Source: Candidatus Poseidoniales archaeon (GTDB lineage Archaea > Thermoplasmatota > Poseidoniia > Poseidoniales > Poseidoniaceae). From it: a stretch of 64,000 nt of DNA. A program made the translations under genes and the position numbers. Location: assembly GCA_003602415.1 (NCBI GenBank), contig QQSK01000013.1, positions 10,152 to 74,151 of the forward strand, given 5' to 3'. Below the pieces are notes generated by a model, which worked only from the letters and a program-made list of their open reading frames with translations, had not been told where the DNA came from and did no database searches. How positions within the stretch are numbered: the first letter of the stretch is position 1; each line of letters starts with the position of its first letter. This document shows, piece by piece, positions 1-64,000 of this stretch.

Positions 1-2
1 TA

Positions 3-1946
3 GGGGAGTTCGGTGGAGGATGGGTAGCTCGAGTAATTCTCGATGGAATGTCAATCGGCGAATCTACATGGCCTCCTTCTATTTCTTGGGTCGAAGAACA
101 ATTGAATAAATCAGAAACAAAAGGATCCTCAAATCTCGTATTCACTTCAAGTCTAACTCCAAATGAGAACATAACTGGCACATGGACTGCAAATCATGTC
201 TTCAATAATGGACTGGGCCTACCTTTCATTCCAGGTGTACAAGCAGGCATCGCGAGTCAGGTTGATAGATTCCTTGATGGAGATGTAAATCAGTTGGAAA
301 GTTTGCTAGAATCAATGATTTATCTAAATGGCCGAGAAGCTGTTTGTTGTGTCATTGATGATTCTGCGGTTATTTTTGAGACATTTAGTATCGATGCTGA
401 AATCGATTTTTCTTCCGAGTCTTGGGGATGGAATGAATCTGGCACCGTATCAGCATCTCGTTCACATATTGATTTAATGAGGCTGGAAGTTCCTTTCCAA
501 AACGACTTACGCCAATCTACGCCACTTACAATCACAACCGATGGCGGATGGCAATACTTGTCCAGTCCATTGAATGAATGGATCGAAGGTACAACTTCAG
601 AATTCACTTTACAACGTGACGAATCTTCAATTTCAGGGTTTTACACTATCACACTAGGACCTAACAGTGCCCCTGTTTTGTCCATGCAGGAAGATTATGC
701 TCTACCTTGGGATAATACGTCATACGATTTCAACGTAATAATCGACGATGCACCTCTATCTCAGCATAATTGTGAATGGAACATATCTGGAAGTAATAAC
801 AACCTCGGTGTTAATTTGTCAGCATATCCTCCTGATTCAATCCTGCCAATTTCAGTAATTTGTGTTGACGAGGGTGGTTTGAATGGAACTTGGAATGGTA
901 GTTTTGTTTTGGATGACGAATCTCCATGGATAAATGCTAGTGATGAGATTCAGATTATCCCTCCTGGAATGTTCTACTGGGATTTGATGGTTGGCGATGA
1001 CCATGATCAAAACCTCAGGGTGTATTGGACCAGCAACAAATCAGATGATTGGTGGTATACCGGAGATGTCCTTGATATCGTCTTCAATCCTGATTCAAAT
1101 TTGAATTCAATCAATGATAACATTAGTGAAAGACACAAGCAAAGAAACCCTGTGCAATATTGGTTATCGGCTGAAGTCTCCGATGATGTTGGCCACACAG
1201 TTTTTGGAAATTGGACAATCCAATTGACCGATGTTTCAGGGCCAGTTATTCTTGCATCGGTTGAAGATTATGACGTAGATGAAGGGTGGGGTGAAGCGGC
1301 ATTAGTCTCGAGGCCAGGAGATATATTACGACTGAATTTAACCGAATCCTTTGACGACCATTCTTCAATTGACAAAATTAATTTTTCAATTAGTTTATTG
1401 GATAAAGAATATAGTGATTTATCATGGTCTGAAGTTCAGTATTGGGAACTACCCGAATTGCCGGTTGGCTATCATCAAATCAATGTGATTGGATATGACG
1501 AACAAGGTAATGTGGCAGGTAATACATTTGGAGTAGCGGTAGCTCCTCCAATTACTAGAGATTTGGAAATCATCGATATCCAATCATCCTCAACAGAGAT
1601 TGAGCCGGGAGAAAACCACTTCTGGGTCACAGTTCAAAATAACGGTGCTAGCACGACCGAATTTATTTTGTGTAGCGGCAACGATTGTGTCGAATCAGTG
1701 GTAGGTCCTTCCAGTTACGCTCAGACTACAACATCGATAGTTTCTATGAAAGTAGATTTGGATTGGTTTGAAACATTCTCTGTAGAATTATCTTATCTTG
1801 ATGATTCCAATCAAACAGTGGTAAAACATTCCACAAGTGAATATGATGCTGGAGTCGGTTTAGGTGGACTGGAATTGTTCATCTTCGTTACTATTTCAGT
1901 ACTGGCAATAATATGGTTACGTTCAAGAAATGAACCGAGATTCTGA
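3..1946 (+). CDS. Secreted or cell-surface protein, 5'-truncated at the window edge, with a C-terminal transmembrane anchor
   Basis: The reading frame is open from nt 3 with no upstream stop, so the N-terminus lies outside the window. It is a beta-rich, Asn/Ser/Thr/Asp-rich sequence with a CARDB-like stretch (PGENHFWVTVQNNGAST). A hydrophobic helix (LELFIFVTISVLAIIWL) and a basic tail sit at the C-terminus. Confidence 0.5.
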   Translation, partial: GEFGGGWVARVILDGMSIGESTWPPSISWVEEQLNKSETKGSSNLVFTSSLTPNENITGTWTANHVFNNGLGLPFIPGVQAGIASQVDRFLDGDVNQLESLLESMIYLNGREAVCCVIDDSAVIFETFSIDAEIDFSSESWGWNESGTVSASRSHIDLMRLEVPFQNDLRQSTPLTITTDGGWQYLSSPLNEWIEGTTSEFTLQRDESSISGFYTITLGPNSAPVLSMQEDYALPWDNTSYDFNVIIDDAPLSQHNCEWNISGSNNNLGVNLSAYPPDSILPISVICVDEGGLNGTWNGSFVLDDESPWINASDEIQIIPPGMFYWDLMVGDDHDQNLRVYWTSNKSDDWWYTGDVLDIVFNPDSNLNSINDNISERHKQRNPVQYWLSAEVSDDVGHTVFGNWTIQLTDVSGPVILASVEDYDVDEGWGEAALVSRPGDILRLNLTESFDDHSSIDKINFSISLLDKEYSDLSWSEVQYWELPELPVGYHQINVIGYDEQGNVAGNTFGVAVAPPITRDLEIIDIQSSSTEIEPGENHFWVTVQNNGASTTEFILCSGNDCVESVVGPSSYAQTTTSIVSMKVDLDWFETFSVELSYLDDSNQTVVKHSTSEYDAGVGLGGLELFIFVTISVLAIIWLRSRNEPRF

Positions 1947-1972
1947 TATGTCCGATATATGGTGGCGATGAT

Positions 1973-3718
1973 ATGGATGGCTTTGTAGATCTAGATGGCG
2001 CAATCAAAGCCGAGGCCAAAAGTCGTGTAGATCGTATCGAGAAGTTGGCAGGGCTATCTGCATTGATTATGCTGTCTGCAGCAACTTGGCTTGCTTGGCC
2101 GTCTTTAGAATCAGCGATTAGCGGTGGTTCTATGACTTCTGATTTGAAGTATGCAATGGTCATCATTGCATGGGGAGTTTTTGTTCAAGATCTTGGAGTA
2201 ATGGACAAAAAAGCAAGGTCAAGAATAGGTACAGTGGCTACGATTTCTTGGTTACCAATTGTCATTATATCTGTTGATTATCTTGAAGGAAATGTTTCTC
2301 AAATCATTGGTATGCTGATTTTGTTAGGCGTATCTTCATCGCTTTTCGCAACTAGCAGGTCGATTCTGCAAGGCGATGTATCAGTGATGAAATATCGAGG
2401 CTTAATGGGAGGCTTGGGTCTAATTCTATCGATTTCTCTACTTACAACCACTACTATTGATGACAATTCATCATATATTCAGGTCGGCTTTTGTGCCATA
2501 GGTGCCTTATTGATTCTAATCGATTGGTTTGGTAGTGATGATATGAGGCCATTGAGAAAAGAGTTCGATGGAAGATTAAACTCCTTGGAAAGTCGTCTTT
2601 TAATTTTGAAGAGCCAAGGCTCAGCAGTCGATCAAGCAGCTAGCCTGGTTATGACTGCTAGAGAAGAAGGTCATAGAGACCCTGAATGGGGGATGCGTCT
2701 ACTCGATGAAGCCGATGAAGATATTGAGCGTTCACTATCTCTGGCAGGAGATGTTGAAGACATCAAGAAGGACTCTTTGGAATCTGTAGAGAAAGCAGAG
2801 TCCATTGCTCCAGTAGCCAAGCGCCCTAGAAAGGCGTGGGACATGGGTCAGAGAGAAGTTGAACTTGGGAGCCTTAGAGAAGGTGAAGCGCTTTTCAGAC
2901 AAGCCAAAAAGCGTGCAAATGAAGTTATTCAGTGGTGGCAACTAGCGGAAGAAGCCATCAGAGAAGGTGCCGCTTTGTTAGCAAAATCTCCTCATGCCCA
3001 AAGTAATCTAGAGGAAATTTTGGCAGATGCTCGAAAGAAATTATCTGCTGAAAAGCCAAAGAAAGCTTACGAGTTTGCAATGGTTATTCCAGAGCAACTA
3101 TCTGCTTCTGACGATGCTCTGGTTATTGCAGAATCAGCAGTCAAAGAAGCTGCTAGACAATTAAAATCAGCTGATGGCATAAACAAAGAATTGCTAGAAG
3201 AAAGACTCGAACATGCTGAGGAGGCATTAGAAAAAGGAAATTCAGCCCAAGCAAAGGGGCTTTCTGATGGAATCGTTAGAGAGATTCTCGCTGAAAGAGA
3301 AGCTATGGACGATGTTAGACGGGCTCTAAGACAGAAAGTGCATTTGGTTTCACGTTGGGCAGAGAGGGACGATGTTTCGGATTGGAATGCCAGATTATTA
3401 GAGATCGAAGAATCGGCGGATTCCTTGGAATGGACTCATGCAGCAACATTACTCGAGCGATTAACAACTGATTTGGATGCTGAAGGTAAGGCTAGTGATG
3501 AAGCAAATGAATTACTAGATTATGTCTTAGAGGAATGGGATATTCTCAGAAATCAATGTGATGCTAGCGGAATTAAAGTTGATGATGAAGATAGACGTTC
3601 CACTGAAGAAGCAATAGCATTGGCTAGTGAATCGCATAAGGCAGGAAGAATCGATGAATCTCTCGAATCTCTTGGCTTAGCAGATGGTTTCATGGAGAAA
3701 CTAAGGCGAAGAGTATGA
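1973..3718 (+). CDS. Polytopic membrane protein of about 6 TM helices, with a roughly 380-aa alpha-helical and coiled-coil C-terminal domain
   Basis: Six hydrophobic segments lie in the first 200 aa. The remainder is E/A/R/L/K-rich with heptad-like periodicity. No enzymatic motif was recognised. Confidence 0.45.
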   Translation: MDGFVDLDGAIKAEAKSRVDRIEKLAGLSALIMLSAATWLAWPSLESAISGGSMTSDLKYAMVIIAWGVFVQDLGVMDKKARSRIGTVATISWLPIVIISVDYLEGNVSQIIGMLILLGVSSSLFATSRSILQGDVSVMKYRGLMGGLGLILSISLLTTTTIDDNSSYIQVGFCAIGALLILIDWFGSDDMRPLRKEFDGRLNSLESRLLILKSQGSAVDQAASLVMTAREEGHRDPEWGMRLLDEADEDIERSLSLAGDVEDIKKDSLESVEKAESIAPVAKRPRKAWDMGQREVELGSLREGEALFRQAKKRANEVIQWWQLAEEAIREGAALLAKSPHAQSNLEEILADARKKLSAEKPKKAYEFAMVIPEQLSASDDALVIAESAVKEAARQLKSADGINKELLEERLEHAEEALEKGNSAQAKGLSDGIVREILAEREAMDDVRRALRQKVHLVSRWAERDDVSDWNARLLEIEESADSLEWTHAATLLERLTTDLDAEGKASDEANELLDYVLEEWDILRNQCDASGIKVDDEDRRSTEEAIALASESHKAGRIDESLESLGLADGFMEKLRRRV

Positions 3719-4678
3719 TTACATCATTCGCTCTTTCATTTCACAAGCCTTACAGACACTTCCGCTACACATCTGTCCACACTGTGGACAATTGATTGGT
3801 TTGATGGAATTCAAACTACTTCCAGCCATCTGTTGTAATCTTTTGACATCGTCTGCCATTCGCAGAAGCCCATGCCTTGTCCCTGGGACATCTGCTTCCA
3901 TCATGGCAATGGTTTCTCTATGCCTGAACCTTAGAGCTCCTTCGCCGTGAGGGCACTCTTCATGGTGGATGGGTAATCCTTTGTGTAATGCGTAAAGGTG
4001 AATCTCTTGTTCAGGGACCCATCGAAGTGGAACAATCCTTGGCGCCATGCCTTCCAACGGAGTATTTGTGTGAGGGGCTAATCTCAGTGTTCTTTCGAGA
4101 TCACCATTTTGCATATTCATCATTATGGTTTGAGCCATATCGTCAAGGTTGTGGCCTAGTGCGATAACATCAGCACCTACACGCGCTGCAAGATGATTGA
4201 TGCCTTGTCGTCTAAAAACTCCACAATAGGAGCAGGGCGCTTTCTTATCTCCTGTCTCGATAATTTTCTCTACCACTTCATCCATTTCTTTGAAACCCAA
4301 ATCTGGGTAAGAAACAGTTTCGAATTGAACACCAAGACTTTCACACAACTCTCTCGCACATTCTAGCGATGGTGGACGATATCCTTCAATGCCTTCATCT
4401 ACACAACCTCCAATGATTGTTACATCTCTTCGCTTTCCTAGATTTTCATGAATTCTTTCTAGGAGTACGGCAGAATCTTTACCTCCAGAAATAGCCACAA
4501 GAATGGTTGTATTCTCTCCTTTGCGGAGCACTAATTGTTCCCGCAAAGCCTTGGAAACTTTCTTTCTAACACTCTCAGCAAGATGTGCTCCACACATCAT
4601 ACGGCCTGAATAAACCTGGTGATGAATCGCCGGATTGCGACATTTGTCACAACTTGGGATATCAAACAGGTCGGCCAT
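3719..4678 (-). CDS. tRNA 2-thiolation PP-loop ATPase of the NcsA/TtuA family
   Basis: It carries the PP-loop motif SGGKDS. CxxC...CxxC zinc-finger pairs flank it at the N-terminus (CDKCRNPA...CGAHL) and the C-terminus (CPQCGQMCSGSVCKAC). I placed the start at MADLFD. The ORF track's longer start at 4762 would add 28 non-conserved residues. Confidence 0.6.
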   Translation of the reverse strand: MADLFDIPSCDKCRNPAIHHQVYSGRMMCGAHLAESVRKKVSKALREQLVLRKGENTTILVAISGGKDSAVLLERIHENLGKRRDVTIIGGCVDEGIEGYRPPSLECARELCESLGVQFETVSYPDLGFKEMDEVVEKIIETGDKKAPCSYCGVFRRQGINHLAARVGADVIALGHNLDDMAQTIMMNMQNGDLERTLRLAPHTNTPLEGMAPRIVPLRWVPEQEIHLYALHKGLPIHHEECPHGEGALRFRHRETIAMMEADVPGTRHGLLRMADDVKRLQQMAGSSLNSIKPINCPQCGQMCSGSVCKACEMKERMM

Positions 4679-4816
4679 GTTTGGTCCAAGAGGTTCTAGC
4701 CTTGATGTGAACGGTTGAAAAAAGCAATTGAAAAATTGATTTTTCAATTGGAATACGAGCATGATAATCCCCGTCCATCAAAAATTTAGTTGGCAAAATC
4801 AAAACACTCCACAAAT

Positions 4817-4829
4817 CGCCCTACGGGCG
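4817..4829. promoter_or_regulatory. Hairpin CGCCC-TAC-GGGCG in the divergent intergenic region between the tRNA thiolase and roadblock genes
   Basis: It has a 5-bp GC stem and the same TAC/GTA loop as the other copies. Confidence 0.25.
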
Positions 4830-4885
4830 TTGTAGAAAGCCAAACTTCTTGAAGCCGGTTTCAACCTGAAGCAATTTGAGCGCGC

Positions 4886-5227
4886 ATGATGCAACGCATT
4901 CTGGCCGGATTCTCAGCCCTACCAGGAGCTGACCAAGCATACATCATTTCTCGTAGAGATGGCTTGGTTGCTTCAGTTGGAAAGAGAGGTCGTGCACCGA
5001 TGGTTGAACATGCCACCCAAATAATCCAAGCGATGGAAAGACTTGGACAAAACAAAGCCGTTGGAAGAGGGTTGGAGTTTTGGACAGAAGGAGAGGGAAT
5101 GCTTCTAGTAACTCGATTGAGCGAAGATGCAAGCCTGATAGTTTCTGGTAAGAAGGGTGGCAGGATAGCCAGGTGGCGACACGCCGTAGAATGCGATGTT
5201 GAAATGCTAAACTCGTTGATGAGGTGA
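4886..5227 (+). CDS. Roadblock/LC7 (MglB-like) domain protein
   Basis: It is 113 aa and carries the roadblock signature ...AYIISRRDGLVASVG... . Its stop overlaps the start of the next ORF by 4 nt (ATGA), indicating operon coupling. Confidence 0.55.
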   Translation: MMQRILAGFSALPGADQAYIISRRDGLVASVGKRGRAPMVEHATQIIQAMERLGQNKAVGRGLEFWTEGEGMLLVTRLSEDASLIVSGKKGGRIARWRHAVECDVEMLNSLMR

Positions 5228-8200
5228 CGGACATGTTCGATCTACCATATGGAATGCTAATTGATAACGAAATTGATGTCAGTGATGGCTCAATCATGCC
5301 ATTTGAACACGGTTCAATATCTACGTATCTTGGACGTAGGTCTACTGCGAGCGGACATAGAATCGTCAGAGCGGGCAGAGTCGTAGGTTGGGTTGCTGAA
5401 CCTGCTAAAGGCAAAGTTTTGCTTTGTGGTCTAGCTGCTAAGCAAAGACTCGAGGAATTAGAATCTGATTCACATCGCTTAACTGCTAGAGCATGGACTC
5501 AATCGTCATTAGGCTCCGTTGCTGAGATTATTCCTGAAGCATTTGAGCACGCTGCAGACTTGCGAGGACTGATTGGTTCTGGCGATTCATTGGAGCGTTT
5601 ACTTTCTCGAGATCTATCTGCTGTCTTGGCGAATCTGGTTGTTAGGCCGGAGGTACGTGGAGGGATTGCGGTTGATTCTGGAATGTTAATCGACGATGCA
5701 GGAGACCTACCCTCTAGTGCAGAATCCTTAGCGGCACAGGTTGGAGAAACCTTGGCTGGAAGAAAAGCGATGGCTAGCGACTTAGGATTATCCGGTGCAG
5801 GCCACTGGACACTACACACAGACAATGGAGCATTATTGTTGGCGGAAGCCGGCGATGTCGCACTAGCAATTTGGACAGAATCAGATGTCGACCACGGTCG
5901 ACTGATTAGCCAAATCGCTGCTATGATGGACGGACAAATCGATGCAATGGGGTCTAGAGGTGAAGCACTTACCGATGGCCATGTAGTTAGAGAAGGAAGA
6001 GGCGGAACCGATGCAATCATTTCCATGCTAACCACCGCTGTAGAAGAAGGATTGACCGGCCATTTGACGGCCGGCAAATCCTCCAAAGCAATTCGTGTTG
6101 CACTGGTTAAGGGTGTACCTGTGGCCATGCAAGCGCCTGGAAAAACAAAGATTGTCGAGGCGGTAAACTCACTTTGTGAATCTCGACGCGTTCTATCATT
6201 GCATAGACTGCCTGTTGGAACAATTCTTGGAACAGAATCAGGTAATGTTCCCGATTTCAATTTAGAAACCTTCTGTGAGGAATTATCTACAACAAGAACT
6301 CGTTCTGAATCCCGCCAAACTCTAATCAGACAAACTATGAATCAGATATATGGTTTTGAAATAGGTCTACAAAAACTCAAGAAAGAGCGTACTAGGTTCG
6401 AATTCGCAATTTCAGTAGCAACTCCTTCAACAGGTTTGACTACCGTGGATACATCCACAGGAATTGATGATGGATTAAGAAGAAAATTAGAGAAATCTGA
6501 AATTCAACTCTCAGATGCGAATCAAGAGATTGCTTCACTTCGTGTTGCCCTTGATTCAGCACAGAAAGCAGAAACTGCAGCTAAAGTCAATGCTAACGAA
6601 GCCAATAGGCATACTTCAGATATTCAAGATAAAATTGCAGCGTATAACAAAACAATCGACCAGTTACAACTCGATTTATCCGCAGCACAATCCAGTTCCG
6701 AGAATGCAGAGGCTCGTAGTGATAGGTTGTCAAAGAGAGTGAACGAGTTAGAGCACCAACTCAGTGAAAGAGCGGTTGAATTGGCTAGAATTCTTGGAGA
6801 TAGTAAAGCGAGTAATGAATTGTCTTCCAAGATAGAAGAAATGGCATCCAAGGAAGCAGCATTATCCAGTGATATCGATTCACATTCTGCGACCTTGTCG
6901 AGTATTCGTTCAAGGATAGATGATGATCAACGCCGTCAGAGAATGATAGAAGAACAGGTAGAAGCTGCTAGAGACAAACATCGTCGTGCTCAAGGAGAAT
7001 TATCAGAATTGGAATCCAAGATCAATGACTCTCAATTGCGTCTAAAGCAAATTGAAGCGGAATCAAGAGTTGCTCGAGAGCGAACTCAAGAAGACCGAAT
7101 TAGGCTGAACGAACAAGAAAACCGTGCTGCTAACATCCAATCCGAGATGCGTGAATTAATGGATGAAAGAAGGCAAGTTCTGAAAGAACTAGGTGATTTA
7201 GGTGCTAGAAGAGGACAAGCTGAAGCTGAATTGTCGAACTTACTAGACCAAGCAGAAGCATTAGCATTCGCTCATGAAGAAGCGCTATCCGACATCAAAG
7301 AGGCAGAATTACTTCGCGCAAAATTATCTGAAGAACCCCTTGCTCAAGCATTGTTAGAAGATGGTGCTCAATTTGATGGACTAGGGCCAGTATTAGAACG
7401 CTTAGAACATGCTAGAACACTAGGATACTCGGTGTCATTGCTTGACCGTGCGGTAGAAAGAGCATTACAGGTCATTCAAGGATGCGTTGACCACGTTGCA
7501 ACAACGCCTAGACACCTATTATCGACAGAAGTAATGTCGTTATTGGAGAGACAGGTCCCACAAACTGCAGGAGCAGTTCGTGGATTAGCAAGATGGTCGG
7601 TTCAACAAAGACTCGAACATCAATTGGGTGAAACAGTAACTAATCTGGTTCTAGATTTAGAAAATCTTCTCGAAGATTACGACAGATCGATTACTATGCT
7701 TAGAAGAATCAGAAATGTTCTCGAGCAATTAGAGAAACTCGGCGCTCCTCCTGAACAGGTTCAGGCTTTGATGAACAATACAAGAAGACCTGAGTCTTTG
7801 CCGGTTCTTGCTCGCGAGACTCGTACTCTGATTCAGAAGGCTCTGGATGACATCCACCTAGAAGCAGACATGAGAGATGCAGGCTCTGCAGTCAAATTAG
7901 AAGCGACAACCAGCGCCCTCGAAGAACTTCTTACCCAATTAGATGCAAGTGGCTTTGTCAAGGGTGAAGTTCGTGGTGCGCTTTGGGATTTCAAGCGAGA
8001 AGGGATTCTACCTTTCGAGCGTGACTCTGTTCCTGCTGGAGAAAGAGAACCGGTCAATGATGCTGCAATAGAGCAAATGAAAGGCGAATTAATCGACGAG
8101 GAAGTTGCTGTTGCAGTTGAAGTTAGTGAAATTACTGAGGAATGGGAAGAATTGTCGACACCAGTGGACCAGGATGATAGTGAATCAGTATCTGAGGATG

Positions 8201-8358
8201 TATCGATCTCTCATAGTGATGAAAGAGCATCTCTAGAAGAAGAATTAGCTAGATTGGATGCTCGTTGGGAACGTCGAACCGACCCTGAAGAAATAACAGA
8301 ACTTTCAGATTCAACTCTTGACGAACTTGAAGATTCTCTAGATGGGATAGATCTCTGA
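5224..8358 (+). CDS. Large cytoplasmic protein with N-terminal roadblock/LC7-like domain(s), a long SMC-like coiled coil and an acidic C-terminus
   Basis: Residues ~130-240 (RGGIAVDSGMLIDDAGD...GALLLAEAGDVALAIWTESD) fit the roadblock fold. Residues ~420-720 have heptad periodicity and are rich in E/R/Q/L/A. No Walker A motif is present. The C-terminal 90 aa are strongly acidic and include EEWEEL. Confidence 0.5.
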   Translation: MTDMFDLPYGMLIDNEIDVSDGSIMPFEHGSISTYLGRRSTASGHRIVRAGRVVGWVAEPAKGKVLLCGLAAKQRLEELESDSHRLTARAWTQSSLGSVAEIIPEAFEHAADLRGLIGSGDSLERLLSRDLSAVLANLVVRPEVRGGIAVDSGMLIDDAGDLPSSAESLAAQVGETLAGRKAMASDLGLSGAGHWTLHTDNGALLLAEAGDVALAIWTESDVDHGRLISQIAAMMDGQIDAMGSRGEALTDGHVVREGRGGTDAIISMLTTAVEEGLTGHLTAGKSSKAIRVALVKGVPVAMQAPGKTKIVEAVNSLCESRRVLSLHRLPVGTILGTESGNVPDFNLETFCEELSTTRTRSESRQTLIRQTMNQIYGFEIGLQKLKKERTRFEFAISVATPSTGLTTVDTSTGIDDGLRRKLEKSEIQLSDANQEIASLRVALDSAQKAETAAKVNANEANRHTSDIQDKIAAYNKTIDQLQLDLSAAQSSSENAEARSDRLSKRVNELEHQLSERAVELARILGDSKASNELSSKIEEMASKEAALSSDIDSHSATLSSIRSRIDDDQRRQRMIEEQVEAARDKHRRAQGELSELESKINDSQLRLKQIEAESRVARERTQEDRIRLNEQENRAANIQSEMRELMDERRQVLKELGDLGARRGQAEAELSNLLDQAEALAFAHEEALSDIKEAELLRAKLSEEPLAQALLEDGAQFDGLGPVLERLEHARTLGYSVSLLDRAVERALQVIQGCVDHVATTPRHLLSTEVMSLLERQVPQTAGAVRGLARWSVQQRLEHQLGETVTNLVLDLENLLEDYDRSITMLRRIRNVLEQLEKLGAPPEQVQALMNNTRRPESLPVLARETRTLIQKALDDIHLEADMRDAGSAVKLEATTSALEELLTQLDASGFVKGEVRGALWDFKREGILPFERDSVPAGEREPVNDAAIEQMKGELIDEEVAVAVEVSEITEEWEELSTPVDQDDSESVSEDVSISHSDERASLEEELARLDARWERRTDPEEITELSDSTLDELEDSLDGIDL

Positions 8359-8367
8359 GGTGAATAT

Positions 8368-8568
8368 ATGAGTTCAGTCTATCCTTTGTGGATTGAAAAG
8401 ATGATTTTCTTAGTTTTGGTAGCATCATCAGTATACGCTGGTATCGAATTGCAAAATCATCTCACAGGAGCAATGCTTTGGTTGTCATGGGTATGTGGAT
8501 TGCCTTTGGTAGTTCTAGTCACTACTGAAGGAATTGGACGCATAGTCCAAAAAATCAACACAAGATAA
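8368..8568 (+). CDS. Small 2-TM membrane protein (hypothetical)
   Basis: It is 66 aa with two hydrophobic helices. It starts 10 nt after the preceding gene on the same strand. Confidence 0.3.
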   Translation: MSSVYPLWIEKMIFLVLVASSVYAGIELQNHLTGAMLWLSWVCGLPLVVLVTTEGIGRIVQKINTR

Positions 8569-9717
8569 TCATTCACGAGTAGTGAAAGAGGATTCGATAA
8601 GACCCCAGAATCTTTGCCACGGTACTACAAATCTTAGCAGTGCCATTATTCCAAGGAATAATAGAGCGGAAATCACTAATCCGTAGGTCAGAGTCAATTC
8701 GATTGATTCTCCTACTTGAGCAGCCCATTGTGAGCCCGTAATTCCACTTACCCAATCCAGTAAAACCGAATGGAACCCTAAAGCGATAGTCGTGGTTACT
8801 ACAGTCAGTGATAGGAAAATCGCAGTATGTCTTAGGTGTCCATTGAGAATGTTATCCATTTGTGCGACGTATTCAGGGTCCTTCTTGCAAGACTCAGGTA
8901 ATCTGTATGCATACTCCAACTGGCGAATAACTCCAAATGCAGACTCCTGGAAAACCATCATCAAACATGCGATTAGAATTAGAGAAATTTGTTCTGCGGT
9001 AACCAAACCGAAAACGGTAGGTTCTGAAACAATGATCTCAAGAGTTGTTAATTGACTTCCATAACTTCCCAATTGTGAACGGATAAGAGGGAATGTCAAA
9101 ATTGCGTGAACACCCAAGAATAGTAGTGTAAATCCGATAGACCATGCTACACCTCTTCGAGATAGTCCCCAGATACCCTTGGTTCCGGTGATAATTGGTA
9201 GTAGGTAGAATGTTAGAATGATGAATGAGAGCATCATCAACAATGGCCACTCTAGTAGTCGAAGGACATCATCACCTGGAGCACTCCATCCATCACTGAT
9301 TAGTTGCCATGCGTATCCGAAAACAAATCTTCCAGCTAGAATTAGAATCAAGGTAATGATGAATCCAAGTTTGACTCTTTGCTGTACCTTTGGGGTCTGG
9401 AAGGCCAATAATGCCATTGAACCACCAAGCCCCAATCCCAATGCCATAGGAACATAGAATCGAGCAAGACCTTCGCTTCCCCCTCCAGTTAACCAATCGC
9501 CAAGAGGCAACTCTGTTCCAAGTCCGGATTCGAGGGTGTCGAATAATTGAGTGTGGTCTATACTGCCGACAACATATGTTGAAACCACTTCTAAATACAT
9601 CCAAACCAATGCTAGGGTGGCAAGTACCTGTAATGTGACAATTTGCCATTGAACACGCAATTGGCGCAAGTGGAGCGAGCGTGCTCCTTCTCCTTGAGGT
9701 GTTACTTCTCCTGCCAT
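8569..9717 (-). CDS. Polytopic integral membrane protein of about 8 TM helices
   Basis: Hydrophobic helices occur throughout. It is the last gene of the co-directional DUF4350/DUF58 string, 9 nt from DUF58. Confidence 0.5.
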   Translation of the reverse strand: MAGEVTPQGEGARSLHLRQLRVQWQIVTLQVLATLALVWMYLEVVSTYVVGSIDHTQLFDTLESGLGTELPLGDWLTGGGSEGLARFYVPMALGLGLGGSMALLAFQTPKVQQRVKLGFIITLILILAGRFVFGYAWQLISDGWSAPGDDVLRLLEWPLLMMLSFIILTFYLLPIITGTKGIWGLSRRGVAWSIGFTLLFLGVHAILTFPLIRSQLGSYGSQLTTLEIIVSEPTVFGLVTAEQISLILIACLMMVFQESAFGVIRQLEYAYRLPESCKKDPEYVAQMDNILNGHLRHTAIFLSLTVVTTTIALGFHSVLLDWVSGITGSQWAAQVGESIELTLTYGLVISALLFLGIMALLRFVVPWQRFWGLIESSFTTRE

Positions 9718-9726
9718 GAAATCACC

Positions 9727-10980
9727 TCAATATCCTCTCACCTGTAGCAGGGCCTGTGATAGGTCCATGTCTGGCATCCAATCGATGACTTGACTTCCAA
9801 ATCCTGCTAGGGATGTCAGTCTGTTTTGTCTTTCAAGTTTCAAAACCTCGTAAGACATTCTTGGGATTCTACTGACCAGTCTCTCGAAGTCAATAGATGA
9901 TGGAGACAGTACAGTAACTTCGTGACCTCTTCCAACTAAATCCCTAATCGCTGAAGGAACAGTTCCATCTCCTTCACACGATGAGATGACGAATACAGGG
10001 CTTCCACGACTGAACCTTGCGGCTAAACTGTTGGTTACAGCTTGTAAAGGCATAGTTCCTCTTGGAGCAACCCCTGCAAGAGAAGATAAGATCTTGAAAT
10101 ACTGCTTATCTCCAGTATCAGGCGGTAAGAATGACAATTTTTCATCATAAATTGTTAGAGAGACCGAATCACGCCGCTTGATGAAGAAAGACGCGAGACT
10201 CGCTGCAGCCACAGTACCCATCTCTAACGGGTTCTTGAGAACTGTACCAATTCTTGCAATATCTCGACTATCTAGAATGATGTACAAATCAGTTACAGCA
10301 TCTCTACACTTCTCGTTAATCATCAAGTCCCCAGTTCTAGCAAATGCCTTCCAATTGATGTTCTTGAACGGGTCTCCTGGCACATATTCTCTTAGCGAAT
10401 AGAATTCTGTTCCAGGTCCAGGTGTTCTCAATGTGGTCGCACCAGTGTACATCTTAGCAGTTCTAGAACGGATGAACGCTTCTTCAACGTCACGAATCTG
10501 CGGGAAAATGATGATGTCGGAATGATGGTCAACATACATTTCATCAACAGAGAGATTGAATGTATTCCTATACCTAAGAGAAACAGGCCCTATCGAGTAA
10601 TGACCTCTTAGAGGACAGCGTAAGACATAGCGGATTCTAGCACTTTCTCCTGGCTTGAGATTGAGCCTCATTTGGTTGAGACCACTCCTCAACTTCATTT
10701 CGTGAGGAACGTTGTCATAAACTTCCAATTGCTGAGTTTTCCTTCTACTTCTATTGGTAACTAACAATTCAACGTAGAGGTCATCTCCCTTGTACAGGTT
10801 ATCTGCAGATAGAGTCCTCTGTACTTCGACATCACCATGCCCACTGACCCATGAGTTTACTACAATGAATGCGATAAATGCCAGACCTAGAATCATCATC
10901 TGATGGTTTGAAATCATCATACCTATGAGGATTAGAGCAATTCCTCCAGTGAATGTAAATGCTGCTTTACGTGTCCACAT
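9727..10980 (-). CDS. DUF58 family protein (vWA-like, associated with MoxR/Bat operons)
   Basis: It carries the DUF58 hallmark REYVPGDPFKNINWKAFARTGDLMINE (R-Y-xGD...I-W...AR). Two N-terminal TM helices are present. Confidence 0.65.
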   Translation of the reverse strand: MWTRKAAFTFTGGIALILIGMMISNHQMMILGLAFIAFIVVNSWVSGHGDVEVQRTLSADNLYKGDDLYVELLVTNRSRRKTQQLEVYDNVPHEMKLRSGLNQMRLNLKPGESARIRYVLRCPLRGHYSIGPVSLRYRNTFNLSVDEMYVDHHSDIIIFPQIRDVEEAFIRSRTAKMYTGATTLRTPGPGTEFYSLREYVPGDPFKNINWKAFARTGDLMINEKCRDAVTDLYIILDSRDIARIGTVLKNPLEMGTVAAASLASFFIKRRDSVSLTIYDEKLSFLPPDTGDKQYFKILSSLAGVAPRGTMPLQAVTNSLAARFSRGSPVFVISSCEGDGTVPSAIRDLVGRGHEVTVLSPSSIDFERLVSRIPRMSYEVLKLERQNRLTSLAGFGSQVIDWMPDMDLSQALLQVRGY

Positions 10981-10990
10981 CTAATTCACC

Positions 10991-12637
10991 TCATGTACGT
11001 CCCCAGACTTTTATTCGTTTCACGATAGCTACAGTCTGTTCTAAAGAATAATTCTTATTTTCAAATACGAACTTGACTAGTACTGGGTCATTGATCATGC
11101 CTTGCAATTCTCTAGCCGGTAAAGAGTCAAACTCTTCTCTAGTCAATCCATTTTGGTTTCTAACCTTAGAGAGGAAAACCTGTTTGATCTTGTTTGATTT
11201 TGCATAATACGTGTATCTATTAGCATCTCCAAATCCATAGTAAATGATACTGAAAACGTGCCTCCATGGCTCAGGGTCTTTCTTCTTGAGTAATACACCT
11301 TCAAATGCGATGAACAGAATCAGGAATAATAGTAGCATTGCCAATCCTTCACCAGTGAAGTAAACCAACAGGAAGTAAACGGTATTGTAGGATTCTGAAG
11401 CGATGCTAGGTTGGATATGGCGACTTTCATCAAAGATAACCATTGCATTAGGTGCAACACCGGGAACATCAACAGATTCACCATTTGCTTCAGGATTCAC
11501 CAAGGAATCAGCAATGTAGTCCATGGCCCATTTCCTGTTGTCGTTTCTAGGAATTGGCTTGTCTGCTTTGCCATATTTGCCATCGTTGTATGCTTCATAG
11601 TCATAGAGGGCATTGGTTAATGCAGAACCATCTGCGATGAAGGTAATCCTTCCACCATTGACGAAGTTACAATCTTGGGTGATACATACCTCGATTGAAA
11701 GGTTGAATTGACCCCAAAGGTCTGGAGTTTCGGAATTTTGTTCTGAACCAACCCATATTTCCCCATCACCGTTTACGTCAATCGTTGCTTCTGCTGAAGT
11801 AACGGCTCGAATCTGAGTTGCACCCATTCCAGTTTTTGCATTTTGAATGACATCAATTCCAGTAATGTTGTTCAGAAGAACTTGGTATGAAGCGTTATAC
11901 TGGATCTCTCCATCTTTCCAATGTTGTTCACATACACCTGAATTGGATTTTGAGACAGTTCTTCCATCATACAATTTGCAAATGTGAGCGCCATTGTCTT
12001 GTATATCCCAGCGACTATGGGTTTCAACTGTGCTTGTATCAATGCTTGTGCCATCCATGCCACAAGGAGATTCTTGAACACACATCCACACGAAATTGTA
12101 ATCCAATTCAGTTACGTAAACAGTATCAAACAATTGAACTCCTTTGAATCGAACTCCAAAAGCCTCAGCGATTGAAGACGAATATCCAAAGTCGTCCATG
12201 ACCAAAACGTCCCCTCCAGCAAATACGAATTCTTTGATGGCCTCGACTTCAGCAGGAGAATAACCATCTTCAGAAGCAAATGTTAGGAAACCATCGGATG
12301 AGAATTGAGGAATAGAAATGGTATCTCTTTCCACACCTGCAATGATGAATGTAGTATTCGCAGGGTCCTCGATATCAGCTAGTAGTAGTGGCGAAGAAAC
12401 CAGTGATTTAGTTTCAATTCCCATGTCGTTGATATCTTCACGGAAAGCAGACATATCATCCCAATCGCTCCCATAAGCCGATTGTCCGTCCTTGTTTCCA
12501 ATATTGATGACCTGTGATACCACTGTAGAAAGTAGCATCAAAAGAACAAACCAAAACGCAATTTGAAGACCTAGTCTTCGTTTGTTAAAGCGCGGTTTGT
12601 CGTCCAATTGAACACCCCTAGTACAAGATACAGACAA
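10991..12637 (-). CDS. DUF4350-like membrane protein (ThuA/GATase1-like fold)
   Basis: There is an N-terminal TM helix and a C-terminal TM helix. An extracytoplasmic stretch (...AEVEAIKEFVFAGGDVLVMDDFGYSSSIAEAFG...) matches the DUF4350 pattern. It sits 10 nt from DUF58. Confidence 0.5.
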   Translation of the reverse strand: MSVSCTRGVQLDDKPRFNKRRLGLQIAFWFVLLMLLSTVVSQVINIGNKDGQSAYGSDWDDMSAFREDINDMGIETKSLVSSPLLLADIEDPANTTFIIAGVERDTISIPQFSSDGFLTFASEDGYSPAEVEAIKEFVFAGGDVLVMDDFGYSSSIAEAFGVRFKGVQLFDTVYVTELDYNFVWMCVQESPCGMDGTSIDTSTVETHSRWDIQDNGAHICKLYDGRTVSKSNSGVCEQHWKDGEIQYNASYQVLLNNITGIDVIQNAKTGMGATQIRAVTSAEATIDVNGDGEIWVGSEQNSETPDLWGQFNLSIEVCITQDCNFVNGGRITFIADGSALTNALYDYEAYNDGKYGKADKPIPRNDNRKWAMDYIADSLVNPEANGESVDVPGVAPNAMVIFDESRHIQPSIASESYNTVYFLLVYFTGEGLAMLLLFLILFIAFEGVLLKKKDPEPWRHVFSIIYYGFGDANRYTYYAKSNKIKQVFLSKVRNQNGLTREEFDSLPARELQGMINDPVLVKFVFENKNYSLEQTVAIVKRIKVWGRT

Positions 12638-12689
12638 CCCACGTTATCAATTGGGTTTAGAAGGTTGTGGGCATATGATAAGAAATTGC

Positions 12690-12929
12690 TCAACGCCTTA
12701 ACACTATTTTCGAGCCAATTTTTGAAATTTCTTGGGCTGGGACATGACAAAAACCGTCCTCAGTGGGCCATGGAAGTTTGCTGATGTCGATCTCGGATAC
12801 AACATCAACCAAGATTTCAGTAATTTCACCACTTCTTGTGTCAATGACTATGTCCATCAGATGACCGAATAATTCGCCATTGTTGTCAACAACATCACGC
12901 TTGAGGAACTCACCGCTGAAACTCGACAT
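12690..12929 (-). CDS. PRC-barrel domain protein
   Basis: It is 79 aa, with LKRDVVDNNGELFGHLMDIVIDTRSGEITEILV typical of a PRC barrel. Confidence 0.5.
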   Translation of the reverse strand: MSSFSGEFLKRDVVDNNGELFGHLMDIVIDTRSGEITEILVDVVSEIDISKLPWPTEDGFCHVPAQEISKIGSKIVLRR

Positions 12930-12994
12930 GTTTGGCTCCTCCTGTCATTTAATGCAACTTCTTGTTTCACTTCAATTAACCGGCTACTGTCAGA

Positions 12995-15226
12995 TCACAT
13001 CGATTCCATTCCGTAACCAGTATCTCTGGTCCGTTTGATATTTGATAGACCAGAAGTTAGTCTCTCTTCCATCTTTGAGTAATACTCCAACATATCAGGA
13101 GTTACAGTTGGGCGAACTCTGGTAATCGCATCTTCAAAGTGTCCTTTTGTGACCTTCTTCTTTCCGGCTCTCATTGCAATCAGTGCGGCTTCTCTGCACA
13201 CCGCTTCAATATCTGCGCCAGTGAAACCTTCCATGCCTGTGAGGATATCTTTCATTGAGAAAGTGGATAATGGCATGCCAGCCGAATGGATTTCCATAAT
13301 CGCTTCTCTTGCTGGACGGTCTGGAGGCGGAACGTGTAGAACCCTTTCGAATCTACCACTTCTCAATAGAGCAGGGTCAATCATTTCTGGGCGATTTGTG
13401 GCTGCCACAATAATTACTCCGTCCAAGCTTTCCACACCATCCATACTTGCTAATAATTGATTGACAACTCTGTTAGCAACATCCGAACCTCCGCTTTGAG
13501 AGTTAGATGAACGCATTCCTGCGATAGATTCGAATTCATCAAGGAAGATGATTGAAGGTGAAGATTGCTTGGCCTTCTTGAAAATCTCCCTAATCGCTTT
13601 TTCAGATTCTCCAACCCATTTCGAGATTAACTCCGGTCCCTTGATTGAGATGAAATTGGCCTTTGCTTCATTGGCAATTGCTTTTGCAAGCAGAGTTTTT
13701 CCAGTACCAGGTGCTCCGAATAGAACAATTCCTCGTGGTGGTTTAATTCCAAAGTGGTCAAACAATTCTGGTTTGGTTAACGGCCATTCAACACTTTCCT
13801 TCAGCCTGTCCTTTATCTCGCTTAATCCACCAACACTTTCCCATGAAACATCGGGGATTTCGACGTAAATCTCTCTAAGGGCACTAGGTTCTATTTCTCT
13901 AATTGCAAGACGGAAGTCTTCCATACGGACTTCCATCTTTTCTAGAACTTCAGGAGGAATTGTATCTTCTTCCAAGTCAATTTCAGGCAGGTATCTGCGT
14001 AGAGCCTTCATTGCAGACTCTCTAACCAATGCAGCAAGATCAGCACCTACGAATCCGTATGAATTCTCCAGCACCCAATCTACATCGAAATCATCAGCAA
14101 TAGGCATCTGCCTAGTATGAACATCTAAGATTTCTTTGCGCCCTTCTCTGTCAGGAACTCCGATTTCGATTTCTCTATCGAATCTACCCGGTCTTCTCAA
14201 AGCAGGGTCCATGGCATCCCTTCTGTTAGTGGCTCCAATGACAATGACGTTGTCTCTGCCTTGCATTCCATCCATTAGTGTAAGCATCTGTGCTACGACT
14301 CTTCTTTCAACTTCGCCACTTACATCCTCTCTCTTTGGACAGATAGAGTCAATCTCGTCTACGAAGACGATTGCAGGAGCATTATTTGCGGCTTCATCGA
14401 AGATTTCTCTTAGCTGCTTCTCAGATTCTCCATAATATTTGGAAATGATTTCAGGACCGTTAATTGAGGTAAAATGTGCGTTGGTTTCAGTTGCCACCGC
14501 TTTAGCAATCATCGTTTTACCAGTACCAGGGGGTCCGTGAAGTAAAACTCCCTTTGGCGGGTCAATTCCTAGTCGCCTGAATAACTCAGGATGCTTCAAT
14601 GGTAACTCAATCATCTCTCGAACCTTCAATAATTGACTACCGATTCCTCCGATATCTTCGTAGGTTATGCCTTGAGATTGGCCCACATCATCATCATCGA
14701 TCGCTTCATCTTTGATCACAATGTCTGTGTCTGAATTAACTTGAACGATTCCTTTTGGAGTTGTTTGTAAAACAGCGAACGGCAATGCTTCAGCGAACAA
14801 GGTCATTCCTGGAATGAAAATTCTGTCTCCGGCTACTACCGGCCTTTTGTTTAATCCACGTCGAGCAAATCCTTCGATTCCTGGCCCGAATTTTACTTTC
14901 TGCTTGTTTGCCATTACGGGTGAAAGCACCAATTTTGTACAAATTTTCGCATCAACTTTGGAGACAGTAACTTTGTCACCTAGGCTCACACCAGCATTCT
15001 TTCTAATGATACCATCAACACGAATGATGTCCATCTTTGCATCTTCTGGGCGACTTCTCCAATAGATGGCGGCTGTTGAGCGCTTGTCGCCTTTGATTTC
15101 GATAATGTCGCCTGGCTTTAGCTCCAATCCATTTTCTCCACTAATGCGAGCTCTGCCGTGACCTACGTCACTTGGTATAGCCTTTGAGACTTTCAAAGAG
15201 ATTGATTCAGTATCATCATCAGACAT
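12995..15226 (-). CDS. cdc48: Cdc48/VCP-like AAA+ ATPase
   Basis: An N-domain is followed by two AAA modules, with Walker A motifs GPPGTGKT and GAPGTGKT. Walker B (DEID/DEFE) and SRH regions are present. The length is 743 aa. Confidence 0.85.
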
Positions 15227-15363
15227 GGGTTGCCCCCTCCGGTAATTTTACTTGACAGCAGCCATTCTTTAATCCATGGTATTTTTGCAAGTACAGAACT
15301 CAGATTAACAGAGAGTTACTATTCAAGGAAAGCATTCATGTTCTTTATCCTAGACGGAAGGTC

Positions 15364-16992
15364 ATGACGCACGTTTTAGAGGTCGGCCTAGAGTTTATGG
15401 AAAGCAATAATCCCCATTCCCTTCCTAAGGTAAAGGGTTACAATATCATCAATGGACAACTCAAGTCCTCATCGGATGGTTCTACACTGGTTAGTATCAA
15501 CCCAGCAATTCTTTCAGATGAAATCGGTGAATTCCCTATGTCAACCAGGGAAGATGTTCACGAAGCAATCGCTGCAGCAAGAATGGCTTTGTCTGGGTGG
15601 GCTTCTACTCCTGCTCCTACTCGCGGTCAGATAATTGGGAACATGGGAAGACTGCTGATGGAGCACAAGGATGAACTTGTGCGCCTACAGGCCCGTGAGA
15701 TTGGTAAGACTGTGAAAGAATGTGGAGGAGAAATCCAAGAAGCGATCGACACATGTCTCTTTTTCCAATCAGAAGGTCGCAGATTGTACGGCCAGACCGT
15801 TAATTCAGAATTACCGGACAAGGAATTGTTCACTTACCGTAGACCTCTTGGTGTGTGTGGAATTATCAACGCCTGTAATTTCCCATCAGCTGTTCCTTTC
15901 TGGAAAATGATCCCTGCAATTATTTGTGGTAATACCTGTGTCTGGAAATCACCTCAAGATTCTCCCCTTCTATCATTTGCTTTGGCTAGAATTATGCATC
16001 AAGCAGGATTGCCTAATGGTGTTATCAATTTAGTTCACGGTAAAGGAAGCGGAGCGGGACAATATATTGTAGATGCTGTCGATGAAGGTTTGATCAACAA
16101 AATTTCATTCACAGGCAGTACAGAAGTCGGCAAAGCAATTGGAGAAGTCTGTGGAAGAAACTTGGTTTCATGCAGTTTGGAACTAGGCGGAAAGAATCCA
16201 CTTGTAGTAATGCCATCCGCAAACATCGATAACGCGGTTGAAGGTGCATATTGGGGTGGCTTTGGAACAGCAGGTCAACGCTGTACCAGCTTGGGTAATT
16301 TGATTCTTCACGAGGAGATCTATGATGAATTCATGGAGAAGTTCATGATTAGAGTCAAGTCTACCAGAATCGGCGACTCTCTACACAACGAGAATGTCCT
16401 GTATGGCTCTATGCTTTCTGAAAAGTATGCAAAAGATTTCCTGAAGGGTATTGAAATGATTGAGGCGGATGGTGCAACCAAGGAATGGGGTAATGGCCGA
16501 ATCACTTCAGGAAATACTCCTGAGAATTTCATGGGAACTCCAGAAGAAGGAGTATTCATGTGGCCACACGTTTATTCTGGAGTAACTGAAGACATGAATT
16601 GCTTCCATGAGGAAGTATTTGGTCCTGCAATTACCATTGTTAAGGCAAAGGATTTCGATCACGCACTTCATCTAGCCAATGCATCTCCTTACGGTCTATC
16701 CAGTGCAATTTACACAAATGACCGCCTTGAAGCATACCGCTTCAAGACAGGAATTAAAGCGGGAATGACCGGCATTAACAACTCTACAACTGGAGCGGAA
16801 GCACACCTTCCATTTGGTGGTGTCAAGGGTAGCGGAAATGGAACCCGCGAATCTGGAATTTGGGTTATTGAAGCATACTCCTATTGGCATGCTGTAAACG
16901 ATGAATTATCTGGCAAATTACAACTCGCTCAGATGGATGTCGATGAAATTGAGATGGTTGAAGCAGAAGTAGACTACTCCTCATTGGCCTGA
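15364..16992 (+). CDS. NAD(P)-dependent aldehyde dehydrogenase family protein
   Basis: It has the ALDH catalytic motifs ELGGKNP and GQRCTS and the Rossmann motif GSTEVG. The start could instead be the internal Met at MESNNP. Confidence 0.75.
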   Translation: MTHVLEVGLEFMESNNPHSLPKVKGYNIINGQLKSSSDGSTLVSINPAILSDEIGEFPMSTREDVHEAIAAARMALSGWASTPAPTRGQIIGNMGRLLMEHKDELVRLQAREIGKTVKECGGEIQEAIDTCLFFQSEGRRLYGQTVNSELPDKELFTYRRPLGVCGIINACNFPSAVPFWKMIPAIICGNTCVWKSPQDSPLLSFALARIMHQAGLPNGVINLVHGKGSGAGQYIVDAVDEGLINKISFTGSTEVGKAIGEVCGRNLVSCSLELGGKNPLVVMPSANIDNAVEGAYWGGFGTAGQRCTSLGNLILHEEIYDEFMEKFMIRVKSTRIGDSLHNENVLYGSMLSEKYAKDFLKGIEMIEADGATKEWGNGRITSGNTPENFMGTPEEGVFMWPHVYSGVTEDMNCFHEEVFGPAITIVKAKDFDHALHLANASPYGLSSAIYTNDRLEAYRFKTGIKAGMTGINNSTTGAEAHLPFGGVKGSGNGTRESGIWVIEAYSYWHAVNDELSGKLQLAQMDVDEIEMVEAEVDYSSLA

Positions 16993-17041
16993 ACAAGAGC
17001 CGAACAGGTCAAAGACCCCTTGGTCACTGGGCCAGTTTATC

Positions 17042-17058
17042 CGCCCCCATAGGGGGCG
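17042..17058. promoter_or_regulatory. GC-clamp triloop hairpin CGCCCCC-ATA-GGGGGCG immediately upstream of the sdhC start
   Basis: It is a perfect 7-bp G/C stem with a 3-nt loop. It lies 3-15 nt upstream of the candidate starts. Confidence 0.3.
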
Positions 17059-17061
17059 CGG

Positions 17062-17886
17062 TTGGTGTACTTAATGGGCCAAGGACTCAAACTTCCAATG
17101 CTTAACGGAATGGGCCGTACTGATAGAATAGACAAGTGGTGGGCTCAACCAGCAGTAATGGCTCTTGGATTATTTTTAGCCATCCTGTGGACCGTTTGGA
17201 GAGTTGTATTCTTCTCTGACCATATCGATTACAATGTCAATGGAGCACATGTGATATCTCCTATGTTTTCTCCAAACGTGTTGGAGTGGGATATGTTCTC
17301 TGGATGGGATCATCCATCCTGGGTTAATGCGGCAGTTCTGATACTGTGGATTCCATTTTCGTTCAGGGGTACATGCTATTACATGCGCCGAGTCTACTAT
17401 CGAACTTTCTTCGCTAGCCCGGTGGCTTGTTGGGTCGATGAGCCAGAGATTAACAAGAAGATTGGATACAAAGGCGAAAAGCGATTATTCATCGTTAACA
17501 ATCTTCACCGATACTTCCTGTACATGGTGATTCCAATTCTACTCATCAAATGGTGGGATATCACTCACACAATGTCATTCTCCAACGACGGATATGGCAT
17601 ATCTGGAGGAACAATCATCTTGACACTAGAAGCGGTTTGTCTAACATTCTATGTGACTTCGTGTCACGCTTTGAGACATTTAGCTGGCGGTATGTTGGAT
17701 AGATGGGCAAGCGGGATTTCAAAGGTTAGAGGGGCATTATTCTCTAAGATTAGTATCATCAACAAAGACCATGGTTTTTGGTTCTGGATTTCACTTACGC
17801 TTGTTTTCGTAGGAGATGCTTGGACCATCGCATGTTCTAAAGGAATAATCAATGACTTCAGCTTAGTCTTAATCGGAGGTGTCTGA
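17062..17886 (+). CDS. sdhC: Putative succinate dehydrogenase membrane anchor or cytochrome b subunit
   Basis: It is a 5-TM protein with several conserved His residues and sits immediately upstream of sdhA/sdhB, in the Bacillus-type sdhCAB order. The call rests on context and hydropathy. The start is ambiguous between TTG at 17062 and ATG at 17074. Confidence 0.4.
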   Translation: MVYLMGQGLKLPMLNGMGRTDRIDKWWAQPAVMALGLFLAILWTVWRVVFFSDHIDYNVNGAHVISPMFSPNVLEWDMFSGWDHPSWVNAAVLILWIPFSFRGTCYYMRRVYYRTFFASPVACWVDEPEINKKIGYKGEKRLFIVNNLHRYFLYMVIPILLIKWWDITHTMSFSNDGYGISGGTIILTLEAVCLTFYVTSCHALRHLAGGMLDRWASGISKVRGALFSKISIINKDHGFWFWISLTLVFVGDAWTIACSKGIINDFSLVLIGGV

Positions 17887-19741
17887 AATGTCTGAGAATT
17901 ATACTTCTTACGAATACGATGTTGTGGTTATCGGTGCTGGAGGCGCTGGACTTAGGGCTGCTATCGAGGCTGCTCGTAGTGGTGCAAAAACTGCAATCAT
18001 CACCAAGTCTCTACTTGGTAAAGCACATACTGTAATGGCAGAAGGTGGTTGTGCAGCAGCACTCCAAAACGCAGACCCTCGTGATGGTTGGAAAGTTCAT
18101 TTCCATGACACAATGAAAGGAAGCAAATGGCTTGCTAACTGGAGAATGGCAGAATTCCATGCAAAGGAAGCACCAGACCGTGTCCGTGAATTAGAACAAT
18201 GGGGTGCTGTATTCGATAGAACTCCTAAGAATGTAATCAATCAAAGAAATTTTGGAGGTCACACATTCCCTAGACTTGCTCACGTTGGAGACGCTACAGG
18301 TCTAGAAATTATCAGAACACTTCAGGAAAGAGGAATCCATGAAGGAATAGATATGTTCACAGAATACACAGTTCGCAGTTTGTTAAAGGAAGGCGACCGT
18401 GTAACCGGATGTGTAGCATATACTAGAGTGGACGGAGATTTCCATGCATTCTCAGCAAAATCCGTAGTTCTAGCAACCGGCGGAATTACTCGATGTTGGT
18501 CTGTTTGTTCAGGTTCTTGGGAATATACCGGCGACGGCCATGCTCTAGCACTTTGGGCAGGAGCTGAACTCAGAGATATGGAATTCGTGCAATTCCATCC
18601 TACTGGGATGGTTTGGCCACCTTCTGTAAGAGGAATTCTGGTTACTGAAGGTGTACGTGGTGAAGGAGGACGATTGACTAATTCTGAAGGTAACAGATTC
18701 ATGTTTGATTATGTTCCTGAAATGTTCCAAGGCGACCATGCCGAGACAGAAGAGGAATCGGATCAATGGGTCGAAGAAGTAGTCTCTGGCAAATTAGCCA
18801 CAGTTCGCAGACCTCCCGAATTGCTTACTCGTGACGTTGTTGCCAAGGCAATCAACAGTGAAGTCAAAGCTGGTAGAGGTAGCCCTCATGGTGGCGCATT
18901 CCTAGATATATCTCACAGAGGAGAAGCCGCAATTTTGGCTAAATTACCTTCAATGCATCACCAATTCAAGGAATTAGCGGGCGTTGATATCGCCAAGGAG
19001 CCAATGGAAGTTGGCCCTACTGCTCACTATGTGATGGGCGGGGTTAGAGTAGATGCTGAAACCCAAGAAACTACCGTGCCAGGCTTGTATGCTTGCGGTG
19101 AAGTCGCAAGTGGTTTGCACGGTGCAAACAGACTTGGTGGTAACTCACTTTCAGACCTAATTGTATTCGGAAAGAGAGCCGGAGAGCACGCATCTAAGCG
19201 CGCTACAGACCTTGCTCAACCTAGTATTGACGATGGTCAAGTTCAGGCAGCAATCAAGGAAATGCTTGCTCCTCTAGAGAGAGGAGATGGAGAGAATCCA
19301 GGATTAATCTATGATGAAATGCGAGATATGATGCAAGAAAAGGTAGGCATCATTCGTGTCAAAGGAGAACTTGAATCAGCACTTGAGGATTTGAACGACT
19401 TTTCAAACAGAGAACAGAACTGTTTCCCTGGTACAAGCCGAAAATACAACTCAGGATGGCACCAAGCTCTTGATTTGAAGAACATGGTCGACATTTCCAG
19501 AGTTGCCACAATGGCGGCTCTAGCTCGAGAAGAGAGTCGTGGAGGGCACACTCGTGATGATTTCCCTGGCCACGAAGAAGAATTCTGGGGTAAGAATCTC
19601 AACATTTGTTGGATGGAAGATGGAGAGATAAAAATCCGTCAAGAAGAAATCGAAGAGATGCGAGACGACCTACAAGATGCGATCAAAGAAGTAAAGACAA
19701 TGATTGCTGAAAGGGCTGCACAACAAGGAGGTGGCAACTGA
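17879..19741 (+). CDS. sdhA: Succinate dehydrogenase/fumarate reductase flavoprotein subunit
   Basis: It has the FAD-binding motif VVVIGAGGAGLRAA, the active-site HYVMGG motif, and HPTG. The likely true start is ATG 17888, which is preceded by GGAGGT. Confidence 0.85.
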   Translation: MSEMSENYTSYEYDVVVIGAGGAGLRAAIEAARSGAKTAIITKSLLGKAHTVMAEGGCAAALQNADPRDGWKVHFHDTMKGSKWLANWRMAEFHAKEAPDRVRELEQWGAVFDRTPKNVINQRNFGGHTFPRLAHVGDATGLEIIRTLQERGIHEGIDMFTEYTVRSLLKEGDRVTGCVAYTRVDGDFHAFSAKSVVLATGGITRCWSVCSGSWEYTGDGHALALWAGAELRDMEFVQFHPTGMVWPPSVRGILVTEGVRGEGGRLTNSEGNRFMFDYVPEMFQGDHAETEEESDQWVEEVVSGKLATVRRPPELLTRDVVAKAINSEVKAGRGSPHGGAFLDISHRGEAAILAKLPSMHHQFKELAGVDIAKEPMEVGPTAHYVMGGVRVDAETQETTVPGLYACGEVASGLHGANRLGGNSLSDLIVFGKRAGEHASKRATDLAQPSIDDGQVQAAIKEMLAPLERGDGENPGLIYDEMRDMMQEKVGIIRVKGELESALEDLNDFSNREQNCFPGTSRKYNSGWHQALDLKNMVDISRVATMAALAREESRGGHTRDDFPGHEEEFWGKNLNICWMEDGEIKIRQEEIEEMRDDLQDAIKEVKTMIAERAAQQGGGN

Positions 19742-20508
19742 TGTCACTCAAAGGTAAGAATCAGAAGTTCAAGGTCCTTCGTGGCGAAGGGGAAGATGCT
19801 AAACTCGAAGAGTACGATCTAGAATTGGACGAAGGAATGGTCGTTCTAGATTGCATGCATAGGATTCAGTACGAACAAGAGCCTGATTTGGCGGTTCGTT
19901 GGAATTGTAAAGCAGGTAAGTGCGGTTCGTGTAGCGCAGAAATTAACGGAAGACCTCGTTTGATGTGTATGACTAGAATGTCAGATGTTGTTGCTGAAAC
20001 ACCAGAAGGCCAACCTATTGAAGTTAGACCGATGAAAACCTTCCCTCACATCAAAGACTTGGTTACTGACGTATCATGGAACTATGATGTCGCTCAGAAG
20101 ATTAAGCCTATCAAGGGGCCTGACGAACCAAACTGGGAATTCAATCAGCACGAAGCACATCGTGTTCAACAATTCAGAGAATGTATCGAATGTTTCCTTT
20201 GCGTAAATACATGTCACGTATTGAGAGACCACCAATTATTCGACGATTTCGCAGGACCACGTAACTTGGTTAGACTTGCACAATACGAAATGCACCCTCT
20301 TGATGAGGAAGACAGACTTCCAGAAATTAAGAAGGAGTTCGGAGTTGAATACTGTAACATCACTCGCTGCTGTACCGAAGTATGTCCTGCGGGAATTCAA
20401 ATTACTGACGATGCGATTATTCAATTGAAAGAAAGAGTAGTAGACAGATACTACGACCCACTTCAGAGAATCTGGAGAGCAATAACTGGAAAGAAGCCAA
20501 GAATGTGA
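19741..20508 (+). CDS. sdhB: Succinate dehydrogenase iron-sulfur subunit
   Basis: It has a 2Fe-2S motif (CKAGKCGSCSAEINGRPRLMC), a 4Fe-4S motif (CIECFLCVNTC) and a 3Fe-4S motif (CTEVCPAGI). Its start overlaps the sdhA stop by 1 nt. Confidence 0.85.
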   Translation: MSLKGKNQKFKVLRGEGEDAKLEEYDLELDEGMVVLDCMHRIQYEQEPDLAVRWNCKAGKCGSCSAEINGRPRLMCMTRMSDVVAETPEGQPIEVRPMKTFPHIKDLVTDVSWNYDVAQKIKPIKGPDEPNWEFNQHEAHRVQQFRECIECFLCVNTCHVLRDHQLFDDFAGPRNLVRLAQYEMHPLDEEDRLPEIKKEFGVEYCNITRCCTEVCPAGIQITDDAIIQLKERVVDRYYDPLQRIWRAITGKKPRM

Positions 20509-22001
20509 ATCAACCACTATTGGTGATTTTAATGTCCGAGGAAGTAGAGTCGTTCGATGATGATTCTATGTTTAGTGATTTATTCAAGCCAGGAAATAAT
20601 TTGCTTGGGTATGTATTGATTCTAACTTCATTGATTCTATGGTTTGAAGGAAATAATCTGCGTTCATTGAACATATTACTGGTGATCATTGCTGTGTTTT
20701 GGCTTGTGGTCAAGCTATTGGCAAAGACCAAATTATTTTCCAAAAAAGAAACCAATTTCGAGAAACCTAGCATCAAAAGAAAATTGAAATTATTGTCATT
20801 TATTCTAGTCATATTGGTTGCATTTTTGGTTTTGTCTACCACTTTTGCCCTCAACTTTGTAGATGACTTTGGAGGTGAACCATCTTCTCATGATTCTCCT
20901 AATTTTAATGATGGAACATTTGAGAATACAGAATCTACCATCATGCAATCTGATGAAGTATCAACTTGGGATTTGTTAGGCGACTACCTAGTCAGCGATG
21001 ATTGTAGGTCTCCCAATGAAGAATTACCTTCAGAGGAATTCAAATTAATTGATTTGGAGGATGGTGAGATTAGTGTTACTTGGTTTGGCCATTCAACCAT
21101 TTTACTACGCTCGAATAATGTCACTATAATCACTGATCCTGTGTTCGGAGATTCCGGAGCAGGACCCTTATCATTAGGGCCTAGTCCATTTCCTTTTGAG
21201 CATTCATACAGTTTAGATGATTTACCAGAAATCGATTATGTATTCATTTCACACGACCATTACGACCATTTGGATATGAACACGGTCAAGGAACTCGAGG
21301 ATTCGTTGTTCTTTGTCCCATTAGGAATCAAAAACCATCTTTTAGAATGGGATATCGAAGAAGAAAAAATTCAGGAATTAGATTGGTATGATGAAGTTGA
21401 CATTTCTCAAGATTTACATGCAGCTTTAACTCCAGCACGTCATTTTAGTGGAAGGGGGATTTCCGATAGTCATTCTACACTGTGGGGTTCTTGGGTATTC
21501 AATTTCCATGAAACGAGTATATACTTCAGTGGAGATACTGGTTATACTGATGAGTTTACAAATATCAGTGAAGCATTCGGTCCATTCGATATTGCATTCT
21601 TAGATTCAGGGCAGTATAATTTAGCATGGCAACAAGTCCACATGCTTCCTGATGAGGTCGTTCAAGCAGGAATAGATTTGAATGCATCATTAATCCTGCC
21701 AATTCATATTTCGAAGTATGAATTAGCGTTACACCACTGGTATGAGCCGATGGAATTGGTCTCTACACTTGGCGCAGAGAGGAATGTATCTGTGGCAACC
21801 CCGCTTCTTGGAAGCAGTTTCATTATTGGAAAGGAGATACCTGATGACCCATGGTGGAGAGGCATTTCAGAATGCACTGACCCATTCTTAGATGAATATC
21901 CTGCACTTGAATACGCGTTGTTCTATACTGGATTTGTAGGTGTTATGTGGATTGTAATACCTCGATTCAAGAAAACTAACCAGCCCTTCGAAGAAGAGTG
22001 A
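20505..22001 (+). CDS. Membrane-anchored MBL-fold metallo-hydrolase (NAPE-PLD/Lactamase_B_2-like)
   Basis: An N-terminal TM region is followed by the MBL motif HDHYDHLD. It overlaps the sdhB stop. An alternative start is ATG 20532. Confidence 0.55.
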   Translation: MNQPLLVILMSEEVESFDDDSMFSDLFKPGNNLLGYVLILTSLILWFEGNNLRSLNILLVIIAVFWLVVKLLAKTKLFSKKETNFEKPSIKRKLKLLSFILVILVAFLVLSTTFALNFVDDFGGEPSSHDSPNFNDGTFENTESTIMQSDEVSTWDLLGDYLVSDDCRSPNEELPSEEFKLIDLEDGEISVTWFGHSTILLRSNNVTIITDPVFGDSGAGPLSLGPSPFPFEHSYSLDDLPEIDYVFISHDHYDHLDMNTVKELEDSLFFVPLGIKNHLLEWDIEEEKIQELDWYDEVDISQDLHAALTPARHFSGRGISDSHSTLWGSWVFNFHETSIYFSGDTGYTDEFTNISEAFGPFDIAFLDSGQYNLAWQQVHMLPDEVVQAGIDLNASLILPIHISKYELALHHWYEPMELVSTLGAERNVSVATPLLGSSFIIGKEIPDDPWWRGISECTDPFLDEYPALEYALFYTGFVGVMWIVIPRFKKTNQPFEEE

Positions 22002-22024
22002 ATTTTCTACATAACATATGATGA

Positions 22025-23002
22025 CTAGAGAATGTGAGTTCTAACCTCGCATGATGATGGCTTTTTTGGGGCCTCGCTGAAGCCAAATTTACAAGGTTCG
22101 GAAATGTTGGAAAAATCTCCAACATTTTTGCCATCAATCAGTGCCTTAGCATCGGTGATTTTTGAAACCCTATCGATTGCATACCATTCTTTTCTATTGT
22201 TCTTGGTCATTCCATGAGTACGAGTTGAGAAGAATAACTTTGCAAAGATTAATTCGATTGTTGCGATGAAGAAAAGAGATCTTTTGAAGGGTATTTTCCA
22301 ACCCTTGTTCCAACCAAACTCTAGCTCCATCGCATCGCAGGTAACATTCATTCTTCTTTCATCTTGTGAAACTTGTATTTCTTGGATTATGATTTCATCA
22401 AACGTATACATCGAATCAACATAATCTGCAATCTTCTGATTGGGTGCAATTAGTGTTCTGTGGCCATCAGGTTTGGCCCACATAATGTCTGTGAATTGTC
22501 CAAAGATTGACTCATTCCATGAACCAACAACTATTCTATCACCACTTTGAAATCCACTAGAAGTAATTCTTCCTTTGAAAACATCCATCATATCTATGCC
22601 CTTTTCTTTACCTTTGAAAGGCGTTATTTCCCCGATCCATGCTATTACTAGAATTAGAATTACTTGGATAAGCAATCTTACAATATGCCAACCGTCTCCG
22701 TAATGGACTCCATCTAGCGGAATATCGTTGTACCACATATTGAAATTAGCCCAATACAGAACGATAAGCATCCAAGCGGCTCCTACAGAGGCCCATGTTC
22801 TTGTTAGTGGAATGATTAACAATAAACCAAATGCGATTTCGAAAAGCCCGCTTAGATGTACCCAGAAAGTGGGGTCTGGAAGAGTCTCAGGAACTATTGG
22901 TTCATACCATGATGGATTGATGAAATGGTCAATGCCCACATTGATGAATGCGATTCCAAGCACGAAGGCAGTGAAATCGCGTAAAGTGATTTTGACTTCC
23001 AC
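22025..23002 (-). CDS. DoxX-like membrane domain fused to a soluble C-terminal domain (hypothetical)
   Basis: The N-terminal ~130 aa contain 4 TM helices, followed by a ~190-aa hydrophilic domain. No motif was recognised. Confidence 0.35.
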   Translation of the reverse strand: MEVKITLRDFTAFVLGIAFINVGIDHFINPSWYEPIVPETLPDPTFWVHLSGLFEIAFGLLLIIPLTRTWASVGAAWMLIVLYWANFNMWYNDIPLDGVHYGDGWHIVRLLIQVILILVIAWIGEITPFKGKEKGIDMMDVFKGRITSSGFQSGDRIVVGSWNESIFGQFTDIMWAKPDGHRTLIAPNQKIADYVDSMYTFDEIIIQEIQVSQDERRMNVTCDAMELEFGWNKGWKIPFKRSLFFIATIELIFAKLFFSTRTHGMTKNNRKEWYAIDRVSKITDAKALIDGKNVGDFSNISEPCKFGFSEAPKKPSSCEVRTHIL

Positions 23003-23070
23003 AACTCCTCGAAATTAACTTCATTCAAAAAAGGATGTAATCAACCAACAACGAAGTTTGGTTATTGAAA

Positions 23071-23112
23071 TAAAAAAAGCCCCCCACAGAGCCGAAGTTC
23101 TGTGAGGGGCAA
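23071..23112 (-). terminator. Intrinsic terminator-like hairpin followed by a T-tract downstream of the MC1 gene
   Basis: On the minus strand the sequence reads CCCCTCACAGAACTTCGGCTCTGTGGGGGG followed by CTTTTTTT. It lies 45 nt after the MC1 stop. Confidence 0.5.
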
Positions 23113-23156
23113 AGTCCCGCGAGGGCGTATCAGCATTGCATCAATGCAACCTTAAT

Positions 23157-23420
23157 TCAAAGGTGCTCGATTCCTTGCTTCTTTACGTTAGCCTTCTTGA
23201 TCTTGTCAGGAAGCCACGCTGGGCCGTTTGCAGGCTTGTCTACAACGTCGATACGTCCGGTGAAGACGTGGACTCTCTTGGTTCCACGCTCACGCAGACG
23301 GATGTCTGTGTGTCCGCGTGTAGCTGCTTTTAGAGCTGCTCCACGTGGTTGTCGGCTTGCAAAAACTTGGCTTGTGTCTTTTCCGTTCTCCATGAGAACG
23401 AAGTACTTCTTTTCACCCAT
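23157..23420 (-). CDS. Archaeal chromosomal protein MC1
   Basis: The protein is 87 aa. The stretch FASRQPRGAALKAATRG...IRLRERGTKRVHVFTG...DKPANGPAWLPDKIKKANVKKQGIE matches my recollection of Methanosarcina MC1. Confidence 0.75.
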   Translation of the reverse strand: MGEKKYFVLMENGKDTSQVFASRQPRGAALKAATRGHTDIRLRERGTKRVHVFTGRIDVVDKPANGPAWLPDKIKKANVKKQGIEHL

Positions 23421-23445
23421 AGGTTATACCTCGTGCCGCCTACGG

Positions 23446-23454
23446 TTTTCTAAA
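23446..23454 (-). promoter_or_regulatory. Putative TATA box for the MC1 gene, implying a leaderless or short-leader transcript
   Basis: TTTAGAAAA lies at -34 to -26 relative to the MC1 ATG on the minus strand. Confidence 0.3.
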
Positions 23455-23558
23455 GGTTATAATGTTTCCTCCGCCAAACCGCTATACTGCAGTACATATT
23501 GGACGCAGTGGTGCTTTTCAGAAGCCACTTTAGAGCAGTATGGCGTTTTACAAACGAC

Positions 23559-23792
23559 CTAAAATTCAGCACCTGCAAGAGTTTTGGAACCTGTAACTCC
23601 TGGAACTTGGCGAATAATATCAACAACAGTTTTTGCAATGATTCCCAATGCTTCAGCTTCAAGTTTCACTATAATGTCATAATCACCAAACAAAAGAGTG
23701 GCATCCACGACATTGTCAATATCTTTGATCGTTTGAAACGCATCATACTCTTTGCCTGGTGAGACATTTACGAGGACATAACCAACTGCCAT
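23559..23792 (-). CDS. Stand-alone Lrp/AsnC C-terminal (RAM) domain protein
   Basis: It is 77 aa, with VNVSPGKEYDAFQTIKDIDNVVDATLLFGDYDIIVKLEAE typical of an AsnC C-terminal domain. Confidence 0.55.
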   Translation of the reverse strand: MAVGYVLVNVSPGKEYDAFQTIKDIDNVVDATLLFGDYDIIVKLEAEALGIIAKTVVDIIRQVPGVTGSKTLAGAEF

Positions 23793-23828
23793 AATTATCC
23801 CAACACCTCAACCCACAAGAAGTCTGCG

Positions 23829-26800
23829 TCACCTAAGGTCTTGCAAACTTTCTCTGTAAGTCTCCCATTGTTCTTCTTCCCATTCTTCAGGCATGGGTCC
23901 ATCAAGCCAGTCTAGGAATTCTTGGAGAGTCCAACCTTCTGGTATTCGTTCATCCTTTTGTGGAGTCTCATCTTCGGTTTCCCAAGTTTCAACGACTTCA
24001 TCATCGCCTCGATTTCTAAAGTATAATGTTGAGGAAATAATCACTACAACTAATATTATACCAAATATCATCAAAGGAAGTGACATCGATTCTGAAGATT
24101 CCTTCACTTCATCTTGAACTATGTCACAATCAGTTGAGCATTCTTCAACTCCTTCAACAATAATTAATCCGGTGTAGTTCACTTGGTTACCACTCCAATC
24201 CTCACATTCAACAATCGCTGAAATATTGCCTTCAAGGCTGGTAGGAAGCAACCATGAAGCACTCCAAATGCCAGTGCCATCAAGGTCGAGAACTTCACTA
24301 TTAGTTGTACTGAAAACCGAAGTATTACCACTGATTAAGTTGAGTTGACAAGTAGCATCGATGCCATCTGCATCCTCCATTTCAACCATTATTTCCAACA
24401 GCCCTTCATGGGATATGTTACTAGAGTGTGTGACTTCAATTTCAGGAGGAGAATGCATAAATTCGAAATCCAAGTTCGAAATTGACATTATTTCATCAAT
24501 ATCCACAACTCTCAACTGTAGACTTCCTTCTCCAGGAACGAATGAAGAATCTAATTGTATTCTAAAGTAGAAAGAATCAGTTTGTCCAGCAACATCATTT
24601 CCACATTCTGTCGGGGATTGGATTGGAGCTGTAACAATCCAGCCTAATTGCTCTAAACTCGCAGTAGTCTCTAGAATTGGTCTAGAAGAACGAATTCTTA
24701 CAACTGCGTCTGCAGTTTGTCCAAACATTAGTTCATCAATTGTATTGCCGTTTTGACACAAATCGATTGAAAGGATCTCTGGAGGGCTGAGTAAAATTGG
24801 TGCTTGAAGTTGAGAAGAATTACTTGCACCATTGGCGCCTGTAACAGCCACTTGGATTACCAAATCTCCGCTGTCTATGCTTTGAGAGGAGAATAATGGA
24901 ATAACTGCAATTCCATTTTCGAGTTCTATTGGTAGGGAATATTCACTCTGTCCTGGCCACTTTATGGTTAGGTCTCCATATGTACCTTCAATAGAATCGT
25001 CATTATCGATGACCTCAATTCTGAGATTTTCATCCCCGCCAGCAAGAATATTCTGAACAGGATTCATCGAAGCATCAACTATTGACAGGTTTACAATAGG
25101 AGCCTGGTCTGCAACTTGAATAGTTCTTCTAGTCAGGAAATTACCTTCAGAATCTCTTAATTCAATATCAAAAGAATCCAAACTTGAGCCGGGAGGTAAG
25201 TTGAATGACGCAATGTAACAATGTTGGTCTGAACTACTTCCTGTAATGTAAGTCAATCCATCAATCATGCCACGCGATGCACTGAATTGTGGCATCTGTG
25301 TCGCTAGGTCATGATCAGGGTCAAGCACACAGGCTTTGAGTGTCAAGATATGTCCTCGAATTACTCCTTTAACCGGTGATGAGGTAAGAACCGATGCACC
25401 GCCCCAGTCGTTTGCATCTACTCCTGAGATGTGAGTTCCAAACCAGAATGCTGGCGCATCTCGAATCGCAGCTATTGCTAGAGATTCTTGAATAGTAGAT
25501 AGATTGGATTCATCTGTTACATTAACTCTCAAATCCAATACTCCAAGCGGTATATCTGAAGGTAAGTCGATTGTCGTCCACCAAATCATGCCATCTTGAC
25601 TACCGGTATTCTGCCATGTCCACTCTGTACTATTATTGCCTTGAGTAATTCTCCATGCAATAGTAGCCGAAACCACACCACTATCATCAGAAGCATCGAT
25701 GCTACAAACGAATCTATCACCTCTACTATACTGGCTAGAATCACAGAAGATGTCATTTATTGTTGGTGCAATGTTTACCCACAGGGTAATGTCAAGCACA
25801 TTGTTATCGATATTTCTTTCAGGATTTAATAGTGAACTAGCTTCCCATTTGATCACTAGGTTGTTCCATCCTTCTCGTGATGAATTAAGTTGTACGGTAA
25901 TGATTTGCCGACTGCCATTTTGTGAACCGTCAGGCAAAGTTAACGATTGATTTACCAACACTACACTGCCCAATTTATCCAGCACTTTCAATTGACCAAC
26001 AGCATCGCCAGGCCCAATGTTTTGTAATGCAATTTCCATTTGGAAATCTTGGTCAATTGAAACATTATCCAAAATTCTGACATCAATAATTTCCACATCA
26101 TGAACAATGTCAGCATAAGGACTCATTTTTGGATCACCCACCACTACTCCCATCCAACTGGTGTACGTATTTGCAGCAGCATAGGATTCAGCGAGATTGA
26201 ATCCACTGGAATATGAAGAAAGCAATACGCTTGGAGATGATACTGCGGTCAGGTATGGTTCATACACATAGCCCTTGATTCCGCTGGCCCCATCTTCCAA
26301 GATATCCGCTACTAATGATTGACCGTATGTTGTGCCCCAATTGAAAGAACGAGCCCCTGTGCTAACCGCAGTTTCAACAATTGATCCATTGACCCACTCC
26401 ATGTGTGGCCTAATCACTCTAAGTACAGTTGAATCAACAAATAATGAACCTCCTGTTGAAGTAGGAACGATATCTAATGAAACTCTAATCTTCATCGATG
26501 TTGCATTTTCATGTGGTCTAAATCTCATGGTTTCTGAGTTCCATGCAGCAGTGAAATCTTGATTTGAGGATGTGTTAGTAAACAGAGTGGAACCATTTGA
26601 ATCAAGAGATGTAACTTGGATATTGTATTCTCCAAACACGTCTCCAGCTCTTTTACCATATGTGTAAACCACCCAAGCATGGTCGGTGAAGTTTTCATCG
26701 ATACTGTGAATTGTTTCTAGATAAGCAACACCTTGACCATTACCAGAATATGCAGTGCAATTATTGACTATATTTCTGTTCAAGACAGTGACTGAACTAT

Positions 26801-28946
26801 TGTTCAGTGCAGTATCCCAAATCATTACATTGTCGATTTTACCTTCGAAAAATGAGTTGCCAGCTCTATTTACTCCCAATTTGTACAAATCAAAATTGTT
26901 TACTGAACCGTTTGGATAAGTGTTGGTATTGACAAGTACTCCATCCATGTATTGTCTTGTTTGACCATTATCGAATACAGTGACTAAGTGACTCCATTTT
27001 TGGTTTATTACGTCACCAAATGATTTGGTCTGATTATTGTGTAATTTCCATTCACCACCCGAAATCATGTGCTGGAATGAATTGTTTGACCCTGCATTAT
27101 CGTCTATTGCAAATGTCGAAGCATAGGTGGATTGATTGGTGGTATTTGCCCATACCCATTGACTGATTGAGAAGTTACCAAGCCAGTCGTCGACATTCAC
27201 TTTCGCATAATCATTAGAACCATCAAACCAAAGACAATTTCCATCAATACAGGTTTGCCAGTTGCTCGAGTTCATTCCATAAAGAGTGAAATTTGAACCG
27301 TTAGCAACACTATCATTGGTTTGAGAACCAACCCCTTCTTCAAAATCCCACTGATGAATCAGGCTTTCAGATTGAGGAACATAATCTCCATGAACATAGA
27401 AGGCTGATGCAGGTATTGTTACTTTGGAAGTATTGGGGCCTTGCCAAGAAAAGCGTAATCCATGAGGCCCTCCTCCTTGGAAAAATTCGATTCTGAAATC
27501 ATGATGCCCTTCGGTTAGGTTCAAAGTAACAGAATACTCTCTCATTCCATGCATTCCGTAATTCTGAATTGCGCTTACCCCGTTAATCCATAACTCGGAT
27601 CCATCATCTGTGTTGAGATAAAATGTCCAATTTCCACTTTCTGGTATGTCTACCAGGCCACTAAATCGAGCTCCCCAATTGTGCTTGAAACGATCATCTA
27701 ATCCGGGGTATGGATTGTTTGAAGAGGAATAAGCCAGAGTGTTTTCTATTCTGGTATGGTCAGGTTCTCTATCAATCAAATCTGGCATTGATGCAGAATT
27801 GAAACTAATTCCTTCATTGTCGAAATACTCAGCATAAATACCAGATAACAAATAACCGGTTTCTTGGCTACACTCAGATGAAATCTCAGCTTCGAAAGCC
27901 CCATTACCGCCTTGTTTGGTCTGAGTTTGGTATGACCAATTGAATATGTCACCTGGTGATACAGTCGGTGAAGATATGTTCCAATATCTAGAACCGCTTG
28001 ACCATGCAGAATCGAGTGTATCAAAACCTCCATTTGAAAGGTAATTCTTGTTCCAATTACCGTCATTACTTCCCCATGATGCATATCCAATCACATTGGA
28101 GATATTGGTTATGAATTCGGTCTCTTCATCGAAATAAACTGGCAGATTCATTGAACCATTAAGCGTAGAATTAGCCACGTACAAGTCATCATTCCAGAAT
28201 TTGTAACCAGAGCCATTTCGATTTGTTGCTAAATCTAGAACATGAGTCCCTCTTGAACCGTATGAATTGTTGGCCTTCTCGATTAACTCCAAAGCGGTAT
28301 CTACAGTATATCCTGTCAATCTAGTGACAAGGAAGAATCCATATTCTTCCCGAGTAAATTCCTTCATCTGTTTACCCGCCAATGGCCCATAATCATGATT
28401 GCTCCACCAATTACCGCCAATATCGGCATCATAACTACCTCCTGCCAATGATATTTCTTGATCGAATGATGCCTTATCATTACCCCCATTTACTCGCAGT
28501 GGTATGCCTTTTGTAGTCACTAGATAGTTGATGTCTGTACCATTGTAAGAGGACAACATTGCTCTAAATGGCTCCAAAAAATATGTATCGAATTGATTTC
28601 TGTTTATTGTTTCTCCAGTAGGATTAGAAGAATTATTGAAGATGAAAACACGTTCAGCACTAATGTTCCTTGCTGTTACGAAGGCCCAACCAATCGTTCT
28701 ACTCGCCTCTGATTGGTTATTGATTAGAACGGCGACATCGCTGTAATCCACTGCCGTTGATAGGTTGAAACCACCAGGTACTGCTACAGTTTGCAAGGGA
28801 GTCTCATTCCAGATGTCAGTATCTATGCTGAATCCCTCAAACAATGAGTCCTCAAGGCTAACTTCCTCAACATCAGAGTTTGGAATCTGAACGCTTCCAA
28901 ACAGGAAAAGCGCGACCAGAATTAGCGCCTTCCGTTGGGAGGACAT
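23829..28946 (-). CDS. Giant secreted surface protein (1705 aa) with a LamG/ConA-like lectin domain, a C-terminal TM anchor and an acidic Trp-rich cytoplasmic tail
   Basis: It has an N-terminal signal peptide (ALILVALFLFGSVQ). A LamG-like segment reads DGSNDYAKVNVDDWLGNFSISQWVWANT...FEGKIDNVMIW. Beta-rich Asn/Ser/Thr-rich repeats follow. The C-terminus has a TM helix LPLMIFGIILVVVIISSTLYF and a tail rich in EEWEEEQWE. Confidence 0.6.
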   Translation of the reverse strand: MSSQRKALILVALFLFGSVQIPNSDVEEVSLEDSLFEGFSIDTDIWNETPLQTVAVPGGFNLSTAVDYSDVAVLINNQSEASRTIGWAFVTARNISAERVFIFNNSSNPTGETINRNQFDTYFLEPFRAMLSSYNGTDINYLVTTKGIPLRVNGGNDKASFDQEISLAGGSYDADIGGNWWSNHDYGPLAGKQMKEFTREEYGFFLVTRLTGYTVDTALELIEKANNSYGSRGTHVLDLATNRNGSGYKFWNDDLYVANSTLNGSMNLPVYFDEETEFITNISNVIGYASWGSNDGNWNKNYLSNGGFDTLDSAWSSGSRYWNISSPTVSPGDIFNWSYQTQTKQGGNGAFEAEISSECSQETGYLLSGIYAEYFDNEGISFNSASMPDLIDREPDHTRIENTLAYSSSNNPYPGLDDRFKHNWGARFSGLVDIPESGNWTFYLNTDDGSELWINGVSAIQNYGMHGMREYSVTLNLTEGHHDFRIEFFQGGGPHGLRFSWQGPNTSKVTIPASAFYVHGDYVPQSESLIHQWDFEEGVGSQTNDSVANGSNFTLYGMNSSNWQTCIDGNCLWFDGSNDYAKVNVDDWLGNFSISQWVWANTTNQSTYASTFAIDDNAGSNNSFQHMISGGEWKLHNNQTKSFGDVINQKWSHLVTVFDNGQTRQYMDGVLVNTNTYPNGSVNNFDLYKLGVNRAGNSFFEGKIDNVMIWDTALNNSSVTVLNRNIVNNCTAYSGNGQGVAYLETIHSIDENFTDHAWVVYTYGKRAGDVFGEYNIQVTSLDSNGSTLFTNTSSNQDFTAAWNSETMRFRPHENATSMKIRVSLDIVPTSTGGSLFVDSTVLRVIRPHMEWVNGSIVETAVSTGARSFNWGTTYGQSLVADILEDGASGIKGYVYEPYLTAVSSPSVLLSSYSSGFNLAESYAAANTYTSWMGVVVGDPKMSPYADIVHDVEIIDVRILDNVSIDQDFQMEIALQNIGPGDAVGQLKVLDKLGSVVLVNQSLTLPDGSQNGSRQIITVQLNSSREGWNNLVIKWEASSLLNPERNIDNNVLDITLWVNIAPTINDIFCDSSQYSRGDRFVCSIDASDDSGVVSATIAWRITQGNNSTEWTWQNTGSQDGMIWWTTIDLPSDIPLGVLDLRVNVTDESNLSTIQESLAIAAIRDAPAFWFGTHISGVDANDWGGASVLTSSPVKGVIRGHILTLKACVLDPDHDLATQMPQFSASRGMIDGLTYITGSSSDQHCYIASFNLPPGSSLDSFDIELRDSEGNFLTRRTIQVADQAPIVNLSIVDASMNPVQNILAGGDENLRIEVIDNDDSIEGTYGDLTIKWPGQSEYSLPIELENGIAVIPLFSSQSIDSGDLVIQVAVTGANGASNSSQLQAPILLSPPEILSIDLCQNGNTIDELMFGQTADAVVRIRSSRPILETTASLEQLGWIVTAPIQSPTECGNDVAGQTDSFYFRIQLDSSFVPGEGSLQLRVVDIDEIMSISNLDFEFMHSPPEIEVTHSSNISHEGLLEIMVEMEDADGIDATCQLNLISGNTSVFSTTNSEVLDLDGTGIWSASWLLPTSLEGNISAIVECEDWSGNQVNYTGLIIVEGVEECSTDCDIVQDEVKESSESMSLPLMIFGIILVVVIISSTLYFRNRGDDEVVETWETEDETPQKDERIPEGWTLQEFLDWLDGPMPEEWEEEQWETYRESLQDLR

Positions 28947-29063
28947 ATGTCTTGGGAGACATTATTACACAAAGTCACTTCGATTAGAAAATCTATTGAA
29001 AAATATGCATTTTTGGCAATTTTCGTCAATGTGTATATGAAGGACGGCCCCCCCTGCCGAAAC

Positions 29064-29690
29064 ATGGTCGAGTTGTATATGGCGCGAACTTGTCGCTGGG
29101 GTATACTCCGAGTCATTGGTGGGGACTTGCATTTGCAAGAAGCCGATGTCGTGATTACCCCTGCTAATAATCGCCTATCTGGGCGAGAAGGAATAGACGC
29201 TCAAATTCACAAAGCGGCTGGTGAAGAACTGAGGCAGTTTTGTCGAGATGTTAGCGTAGAGCAACGAAAATCCAACCTCCCTCCATGTCCAGTTACCACT
29301 AACGTGGTTTCCAAACCATACAACCTTGAGAACAAATTCAAGCACATCATTCACGTTGTCAGCCCAGATTGTAGAAGACCAAATCAGGATGAATCCAGAA
29401 GACAATTGCTACCTGAAGCATACTTCAACCTATTTGCAACACTCAAGGATATGAAAGATGTGAGCGTAGTTATGGCTCCTCCTCTCTCAATGGGAGTATT
29501 CGCTTATCCACACAGAGAAGGGGCTAGACTGACTCTTGAAACATTACTTGGAATTATGGATGGTGAAGAAGATCCTGGAATTAAGGAATACAACATTGTT
29601 GTAAAAGAAAGAAATTTCATCAAAAATATGAGAACGGTTTACAGAGAATCTGAAGACCAACTTCCAGGTACTGATACAACAATGGTTTGA
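29064..29690 (+). CDS. Macro domain protein (ADP-ribose binding or hydrolase)
   Basis: ILRVIGGDLHLQEADVVITPANNRLSGREGIDAQIHKAAG matches the Macro GD(I/L)T...D..V.AAN..L..G.GV..AI..AAG motif. The ORF track's start at 28935 overlaps the divergent gene start, so an internal Met at 29064 or 29079 is preferred. Confidence 0.6.
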   Translation: MVELYMARTCRWGILRVIGGDLHLQEADVVITPANNRLSGREGIDAQIHKAAGEELRQFCRDVSVEQRKSNLPPCPVTTNVVSKPYNLENKFKHIIHVVSPDCRRPNQDESRRQLLPEAYFNLFATLKDMKDVSVVMAPPLSMGVFAYPHREGARLTLETLLGIMDGEEDPGIKEYNIVVKERNFIKNMRTVYRESEDQLPGTDTTMV

Positions 29691-29699
29691 GGTGTTTGA

Positions 29700-30548
29700 A
29701 TGGTCGATCTGCCAAATATGGTGGCTTCGGCAATAGACAATGAACGCTCAGGCTTTTCCGTAGCAGTGTTGTTATCAAACAATTCTAGAACCGCTAAAAA
29801 GATCAGAGAAATTCTTCCTTCCAAACTTAGAATGGTAACTTTGACATCATCTACAAAGGTGTCTGATGCATTGAAAGATTCAGGAATCGAAACTAAACTG
29901 TTGGAGGATTCACTTTCTTCTCAAGGATTGTCAGTCCTTACTAATCTTCACGACATTATCTTGCAAGGTTTGGGTGAGGGGAGCTTCAAATCCAACGATC
30001 GAATTATTGCAATTTTAGCTGAACCAATGAATGGAATTATTGTAATCGAAGCCAGTTCCTTGACCTCCAATCGATTAGCAATCATGGCAAATGAGCACGA
30101 TATCGACATTGAGGTTTTGGCCCGCATGATGGAATTAGCACGACATATCGGGGGAAGGGGAAGAGAAGGACATGCTGTTGGTGCATTGTTTGCAATAGGC
30201 TCGGTTCCAAAATTACGACGCTACTCTACAGCACTAGTCCTGAATCCTTTCAAAGGGCACTCAGATTCGAAGAAAAGTGTAACCTCGCTAAACAATCACG
30301 AAACTTTGGCCGAATTTGCTTGGTTAGATGGGGCGATTTTATTCAACTCCAAAGGTATTGCAAGCGATGCAGGTAGATATGTGCAAGTTCCATCAGGAAT
30401 CAATCCTAAACCAGGAGAAGGGGGTCGCCATCTTGCAGCAAGAGCGATTAGCCAATTAGCAGAAGCTATCGCAATCTGTGTTTCATCTAGTGGAGTTATT
30501 ACCTTGTATTCCAATGGCAAAGAAAGATATCGCGTCAGGCTCTCCTGA
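29700..30548 (+). CDS. dacZ: Diadenylate cyclase (c-di-AMP synthase), archaeal DacZ type
   Basis: The C-terminal DAC domain carries LDGAILFN (the DGA motif) and GGRHLAARAIS (the RHR-type motif). The N-terminal regulatory domain and the 282-aa length fit DacZ. Confidence 0.6.
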   Translation: MVDLPNMVASAIDNERSGFSVAVLLSNNSRTAKKIREILPSKLRMVTLTSSTKVSDALKDSGIETKLLEDSLSSQGLSVLTNLHDIILQGLGEGSFKSNDRIIAILAEPMNGIIVIEASSLTSNRLAIMANEHDIDIEVLARMMELARHIGGRGREGHAVGALFAIGSVPKLRRYSTALVLNPFKGHSDSKKSVTSLNNHETLAEFAWLDGAILFNSKGIASDAGRYVQVPSGINPKPGEGGRHLAARAISQLAEAIAICVSSSGVITLYSNGKERYRVRLS

Positions 30549-31269
30549 TCGCTTCAAGCATTGATATCTCTCCACAGGCTACCATTCTAGCCAACTCGGT
30601 AGAGATAGTTAGGCCACCCAAACTCTGAATCCTAGACTGCCTTTGAATTTCTTTTAGGTCGCCGTCTGTGGGATTCAATTCTCGCTTTACATACACCTTT
30701 GCTCCTCCCATCAGTGCTATGCGTGTTGCAGCGTGAATATGCGCTTTTGAACGAGAACCAGAACTAGTTCTATATTCACTAACTTGAAGAGTTTCAATTT
30801 CTCTATCAAGCAATTGATTGATAATTCTGTCACGAATTAATGGCGCTCCATCTCCAACTTTGACATACAACCTTTGATGCTCAACAGCTGAAGACAATCC
30901 AACAACATGTTCAACCACATTGTCAATGCTCTCTAATTGAGCACTACCTACAACTATGCCGTCTGCTAACCATGCTAGTCCAGGTCTTGGGCCAGGGTCA
31001 ATTCCGAAAACTAATGTAATCGCAGAATCTAATCCACGAGATGCTTGTATCGCTCTTTCAACCGCGATTTCGATATTTTCTTCCATTGCCGGTATGCCGC
31101 CATCTGTGACTTCTTCGGGAGAAGTTAGCAATACGCCATCCCATGAATCTCCAGATGATAACATCACAAAATCACAATTTCTCCGCTTTAGTTCTCGCAT
31201 CAAATGGAACGAAAGACGAAAATCGTCGGTTCTAACCGCTATCCGGCGCACAGTCTCTCCTAGCATCAA
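30535..31269 (-). CDS. RNase H-like fold (RuvC/YqgF-like) putative nuclease with an N-terminal extension
   Basis: LVFGIDPGPRPGLAWLADGIVVG resembles the N-terminal motif of RuvC/YqgF resolvases. The protein is 244 aa. The assignment is weak. Confidence 0.3.
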   Translation of the reverse strand: MMLGETVRRIAVRTDDFRLSFHLMRELKRRNCDFVMLSSGDSWDGVLLTSPEEVTDGGIPAMEENIEIAVERAIQASRGLDSAITLVFGIDPGPRPGLAWLADGIVVGSAQLESIDNVVEHVVGLSSAVEHQRLYVKVGDGAPLIRDRIINQLLDREIETLQVSEYRTSSGSRSKAHIHAATRIALMGGAKVYVKRELNPTDGDLKEIQRQSRIQSLGGLTISTELARMVACGEISMLEAIRRA

Positions 31270-31333
31270 TCACGCTTCAATATGACGCGTAATCAGCGAT
31301 ATCATCAAAAGCACTTGACAACGATTCTCAATC

Positions 31334-31957
31334 GTGGCAAGCCAATACGAGAGAGAACTCCGTGCAGTTCTCGCAGGGATTCCAAAAGGAGTTGAAGCGG
31401 TAACAAGATCTTGTGACGCAATAGCCAAAGCTCGTGCTATGCAAGTCATTGAAAGGCCATTCCTAGTGGTAAGGGCAGCAGGCTCTGGAATGGAGGGAAG
31501 TGGTGACTTATTGGCACTTAGAGGAGACTTATGTTTCCCAATAGAAGTCAAATCTTCTAAAAAATCCAAATTGTATCTTTCCGGAAGAACTTGGGACCAA
31601 TACCAAGCGATGATATACGAGGGTAAACGTTGTCAATTGATGCCTTTGTATGCCTACCGTCTGAAAGGTGTGAGGGGCGACTCATGGAGAATATTTCGTG
31701 TCGAGGTTGGAAAATTAAGCGGCCGGCTCGGAATACTAACTCGCAGAATCCCTCCTCTTCCAAAAACAAGGAATGGTAAGCCTTTCCTTGATTGGGAGCA
31801 AGGCATGCCTCTGCACAAATTCTTGTCTCTAGTTTGTAGGAAAGAAGCAAGTCCAACATTGGAATCCTTGGATAAAAGGATCAAAACAGTTGACTTTTCT
31901 AAAGAGGAAAAGAAAGAACATTCACAACTAAGAATCACAGATATGGGGCTCCAATAA
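31334..31957 (+). CDS. hjc: Holliday junction resolvase Hjc-like nuclease with a C-terminal extension
   Basis: YERELRAVL...VVRAAGSGMEGSGDLLALRGDLCFPIEVKSSKK matches the Hjc/PD-(D/E)xK pattern GxxxEREL...RxxGSG...DIIA...IEVK. At 207 aa it is longer than the ~135 aa of canonical Hjc. Confidence 0.55.
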   Translation: MASQYERELRAVLAGIPKGVEAVTRSCDAIAKARAMQVIERPFLVVRAAGSGMEGSGDLLALRGDLCFPIEVKSSKKSKLYLSGRTWDQYQAMIYEGKRCQLMPLYAYRLKGVRGDSWRIFRVEVGKLSGRLGILTRRIPPLPKTRNGKPFLDWEQGMPLHKFLSLVCRKEASPTLESLDKRIKTVDFSKEEKKEHSQLRITDMGLQ

Positions 31958-33398
31958 GGATAACCATAACCATCAACAATAGCAATGAGGATAGTGTTGA
32001 GGCTTTACGTGTAACATGCTCAACCCAAAGTGGATGAATTTTGTACAGGCCGGTTTTCTTTCCGATATTCCTGATTCCTGACATCGTACCGTGAACGATG
32101 TCCTTGAACAAATGTCCTCCATCGAATGGAATCATTGGGAATAGATTGGTAAATCCAAGAAGAATGTTAACCCAAATTAACCAGAACAAGAGATTAACTA
32201 AAATCAATAATCCATCTAATCCAATCGTTGAAGCAAGCCATCCATCTCCAGAATCGAGCATTTCTTCTTGTGCAGGATGAATGGCAACCCCCTGATATTC
32301 AAACGGCGTAAACAGGATTTGCATTGTGTTGATTGGTACACTAATCACATATCCCAATGCATTACTTTCAAAATCAGGATGAGCCCAACCTGCTAGTCTG
32401 TCTACACCGGCGGTGCCTCCAGCTAGATTTTGAACCCCAAGGAATGCATCTCCCTTTTCGATGCCCATGTCTTCAATCAATTCTTCATCCCAGCCCAATT
32501 CGAGATAATGGTCGTACTTGTCGCTGAGGTTAACCATCAGAATTTCCGTACTACCGTCACTGTGGCGAATAACTTCCATAGGCACGGTTTGATTGGCAGA
32601 TAATCCATCCATTACTGTAGCAAAATCGTTTGCATCTTCAATGCCAGTTCCGTTGATTGTCGTAATGACATCCCACGCTTCTAGACCAGCATCATCTGCT
32701 CCAGAATCAATAACGATTTGGCTAGAGTGTACGCCAGGGTTTGCTGGAGAGAATTGTCCTGCCACTTGACCTAGGATAACAATGAGAATGAATGCTGCAA
32801 AAATATTGGTTGCAGGGCCTGCCGCAAACATTCGCTGGCGCTCTCTTCGAGGAGAATTTACAATCTCGTTATATTCTGGTTCTGCAAATGCACCTAGAGG
32901 CAATGGTCCGGCCATCAATAGTCCGAAATTTCGTACGCGCATGCCATGCGCCCGAGCTTGGATTCCGTGGCCAAATTCATGGATCACTAAACAAATTACG
33001 AATGCGATGACTCCCCATCCAAGAGGAATAATTGGACTAAGACCAGGTATGGCTACTAATTCAGAGACAGGCCTAGGCTCAGCGGTATTGCCCATGATTA
33101 TTGCAGAGATTATAGCAAGAATAATTCCAATTGCTACGATGAACATTGCACCCCAGCAAACCCATAGCGAAATCTCACCATAAATCCTCCAGAATTTCCT
33201 TGGACTGGAAATTTTCTCAAGGCTTTTTTTGCCCTTGGAGGTTCTAATCATCAACACCATTCCAAAGAAAACCCTTGAAGCGTCCCATTCGTCTAATTTT
33301 CCGCTATTCTCCCAATGACGTAATAGGAGATACCAACCAAATACGAGAATCAAAAATTCCGGCCAACCGAAATCGACCGCGAGAAAATTGCTTCCCAT
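31935..33398 (-). CDS. Site-2 protease (M50 family) with a PDZ domain
   Basis: It has the HExxH motif HEFGHG in a TM helix and the second metal-ligand motif FDGGH. A PDZ-like segment lies between TM segments. Confidence 0.75.
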   Translation of the reverse strand: MGSNFLAVDFGWPEFLILVFGWYLLLRHWENSGKLDEWDASRVFFGMVLMIRTSKGKKSLEKISSPRKFWRIYGEISLWVCWGAMFIVAIGIILAIISAIIMGNTAEPRPVSELVAIPGLSPIIPLGWGVIAFVICLVIHEFGHGIQARAHGMRVRNFGLLMAGPLPLGAFAEPEYNEIVNSPRRERQRMFAAGPATNIFAAFILIVILGQVAGQFSPANPGVHSSQIVIDSGADDAGLEAWDVITTINGTGIEDANDFATVMDGLSANQTVPMEVIRHSDGSTEILMVNLSDKYDHYLELGWDEELIEDMGIEKGDAFLGVQNLAGGTAGVDRLAGWAHPDFESNALGYVISVPINTMQILFTPFEYQGVAIHPAQEEMLDSGDGWLASTIGLDGLLILVNLLFWLIWVNILLGFTNLFPMIPFDGGHLFKDIVHGTMSGIRNIGKKTGLYKIHPLWVEHVTRKASTLSSLLLLMVMVILIGAPYL

Positions 33399-33471
33399 GA
33401 ACCCGCCAACAACTGATTACACTTCAACTCCGTGTCGTTTAGTTCTTCAATGACCGGCACCTGGCACTGAC

Positions 33472-34017
33472 ATGGACGCGACTAGCCCCGAAGTTGACAA
33501 CTGGATTTTAGAAGCGTTTGGCGAAGAACCTGATGCTGTATCAATCTGGTCTGAAGATGATGACATGGTACAGTTATTCTTTCGACTATCGGATAAAGTA
33601 GTAATTTCAGACCTCTCTTGGCAAGATGGGCAAATATTGGAAGAAGCTTCACTTGTTGTTAGGTTGACTAACTGGCACCCGAAGTCGATACAGACTAGGA
33701 GAATGCCAGATGGGTTTGTTAGATTCAGACACCGAAATAATGAAATTTTCTTAGCGCCAGAGGTGAAATCTGATGAGTGGGCTGCAGGTTTGCTTGAAGA
33801 TTGGTTGACTGAAATGCGAGGTCAAAATGCTATTCCAAAGAGTAGAGTGCAACGAATTTCTGGGATTAAGCGAATGCGAGATACTGTTAGCAAAATGCTC
33901 GATCAAGCGAATTTGTCGGTAATTCGCGATGAGATTAATTTCATTGAACACAGATTGAACACTGCAGACAATCGCCTTTCTGGTAAGAAGCCCAACTATT
34001 CTTCTTCCGAGGAATAA
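33472..34017 (+). CDS. Hypothetical protein
   Basis: It is a 181-aa ORF with no recognised motif. Confidence 0.3.
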   Translation: MDATSPEVDNWILEAFGEEPDAVSIWSEDDDMVQLFFRLSDKVVISDLSWQDGQILEEASLVVRLTNWHPKSIQTRRMPDGFVRFRHRNNEIFLAPEVKSDEWAAGLLEDWLTEMRGQNAIPKSRVQRISGIKRMRDTVSKMLDQANLSVIRDEINFIEHRLNTADNRLSGKKPNYSSSEE

Positions 34018-34955
34018 ATTTTGGCGATTGCATTCTCCCTTTCTGCTTCAATCATTTCAGGAGAGTTTCGTAAAATTCTGTTGAATAATGGTTCGATTAA
34101 CATTGGAGTAACAAGAATCACTCCAATGAAAGCGATCAAGAATACAAATGAAGGCCCAGGTACTTGACTTACTCCAGGAGAATCCCCTCCGCTAACCATC
34201 AATTTGACGGTTCCAAGCCATGGTATCTCAGCACCGGATATTCCGATTACCCATTCATTTTGAACAGGACGAATCATTCCGCTGTGAAGCGAAGAAAGCC
34301 CTTGTGCGAATTCAAAAACACCTTGGTCATCGTTACAATCATTATTGTCTCCAAGAGTGATATATCCTGGATTTGCTGGAGTATAATTTTCAACACTGAA
34401 CCATGAAGAACCATGTTGTGCAGCAACTCCTCCGCAACTGTATTTTCCAGCATCATCGCCGTCGAATGTGAAATTAATTTTTTCAACGCTAACTTGATTG
34501 GTCCCGGGGACGCTCCAAGTCAGTACGCAAATATCGCCCCATAGAGTGCCTGATTCACATTCTCCATCTACCGCATCTACATTTTCAGCTACAATTATGT
34601 TGAACAATGCTCGATGAATGATGGGTGTACTAGTCGTTTCCCCATTTCTTTCATAGATTATGACGTCACCTTCCATTCCTAATGATTCGTATCCATAATC
34701 CGGAGAATCAGGATTTGTAGCTTCAGCAAAAGTGATTATTTTTTTACTATCTGGGGAGTGAACTAAAACCAAGTCTCCTGCATCTATCGTTCCAATTTCA
34801 CCATTGGAATCATGCTGCATAGAGTTTGATTCGACAACGACCAGTGGGGGCATTGAACCGGTATGAGCCCACAATGCCATAACCAATATCGAAATCATAC
34901 CAATTGCCAATACAATCTCACGAAGGAGTGTTCGGACAGGGTCAGATTCTCCCAT
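33996..34955 (-). CDS. Signal peptidase I (archaeal Sec11/S26B-type) with a long C-terminal extension and C-terminal TM helix
   Basis: An N-terminal TM helix is followed by VVVESNSMQH...GDLVLV, which resembles the archaeal SPase box (VVLSGSMEP...GD). The extra ~150-aa beta-rich domain and second TM helix are atypical. Confidence 0.45.
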   Translation of the reverse strand: MGESDPVRTLLREIVLAIGMISILVMALWAHTGSMPPLVVVESNSMQHDSNGEIGTIDAGDLVLVHSPDSKKIITFAEATNPDSPDYGYESLGMEGDVIIYERNGETTSTPIIHRALFNIIVAENVDAVDGECESGTLWGDICVLTWSVPGTNQVSVEKINFTFDGDDAGKYSCGGVAAQHGSSWFSVENYTPANPGYITLGDNNDCNDDQGVFEFAQGLSSLHSGMIRPVQNEWVIGISGAEIPWLGTVKLMVSGGDSPGVSQVPGPSFVFLIAFIGVILVTPMLIEPLFNRILRNSPEMIEAERENAIAKIYSSEEE

Positions 34956-34971
34956 TGTTACATCCCAGTAG

Positions 34972-35343
34972 TCAACGCTTCTTCAATCCCTTCTCTTGAA
35001 GGAATGCATTCCACGCTTCTAAATGACCTCCACCTAGGATACGTGCTGCTTCATCACCATTGCCTTTCTGTTTACGAAGTTCAGATGTTGATTTAGTTGA
35101 CATGATTAAATCTAATGTTTTCGCTCTAGCATTCAGATTGATGAAGGCAGGCGCAGATAATGCAAGTCCAATAATTCCCACTACAATCAATACGATCGAT
35201 GCTCCAGTGTATTCTTGGAAGTCTGCATTATCTTGTAAAAACATTAACTGAAGAGCCGACATAGTTGTCAGAAGCGAAAATGCAAATGTCGCAGTACCTG
35301 AAATTTTCAGTTGTTTTCCGTGCTGATTATCCCACCAACCCAT
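34972..35343 (-). CDS. Small 2-TM membrane protein (hypothetical)
   Basis: It is 123 aa and lies 17 nt upstream of the signal peptidase on the same strand. Confidence 0.35.
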   Translation of the reverse strand: MGWWDNQHGKQLKISGTATFAFSLLTTMSALQLMFLQDNADFQEYTGASIVLIVVGIIGLALSAPAFINLNARAKTLDLIMSTKSTSELRKQKGNGDEAARILGGGHLEAWNAFLQEKGLKKR

Positions 35344-35439
35344 ACTCTCACCTGCTTAGCGTATAGCAGTCTTATTATTCGATTTTTGCTTTTTGCAAAA
35401 CTGACTTGACTGGGTATTATTGAAATGTGATGAACCTAC

Positions 35440-38400
35440 GTGGGCCGAAGGCCCATCAGGTGCAAAGGTGATGCAAAAGTGAAAAAATCAGTATTCTTAG
35501 TCACAGTTTTCGTCCTATCTGTTCTTTCGCCAATAGCAATGGCGGAGGTTACTGAGACCCAATTCCAAGGTGGTTCAACGTCATACACTCACTCCTTTTC
35601 AGGCACAGGTAGCGGCTTTGCGGGTAACCTAACATTCCCTTACGGAGCCGAAGTTACAGCAGCATCCTTCGAGGTTACAGGACATCCTTCTTCTACCACA
35701 TGGGGTAATCTTTCAACCAATTCTGATTTTGGTGGCGCAGGTAGCGGAACATGGGTTGGAACACCTCCTGGTTTCGCTTCTGGAAGCAGATCAAATTTGG
35801 AAGTAGGTAACGACCAAGTCAAGTTACGTGGTAACCCTACCAACAACTTGAATGGAATCGATAGGTCAGCAGAAGCAACCTCAACTGAAACAATTAACAA
35901 TACCGGAGGATTTGCCTCAAATGGCGATCAAGGATTCATTGGAGCGACTAGTAAGCAGACATCTTTCTCTCTAACTTCATCCACCTCAAATTACCGAGGA
36001 TTCATTATTGCACATGGAGATGAATATCATTCAGCATCATACTCGGGCTCATCTATGTACAGTACTCCTGTAGTGAAAAGATACAATTCAACGACTGGAG
36101 CATTCATAGGTTCAGCAAGTATTTCATCCGGCTCATGTTCTTATTCAACACCATTGTACTCAACTTATGATGCAACCAGTGATGGAGAGGGTAATGTCTG
36201 GACTGTTTCCTACAGTTACAGAGTTTTGTTCAAGTGGTCTGTTTCACCAACGACTGGAGCATGGACTTGCCTTGGCAGTTACACATACTCTAGCAGTTAC
36301 TACCCCGTAGGAGTTGATGTGGACGAAGATTCAGGTCGTCTGTTCTTGTTGATGTATCAATCATCATATCCAAATTACAACAGATATCTGTACGAGGTTA
36401 ACCCTAGTTCTCCTTCATCGATTAATGGAAGTTGGCTATTAGGTTCAAGAGAACAAATGGGAACAACTAGTACTACAGCAACCGGTCTTGTAGTAGATCT
36501 TCCTAGAATTATGACCAATGAATACTACAGTTCCTATGGATACCACAATTATTTCACAATGAATGGAATTTTCGTTGAGAAAATGGGTAAATTACAACTC
36601 AGCGAGGGCGGCCATTATGGAATGGATCAATTGGGAGATAACACAATTGGCTCCCAATGTCATTACAACGCTTATTGTTCTACTGCGAATAGGAACAAGA
36701 TTCTCAGAGAAGGCACAGGTGCGATTTACGATTATCGCACACCAACCTCAACATCTTCAGTTGTTACCAGCACTACAACCTCTCTTACGCGCCAAATCAC
36801 TGAAATTACCGTGTCTGGGATTGTAGGTTTCATTCCTGACAATACTAGTATTGAACTTGAAGTTTCAAATGATGGAGGAACAACTTGGATGAGCGGTCTG
36901 TTCAATCAGAAATTAATTTTCTCAACAGCCGGCTCTAACGTGTTATGGAAAGCTTACCTCAATGGAACAAGCTCAGAAACTCCTGTTCTAGACTTTGTAG
37001 TTCTAACATATTCAACGAGTTATACCACAAGTGGATATTTCCAATTGCGCTCGAACTATTATTCAGGTAACGCACCTGTAGCGATAACAGCATGGTGGAA
37101 TGCAACAACCCCTGCAGGCACAGGTCTGCAAGTTGAGTTCCAAGACAGTTCGACTAAAACTTTCCAATACAGTGGCGATTCAAAGACAGTAACTATGACC
37201 AGTGGTTACATCTACATTTACGTAAGATATACCTCAACAGGTTCTGATACTCCAGTTCTGGATGATTTGAACATAGCATTGCATTCTGATGCTCCAGAAC
37301 AGGTTGGAATTGACATTGGAGGAGTTAACGGATGGACTAGCCAAGGTGTCTTGCTTGGAACTACAACTCGTGGAGGCATTCAGTTCGTTAATGCATTCAA
37401 TTCACAAATTCCTGATGAGGGCAGTGGCAGTGTATCTATTCCAGTTAACTTGACTTCTCAAACATCGGGTATTGTTGTTCTAGAACGTTTCAGTGTCACT
37501 TACAAGATTAACACCGTAAACCTTGATATTTCAATTCCTGATGGTGAAATTTTGCATGAAAGAAATGAGCCATATGAGGTCGTAACTCGACATATTGTTG
37601 GAGATGGAGCCAATAATTACATTCAGTCAGCAACTCTCTCTTTCCTCGCCTCACCAGCATCTAGTGCACCTACATTAGAATGGCAAGATGGAGATATATT
37701 CCCATCCCCTAACGATCCTGATGATTGGGTCGACATTGATCAATCCTCTTGGTCAGTTTTGAATAATGGAATTTTAGAAATCCATTGGTTATTCTATGTG
37801 ACCTCTAATTTCCCAGACCAGCAAAATGTTCGTTTCTCAACCAACTGTTTGGACACATCTGGAAGTAACGGCTACTCGCCTTCTCCATTGTCTAGCGATA
37901 CTGGATTACGTGTCAACAATTCCTTCGGACTTGGTTGGATGAATATTCGAGATAATGATGGAGAAGTTACATCAAACGATGTTGAGGATGGCAGTTGGGT
38001 TGCTGCAGGAGAAACTTTGCACTTCCAAGGTGCAATGTGGTTTGCAGATTCAACCGATGCTCCAAAGGATAATGCATTCGACGTCAGGATTTCCCAGAAT
38101 GGATATGTCGACGCTGCCTGGAGAGATACTTCCAATGTTAATGGTTCATTCTTTATCTCAATTCAGATGCCAGATATCGATGTAGAGAGTGGACTTTCAT
38201 ATGAAGTTCAGACTTATAATGAAAGAGATTCAACCATGGTTTTGGATTCCAATTCAGATTGGTTCAGGACCTACAAGGTAGATGCAACAGCACCTGAAGC
38301 ATTGGACACATACCCTGAAAATGATGCATATGAAGCAGCAGATACTGACCAGAAAATCAGTATTAGTATTTCTGATAACGTTGGCGACCCTACTGAATTA

Positions 38401-40476
38401 AGCCTATTCTATTGGGTTGAAGCGGACCACGACTTGAACCGCAATGGTGAAGCAGACCCAAGTGAATATGCTGAGAAGATTGTCGTCAATCAAACCGAAG
38501 CAGACTTCAAGACATTCTCCACAACAATCGATCACTCAAGAAATCCGAATATGGGTCGAGTGTCCTACTACTGGGACGGTGGAGACAGAGCAGGTAATCC
38601 TCTACACTACTCTACCATTATCGATGACCAAGTGTATGATTGGGAAAGCGGACCTGGGTTCGATAGCGATGATGCTACGTTTAGAAGTCGGAAGGACTCA
38701 TCTGCAATTTTCACCGGATTAGATTGGGCTGGACACAATGATGGAGCTCCAATCTTTGCAGGAACCGAGCAGAAAATTTCTCTTGGATTAATCGATGCTA
38801 ATACTGCAATCGATTTCGAGTATATTGATTTGGTATTCGACTTCGAAGGCCCAGATAGCAATGTGGACCAGCAAAGAATCTCGTATTATGGAATTACAGA
38901 CTCGTTTGCTAGCAATTCTGAATTCATCAATCTTGCATCCAGTTCATCAATGGTCCAAACAACAAATGAATCTGGAATGCCTCTAATCTTAATCGATTTC
39001 GACTTCACAATTGGTTGGGATTGGCCTGATGAAGAGATATCTGACCTTGCTTTAGAATACAAAGAGAGAGGTGAAGATTCACCAACACGCCATATTATTG
39101 CTGAGCATACTTTCACTGTAGAGAATGATTTAGTTCTCGAAGCATCATCATTCTTGGTTGAAGATATCAGTGAGCCAAGAACGGGAATTGTTGCTGATGG
39201 TAGTAGAGTCAGAAATGATGACCGACTTGAATTTACAGGAAGGGTTGTTTACGAAGGAAGTAATGTCCCTGCTCCAAATGATGCGTCGATAGTAATCGAG
39301 GTATTCGATGGAGAAAGCATCTGGTCGGATGGCTCAATTGGCGAAGATGGTAGTTATTCAGTGGAAGTTCCACTATCACACGCAGAAACCCTTCAATCCT
39401 CACCAACTAGGACCTGTTTGATTTCTATTGGCGGGATCCCTGGCAAAGGAGAAGATATGACTGGCCAAACAGTATCTACTACTCTTAGAGTGGTTGTAGA
39501 CGACACAGCTCCTAGAGTTGTTAGTCGAACAGCCCCAATGAATGTAATCGATATTTCTGAAACTACTGACTTGACCAAAGTCCCAGTAGAATTCCATGGC
39601 ACAGAAGATGCTGACATGACAGGTTCTGAACAGGTTGTACATTGGGTCATGAGAGACTCAAGCCGTACTCTGACTATGGGTGCAGGCCAGTCTAAATTAG
39701 GAATGCAACAGGATGGTCAGAGTGTGATTTGGACTGGAACAGTTGACCTAACCGACAATGGAAGAATCACATTGCGTGAAGGTGATTGGGTTGGATTCTA
39801 CCTAACAGGTTACGATTCTGCAGGTAATGAATTCCCAGTTGTTTCTAATTCAGAAGCTAGCCCAATTGCAGAGATAGCAGCAGATGATACAGATTTCGAA
39901 CGTCAGTGGGTAAGGTTGGGTGCAATAGGTCCTCAATTGAAGATCGATTCGATTACTCTATCCGATGACCACGTTGCACCAGGCCAAGAGATTCAGATAA
40001 CTGCCGATGTTAGAAACGTTGGTGGAGCAACCAACTCGCAATTCAAGGTGTCATTCTATGCAGGAGATGCAATCGTGCCATTCGATTCATCAACTTTGAA
40101 CAAGATTGGTTCTGACCAAGTAATTCCAGTTTCAGTAACATGGAATGCAGAGGAAGGAGTCGATAGAATTCGAGTAGTAGTTGACCCTGATGATGTGATT
40201 GTAGAGGTCAATGACGATGATAATTCAGCCGAACACAAAGTCGAAATTGTCTATGTCTCATACATGGGATGGTTCGATTCTATTCGTGAGCAACCATTGA
40301 TTTGGTTATTCTCCATACTTTCAATTATCGTTCTTGTTGGAATTGGAATCACTGCAAATCGTACAGCGATCAATCATGGTGACGATTCGATCTATGATGA
40401 AGAATGGGAAGACGAAGAAGAAGAATGGGACGAAGACGACGAAGAGGATGACGACGATTACGATGAGGACTATTGA
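35440..40476 (+). CDS. Giant secreted surface protein (~1665-1678 aa) with CARDB-like and beta-rich domains, a C-terminal TM anchor and a poly-acidic tail
   Basis: A classical signal peptide KKSVFLVTVFVLSVLSPIAMA follows a candidate GTG start at 35479. The track's start at 35440 is also GTG. It has a Ser/Thr/Tyr-rich N-terminal region. A CARDB-like stretch (APGQEIQITADVRNVGGATNSQFKVSFYAGD) lies near the C-terminus. The TM helix is IWLFSILSIIVLVGIGI and the tail reads EEWEDEEEEWDEDDEEDDDDYDEDY. Confidence 0.6.
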   Translation: MGRRPIRCKGDAKVKKSVFLVTVFVLSVLSPIAMAEVTETQFQGGSTSYTHSFSGTGSGFAGNLTFPYGAEVTAASFEVTGHPSSTTWGNLSTNSDFGGAGSGTWVGTPPGFASGSRSNLEVGNDQVKLRGNPTNNLNGIDRSAEATSTETINNTGGFASNGDQGFIGATSKQTSFSLTSSTSNYRGFIIAHGDEYHSASYSGSSMYSTPVVKRYNSTTGAFIGSASISSGSCSYSTPLYSTYDATSDGEGNVWTVSYSYRVLFKWSVSPTTGAWTCLGSYTYSSSYYPVGVDVDEDSGRLFLLMYQSSYPNYNRYLYEVNPSSPSSINGSWLLGSREQMGTTSTTATGLVVDLPRIMTNEYYSSYGYHNYFTMNGIFVEKMGKLQLSEGGHYGMDQLGDNTIGSQCHYNAYCSTANRNKILREGTGAIYDYRTPTSTSSVVTSTTTSLTRQITEITVSGIVGFIPDNTSIELEVSNDGGTTWMSGLFNQKLIFSTAGSNVLWKAYLNGTSSETPVLDFVVLTYSTSYTTSGYFQLRSNYYSGNAPVAITAWWNATTPAGTGLQVEFQDSSTKTFQYSGDSKTVTMTSGYIYIYVRYTSTGSDTPVLDDLNIALHSDAPEQVGIDIGGVNGWTSQGVLLGTTTRGGIQFVNAFNSQIPDEGSGSVSIPVNLTSQTSGIVVLERFSVTYKINTVNLDISIPDGEILHERNEPYEVVTRHIVGDGANNYIQSATLSFLASPASSAPTLEWQDGDIFPSPNDPDDWVDIDQSSWSVLNNGILEIHWLFYVTSNFPDQQNVRFSTNCLDTSGSNGYSPSPLSSDTGLRVNNSFGLGWMNIRDNDGEVTSNDVEDGSWVAAGETLHFQGAMWFADSTDAPKDNAFDVRISQNGYVDAAWRDTSNVNGSFFISIQMPDIDVESGLSYEVQTYNERDSTMVLDSNSDWFRTYKVDATAPEALDTYPENDAYEAADTDQKISISISDNVGDPTELSLFYWVEADHDLNRNGEADPSEYAEKIVVNQTEADFKTFSTTIDHSRNPNMGRVSYYWDGGDRAGNPLHYSTIIDDQVYDWESGPGFDSDDATFRSRKDSSAIFTGLDWAGHNDGAPIFAGTEQKISLGLIDANTAIDFEYIDLVFDFEGPDSNVDQQRISYYGITDSFASNSEFINLASSSSMVQTTNESGMPLILIDFDFTIGWDWPDEEISDLALEYKERGEDSPTRHIIAEHTFTVENDLVLEASSFLVEDISEPRTGIVADGSRVRNDDRLEFTGRVVYEGSNVPAPNDASIVIEVFDGESIWSDGSIGEDGSYSVEVPLSHAETLQSSPTRTCLISIGGIPGKGEDMTGQTVSTTLRVVVDDTAPRVVSRTAPMNVIDISETTDLTKVPVEFHGTEDADMTGSEQVVHWVMRDSSRTLTMGAGQSKLGMQQDGQSVIWTGTVDLTDNGRITLREGDWVGFYLTGYDSAGNEFPVVSNSEASPIAEIAADDTDFERQWVRLGAIGPQLKIDSITLSDDHVAPGQEIQITADVRNVGGATNSQFKVSFYAGDAIVPFDSSTLNKIGSDQVIPVSVTWNAEEGVDRIRVVVDPDDVIVEVNDDDNSAEHKVEIVYVSYMGWFDSIREQPLIWLFSILSIIVLVGIGITANRTAINHGDDSIYDEEWEDEEEEWDEDDEEDDDDYDEDY
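35441..35455. promoter_or_regulatory. Hairpin TGGGCC-GAA-GGCCCA at the 5' end of the giant surface protein gene
   Basis: It has a 6-bp stem and a GAA loop. It lies 24 nt upstream of the signal-peptide GTG at 35479. Confidence 0.25.
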
Positions 40477-40517
40477 GTCCTCGAATCGTTGCCCTCTTGA
40501 ACCAGTGGCTTCGCCCT

Positions 40518-43500
40518 ATGCCCATGGCCGAAGGTGTCTTCTCTAAGCTCGAGCAGAGTTTGCAGAAGGCTCTTGAAGAGAGAAATTGGTCACCTACTCC
40601 TGTTCAGCAAGCGACGCAAGATGACATTGCTGCAGGTTTAGATAGACTAGTTGTTGCACCGACTGGCTCGGGTAAAACAATGGCAGCGGTTCTACCATTA
40701 TTGGACAGATGTCTTCGAGAAAAATGGACTGGTATGTCCATTCTGTATATCACACCACTTCGCGCACTCAACAGAGACGTGGATAGAAGATTGGAGGAGA
40801 TTACTAGTGCAGTAGGACTACGGTTAGGCCTTAGACATGGAGATACTCCTCAATCAGAACGAACCAAACACGTGAGGAACCCTCCCAATGTGATGATTAC
40901 CACTCCTGAAACATTCCAACTAATGTTCACAGGTTCTAAATTGAGAGAATTACTTCGAACCGTAGAAGCGGTAGTAATCGATGAAGTGCATGAGATGGCT
41001 GATGGTGAGAGGGGTTGGCAACTGTCGGTTGGCCTTTCTAGACTAGAGATTTTCAAAGGCTCAAAGGTCCAAAAAATTGGCCTATCTGCTACGGTAGGAA
41101 ACCCCGTACAAGTTTCTAGATGGTTGTCCAAAGAAGCCAAACCAATAGATGCAGTTGCTCCACGTACCACGGAATTGTCAGTGGATGCAATTATCCAGTC
41201 ACCTGAAGATGAAATCGGCTCTCTTGAATTAGCGATTTCACCTCGTGCCCATGCAACATTAAGAGGTCTAGCCGATATTGTTGCAAAAAAATCCCCTTGC
41301 TTAATTTTCGTAAATTCAAGAAATAGTGCGGAAACAGTTTCACAGCGTTTGCAGGCTATTGCCCCAGATTTGTCAATCGGAGTTCATCATGGCTCTTTAG
41401 CCAAAGAAACGCGAACCAAGATGGAAGATGATCTCAGAAACGGATCCTTACAAGGATTGGTTTGTACTTCAAGTCTAGAATTAGGAATCGATGTAGGAAG
41501 TGTGAATCACATCGTTCAGATTCGCTCACCGCGCTCTGTAGATCGTATGCTTCAGAGAGTTGGTCGTGCAGACCATCGATTAGGAGGTATTGGAAGCGGG
41601 CATTTGTTGAGTTGGGAATGCGATGATATATTCGAATCAGCGGTTATTGCTCGTAAAGCAGTATCGGGTGAAATCGAACCGGTTGAATGGAGAGATATGC
41701 CGCTTTCAGTCGCAGCAAATCAAATTGTAATGATGGTACATAGCCATGGAGCACTACCTATTGATTTGGTAACAGAATCTATCTCCGGTGCATTGCAATT
41801 TGAGAATTGGAATAGAAGCGATACAATTGCTATTGGTAACGTATTGGCTGACCGTTGGGTCATCAGGTGTGTTGAAGACACTTCCACAGTTCCTTGGTAT
41901 AGATGGCCTCACGATGTTTGGCAAGAATTGGTCAGAGTCTCAAAAAAAGCATTACCAGAGCAGCCTAAACTTGCCTTCGATGAAGAACCAAGTGAAGAAT
42001 TAGCAAGGCTGACATTCGAAGTTCCAGCTAAGTTTGCCAAGGGTTGGGTTAGCAGGTCTGGTAAGACTCGTCAGTGGGTTTCACATCATTTATCGATGAT
42101 TCCTGACAAGCAATCTTACAGGGTTCGAGATGCTGTGACACGACAGAGTTTGGGCAATGTGGATGAAGCGTTCGTTCTTTCTCTAAATGATGGAGGGGAA
42201 GACCAAGATGGCAGTCAGCGCAGGTTTGTTATGGCAGGACGTACTTGGATAGTAGTAGACGCAGACCCAGAACAAAACGAGTTACTTGTTGCGCCAGTAT
42301 CAGACCAGGGACATGCTCCACAATGGGTTGGAGAATTACCCCCTACGCCAGCAGATGTTGCTCGAGAAGCAGGGCGATTACGCAGATTGTTTGCAATCGA
42401 TTTAGGTCTCATCAGTGATGAAGAAATCGAAGAACTTGACCCTGCTGAACTCCTCAAAGGTCATTCAGAATTGGATGACTATCCGCTGAATGGAGAGGCT
42501 AAAGGTATTCTAGCAGATGTGATTACAACTCATTTTAATTCAGCAAAAATGATTCCAAGCGAACGTCTGATTACAATCGAAGATCGAGACGAGGCTTTAG
42601 TAATCAATTCATGTCAAGGTAACAGAATCAATGAAGCTCTTGGCCACTATCTCCTAGCTATGGCTAGTACTAGGTCGGGTAAGTGGGGCCGTTTGATAGT
42701 AGAACCATGCAGAATCTCTTTGCAAGTTGGGGGAGTAAGGCCTGCTGAATTGATAGAATGGCTATGCGAAACTCCTCCTGAAGCATTGGAAGGCGTACTT
42801 TCTGTAACACTACCTAATTCCAGAGAAGTAAGATGGAGGTTTGCTCAAATCGCCAAAATCTTTGGTATTTTACGCCACGGCGTGGATCCTCGAAAAATCA
42901 ACATTCAAGCATTGTTGAAAAAATATCGCGGCACGCCTGTAATGCAGGAGGTATTATCCAAACTGTTCCATGAAAGGATGGACATCGTCGGTGCTACAGA
43001 TGTAATGAGGGCGATTCAATCCGGATTGATTGGCCTAGAGGTAACCGCTACTGGACCTTTAGGAATCTCCAGTAGGTCAGAAAAAGATTTGTTGTTGCCC
43101 AATTTCAACAATCAACAGGTCAAAGCAAGATTAGAAGGGCGTTTGATGAACGAGAGAGCTGTTCTTTGTTGTCTCAGATGTACCTCAATCCGTAGGTTTA
43201 GAGTAGCTAGATATCCTGAAATCAACGATTCAAAGAAGTGTTTGAAATGTGGAGGCCAAATGTTGGCTTGTGCGAGAGAGGGGTTGGAGAAACAATTGAT
43301 TGATTGGGTTAAATCAGACGATGAAAAAGTCCGAGACCGTATGATGAAAAATGCCCAATCAGTCGCAAATAGAGGCATGGATGCAATCCTTGCACTCATG
43401 GGTCGTGGAATAGGGGAGGCAACTTGTCAAAGATTGATGCGAAAGGTTCAGCGTGGTGACAAGGATGGTTTGTTAGAAGCGATTCACATTGCAGAAATAG

Positions 43501-43532
43501 AATATGCCAGAACTCGTAGGTTCTGGGGTTAA
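40518..43532 (+). CDS. lhr: Lhr-like SF2 DEAD/DEAH-box helicase
   Basis: It has Walker A VVAPTGSGKT, motif II DEVH, and SAT and helicase C motifs. The C-terminal domain has a Cys4 zinc ribbon (CCLRCTS...CLKCGG). The track's start at 40473 overlaps the upstream gene, so Met 40518 is preferred. Confidence 0.75.
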   Translation: MPMAEGVFSKLEQSLQKALEERNWSPTPVQQATQDDIAAGLDRLVVAPTGSGKTMAAVLPLLDRCLREKWTGMSILYITPLRALNRDVDRRLEEITSAVGLRLGLRHGDTPQSERTKHVRNPPNVMITTPETFQLMFTGSKLRELLRTVEAVVIDEVHEMADGERGWQLSVGLSRLEIFKGSKVQKIGLSATVGNPVQVSRWLSKEAKPIDAVAPRTTELSVDAIIQSPEDEIGSLELAISPRAHATLRGLADIVAKKSPCLIFVNSRNSAETVSQRLQAIAPDLSIGVHHGSLAKETRTKMEDDLRNGSLQGLVCTSSLELGIDVGSVNHIVQIRSPRSVDRMLQRVGRADHRLGGIGSGHLLSWECDDIFESAVIARKAVSGEIEPVEWRDMPLSVAANQIVMMVHSHGALPIDLVTESISGALQFENWNRSDTIAIGNVLADRWVIRCVEDTSTVPWYRWPHDVWQELVRVSKKALPEQPKLAFDEEPSEELARLTFEVPAKFAKGWVSRSGKTRQWVSHHLSMIPDKQSYRVRDAVTRQSLGNVDEAFVLSLNDGGEDQDGSQRRFVMAGRTWIVVDADPEQNELLVAPVSDQGHAPQWVGELPPTPADVAREAGRLRRLFAIDLGLISDEEIEELDPAELLKGHSELDDYPLNGEAKGILADVITTHFNSAKMIPSERLITIEDRDEALVINSCQGNRINEALGHYLLAMASTRSGKWGRLIVEPCRISLQVGGVRPAELIEWLCETPPEALEGVLSVTLPNSREVRWRFAQIAKIFGILRHGVDPRKINIQALLKKYRGTPVMQEVLSKLFHERMDIVGATDVMRAIQSGLIGLEVTATGPLGISSRSEKDLLLPNFNNQQVKARLEGRLMNERAVLCCLRCTSIRRFRVARYPEINDSKKCLKCGGQMLACAREGLEKQLIDWVKSDDEKVRDRMMKNAQSVANRGMDAILALMGRGIGEATCQRLMRKVQRGDKDGLLEAIHIAEIEYARTRRFWG

Positions 43533-44683
43533 TCAGAATCTAGTTCCAACAAGTTAACTCTCTTGGCAGCCTCGACAACATCTCCTTCTTCCCACCAGTC
43601 CACAGCGATGAATGTAGGCCTCTTGCCATGGGTGTCAATACATTCGATGGCCCTATCGACCATGAAATCAACATCATTCGCCTCACCAGCACGGGTAGGG
43701 TCAGATAGTCCAGCTTGATTCTTCAACCAATTATTCATGTGAAATGCTGGTTGATTAGAATCTCCTCTCAATGGTTCACAATCCATAGACGCAGTGTCAT
43801 CATCCGCATAATTGGTAGTCCAACTGTGAGTCAAGAAATCATGGAAATATGGGTGTGCTGAATCACCAGGTTGTTCCCAGAATACAACCAATCGCTTGTC
43901 CATGTTTATCATTTCAATCAATGTAGGCCATTCTGCATTCATCTCATGTATATACATTTGATCCGTAAGTCCCACGTCATCAAAAATTTCCTTCAGGTGG
44001 TCTCCTTCTACGTGATTCTCAATAAGTAAAGTCACGATGTCACGGTCTTCGCTACTCATTTCAGATTCTAATTTGTTCAACCAGTTCCAAGGGTCGACAG
44101 CGCCATATGTACAGGGGCTAAATCCTCTATCTGAATCTCCATGACAGAATCGAACTTGAGACACGCTTTGGTCTGCAGTTGTTAGATAATGTGTATCGAG
44201 CATGAATGCTCTCATTCCAGCATTCCATTGTGCTTGGAAGCCAGTTCGATGATTGCTTGCAGGGTAGTAGATATTATCCTCATGTGTCGAGAAGGAATTA
44301 TGAGTTTCAGGGAAAGTCACTTGGTCGTATGTTCTGTGACAAAGAATAACCAAACCGTTACACGGGATGGTCTCTAGATATTGACAGGTACCATCGTCTT
44401 GGGTAGCGTTTGAATCATAATTTTCTGCTTCAGAATCTGTGCATCCTAGAACAGGTTCGGGTTCAGGCTCCTCATATTCGCACGAACCATCATCTTCCTC
44501 TGCCTCCGGATTGTAATTTTCAGCATCGGAGTCCGTACAACCTCGTATGATTTCAGCCTCAACGATTTCTTCGTTTTGCGAATCATCTTCACTATTCAAA
44601 TCGTCAAGATAAGTACATCCAGGTAGAAGTAGCAAACTTATCGCTACCAGAACCTTGAATGTGTCCATAGTACACATGGCCAC
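43529..44683 (-). CDS. Secreted lipoprotein with N-terminal tandem Cys-containing acidic repeats and a PI-PLC X-box-like phosphodiesterase domain
   Basis: It has a signal and lipobox (LLLLPGCTY). Two ~25-aa repeats read GCTDSDAENYNPEAEEDDGSCEYEE and GCTDSEAENYDSNATQDDGTCQYLE. FPETHNSFSTH...RAFMLDTHY resembles the PLC-like catalytic His motifs. Confidence 0.4.
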   Translation of the reverse strand: MAMCTMDTFKVLVAISLLLLPGCTYLDDLNSEDDSQNEEIVEAEIIRGCTDSDAENYNPEAEEDDGSCEYEEPEPEPVLGCTDSEAENYDSNATQDDGTCQYLETIPCNGLVILCHRTYDQVTFPETHNSFSTHEDNIYYPASNHRTGFQAQWNAGMRAFMLDTHYLTTADQSVSQVRFCHGDSDRGFSPCTYGAVDPWNWLNKLESEMSSEDRDIVTLLIENHVEGDHLKEIFDDVGLTDQMYIHEMNAEWPTLIEMINMDKRLVVFWEQPGDSAHPYFHDFLTHSWTTNYADDDTASMDCEPLRGDSNQPAFHMNNWLKNQAGLSDPTRAGEANDVDFMVDRAIECIDTHGKRPTFIAVDWWEEGDVVEAAKRVNLLELDSD

Positions 44684-44706
44684 GGTATTGGATTTGAAAC
44701 CACCGT

Positions 44707-45189
44707 CTAAAATCGTGGGTCTTTAGGCCCATCTGTGCGTCTAATAGCAACTCCATGCTCAATCAGATAGTCCACCCCATTGACTCCACCAAAACCGCCA
44801 TCGACGATTATGACTTGTCCTATTCCTGCGTGATGAATTAGTTTAGCACACATCATACAAGGTTCTCCAGTAACCAACAACCATGCGTTATTGGTAGGAA
44901 CTCCATTAGCGGCTGCGTTGCAGATAAGATTCATTTCGGCATGGTGGCATCCTATTTCGACTCTAGTGCCAGATTCGACTTGCATAGTATCTCGTAGACA
45001 CTCATCGCCTCCACAAAGTTCTCCTCCGCCTCGAGGGCCACCATTGTATCCATCCATCAGAACTACGTTTCTTTTTGGATCTACCAAAAGAGCTCCAAAT
45101 TTTCGTCGAGGACAGTTACTAGCCTTTGCTAGGGCAAGACATTGTTCGATACGAATAGCAAGATGCTTGTCCTTCATCGGTTGACCCAA
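44707..45189 (-). CDS. dCMP/CMP deaminase family zinc enzyme
   Basis: It has the zinc-binding motifs HAEMNLI and PCMMCAKLI. The upstream Cys-rich region fits dCMP deaminase. TadA-like tRNA deaminase is not excluded. Confidence 0.55.
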   Translation of the reverse strand: MGQPMKDKHLAIRIEQCLALAKASNCPRRKFGALLVDPKRNVVLMDGYNGGPRGGGELCGGDECLRDTMQVESGTRVEIGCHHAEMNLICNAAANGVPTNNAWLLVTGEPCMMCAKLIHHAGIGQVIIVDGGFGGVNGVDYLIEHGVAIRRTDGPKDPRF

Positions 45190-45203
45190 ACCGATTCACT
45201 TCA

Positions 45204-46361
45204 TCAAATTATGTCGGCATCTAATCCAAGGTGAGATAGGATATTTCCACATAAGTAAAGTGAGCCAGTTACTAGAATCAAATCACATTCTGCGGTAAAT
45301 GATTCTATTGCAGTGCTAGGTTTTTCAATATGTTTAGCACCCTCTATTGGTGCTATAACTCCAGGGTATCTGCCTTCCTGAGGTTCAGTAGTAATCACTT
45401 CGACAGGAGGATGTTCAATCATCAGCCGAAATAGAGGATTTAGAAATGAATTCATATCTTGCTGAGGGGATGTTCCAAACAATAACGACCATCTTTCTGG
45501 CAAAACCTTGGCAATTTCAGGAATCGCTCTTAGCATACCACTTGGATTATGTGCGGCTTCTAGTAGATAGTTCGGATTCCCAGGAACAAATTGCATTCTA
45601 GCCGGCCATTGTATGGGTCTCCTAACAAATGAATACCCAATCATCGCACAGAGCCTTTCAGCTAAATCGCCGGCTTCTTCCATGAAAGTAGTTGATTGAG
45701 GAGAGTAAAATCTTGCACTAATCGCCTCTTCTCTCATCGCATTTCTCACTCTGGGAGAACCAGGGTCTCTGATGAGCATAGGGACACCACTTCTCCATAT
45801 CGCCGCTTTTTCTCGAGCGACTTTTTCGATAGTATCGCCCAATATGTCGCTATGCTCTAAACTAACAGAAGTGACCAAGCAACCTACGACCTCTGCACTT
45901 CTTGTGGCATCTAATCTGCCACCTAATCCTGTTTCAAGTACCATTATCGATGCTCCGGCATCTCTGCATGAAAGCAATGAAACAAGATAGGTAATCTCGA
46001 AGAAAGTCAATTCCATTTCTAAAGCTCTAACCGTTTCTAGAGCCTTGTCAAATTCCTCACTGGAAATCGATTTTCCATTCATTCGAACTCTTTCTTCAAT
46101 TTTGATTAAATGAGGCGAAGAAAACAGTCCTACCCTATATCCGGCTCTAACCAATCCCGCAACCAGTTGAGCACAAGCACTTCCTTTGCCATTCGACCCA
46201 GCAACATGGATGCAATCCATGCTCTTATCTGGGCGGCCAAGGGCTTCGAGTGCATCGTTTACTCTTTCTAATCCAAGCGACATACCCTTGGATTTTGAAG
46301 AGAATAACCACTCTCTAACTTCCTGCATAGTGTTTGGCCCCGTAGGGGCCAGACCATCCAA
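45204..46361 (-). CDS. folC: Folylpolyglutamate/dihydrofolate synthase-like Mur ligase (FolC)
   Basis: It has the P-loop HVAGSNGKGS and the FolC-like N-terminus ...WLF...LGLERV. The start may be the internal Met at 46328. Confidence 0.6.
   Translation of the reverse strand: MDGLAPTGPNTMQEVREWLFSSKSKGMSLGLERVNDALEALGRPDKSMDCIHVAGSNGKGSACAQLVAGLVRAGYRVGLFSSPHLIKIEERVRMNGKSISSEEFDKALETVRALEMELTFFEITYLVSLLSCRDAGASIMVLETGLGGRLDATRSAEVVGCLVTSVSLEHSDILGDTIEKVAREKAAIWRSGVPMLIRDPGSPRVRNAMREEAISARFYSPQSTTFMEEAGDLAERLCAMIGYSFVRRPIQWPARMQFVPGNPNYLLEAAHNPSGMLRAIPEIAKVLPERWSLLFGTSPQQDMNSFLNPLFRLMIEHPPVEVITTEPQEGRYPGVIAPIEGAKHIEKPSTAIESFTAECDLILVTGSLYLCGNILSHLGLDADII
46336..46350. promoter_or_regulatory. 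Hairpin GGCCCC-GTA-GGGGCC at the folC 5' end and upstream of the presenilin-like gene
   Basis: It has a 6-bp stem. It lies either inside the first 9 codons of folC (with start 46361) or 8 nt upstream of it (with start 46328). It is 47 nt upstream of the + strand gene at 46397. Confidence 0.25.
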
Positions 46362-46396
46362 TGATTAGAAAACCACCCTCACTCTCGGTGTAAAGC

Positions 46397-48652
46397 ATGG
46401 GAGAGTCTGCATCACAGGACCATGTCAAGCGCGTAGAACGTGAATTGGCTAAAGAAGAGAGTCTTCTATCGAAAATGATTGAGCAGGCTCCGGGCATGTT
46501 AGGCATGGCTGGAATGTTCATCGTCACCATATTGTTGGGCATTTGGTTACAACCTTGGTTCAATTCTGCAGGGTTACAAGCCTTTGGTGAATCCGGTTCA
46601 ACACAAGTTCGGTGGATTGCTCTTGAATTGGTAGCAATTTTTGCCTTCACTTTCCTAATCCTGTGGCTTGCAAAAAACCATCTTCAGCATTTGATTAAGT
46701 ATGGTTTGTTATTCGTTTTATTCCTAGCACTTTGCTATACAACTGTGCCAGGAGCACATATCTTGCTAGTTCCTGAAATCGAAACCGAAGCCTTCGTTTT
46801 CTCTGAAGAAAATGAAATCGAAGAAGAGTTGATTGCAGTAATTTCTGATGGTTCTACAATTACTCACAAGGCCATCTATGCTGAAAATGCATCCAACCAT
46901 AGCCTACAAGTTTCGAAGAGGGGGATTGATTCATCTCTCAATTGGACCATAGAATTGAATGCCTTCCCCGGCGTTCCAAATCAATTCGCAATCACTGAAG
47001 GCGAGTATGGATTTACTGTCAACAATAATGCTTGGATTTGGACACTTGACAAATCAACAGGCACAGTTCTCAGCAAATATGCGTGCTTTGAGTTAGAAAA
47101 CTGGAATGGAACATTCGTAAATGCTACTGAGGACCCATCGATTGGGGCTTGTGTCACGGCTCTCGAAGTTATCGAAGATCCTGATGCTGATGTAGGGCAG
47201 GCCAAAGGTGCACTGTACATCACTACCGCTGCAAACACAATAGTTAGGACAGCAACATTTGCCGACTCTTTTGTGGATAACGAATTCGTAGATGACGCTG
47301 GCATTCACCGCTTTGAAGCACAGTGGTCATTCCCTCAATTGCAATTAAACGACAAAATTATTGAAAACCGTCAATATGATGAAGACAGTTTGTTACTAGC
47401 AACTCCAGTTGGGGTTGCTATGATTGAATTAGAACAATCTGCAGCTATATTCCCAGGCCCTGGGCCTGCGCCAAGCGGTTGGGTCGATCAATGCAGTCTA
47501 GAATGGATTTACACTGCTGATTCTAATCCAATAACTGCATTTGAAGTTGTTACTAGCCCATGGGATGATGAACAAAACCTAGCAATGGTTGGCCAACTGC
47601 AAGGAGAGATTAGTGCATGGATTATCGATGATGATATCGATGAGTTCTTCGAAGAAGAAGAACGGTTTCGTGGAGATGATGCATTTACTGGCCCAATCAT
47701 CGATATTGTAGGTGCCGACTTAGACGGAGAATTTGGGGATGAACTTTGGATTGCAGACGGAGATGGAATTCACGGTTTGTTCTATTCCTCACTCATCGAA
47801 TATGTTACCATCGATGCTGAACTTGAAGTAAATGATTCGATTTCAGTAAATGGCTTTGATGTTCAGACAATCAGTTATGGTGAATATAACGACTCTCAAG
47901 GAAACCCATTGTTCTCAATGGAAGTTTCAAGCGGAGTATTCGACCCAGATACAATGTACAACTCATACGGAATTGAGTGGGATAATACTGCATTCTTCCT
48001 TGGAATCGGTTTAGCAGTGTTACTAATGGTGGCTTTGATCATTAGGCCAGAATGGTATGTGGTGAATACGGTCGGCGTTCTTGTTGGTGCAGGTGTAATC
48101 GTAATGCTAGGAGTAACATTTGTTCCTACTTTGATTGTAATCTTCATGGTACTAGCAGCGATTTATGACGCATGGGCGGTCTACCGTTCCAAGCACATGC
48201 TCGACCTTGCAGATACAATGATTGGACTAAATCTTCCAATCTTATTGGTTGCTCCTCAAGAGTCTGGATATTCGATGCTAGATAACAATGAGAGCATCAG
48301 GCCATCTGAAGATACCGTTATTGTAAGCGAGAAAACAGATGCTCCTGTCAAGAAAACCATGGTCAAGCGAAAGAAGCCAAAGGAAGCGATGTTCATGGGA
48401 TTGGGCGACGTTATATTCCCTGGTATGCTGGTAATTTCTTGTGTAAATTTCATTGCGACCGATGGCTTGGCTATTGGAATTTCAGCCTTGATTGGAGGTC
48501 TCGTAGGATATCTAGTATTGATGGGATATGTAGCATCGGGTAGACCACAAGCCGGACTACCTCTCTTGAACGGCGGTGCGATACTTGGTTACATCATCGG
48601 AGGCTTACTCTTCGTTGGTAGTGCGGCCTTTTCGTTTGGTATTTCTTTGTAG
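46397..48652 (+). CDS. Presenilin/signal-peptide-peptidase-like (A22) intramembrane aspartyl protease with a ~400-aa ectodomain insertion
   Basis: The catalytic YD motif (LAAIYDAWAVY) and GLGD motif (FMGLGDVIFPGM) sit in consecutive TM helices. A charged cytoplasmic loop (KKTMVKRKKPKE) separates them. A PAL-like motif (QAGLPLL) lies in the final TM region. A large hydrophilic domain lies between the N-terminal TM helices and the catalytic core. Confidence 0.55.
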   Translation: MGESASQDHVKRVERELAKEESLLSKMIEQAPGMLGMAGMFIVTILLGIWLQPWFNSAGLQAFGESGSTQVRWIALELVAIFAFTFLILWLAKNHLQHLIKYGLLFVLFLALCYTTVPGAHILLVPEIETEAFVFSEENEIEEELIAVISDGSTITHKAIYAENASNHSLQVSKRGIDSSLNWTIELNAFPGVPNQFAITEGEYGFTVNNNAWIWTLDKSTGTVLSKYACFELENWNGTFVNATEDPSIGACVTALEVIEDPDADVGQAKGALYITTAANTIVRTATFADSFVDNEFVDDAGIHRFEAQWSFPQLQLNDKIIENRQYDEDSLLLATPVGVAMIELEQSAAIFPGPGPAPSGWVDQCSLEWIYTADSNPITAFEVVTSPWDDEQNLAMVGQLQGEISAWIIDDDIDEFFEEEERFRGDDAFTGPIIDIVGADLDGEFGDELWIADGDGIHGLFYSSLIEYVTIDAELEVNDSISVNGFDVQTISYGEYNDSQGNPLFSMEVSSGVFDPDTMYNSYGIEWDNTAFFLGIGLAVLLMVALIIRPEWYVVNTVGVLVGAGVIVMLGVTFVPTLIVIFMVLAAIYDAWAVYRSKHMLDLADTMIGLNLPILLVAPQESGYSMLDNNESIRPSEDTVIVSEKTDAPVKKTMVKRKKPKEAMFMGLGDVIFPGMLVISCVNFIATDGLAIGISALIGGLVGYLVLMGYVASGRPQAGLPLLNGGAILGYIIGGLLFVGSAAFSFGISL

Positions 48653-48662
48653 GTGAAATGAA

Positions 48663-49946
48663 ATGTTGAGCATTGATTTATTTCGCAATGAATCCGATAA
48701 GATTCGTGCTGACCATGATAAACGTGGTTTGCCGCACGATAGAATCGATCAGGTAATCGATTTAGATCAGCAATGGCGAAATGCTCTCAAGGACATGGAA
48801 GATGGTCGTAGAGAGAGAAATCAAGCGGCCAAAGGAATCGCTGAAGCAAAAAAGAGCGGTAACAAGGAAGAAGCGGATAGAATCATGGCACAAGTCAAAG
48901 ATTTGGGAGATAGGATTTCTGCTCTTGATGAGAAAGCAAACAGTTTGCTTGAACAGAGAGATAGCATTAGAATGCGAATCCCAAACCTTCTGCATCAAGC
49001 CGTCCCAGTTGGCGATGATGAATCAGGAAATACTCAGCATTCCTTACATGGTGAAAAGCCAGAATTCACTTTTGAGCCTAGAACTCATAATGAATTGATA
49101 GAGATGAACAAATGGGTCGATTTAGAAAGAGCTGCAAAGATAGCAGGCAGCCGTTTCTTCTTTTTGAAAGGTGATTTAGCACGTCTTGAATTAGCCCTTC
49201 AATCCTATGCGGTTGATTTCTTGATAAACCGCGGTTTCACCTTTGTGCAGCCACCGGTTATGATGAATAGAGCGGCTTACGAAGGAGTTACTGATTTATC
49301 AGATTTCGAGACTGTGATGTACGGTATTACTCCAGACCCTCTATACATGATTGCTACCAGCGAACACCCACTGACTTCAATGTACATGGACGAGGTATTG
49401 GAGCCAAGTTTACTTCCAATCAAGATGGTTGGAGTTAGCCCTTGTTTCCGCAGAGAAGTAGGCGCACACGGTCTTTCAGACAGAGGTATTTGGCGTGTTC
49501 ACCAGTTCACCAAGATCGAGCAAATTGTCATCACTCATCCAGATGATTCTTGGGATCATCATGAGGATTTATTACAGAACTGTGTCGACCTTTGGGATGC
49601 ATTAGGTTTGCATTATGAAGTTGTCAACATTTGTACAGGAGATATGGGTACAGTGGCTGCTAGAAAGTACGACCTAGAAGCTTGGCTACCTGGTGCTAAA
49701 GCATTCAAGGAGATTGTATCATGTTCAAATTGCACAGACTATCAAGCGAATCGATTGAGAATGCGTTATCGCACTAGCGAGGGCAATGAGGCAGTCCACA
49801 CACTAAATTCTACAGCAGTTGCTACAAGCCGTGCATTGGTTGCAATTATGGAACAGAACCAACAGGAAGATGGCAGAGTCAAGATTCCCGAATGTCTAGT
49901 TTCATTGATGGGAGGTAAAACCCATCTCGAACCAAGTAGGTGGTGA
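48663..49946 (+). CDS. serS: Seryl-tRNA synthetase
   Basis: It has an N-terminal coiled-coil arm and class II aaRS core motifs (FRRE..., GLSDRGIWRVHQF). The length is 427 aa. Confidence 0.8.
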   Translation: MLSIDLFRNESDKIRADHDKRGLPHDRIDQVIDLDQQWRNALKDMEDGRRERNQAAKGIAEAKKSGNKEEADRIMAQVKDLGDRISALDEKANSLLEQRDSIRMRIPNLLHQAVPVGDDESGNTQHSLHGEKPEFTFEPRTHNELIEMNKWVDLERAAKIAGSRFFFLKGDLARLELALQSYAVDFLINRGFTFVQPPVMMNRAAYEGVTDLSDFETVMYGITPDPLYMIATSEHPLTSMYMDEVLEPSLLPIKMVGVSPCFRREVGAHGLSDRGIWRVHQFTKIEQIVITHPDDSWDHHEDLLQNCVDLWDALGLHYEVVNICTGDMGTVAARKYDLEAWLPGAKAFKEIVSCSNCTDYQANRLRMRYRTSEGNEAVHTLNSTAVATSRALVAIMEQNQQEDGRVKIPECLVSLMGGKTHLEPSRW

Positions 49947-49950
49947 TGAA

Positions 49951-51300
49951 ATGCGTAGTGCGGTCTTCATAATTTTGACATTCTTCCTCGCATCATTCAG
50001 TGGATGTTTTGGTGAAGACTTAGAAGAAGAATCAGTAATTCCTAAAATCACAGTTGATGATGTTTCTAGTGCAATACGAGGGCAATACATGTCTATTGCA
50101 GTAGACTCAACTGTAGATTGGACCGTAAACCGTTCACCAGGTCTATTCCTTATGGATGAGTTTGGTGTATTGAGAGATGCAGACGTGATGACATTCCCGG
50201 CATCTCAAGAAACACTTAATTTCCTTGTCATGGATTCTGAAAGAGATGACATTCAGCTGGAATTTACAGCGGGTGAGGAAATATGGAATGTAACTCTGAT
50301 GTTGGAAGATAGTTCAGAAATGATGTTAGTAGATGGTCGCAGGGCATACGAAACCGCAGATATGTTGACCTCACAATACAACAATCGTTGGTGTGCATCA
50401 GCATCCATACACGAAGGTGGTGCAGCATATGAGAATGCAGCCGAAGCTATGGAAGATAAGATGTGGGATATGGGTTTTGATCACGTAGAAATAACTCGAT
50501 ACCCAGATGATCCAGACCAATTGAATATTGTAGGCTACAATTGGGGAAGAGTAAACCCTGATGAATACATTGTAATTGGCGGGCATTTCGATATTGCATA
50601 CATGTTCACTCCACCAGGAGGAGGGACTAATGAAGGTGCAAATGATGACACTTCTGGTTCTACAGTATCCTTGGAGATGGCTCAAGCATTAGCACAAATG
50701 GAGTTTGACCACACAGTTGTTGCTGGACTGTGGGCATGTGAGGAAGAAGGCCTGTTGGGAACCAGAGCATACGTAGCCAATCTACCAGAGAATGTCTCGG
50801 TCCGAGCATACATGAACTTCGATATGGTAGCGTTAAATTATCCAATCACTCCACTCACCGAACCAGTAATAGGTCCAGCAGGAGAAATTTTCGAGCCAAC
50901 AAAGTATGATTGGTCTATCAGTGTCGCTGGAGCAAGCCAGGAAAATATGGAAAGAATGCATGATTGGGTTGGTACGACTATCGAAGAAGATTTGGCATAC
51001 GAGCCAACAGAAGGAAATCCGATTTACTGGCAGATAGCAGAGTCTTGTGCTTCTGACCATTGCTCTTTCTTCCAAGCAGGTTATCCAACTTTCAATTTCT
51101 TTAGCCCAGGAGGAGACATTTCATTCTGGCAAGAATGGCATTCACCTTCAGATACCTTCGAATTCATGACGGCCAAAGCAGGTGGCCCAGATGGAATGGC
51201 CAGTGGGTTCAACAGTCTTGTGTGGGCAGCCCTTGACCTATTCGTCAGAGTCGACAACGCAGAAAACTTCCACGGCAATTGGAAAGAATCCACTGAATAG
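49951..51300 (+). CDS. Secreted M28-family zinc aminopeptidase (lipoprotein)
   Basis: It has a signal and lipobox (FSGCFGE). M28 metal ligands are present: GGHFDIAY, NDDTSGS, CEEEGLLGT. Confidence 0.65.
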   Translation: MRSAVFIILTFFLASFSGCFGEDLEEESVIPKITVDDVSSAIRGQYMSIAVDSTVDWTVNRSPGLFLMDEFGVLRDADVMTFPASQETLNFLVMDSERDDIQLEFTAGEEIWNVTLMLEDSSEMMLVDGRRAYETADMLTSQYNNRWCASASIHEGGAAYENAAEAMEDKMWDMGFDHVEITRYPDDPDQLNIVGYNWGRVNPDEYIVIGGHFDIAYMFTPPGGGTNEGANDDTSGSTVSLEMAQALAQMEFDHTVVAGLWACEEEGLLGTRAYVANLPENVSVRAYMNFDMVALNYPITPLTEPVIGPAGEIFEPTKYDWSISVAGASQENMERMHDWVGTTIEEDLAYEPTEGNPIYWQIAESCASDHCSFFQAGYPTFNFFSPGGDISFWQEWHSPSDTFEFMTAKAGGPDGMASGFNSLVWAALDLFVRVDNAENFHGNWKESTE

Positions 51301-51378
51301 TTGTTGCAAATAATCTAACGCTAGGTCCCAACTTAGGCGCTATGAACTGAATCGGATTTCAGTTAAAGAAAGATAAAT

Positions 51379-52815
51379 TCACAATGTTTGTTGTCCACCA
51401 ATTGGCATTGGAGTCAGCATTGAGATACTTTCTCCACGTAGGCTTGGTCCTGTACTGAAAGTTCCAAAGATTCCAATGTCTGCTATGTTATGAGATAGGG
51501 AGAACCAAGTTCTACCGTATGCATCAACTCGAATATCCAAGAAGTCTCCTAATCCTCCGCATCGATTGTATCCACAATCCACTTCGATATCGAGTGGGTC
51601 ATCATCTCCATTTAGTTGAACAGTTGTCAGTAATGGCGTTTCATTGAAAGCATCAGTAGCATAGGTCAGGTAAGCATTCCAAGTCTCGTCTTCACCTTCG
51701 GTCTCACCAACGTAACCGAATGCAACAGTTCCAGCATCTCCTGCTACAACTACTGGGAATCCAGTGCCTGAGAGGTTGATAGGCGGGGCGATCATTGTTG
51801 CATTGGACCAAGTGTCTCCTTGGTCCACCGAATAGGACCAGTATGGCATGTTGTCTAATCCCATCCACATAGCGTGAACATTACCTTCACTATCCACTTC
51901 CACTTGGGCTTCTTCAGCATTCCATGTGTCTGCAATTCCAGTTTCAGTAGTAGGTAAAACATGTTCAGTCCAACTAATTCCTGCGTTTGTTGTTCGGAAT
52001 ACAGAGTATCCATCGCCAGTGCATCCCTTGTTGCCACGGTAGAAATTTCCGTCTATACTTCCAACTAAGTGTGCTGAAAGGCCACCAGAGTTGCAAGATA
52101 TAGGAGCGCCTGATGTTTCAGGACCCCATGTTGCTCCTCCATCTTGGCTAGATGAACAGAGTGGATGTGGCGCATTTCCGTTGATACAGAACATCCAGGT
52201 TGTTGGATGGAATAGGGCAGGCATGTTGCTACTAGCAATCGTTTGATGGTCTTGGACGGAGTAAATTTGTGTGGCCACACTAGGACCATTCCAACTTGCT
52301 CCTTCATCATCCGACCATTCTACAGTCATTCCAAGCAAGGCATGCATATCGAATTTCATGATTCTGCTTGTCCATAGATCGACATAGATGTAGGGGTCGT
52401 TAGAGTTAGCAATCGGTGGATAATCAGGGTCGTAGATATTTTCGCAACTGTAATCCAATACGTCATGCATTCCAATTAGGTCACAAGAAATGATTGCTGT
52501 GGAGCCTGCAGGTCCATTGCCGTAGGAACTCATCATCATCATGTCACTTTGTGTTATTCCCATCGTTGGCTCAAAAGTTGATATTCCAATACCGTAGTAT
52601 GTGCCCATTGCTTCAAACGGCATATTACGCCCATCGAAACCGAATTCCTCATTGCCCCATGCATCTACTGCATCAGGGAAGTGATACCATGTTAATTCGG
52701 GTCTTTCAAAATCCCAAACAGGGGATGCTTCTACAACAACTTCACTTTCTTCCTCTCCAAAGCATCCAGCAAATGAAGCGCTGAGCATTAGCAATGTGAG
52801 GAATATAGGGCGCAA
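51379..52815 (-). CDS. Secreted BNR/Asp-box repeat protein (sialidase-like beta-propeller)
   Basis: It has a signal and lipobox (FAGCFGE). At least four Asp-box repeats are present: SDDEGASW, SQDGGATW, TTNAGISW, SVDQGDTW. Confidence 0.6.
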   Translation of the reverse strand: MRPIFLTLLMLSASFAGCFGEEESEVVVEASPVWDFERPELTWYHFPDAVDAWGNEEFGFDGRNMPFEAMGTYYGIGISTFEPTMGITQSDMMMMSSYGNGPAGSTAIISCDLIGMHDVLDYSCENIYDPDYPPIANSNDPYIYVDLWTSRIMKFDMHALLGMTVEWSDDEGASWNGPSVATQIYSVQDHQTIASSNMPALFHPTTWMFCINGNAPHPLCSSSQDGGATWGPETSGAPISCNSGGLSAHLVGSIDGNFYRGNKGCTGDGYSVFRTTNAGISWTEHVLPTTETGIADTWNAEEAQVEVDSEGNVHAMWMGLDNMPYWSYSVDQGDTWSNATMIAPPINLSGTGFPVVVAGDAGTVAFGYVGETEGEDETWNAYLTYATDAFNETPLLTTVQLNGDDDPLDIEVDCGYNRCGGLGDFLDIRVDAYGRTWFSLSHNIADIGIFGTFSTGPSLRGESISMLTPMPIGGQQTL

Positions 52816-53859
52816 TCAATCACCTCTGAACAAATCAGCACCCAATAATGGAAGAAGAACGGAGGCATCACCTTCAACACAAACATTTGGTGCTTCAGGA
52901 CGCATTTTGCCCCAACTGATAGCTTCTCTTAGACGAGCACCTGACAGACTACCGTCGTGTTCTGGGGCCGTTGTAATGTAAATTGCAGAATCTAAGCCTC
53001 CACGGTATTGATTCCACCAAATGACGTGGTGTTTGGAAATACCTCCTCCCACCATTAGTGCATTTGACTTTTCAACATCCCATGTAAGGTCGCTCATTAC
53101 CTGCTCATCGGCAAGTGTGTCGATATGGAAATCACGATATTTCTGTCTAAACATGAACAACTGCGCTCCAATACTGCCGTCTGTGATTCCAGGGATACAG
53201 ACTGGGATTTTGTTCTTGTAGGCCCAGTAAATTAGCGAATCTGGAGTTCCTATTCTCTTACCCAGCTCCCAAACTAGGTGAATTGAGCCGAAACCGATCC
53301 AGGCATCTGCACCTTCTTTTCCAGTCTCTTTTATTCTGTCATTTCGAATATCTTCGAGCACCGGCATTACGACGGCCTCGATAATTTCCCCATAACTAGA
53401 GTTGGGAACAATTACGTTTCCTAAACGCATTAGTTGATGCTCTCCAAGTTCGATATCATCCAATTCAAATGCGCCATGGTAATAGTGCTTGTAAGCTCTA
53501 GCGATATCATGGTCAAGCATTCCACATGTTGTTGAAACAACATTGAACATTTTCCTCTTTATCGATTCAACGAAAAAACCTCTGGTACCAGTTGCACACA
53601 GGCATGCAGGGAAAGATAACCAGTTTGTTACCTTGCTAGCATCAGCATCGACTTCATCGATTTCAGATTTCATGTCTTTGAGAATATCTCTAGCATAAGC
53701 TAGTTTGGTTGCAGTGAAACCGCCTGCGGTTGCCATTTGATCGATTAGCGATTTTGGATCGCTCAACTCTTGGAAGTTGTAGTCCTTGACCGGCTCGTCG
53801 AAAGACTCTGGGTCGATTGTCATGTGTCTAGCCGTGAGGCTTTCGCATATGAAACCCAT
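52816..53859 (-). CDS. dhs: Deoxyhypusine synthase
   Basis: Long stretches align by eye to human DHPS: [80 protein letters not shown] and AISWGK. Confidence 0.8.
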   Translation of the reverse strand: [347 protein letters not shown]

Positions 53860-53866
53860 GACTATG

Positions 53867-56152
53867 TCATGAGGATTCCATCTCGAGGATTTTATCTCTC
53901 AAAATTGCGGCCCTTTCGAAGTCTAATTCTAGTGCTGCTTGTTGCATCATGGCCTTTAATTCTTCAATTGAATAATTAATTTCTTCAATTGGTTGAGAAA
54001 TGTTGCTTGTAACCGATTCTGATGCGGTCCATTTACCTGCGCCTACCTTCAAATTACTAGCCCAATCTCCATCCTTCCGGCCGCCTTTAGATGCCACCAA
54101 TCTTTTGCCACCAGATGTTCCTGCAATGAGTTCATCAACATCGCTACCCATCTTGGGTAGAGCCTTCTGAATGGTAACTGGTGTGATGTCGTGTTTTTGA
54201 TTGTGAGCCATTTGTCTCTGTCGCCTTTCGAGAGTTTGTCTTATCGAAGCGGTCATTGGTGGACTCATTGAATCAGCATACAAAATTACAGTTCCATTAG
54301 AATTTCTAGCCGCTCTTCCAATCGTCTGAAGCAGACTTCTTTCATTTCTAAGGAAACCTTGTCGATCAGCATCGAAAATTGCAACTAAACTAACTTCAGG
54401 TATATCCAATCCTTCTCGTAACAGATTGATTCCTACAATGGCATCTATGTGGCCAATTCTTAGAGCATTGATAATTTCGGTTCTCTCAATGGTATCGATT
54501 TCAGAATGTAGGTAGTGGGCTTTGATTCCCATTTTGTTTAGATATTGAGAGACTTCTTCTGCAAATTTAATGGTTAATACAGTGACTAAGGCTCTTTCAC
54601 CTTTAGCAATTCTAGCATTTATTTCAGAGAGAAGGTCTGCTACTTGTCCTTCAGTGCCTCGAACTTCAATTGTAGGGTCCAAAAGTCCAGTAGGTCTAAT
54701 CTCCATTCTTGGAATGTCTTCAATCATCTGAAGCATATCGTACATGCTTTCAGCATCTGGATGTTTTTTGCTATATTCTGGCTCTTCAACACCGCCGCCT
54801 CCGGCAGCATGTCGAAGTCCTAATGGTGCATCTTGTCCTGTCGTTTCACACAAGTGGAGTAATTCTCTTTCACCTGGAGTTGCGCTAACATAAACCATCT
54901 GTGGGACTAAACTCTGAAACTCTCTAATTTTTAATGGCCGATTATCAGCGGCAGAAGGTAATCTAAATCCATGTTCAATGAGATTCAATTTTCTACTGCG
55001 GTCCCCTCCATACATCCCTCCAACTTGAGGTAAAGTGACGTGAGACTCGTCCATTATCACAAGGAACTTTTCAGGGTCACCGTGGAATTGTTTAGCTGCA
55101 GCAGCAAAGAAGTCTAGTAAGCAGTACGGTCTTTCACCAGGTTGTCTGCCGTCGAAGTGCATAGAATAATTTTCTACAGCAGTGCAATGCCCTATTTCTC
55201 GTAGCATTTCGAGGTCATATTGAGTACGTTGTTCTAAGCGATGCGCCTCGAGTTCCTTCCCTTCACTTTTCAGTTCAGCAACTCTGCCATCAAGTTCATC
55301 CTCTATGCTTTCAAGTGCATTCTCAAATCTCTCTGGACTGACCATGAAGAATTCTTTGGGATGGATCCATGCTTCATCTAATTCGTCCAATACTTCCCAT
55401 GTCACAGGGTCACAAATTTGGATATGCTCGACTCCATCAAAACCAAACCTTACTCTCAAAGGGTCGTCACGACTCGGCATCCATACGTCTAGATTTTCTC
55501 CTCGTAATCTCACCTGTCCTCTCTCTAAATCAGTTGAGGTTCGCCCATATTGGAGCCCTACCAACTCTCGAATTAGGTCGATGGGTTCTATCGATTGTCC
55601 TACGTGTATTCTACAATGGTAAGAAAGGAAGGTTTCTGGCGCGTTAAGTCCGTAGATACAAGATACAGAAGAAACAACAATACAATCGGGTCTGCTAACC
55701 AAGCTAGCCACAGTTGCAAATCTTTCTTGTTCAATTCTTTCATTGATTGACAACTCTTTGTCAATATACAAATCTCGTTTAGGGAGGTATGCCTCTGGTT
55801 GATAATAGTCGTAGTGGGAGACAAAATATTCAACGCCATTCTCAGGAAACAATCCTGCCATTTCTTGATACAATTGTCTAGCCAATGTTTTGTTGTGACT
55901 CATGATCAAAGTTGGAATATTTAGTCTCTCAATTAGGTGCGCCATTGCGAATGTTTTACCCGACCCAGTGACGCCTAAAAGCACACATCTTTCTTGTGAA
56001 TTTTCCAATTGAGAAATCAATTTTCCAATTGCTTTTTCTTGGTCACCTGCAGGCTGATGTTCTGAGTGAATTTTGAACTTTGAAACACTAGGAGATAGCT
56101 GGTCCTTGACCGCCCCTTCTAGGGCCTTCGAGATGTCGAAGGGATCGCTCAT
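53867..56152 (-). CDS. uvrB: Excinuclease ABC subunit B (UvrB)
   Basis: It has Walker A LLGVTGSGKTF, helicase motifs, and a C-terminal UVR domain (ELDFERAAILRDKILE). At 761 aa it is longer than E. coli UvrB. The linker before the UVR domain is extended. Confidence 0.85.
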   Translation of the reverse strand: MSDPFDISKALEGAVKDQLSPSVSKFKIHSEHQPAGDQEKAIGKLISQLENSQERCVLLGVTGSGKTFAMAHLIERLNIPTLIMSHNKTLARQLYQEMAGLFPENGVEYFVSHYDYYQPEAYLPKRDLYIDKELSINERIEQERFATVASLVSRPDCIVVSSVSCIYGLNAPETFLSYHCRIHVGQSIEPIDLIRELVGLQYGRTSTDLERGQVRLRGENLDVWMPSRDDPLRVRFGFDGVEHIQICDPVTWEVLDELDEAWIHPKEFFMVSPERFENALESIEDELDGRVAELKSEGKELEAHRLEQRTQYDLEMLREIGHCTAVENYSMHFDGRQPGERPYCLLDFFAAAAKQFHGDPEKFLVIMDESHVTLPQVGGMYGGDRSRKLNLIEHGFRLPSAADNRPLKIREFQSLVPQMVYVSATPGERELLHLCETTGQDAPLGLRHAAGGGGVEEPEYSKKHPDAESMYDMLQMIEDIPRMEIRPTGLLDPTIEVRGTEGQVADLLSEINARIAKGERALVTVLTIKFAEEVSQYLNKMGIKAHYLHSEIDTIERTEIINALRIGHIDAIVGINLLREGLDIPEVSLVAIFDADRQGFLRNERSLLQTIGRAARNSNGTVILYADSMSPPMTASIRQTLERRQRQMAHNQKHDITPVTIQKALPKMGSDVDELIAGTSGGKRLVASKGGRKDGDWASNLKVGAGKWTASESVTSNISQPIEEINYSIEELKAMMQQAALELDFERAAILRDKILEMESS

Positions 56153-56163
56153 ATTCTCAAATC

Positions 56164-56889
56164 CTAAGGTAAGTATAATCCACCGTTGACATGGATAACC
56201 GAGCCGGTGATGTAGTTCGATTTTTCACTAACTAAGAACGAAACAGTTCCTGCAATATCTTCGGGCGTTCCAATTCTTTTCAAAGGAACTTCCTGTATTC
56301 TACTCGCTCTCTTTTCAGGACTATCTCCTGCCAAAATATCAGTGTCCACAAATCCTGGTGCTACAATATTTACTCGCTTTCCTTCAGGTCCAAGTGCCTG
56401 TGCTAATGAGCGAGCCCAAAGTGCTAGAGCAGCTTTTGATGCTGAGTAATCTGCACCATGCGCCGAGCCTCTGGTTCCTAACTGGCTGCCAATTACGCAA
56501 ATCCTTGCATTATCTCTAAGGCTGGATTTTACTGACTCCCACACAAGAAAGGCTCCTTCGAAATTAGTTGCCATGGTTCTACGCAGATGTTCAAAATCGA
56601 GTGATTTAGCATCTATTCTATCATAGCGTCCATGATTCAAGACCAAAACATCCACTCCTTCACTAACCCATGGGTGAGTGGCTAACAATGCGACTTCTCT
56701 AGCATCCGTCACATCGCAGTTAGCAGCTACAGCATCAACTCCTGAATCTCTTATCTCATCAACTACCATTTCTGCAGGTTTGGATGAATTGCAATATGTG
56801 AGTAGGATTCTGTATCCATCTTTTGCTAAGCGCTTGGAAATCGCAGCTCCAATGCCGCGGCCCCCTCCGGTCACAATTGCGGTGCGCAT
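56164..56889 (-). CDS. Short-chain dehydrogenase/reductase (SDR)
   Basis: It has the Rossmann motif TGGGRGIGAAI and the catalytic YSASK motif. Confidence 0.7.
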   Translation of the reverse strand: MRTAIVTGGGRGIGAAISKRLAKDGYRILLTYCNSSKPAEMVVDEIRDSGVDAVAANCDVTDAREVALLATHPWVSEGVDVLVLNHGRYDRIDAKSLDFEHLRRTMATNFEGAFLVWESVKSSLRDNARICVIGSQLGTRGSAHGADYSASKAALALWARSLAQALGPEGKRVNIVAPGFVDTDILAGDSPEKRASRIQEVPLKRIGTPEDIAGTVSFLVSEKSNYITGSVIHVNGGLYLP

Positions 56890-56919
56890 GTACTCCGTAC
56901 GAAGGCATCTCTCAATAAC

Positions 56920-57297
56920 TCACTGGAGGAATTGTGCAAGTTGAGGAGGTTGCCATCCTTCTGGCTTCAGAACCTTTCCATCATCTCTTCGAATGACTTT
57001 TCCATCGACAAGTTTGGCCATGTTGGACCTATGGACTTCATTGAAAGCATCGTCATAGATGTCTTGCATTCCATGATTGATTATCGTTCCAGCAAGGATG
57101 TATCCTATGTCTGCTAATGCGTCCAAAACTTCGACTAAATCTCCGGCCCTAGCCGCTTCAGCATACTCTTGAACTTCTTCAGTTAGCAATTTAATTCTCA
57201 ATTCAATCAACTCATCCGGTCCTAATCCTGGGCTTTCTAGACGAGGGATTTCGAAGGCTTGATTGAATTCTAGCAATGACTTCACTATTGGATTCAT
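56920..57297 (-). CDS. MazG-like / all-alpha NTP pyrophosphohydrolase domain protein
   Basis: IELRIKLLTEEVQEYAEAARAGDLVEVLDALADIGYIL resembles the MazG/HisE EExxE...D motifs. The ORF track's start at 57483 overlaps the UbiA-family gene by 163 nt, so the internal Met (MNPIVK) at 57297 is preferred. Confidence 0.4.
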   Translation of the reverse strand: MNPIVKSLLEFNQAFEIPRLESPGLGPDELIELRIKLLTEEVQEYAEAARAGDLVEVLDALADIGYILAGTIINHGMQDIYDDAFNEVHRSNMAKLVDGKVIRRDDGKVLKPEGWQPPQLAQFLQ

Positions 57298-57320
57298 AGT
57301 GTAAGGGGGTGCTCGCCGCT

Positions 57321-58127
57321 CTATGAAAGTTGCATTGCCATTAGGAGAATCCATCCGGTGGCAGCGTGTGAACGGAACCACCAATTCTGGAACTGAGAAC
57401 CGGATGCTACCAAAACGCCAACAACCAAGGCCAGTGAGGCGACTGTACCGATCACGGAAATGGTTGAGAATGCAAAAGCCCATACCGGAATCGAAAGCAA
57501 CATCACAGTCATTGTGACAGGTGGTTGGAATCTAGCAGGGAATGAATTTACTCCGTTTTCCCTATCGCTATCTATGTCCATTTGTGCATAACCCAAATCG
57601 AATGCAGCGATCCATACCAAAACTCCTAGAGATACGAGCATTAAATCTGGATACCAGGAATTTGATGAAATCTCTCCGGTGATTGCTACCCATGCACCTG
57701 CAGGCGCTAAAGCAAGACAACCACCTAGCCACCAATGACAAAGCCAAGTGAATCTTTTGAGGTACGGATAAATCACAAATGCTGCGACAGGAATCGGTGA
57801 CAAGTACAAGCAGAGAGGATTTAGCATCCATGCTCCTCCAACTAACATAATTAAGAAAATAGCACAAAGACTCCAAGCGGTTTGAAGAGACATAGTGCCG
57901 GATGCAAGATGTCTTCCAGCAGTCCTTGGGTTTGCAGCATCGATATCTCTATCGATAATACGATTCAATCCCATAGCCAACCCCCTAGCTCCAACAGCAG
58001 CAATCATTATCCAGGTCAATTGGAGAATAGTTGGATCTCCTGCCATGTACGCGCCAATGAATACAAATGGTAGGCTGAATAAAGTATGCTCAATCTTGAC
58101 GAATGATGCTACTTGTTTCAAGTCCAT
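57321..58127 (-). CDS. UbiA-family aromatic or isoprenoid prenyltransferase
   Basis: It is an 8-TM protein with an Asp-rich motif LNRIIDRDIDAANPRTAGR (NDxxDxxxD). Its start overlaps the upstream UbiD-family stop (ATGA). Confidence 0.65.
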   Translation of the reverse strand: MDLKQVASFVKIEHTLFSLPFVFIGAYMAGDPTILQLTWIMIAAVGARGLAMGLNRIIDRDIDAANPRTAGRHLASGTMSLQTAWSLCAIFLIMLVGGAWMLNPLCLYLSPIPVAAFVIYPYLKRFTWLCHWWLGGCLALAPAGAWVAITGEISSNSWYPDLMLVSLGVLVWIAAFDLGYAQMDIDSDRENGVNSFPARFQPPVTMTVMLLSIPVWAFAFSTISVIGTVASLALVVGVLVASGSQFQNWWFRSHAATGWILLMAMQLS

Positions 58128-60103
58128 TACATCACCAAATTATTCGGCCAAGGCGGCAAATCAAATCTCTCGATTGATTGCAAAGTCTCTGGGTCGTGCA
58201 TAGTAATTGCTGGCCAACGTCTTACAGGAGTTGGTCCATCATTAGATGGGATTGGTGTTGTTGCATCCCAGAAAATTCTACCATCTTCGACGATGAAATC
58301 TCTCTCAACAGCGAACCTTGAAGTGAGTTGCCAAAGCAGTCTGCGATTGGCTCCCTCGCCGTGTAAATCAAGGTCATTATCGGTAACAAATAACCATCGT
58401 AATTCATTTTTGGAGTCCAATTGCCAAATTGAATTTCTCAATTGGTTTATTTTCTCTCTTTGGGCCTTTGCATCTTCCTCATTTGGCCATTGTGCACCAG
58501 TTCTTGGTTCTGGTCTTCCTTGTATGTCTGTAGTTACAACGAGCATTGATTTTCGAAGCAATAAACAATCTTCAACATCTTCAAGTTTTGATATTTCCGA
58601 GAGTAGTGAATCACTAATTCCGGGGACCTCAGCTTCTCCCTTTCTCCAGGGAGGACACTCATCGATAGAAGAGCCTTCCAATGGCGTTCCGCTACGAGGA
58701 TCCGCCGGCACCAATTTGGTGGCATCGATGATTAACTTCGAATGTACATTTTCAAATGTAGATGCGGGTTCAAGTGAATCACTAACCATTCCATCGATTA
58801 TTGTGATGTCACTATTGGGATCTACTCTATCATTGAGAGCATCAAGTAATGCTTCTAAATCTCCAGGCTTATCATCGGTAGCGATTAAGATCTTCAAGAA
58901 CATCATTTGACCAGCGCCTAGAAGTCCCAAACAGGTTTTGCGAGCTTGTCTTGGATATCGCTGCTTACTTTTGACGATGGCTAAATTGTGGAAGCCGGTC
59001 TCAAGTGGTAAATGCAAGTCAAGAACGTCTCTGTGTTGGAATGACAGAATCGGTCTGAATTGCTTACCAATAGCCTCTCCCAAATATCCATCTTCCATAG
59101 GAGGTTGACCTACGATGGTTGCGGGAAGAACAGCGTTTTTCCTTCTGGTTATCGCAGTGACATTCAGTACTGGGTATTGGCCGGTAAGAGAATAGAATCC
59201 AAAATGGTCTCCAAAAGGACCTTCAGTTCTAGTTTGGGTTGCATCGACCCATCCTTCAATTACAATATCTGCATCTGCAGGTACCAACAAATCTTGAGTT
59301 AGCGCTTTTGTAATCCTTAGTCTTCTTTTACCTAAGAATCCGGCAAACATGTATTCCTCTAAATTATCTGGCAGTGGCGCGATTGCAGAGAAGATGAGTT
59401 CTGGAGGGCCTCCAATACAAATGGCAACGGGCATTTTTCCATCAGGCCAGGCGGCAGCATGGTCTGCTCCATGTTTGTGAATTTGCCAATGAAGGCCCAC
59501 TTCTTTGGGACCGTAAATTTGACTACGATACATGCCCAAGTTGTGTTCTCCTGATTTTGGGTCTTTGGTCACAACTAATGGTAAGGTGATATATCTGCCA
59601 CCGTCCATTGGCCAGGTTTTGGGGATTGGTAATTTTGTGACGTCAGTTTCCATTTTTACACGTTGGCATGAACCTTTCCTGACCCTTTTAGGAGGCATAG
59701 AAATGGCGTCTCTGAGTAGTGGCAATCCAGTCCAAGGCCTCTTCACAATTCCTCCGATATCAGGTTTCATCAATGCAACCAATCTATCACCGACTTCTGT
59801 TGAATGAGATGCTCCAAGTGCACGCAGAGTTCGATCATGAGATCCAAACAGATTCATTGCAAGAGGTATTTCACTGATGTCACCGTTTGGAAGGCGTGGT
59901 TTTTCAAAAATTACGGCCGGTCCGCCAGTTTTCACTAACTTGTCCGCAATGGCTCCGGCCTCAAGTTCTACGTCTACGGGTTCTTCGATGCGTAGTAACT
60001 CGCCATTCTTCTCCAAATGTGCGAGCCAGCGCGTCAGATTTACCCAGGCCATGCCTATTCCTGTGATATCTGCTTCATGAATACTTGTTCTCTGCCGACT
60101 CAT
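58127..60103 (-). CDS. UbiD-family (prFMN-dependent) decarboxylase with a ~170-aa C-terminal extension
   Basis: The N-terminal ~490 aa look like UbiD (VDVELEAGAIADKLVKTGGPAVIFEKP...). At 658 aa it is longer than typical UbiD enzymes. Confidence 0.65.
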   Translation of the reverse strand: MSRQRTSIHEADITGIGMAWVNLTRWLAHLEKNGELLRIEEPVDVELEAGAIADKLVKTGGPAVIFEKPRLPNGDISEIPLAMNLFGSHDRTLRALGASHSTEVGDRLVALMKPDIGGIVKRPWTGLPLLRDAISMPPKRVRKGSCQRVKMETDVTKLPIPKTWPMDGGRYITLPLVVTKDPKSGEHNLGMYRSQIYGPKEVGLHWQIHKHGADHAAAWPDGKMPVAICIGGPPELIFSAIAPLPDNLEEYMFAGFLGKRRLRITKALTQDLLVPADADIVIEGWVDATQTRTEGPFGDHFGFYSLTGQYPVLNVTAITRRKNAVLPATIVGQPPMEDGYLGEAIGKQFRPILSFQHRDVLDLHLPLETGFHNLAIVKSKQRYPRQARKTCLGLLGAGQMMFLKILIATDDKPGDLEALLDALNDRVDPNSDITIIDGMVSDSLEPASTFENVHSKLIIDATKLVPADPRSGTPLEGSSIDECPPWRKGEAEVPGISDSLLSEISKLEDVEDCLLLRKSMLVVTTDIQGRPEPRTGAQWPNEEDAKAQREKINQLRNSIWQLDSKNELRWLFVTDNDLDLHGEGANRRLLWQLTSRFAVERDFIVEDGRIFWDATTPIPSNDGPTPVRRWPAITMHDPETLQSIERFDLPPWPNNLVM

Positions 60104-60112
60104 TCAAGTCCC

Positions 60113-60131
60113 GCCTCCCCTACGGGGAGGC
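60113..60131. promoter_or_regulatory. GC-clamp triloop hairpin GCCTCCCC-TAC-GGGGAGGC between divergent UbiD-family and GGR genes
   Basis: It has an 8-bp stem. It ends 1 nt before the GGR ATG and lies 10 nt upstream of the UbiD-family start on the other strand. Confidence 0.3.
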
Positions 60132-61358
60132 ATGGCGAGTTGCGATGTTCTGGTTATCGGGGCTGGGCCCGGGGGAGGTTCAGCCGCCCTTCATTCAGCA
60201 AGGTCTGGCCTCAGTACAATGATAGTTGAAGCAGACCCGGAGGTAGGGGTGCCGGTTCATTGTGGCGAATGTTTGTCACAGATGGCTATCGATAATCTGG
60301 ATCTAGATTTACCCGAGCACGTTGTAGCCCTTGATTGCAAGGGTATACGGGTAATTTTCCCTGACGGTACTGCAAAACTATTGACGGAGAAAGGATATGT
60401 TTTGGAGAAGCATAAGTTCGAACAATGGTTGTGTGATGAAGCTGTAAATCAAGGTGCAAGTTTGCACTTATCACACAAGGTTACTTCTATGGAAAGAATT
60501 TACAATAGCGAAAATCAATTTGTCAATTGGAAAATAGACGGTAAAGGAAATGAATTTCCAATTGAATGTAAAGCGGTTATTGACGCTTCTGGAGTCACAG
60601 GAGCAGCCACAAAATTACTCGATATGGGTACTGAAGTAGAAGTGATTGCAGGGTTCCAATATGAAATGACGGATGTTGAAAATGACGGTTATCTGGACTT
60701 TTATTTGTGGCCAGAATATTCACCTCATGGATATGTATGGATGATACCTAAGAAAGGTGAAAGAGCGAATGTTGGTTTGGTGACAACCGACAAAAAAGGA
60801 GCGATAAAATATCTCGACAAATTTGTTGAAGATACTTACCTGAAAGGCAAGGGAATCCAGAACCCAGAATGGCGAAAGCCTGGAGTCAAACCAAGACCAT
60901 TTGGAGGGACTATTCCAATTTCAGGGCCTCGTGAAATCACAACGGGAGATGGACTAATTCTTGTTGGTGACGCTGCTGGCTTTACTTCTCCATTATTCGA
61001 AGGAGGCTCTCATCTGGCATTGTGGTCTGGAAGACAAGCCGCATTGACAATTGCTGCTGCAATCGAAGAAGGCGACTTATCCGATTCTAGAATGCAAAGT
61101 TATGTCAAAGCCTGGAAGAAACGATTCCCTCCTTACCACAAAATACTGAAGGGCAAAACATCGCTTTATGATTTGAGCGATCAGGAGTTGTCAAACATGG
61201 CACATTGTCTTCCAGAAGAGCTAGGCTCCATGTCTGTGCTCGATAAGATTTGGATTGGCCTGAAAATTTTGGTTAAACATCCATTCCTCTACACCAAAGG
61301 CGTGATTAGTGTACTACTTTCATTCGGTTACTCAAGGGCTAAGCATTTCGGTTGGTGA
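60132..61358 (+). CDS. Geranylgeranyl reductase (FAD-dependent digeranylgeranylglycerophospholipid reductase family)
   Basis: It has the FAD motif CDVLVIGAGPGGGSAA and the GD motif GDAAGF. Its 408-aa length is typical of archaeal GGR. Confidence 0.7.
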   Translation: MASCDVLVIGAGPGGGSAALHSARSGLSTMIVEADPEVGVPVHCGECLSQMAIDNLDLDLPEHVVALDCKGIRVIFPDGTAKLLTEKGYVLEKHKFEQWLCDEAVNQGASLHLSHKVTSMERIYNSENQFVNWKIDGKGNEFPIECKAVIDASGVTGAATKLLDMGTEVEVIAGFQYEMTDVENDGYLDFYLWPEYSPHGYVWMIPKKGERANVGLVTTDKKGAIKYLDKFVEDTYLKGKGIQNPEWRKPGVKPRPFGGTIPISGPREITTGDGLILVGDAAGFTSPLFEGGSHLALWSGRQAALTIAAAIEEGDLSDSRMQSYVKAWKKRFPPYHKILKGKTSLYDLSDQELSNMAHCLPEELGSMSVLDKIWIGLKILVKHPFLYTKGVISVLLSFGYSRAKHFGW

Positions 61359-61362
61359 ATTA

Positions 61363-63669
61363 ATGGAATCTTTGTTGATGCCATTGGCTGTTTTTGTTGC
61401 AGCATGGGTCACATTCCGTCCGGATGCTAGATTCACATGGATTCTAGCATTACCATTCTTAGTTCTTGCAATGATGTTTACAATGAATTATGATTCGATT
61501 CATTTGGTTGCTTGGTATGGAGGAGAAGAATTACCTCTAAGATACAGGTTTGCAGCAACTTGGGCAGCAAGAGAAGGTCCAATTTTACTCTGGGTAGCAT
61601 GGATGGCATTGTTGTCAATTATTTGGAGAAAACCACTGCAAGAAGAATCTCCAGATGCTCATTTATTCAGATTAAGACTGATGAACGGGTTTGCACTAAC
61701 CTTGCTGTTAGTAGCTTGGATATTGCAGCCCTTCAAAGCAGCAGAAGGTAGAGGTCCTGGGCTCAATGAGTTATTACAGACCGACTTGATGGTCATTCAT
61801 CCTCCCCTAATTTTCCTTGCATACTCACTTTGTCTGACTCTGACTTTTATTGCAATTTCTTCAATTTTCACAAATTTTGATGGAATCAAGAAACGTTTGA
61901 TACAAGTCGCAAGACCTGCATTCTTCTTCTCAACATTAGGTATCGGATTAGGTGGTCTATGGGCGTATTTGATACTGGATTGGGGGGGATATTGGGCTTG
62001 GGACCCAGTTGAAACCGGCTCACTGCTACCATGGATCTGCTTAGTGATGTTACTACATCTCCGAACTAGGCCTGGCAAAACCTCAGACCATATGTGGGCT
62101 GGAGTTGCAATGGCATGCGGTGCCCTTGCATTATTCGCCACGATGGTTACTAGAGCAGGTGGTGTATGGGCGGTTAGCGTCCATACATTCGTAGTAAATT
62201 CAGCAGGAACACCTCCAAATGATGTATTTGGGAGGATGATGGTCATACTTTCAGATATCAGCGGGATAGAAGTGATGGTTTATCTGCTCGGAATTATTCA
62301 ACTAATCGGAATTTTCCTTGCATCCAGACTTGGTTTTGAGTTCTCAAAATATTGGTTATTTTTACTTCCAATAACTGCAGTATTAGGGGTTATTGGAGGA
62401 GGAGATGTCTTGGATGGTATCCCTCCAACCTTGTTGGTGGTTATCGCTTTAGGTCCATTTGTAGAATCGGGGATCAAGTCATTGCCCGAGGGTCATGATT
62501 GGATTTGGTTTGCTATTCCTGCAGTAATGGTTGCTCTCAGATTTATACACGGTATGGTATTGTTTGAATTGCTATCTTTGCTCTTCGCCTTTGGATTAAT
62601 TTTCGAAGAAGACAGATTCAAAGCATGGGGTTGGGCTACAGCAGGAATTACATTGTTCCTTGCAGCATCTTGGTCTGGAATGTTAGATATTTGGATATGC
62701 GCAATCGGCATGTTAGCTTTCATCTCTCCGTGGTTCTTTGTCGAAGAATCAGAAGATAGCAAATTTTCATTCAAAGAGAGAAAGTTTCAGCAAAGAATTG
62801 CTCTATGGACTCCGGTTGTAGCTGTCGGATTGTATCTAATTCTGACTCTTGTAATCTTAATGTCAAGTATAGATTCAATTCAATTTGCAGCGCATGAATT
62901 GTATGGCGCCCCATTCCTAGCAGCGATGATGTTTGGTTTAGTCATGTGGAGCATGCGTAAGAACCCAACTAGGGTATTCTACCTGATGTTGTCTTTGCCA
63001 CTTATTCTGATATTTGCTTGGCTCTTTGGTAATTCATTAGGATATGATTCGACAGATATTCTGGGTGCTTCATTGAGCCGAGGACAAATAGGCATGGTAG
63101 TTTTAATTCCAGCCCTATTGGCTTTACCTGCAACGATTTCTTTGGTGAAAGAAAATACAGGAAAGAATCAGATTTCGATGTTGGCTCACCTGATACACTT
63201 AGGGTTGGTATTGATGATTATCGGGCATGTCATGAGTACGACAATCATCGACAGAGGGACATTTTCTCACAGTGTAACTCTGATTAAAGATGAGAAGGTC
63301 GAATGGGAAGGTTATGAATTTGAATTTGTTGAAGTAGTGACCGAAACAGATGATCTGGAAGTCGGTGATGGCTATCTTGGTGCCGTAATCAATGTGTATG
63401 AAGATGGTGAGTTAATCGAAACCGTTGAACCAGGTGTGATTAGGTTCGATACTCGTTCACGCTCAGAAGTCGACAGAGTCAGTATGTGGCATGGAGATTT
63501 GGTTTTGATTATGGATGGCACTCAAGCCCGCTCTTTGATGGAGGGTAGTGATTTGGTTAGAATCATGGTTTACGATTTGCCAGGAATACATCTAGTGTGG
63601 GGTGGTTGGACTCTCATGTTATTGTCTAGTTTGTCAATTTGGATTAACCGTGGAGACCCAACTGATTGA
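61363..63669 (+). CDS. Cytochrome c-type biogenesis / heme-handling protein of the CcmF/CcsA family
   Basis: It is a polytopic membrane protein with the Trp-rich WWD signature WGGYWAWDPVE. The ORF track's start at 61309 overlaps GGR, so Met 61363 is preferred. Confidence 0.55.
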   Translation: MESLLMPLAVFVAAWVTFRPDARFTWILALPFLVLAMMFTMNYDSIHLVAWYGGEELPLRYRFAATWAAREGPILLWVAWMALLSIIWRKPLQEESPDAHLFRLRLMNGFALTLLLVAWILQPFKAAEGRGPGLNELLQTDLMVIHPPLIFLAYSLCLTLTFIAISSIFTNFDGIKKRLIQVARPAFFFSTLGIGLGGLWAYLILDWGGYWAWDPVETGSLLPWICLVMLLHLRTRPGKTSDHMWAGVAMACGALALFATMVTRAGGVWAVSVHTFVVNSAGTPPNDVFGRMMVILSDISGIEVMVYLLGIIQLIGIFLASRLGFEFSKYWLFLLPITAVLGVIGGGDVLDGIPPTLLVVIALGPFVESGIKSLPEGHDWIWFAIPAVMVALRFIHGMVLFELLSLLFAFGLIFEEDRFKAWGWATAGITLFLAASWSGMLDIWICAIGMLAFISPWFFVEESEDSKFSFKERKFQQRIALWTPVVAVGLYLILTLVILMSSIDSIQFAAHELYGAPFLAAMMFGLVMWSMRKNPTRVFYLMLSLPLILIFAWLFGNSLGYDSTDILGASLSRGQIGMVVLIPALLALPATISLVKENTGKNQISMLAHLIHLGLVLMIIGHVMSTTIIDRGTFSHSVTLIKDEKVEWEGYEFEFVEVVTETDDLEVGDGYLGAVINVYEDGELIETVEPGVIRFDTRSRSEVDRVSMWHGDLVLIMDGTQARSLMEGSDLVRIMVYDLPGIHLVWGGWTLMLLSSLSIWINRGDPTD

Positions 63670-63694
63670 AATAGGGACGGTTGGTCGCCGAATT

Positions 63695-63709
63695 GCCCCC
63701 GTAGGGGGC
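63695..63709. promoter_or_regulatory. GC-clamp triloop hairpin GCCCCC-GTA-GGGGGC upstream of the FKBP gene
   Basis: It has a 6-bp stem. It lies 16 nt upstream of ATG 63725 and 26 nt after the CcmF-like stop. Confidence 0.3.
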
Positions 63710-63724
63710 GATAGGTGAAATACC

Positions 63725-64000
63725 ATGGAAGAAGGAACAATTGTCCATGTCGAATATGATTTGTATAACGCAGATTCAGGCGATTTGATTGAAACTACTA
63801 GAGAAGACGTCGCAAAGGAGCATGATATGCACCAAGAGGGTCGCAGTTACACTCCTTTGGTTTGTGTTGTAGGTGCTGGAAACTTAATTTCAGGATTTGA
63901 AGCAAGCCTTTTGGAAGCTAAAGCTGACAAGGATATTTCCCTAGAAATTGCACCTGCTGATGCATATGGTGAGAAAGACCCTGACCAAATCGAGACAATT
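63725..64000 (+). CDS. FKBP-type peptidyl-prolyl cis-trans isomerase (SlyD-like), 3'-truncated at the window edge
   Basis: The ATG at 63725 opens MEEGTIVHVEYDLYNADSGDLIETT...LISGFEASLLEAKADKDISLEIAPADAYGEKDPDQ, which resembles SlyD/FKBP. It is absent from the ORF track because there is no stop codon within the window. Confidence 0.55.
   Translation, partial: MEEGTIVHVEYDLYNADSGDLIETTREDVAKEHDMHQEGRSYTPLVCVVGAGNLISGFEASLLEAKADKDISLEIAPADAYGEKDPDQIETI

Follow-up and report, generated by a model that had tools for sequence, protein, structure and literature searches.

What does a domain of about 400 residues do in the middle of a presenilin-type intramembrane protease? The question is raised by a gene in a 64-kb window, by which we mean the whole stretch of 64,000 nucleotides of archaeal DNA that was analysed. 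We report that the gene is an intact ATG-to-stop frame at 46397..48652(+), coding for 751 aa, and that it is predicted from its sequence to encode a genuine presenilin-type intramembrane protease of the PSH type. Within the window a tblastn search with a compact orthologue matches this gene alone, i.e. there is no second PSH paralogue, and the gene is best explained as the one PSH orthologue, passed on by vertical descent, of an archaeon in the Poseidoniaceae (Marine Group IIa). Its parts are as follows (predicted where they rest on models or alignments).

46397..48652, + strand: whole gene, end including the stop codon; 751-aa PSH-type GxGD intramembrane aspartyl protease with an inserted β-propeller (ORF, PF06550, NF041679, 4hyc)
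46397..46495, + strand: cytoplasmic N-terminal segment, residues 1-33, with the conserved charged helix KRVERELAKE (alignment; model helix 8-17; mean of 4.2 K/R in 87 relatives)
46496..46774, + strand: TM1-TM3, residues ~34-126, with the motif AFGESGST in external loop 1 (PSH 9-88; NF041679 from position 2 onward after excision of the insert; model helices 20-58, 67-93 and 97-124)
46775..47977, + strand: inserted seven-bladed β-propeller ectodomain, residues ~127-527, with the invariant C230/C252 (AlphaFold; Foldseek; compact orthologues; cysteines in 87/87)
47978..48187, + strand: TM4-TM6, residues ~528-597, with the catalytic Asp591 in YD (PSH 111-205; model helices 530-549, 553-570 and 576-597)
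48188..48391, + strand: TM6a-like helix (600-610) and disordered, K/R-rich cytoplasmic TM6-TM7 loop, residues ~598-665 (pLDDT <50 over 597-669)
48392..48649, + strand: TM7-TM9, residues ~666-751, with the catalytic Asp671 in GLGD and the PAL-like P722-L-L (PSH 210-294 including GMGD and AGLPPLNGG; invariant 87/87)

The original prediction, that the protein belongs to the A22 (GxGD) family, is firmly supported. A Pfam search with the window protein gave a match to PF06550 of 163.4 bits (cut-off 23.9; E 1.1e-47), the equivalog NF041679 ("presenilin family intramembrane aspartyl protease PSH") scored 209.3 bits against a cut-off of 125, and the PSH structure 4hyc was matched by sequence at 1e-28. 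Both profiles are well above cut-off. Of the Presenilin and Peptidase_A22B profiles that had been put forward for this purpose, PF01080 (Presenilin, the γ-secretase catalytic subunit) stayed below threshold (11.2 bits vs 34.3, E = 0.16), and PF04258 (SPP/SPPL, A22B) just reached its threshold (23.4 bits vs 23.3) over a partial region only, far weaker than PF06550. As judged from its sequence, the protein is a presenilin homologue and not a presenilin proper. Public databases already hold such proteins, automatically annotated as PSH or as "presenilin-like A22 family membrane protease".

The membrane core follows the PSH of Methanoculleus marisnigri (MCMJR1; 4hyc, 4hyg and 4y6k), with which it shares about 40% identity and is colinear once the insert is removed. 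Specifically, residues 34-115, 540-634 and 661-741 align with PSH 9-88, 111-205 and 210-294, respectively, and deletion of residues 130-525 results in one contiguous NF041679 match (positions 2-279, 221.7 bits). The full-length AlphaFold model has nine long helices and a TM6a-like helix in a fold colinear with the PSH structure, and Foldseek matched it to 4hyg, 4y6k and 4hyc at 30-32% identity. Common to both proteins are the nine-TM GxGD fold with YD in TM6 and GxGD at TM7, the AGLP(P/L)LNGG sequence before TM9 and a long cytoplasmic TM6-TM7 loop. PSH, in contrast, comprises 301 aa and has a short TM3-TM4 connection where the window protein is predicted to carry its β-propeller of about 400 aa, and it lacks the charged N-terminal extension of about 33 residues.

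The catalytic motifs were expected in particular TM helices, and both the model helices and a Kyte-Doolittle scan, in which YD, GLGD and PLL all lie in or at hydrophobic segments, bear this out. YD (590-591) lies inside helix 576-597 (TM6) and is aligned with PSH AVYDAISVY; among the 87 long-form sequences Y590 is invariant and D591 is present in 86, the remaining one having an X. GLGD (668-671) is aligned with PSH GMGD at the start of helix 669-685 (TM7), and PLL (722-724) is at the start of helix 720-746 (TM9); both are invariant (87/87). The stretch Q718-AGLPLLNGG is aligned with PSH QAGLPPLNGG, such that the third motif reads P-L-L with no literal P-A-L, as in PSH itself; MCMJR1 has been described as having no obvious PAL motif (PMC2947513). 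The catalytic core is intact, and its dN/dS of 0.026 marks strong purifying selection on it. The charged loop noted between the YD and GLGD helices is also present: it is K/R-rich over ~620-665 (about 11 K/R; mean 10.8 across 87 relatives), is modelled with pLDDT <50, and is poorly conserved, with ~20% identity in distant long-form relatives.

The hydrophilic domain that had been proposed to follow the first three TM helices is real. These helices span residues 34-55, 71-93 and 97-125, and the hydrophilic segment, residues 127-527, begins directly behind them; it is acidic (D/E 74 vs K/R 12; pI 4.05). Its side of the membrane can be predicted from charge. In the 87 relatives the N-terminus and loops 2, 4, 6 and 8 together average ~20 K+R, compared to 0.2 in loops 1, 5, 7 and the C-terminus. 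This positive-inside count favours an N-in/C-out topology as in presenilin, and not the N-out orientation of the SPP-type proteases, which are oriented opposite to presenilin (PMC2947513). With N-in/C-out topology the propeller would lie on the outer face of the membrane, as had been anticipated. The ectodomain also has more N-X-S/T sequons than expected (mean 5.9 observed vs 3.5 expected; observed exceeds expected in 97% of the members); in the window protein such sequons lie at N164, N167, N182, N237, N242, N479 and N498. An extracellular location is predicted because of the charge bias, the invariant cysteine pair and this excess of N-glycosylation sequons. Short linkers, themselves conserved, are predicted to join the propeller to TM3 and TM4 at their outer ends. 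The full-length model (pTM 0.58) is no reliable guide to how the propeller is oriented towards the core.

Modelled in isolation (pLDDT 92, pTM 0.90), the ectodomain is a seven-bladed β-propeller of about 400 aa inserted in the TM3-TM4 loop, with 27 β-strands in the pattern 4+4+4+4+4+4+3. A Foldseek search of this model gave 211 matches with E <= 0.001, and the best 50 of the 211 are mostly β-propeller-containing chains. Among the matches listed these are generic WD40-like propellers (TM-scores ~0.25-0.5, 6-14% identity; lower TM-scores with the full-length model), and with neither model was a specific propeller family found among the matches listed. A Pfam search with the ectodomain alone (E <= 10) returned no family, none of the named β-propeller families (WD40, FG-GAP/VCBS, PQQ, Kelch and others) was matched at the gathering threshold, and a family-wide Pfam scan gave weak, sub-threshold matches to Beta-prop_BBS7 in 21 of 61 members. 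An FG-GAP/VCBS assignment, suggested by 'DLDGEFGDELWIADGDG', was rejected: one sub-threshold FG-GAP_3 match was seen in one distant member and none in the family-wide scan. An exhaustive phmmer search with the ectodomain gave 29 matches among 1.84 billion representative proteins. Seven of these were scanned for domains: six are PSH fusions, and one, matched weakly (E 9e-5), is a 451-aa cohesin-domain protein. The unscanned matches are mostly short fragments; hence, no clear donor or stand-alone relative of the propeller was found in this search.

Some features of the domain are nevertheless kept over long distances, since the fold and the invariant residues (W183, W310, G222, G399, G403, C230, C252 and D441) persist at 17-26% ectodomain identity. 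C230 and C252 are present in 87/87 sequences, and 73 of the 87 have exactly two cysteines in the domain. The invariant residues look structural and do not reveal a binding site. Judging from the fold kept at low identity and an ectodomain dN/dS of 0.09, i.e. purifying selection, the inserted domain is functional.

How widespread is the fusion, and how did it arise? Of the 119 clusters from the first homologue search, nearly all measure 705-772 aa and cover the full query, and a few are shorter fragments. Uninterrupted frames of 700-826 codons are present in at least 76 of 80 species-representative genomes, so that 76 or more genomes of Poseidoniales (Marine Group IIa), counted at species level, have the long form, and the full-length frame was assembled independently also in at least 50 metagenome contigs. 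The Thalassarchaeaceae (Marine Group IIb) have a compact orthologue of 354-381 aa at the corresponding locus, in the same position between a Mur-ligase-like gene and serS, and the gene order dCMP deaminase / Mur-ligase-like <-> PSH-serS is common to long and compact forms. The compact proteins are 49-54% identical to the window protein over both core halves and have 3-8 residues only in place of window residues 124-526; they differ further in a TM7-TM8 loop that is ~18 residues longer. One split in the core tree divides the long from the compact forms, and in the MCMJR1-rooted tree both groups are monophyletic, with moderate support for the long forms (61% bootstrap) and 97% for the compact ones. 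Because the sister family has a compact orthologue at the same locus, the insertion looks single and lineage-specific. One long-form locus (L034) is labelled Thalassarchaeaceae; this label is doubtful since its adjoining serS is closer to the type in the window (67% vs 54-57%).

The original prediction held that known A22 proteases are compact, such that one bearing an ectodomain would be a new architecture. The premise was wrong: eukaryotic SPPL2a/b/c have N-terminal luminal PA domains, which influence substrate recognition (PMC12043953), so that an ectodomain does not by itself put an A22 protease in a new category. The narrower point stands: a seven-bladed propeller inside the TM3-TM4 loop of an archaeal PSH appears to be new. 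In the literature searched we found no archaeal PSH with such a domain and no PSH or presenilin homologue tied to Poseidoniales or to a propeller, and the internal propeller thus appears undescribed.

As to function, archaeal PSH proteins have no known substrate (PMC2947513). On balance we lean, with modest confidence, towards the explanation that the protein is a PSH orthologue whose propeller serves as a cis-acting exosite above the extracellular mouth of the protease. The propeller might act sterically, keeping out membrane proteins whose ectodomains are bulky and leaving only substrates with short stubs to be cut, or it might bind particular substrates by their juxtamembrane or ectodomain part. 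Given the presenilin-like orientation, the likely substrates would be single-pass proteins of type I (N-out) or the C-terminal anchor stubs of surface proteins.

This role as filter or recognition module is inferred by analogy with systems where such a domain acts in trans (nicastrin in γ-secretase) or in cis (PA in SPPL2, PDZ in RseP). RseP-type site-2 proteases have periplasmic PDZ domains inserted between TM helices and proposed to be a size-exclusion filter, but they are metalloproteases of an unrelated catalytic class, and the fold of the inserted domain is also unrelated to the propeller. Nicastrin sterically hinders substrates (Bolduc 2016, cited in PMC13507816). Its ectodomain touches the juxtamembrane region of the substrate, and in γ-secretase it restricts access to substrates with short ectodomain stubs. 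The likeness lies in a large ectodomain placed, for the window protein by prediction, above a presenilin-type core on its extracellular side, and in the N-in/C-out topology of presenilin, which is predicted here as well. Nicastrin, however, forms a subunit apart, with a TM helix of its own and an aminopeptidase/transferrin-receptor-like fold, whereas the window ectodomain is a predicted β-propeller fused inside the protease chain; moreover, γ-secretase has the partners Aph-1 and Pen-2, and none is implied for the window protein. SPPL2a/b/c resemble the window protein in being GxGD proteases with an extramembrane domain in cis that faces away from the cytosol. Their PA domain is N-terminal, follows a signal peptide, differs in fold from the propeller and is much smaller.

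The variation of the propeller bears on this explanation. Divergence in the ectodomain runs at five to eight times the rate in the core, which fits a passive steric shield or an immune/viral target as well as a specific substrate receptor; at 90-95% core identity, ectodomain identity is only 44-60%. One nearly identical strain has a strongly diverged allele of the propeller: between the window and contig L090 the flanks and TM core are 96-100% identical compared to 72-78% across the propeller segment, and dS is 1.53 in the propeller vs 0.19 in the core. In the same comparison a second diverged tract is found in the neighbouring gene for an exported M28 peptidase. Other pairs have milder or reversed discordance between core and ectodomain. 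All of this could be read as population-level diversifying pressure on a propeller unrelated to proteolysis, a surface interaction or adhesion module or a virus target for which the PSH core is the anchor. We consider this unlikely. Most closely related pairs have similar identity in core and ectodomain, so hypervariability is not general; one strong allele pair only was found; the ectodomain is, as noted, under purifying selection; and the insertion point, linkers and core are strictly conserved together throughout the clade, which argues for functional coupling.

Less probable again is a ligand-sensing propeller, where an external molecule, the S-layer or a partner protein would switch the protease on or off, in regulated intramembrane proteolysis and signalling and not in substrate filtering. 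β-Propellers are common as extracytoplasmic sensor domains, one Foldseek match (3v9f; rank 35, within the best 50 of 211) comes from a hybrid two-component system, where it forms the extracellular domain, and the conserved TM3/TM4 linkers could pass on movement. Yet the domain has no specific similarity to sensor families and no Pfam family at gathering threshold, no conserved polar pocket residues are evident at its invariant positions, and the gene neighbourhood is housekeeping, without a regulator. It is highly improbable that the protein is a pseudo-protease without catalytic activity, or that the long ORF arose as an artefact of gene fusion or assembly; both are effectively refuted by the recurrence of the frame, the invariance of the motifs and the core dN/dS. 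Some of the family's database entries have just 230-470 aa, and these trace to contig ends or to an indel-riddled long-read assembly.

The exosite explanation may be extended, although more doubtfully: the enzyme could be a natural single-chain "presenilin plus nicastrin" whose lineage-specific propeller, at the outer end of TM3, both gates or selects substrates and, being surface-exposed, is a diverged allelic cassette exchanged between strains. Exchange might occur under virus pressure or track strain-specific repertoires of surface proteins. A metagenome scan for close strains gave one partial contig only with the window allele (L141), and the main basis of the cassette idea is therefore the window/L090 pair. 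If true, the single-chain reading would provide a tractable prokaryotic model of how an ectodomain controls substrate access in a presenilin-type protease, with the compact Group IIb orthologue as a built-in control.

It has long been asked how proteases of the presenilin type select their substrates when there is no sequence motif to go by; nicastrin is part of the answer in γ-secretase, and the PA domain in SPPL2. The enzyme described here offers, in one polypeptide, an ectodomain modelled as well folded and fused beside TM3, one of the helices around the bound substrate in γ-secretase, together with a "minus-domain" orthologue in the sister family and hundreds of natural variants. Should gating be wrong, it would still be a clean case of domain insertion into a polytopic membrane enzyme. 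Finally, Marine Group II archaea are major degraders of protein and polymers in the surface ocean, with Marine Group IIa among the most abundant archaea of the ocean, and the finding bears on the cell-surface biology of this uncultured group as well as on what PSH does physiologically in archaea.

An intact frame of 751 residues is present in the window (46397..48652, + strand), and the protein it encodes is as originally predicted with respect to coordinates, catalytic-type motifs and a hydrophilic mid-section that follows three TM helices. Specifically, a hydropathy scan identified three hydrophobic segments N-terminal to residue 126 and another six C-terminal to residue 528, and the stretch between these positions is strongly acidic (74 D/E versus 12 K/R, pI 4.05). 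The motifs are located as follows:

Residues 590-591: YD
Residues 668-671: GLGD
Residues 722-724: P-L-L (PAL-like)

The proposed A22 membership was confirmed by the Pfam match to PF06550 ("Signal-peptide peptidase, presenilin aspartyl protease"; residues 533-738, 1.1e-47), by NF041679, an NCBIfam equivalog ("presenilin family intramembrane aspartyl protease PSH"; 209 bits split in two stretches, cut-off 125 bits) and by PSH/MCMJR1 from Methanoculleus marisnigri (4hyc; 1e-28), the sole solved relative. PF04258 (A22B) is barely at threshold and PF01080 (Presenilin) is below it. The protein is a PSH family member; it is not a presenilin proper, nor convincingly an A22B signal peptide peptidase (SPP). 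Alignment with PSH shows that approximately 400 extra residues interrupt the PSH fold between TM3 and TM4. In silico removal of residues 130-525 left a 355-residue sequence that matches NF041679 in a single unbroken stretch (positions 2-279, 221.7 bits).

Aligned blocks, window protein and PSH
34-115: PSH 9-88
540-634: PSH 111-205
661-741: PSH 210-294

The initial homologue search returned 119 clusters, nearly all with proteins of 705-772 aa and full query coverage together with a few shorter fragments, and the organism-named clusters were labelled Poseidoniales, Poseidoniaceae or broader archaeal groups. A survey of GTDB species, each represented by a single genome, found 554 loci encoding relatives. 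All of the best 80 carry the insert (long form), among them Poseidonia spp., 'Candidatus Poseidonia alphae' and an 'MGIIa-K1' MAG (72% identity), and the long-form frames are uninterrupted (700-826 codons) save where a contig ends. Using the insert-free core as query, compact proteins of 345-396 aa (47-51% identity) were detected, and their cluster members carry the labels Candidatus Thalassarchaeaceae or Marine Group II. Compact and long genes share the same locus, with a divergently transcribed Mur-ligase-like gene (and a dCMP deaminase gene beyond) on one side and serS on the other, and are therefore orthologues rather than paralogues; there is no second PSH gene in the window. Pairwise, window residues 23-123 and 527-741 match residues 9-109 and 118-345 of the compact protein P0192, so that about 403 residues occupy the place of 8. 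In an alignment of 190 sequences this region is 3-4 residues long in the compact forms. In a neighbour-joining tree of the core one branch separates all long from all compact forms, with the exception of P0168, a long-form fragment truncated at its N-terminus; rooting with MCMJR1 gave bootstrap values of 61% for long-form and 97% for compact-form monophyly. MCMJR1 too is compact, and the parsimonious reading is therefore that the insert was gained once, in the ancestor of the long-form clade.

The external TM7-TM8 loop is roughly 18 residues longer in compact Group IIb proteins (P0192 residues ~280-300 versus window protein residues 686-691) and the long forms lack this extension. One long-form locus, L034 (CAUYXQ010000166.1), is labelled Thalassarchaeaceae, yet its adjoining serS resembles the window's type more closely and the label is doubtful. 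Together with L033 and L036-L038 it forms a long-form group that shares 42-43% identity with the window protein; either the label is mistaken or the group represents a deep lineage relevant to dating the insertion. Locus L038 (PBRN01000113.1), a 9.8-kb contig with a long-form PSH gene and a Marine Group II-type serS assigned to a MAG with the title 'Pseudobdellovibrionaceae bacterium NP951', probably represents mis-binned archaeal sequence. In the polished long-read contig L009 (ERZ28548069 contig_13550_pilon, 2575-7649) the PSH gene is broken up into four small ORFs, and a single 928-aa protein is called across serS and the M28 peptidase gene, likely due to indel errors; such errors probably explain many 230-470-aa "short PSH" entries at 81-86% identity.

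The full-length AlphaFold model (30-sequence alignment) has nine long helices, a short TM6a-like helix (600-610), a disordered loop (597-669) and an all-β mid-section (pLDDT 85-93). Using Foldseek against PDB, its membrane part recovers PSH (4hyg, 4y6k and 4hyc; 30-32% identity) and its mid-section draws many β-propellers. The ectodomain modelled separately (130-525, 61 sequences; pLDDT 92.2, pTM 0.90) has 27 strands in the pattern 4+4+4+4+4+4+3, which in the model makes it a seven-bladed propeller. Foldseek matches to this model are generic WD40-like scaffolds (TM-scores ~0.25-0.5, 6-14% identity), with no specific propeller family prominent among them. No Pfam domain was detected in the ectodomain even at E ≤ 10, and 21 of the 61 family members show sub-threshold Beta-prop_BBS7 matches. 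Exhaustively searching 1.84 billion representatives with the ectodomain (HMMER) gave 29 matches: six of the seven scanned for domains are PSH fusions, the seventh is a weakly matching 451-aa cohesin-domain protein (E 9e-5), and the others are mostly short fragments. By these searches the ectodomain is effectively a sequence-level orphan. It has no homology to nicastrin, the PA domain or a named propeller family. The original premise of compact A22 enzymes does not hold for SPPL2; still, our literature search turned up no account of a propeller inserted in an archaeal PSH, and the database label of the long-form proteins is simply PSH.

Charge counts in 87 long-form relatives give a clear positive-inside signal and predict an N-in/C-out topology, the presenilin orientation, which would place the TM3-TM4 insert outside the cell.

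Predicted topology and mean K+R in 87 long-form relatives
Inside: N-terminus 4.2; loop 2, 3.5; loop 4, 0.4; loop 6, 10.8; loop 8, 1.5
Outside: loop 1, 0.2; loop 5, 0.0; loop 7, 0.0; C-terminus 0.0

In agreement with this predicted extracytoplasmic location, as also proposed originally, C230 and C252 are invariant (87/87), with exactly two ectodomain cysteines in 73 of the 87, suggesting a disulfide, and N-X-S/T sequons are in excess (5.9 observed versus 3.5 expected; observed exceeds expected in 97% of members).

Distant long forms are 58-70% identical to the window protein in the TM blocks; the values for the ectodomain and the TM6-TM7 loop are 21% and 20%, respectively, and ectodomain identity is just 44-60% where core identity is 90-95%. 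Despite this divergence the fold, the Cys pair, three Trp, several Gly and D441 are kept throughout. Contig L090 (encoding P0002) matches the window with 96-100% nucleotide identity in the three upstream genes, both TM-core parts of the PSH gene and serS, while identity drops to 72-78% in the propeller segment (window ~46797-48000, L090 3400-4600).

Substitution rates, window versus L090
Propeller (130-525): dS 1.53, dN/dS 0.09
TM core: dS 0.19, dN/dS 0.026
TM6-TM7 loop (621-662): dS 0.04, dN/dS undefined (dN = 0)

Faster protein evolution of the propeller is ruled out because the synonymous sites have diverged as well. The segment instead looks like a deeply diverged, cassette-like allele on a near-identical backbone, a pattern pointing to homologous recombination or an old polymorphism. 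The window/L090 pair stands out most strongly of 62 locus pairs whose cores are at least 90% identical in nucleotide sequence (core 0.955 versus ectodomain 0.756); milder discordance is seen among L121, L125 and L126, it is reversed in L013/L098 and L041/L051, and most pairs have none. The two alleles are mutual nearest relatives (76% amino-acid identity), and a metagenome scan for this population recovered just a single, partial contig carrying the window allele.

Neighbouring genes include:

43529..44683, - strand: PI-PLC-like exported enzyme (...LLLLPGC)
48653-48662: 11 bp from the PSH stop codon to the serS start
49951..51300, + strand: exported M28 peptidase (...LASFSGC)

The PSH-serS adjacency is kept in every long and compact locus examined, and the two genes are therefore probably co-transcribed. 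Both exported enzymes begin with lipobox-like signal sequences, which suggests lipoprotein anchoring. The first ~250 bp of the M28 peptidase gene are 96-98% identical to L090, and a second diverged tract (74-80% nucleotide identity) starts inside the gene (~50200-51300 and beyond) and ends beyond the L090 sequence compared.

Taken together, the PSH core is intact and conserved, and a folded propeller, predicted to be extracellular, is retained lineage-wide in the TM3-TM4 loop. In published substrate-bound structures of γ-secretase, TM3 is among the helices around the substrate. Given that the propeller is inserted at the outer end of this helix, that both linkers flanking it are short and conserved, and that nicastrin and the SPPL2 PA domains offer precedents, we infer that it may serve as an exosite in cis, filtering or recruiting substrates. 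Nicastrin imposes steric hindrance on substrates (Bolduc 2016, cited in PMC13507816) and it touches the juxtamembrane region of the substrate (γ-secretase review); in the same review TMD2 gains order upon binding and entry routes run via TMD2/3 and TMD2/6. The PA domains of SPPL2 change substrate recognition and kinetics (PMC12043953). A physiological substrate is known for no archaeal PSH (PMC2947513); we speculate that, in a presenilin-like orientation, plausible substrates would be type I proteins or C-terminal anchor stubs.
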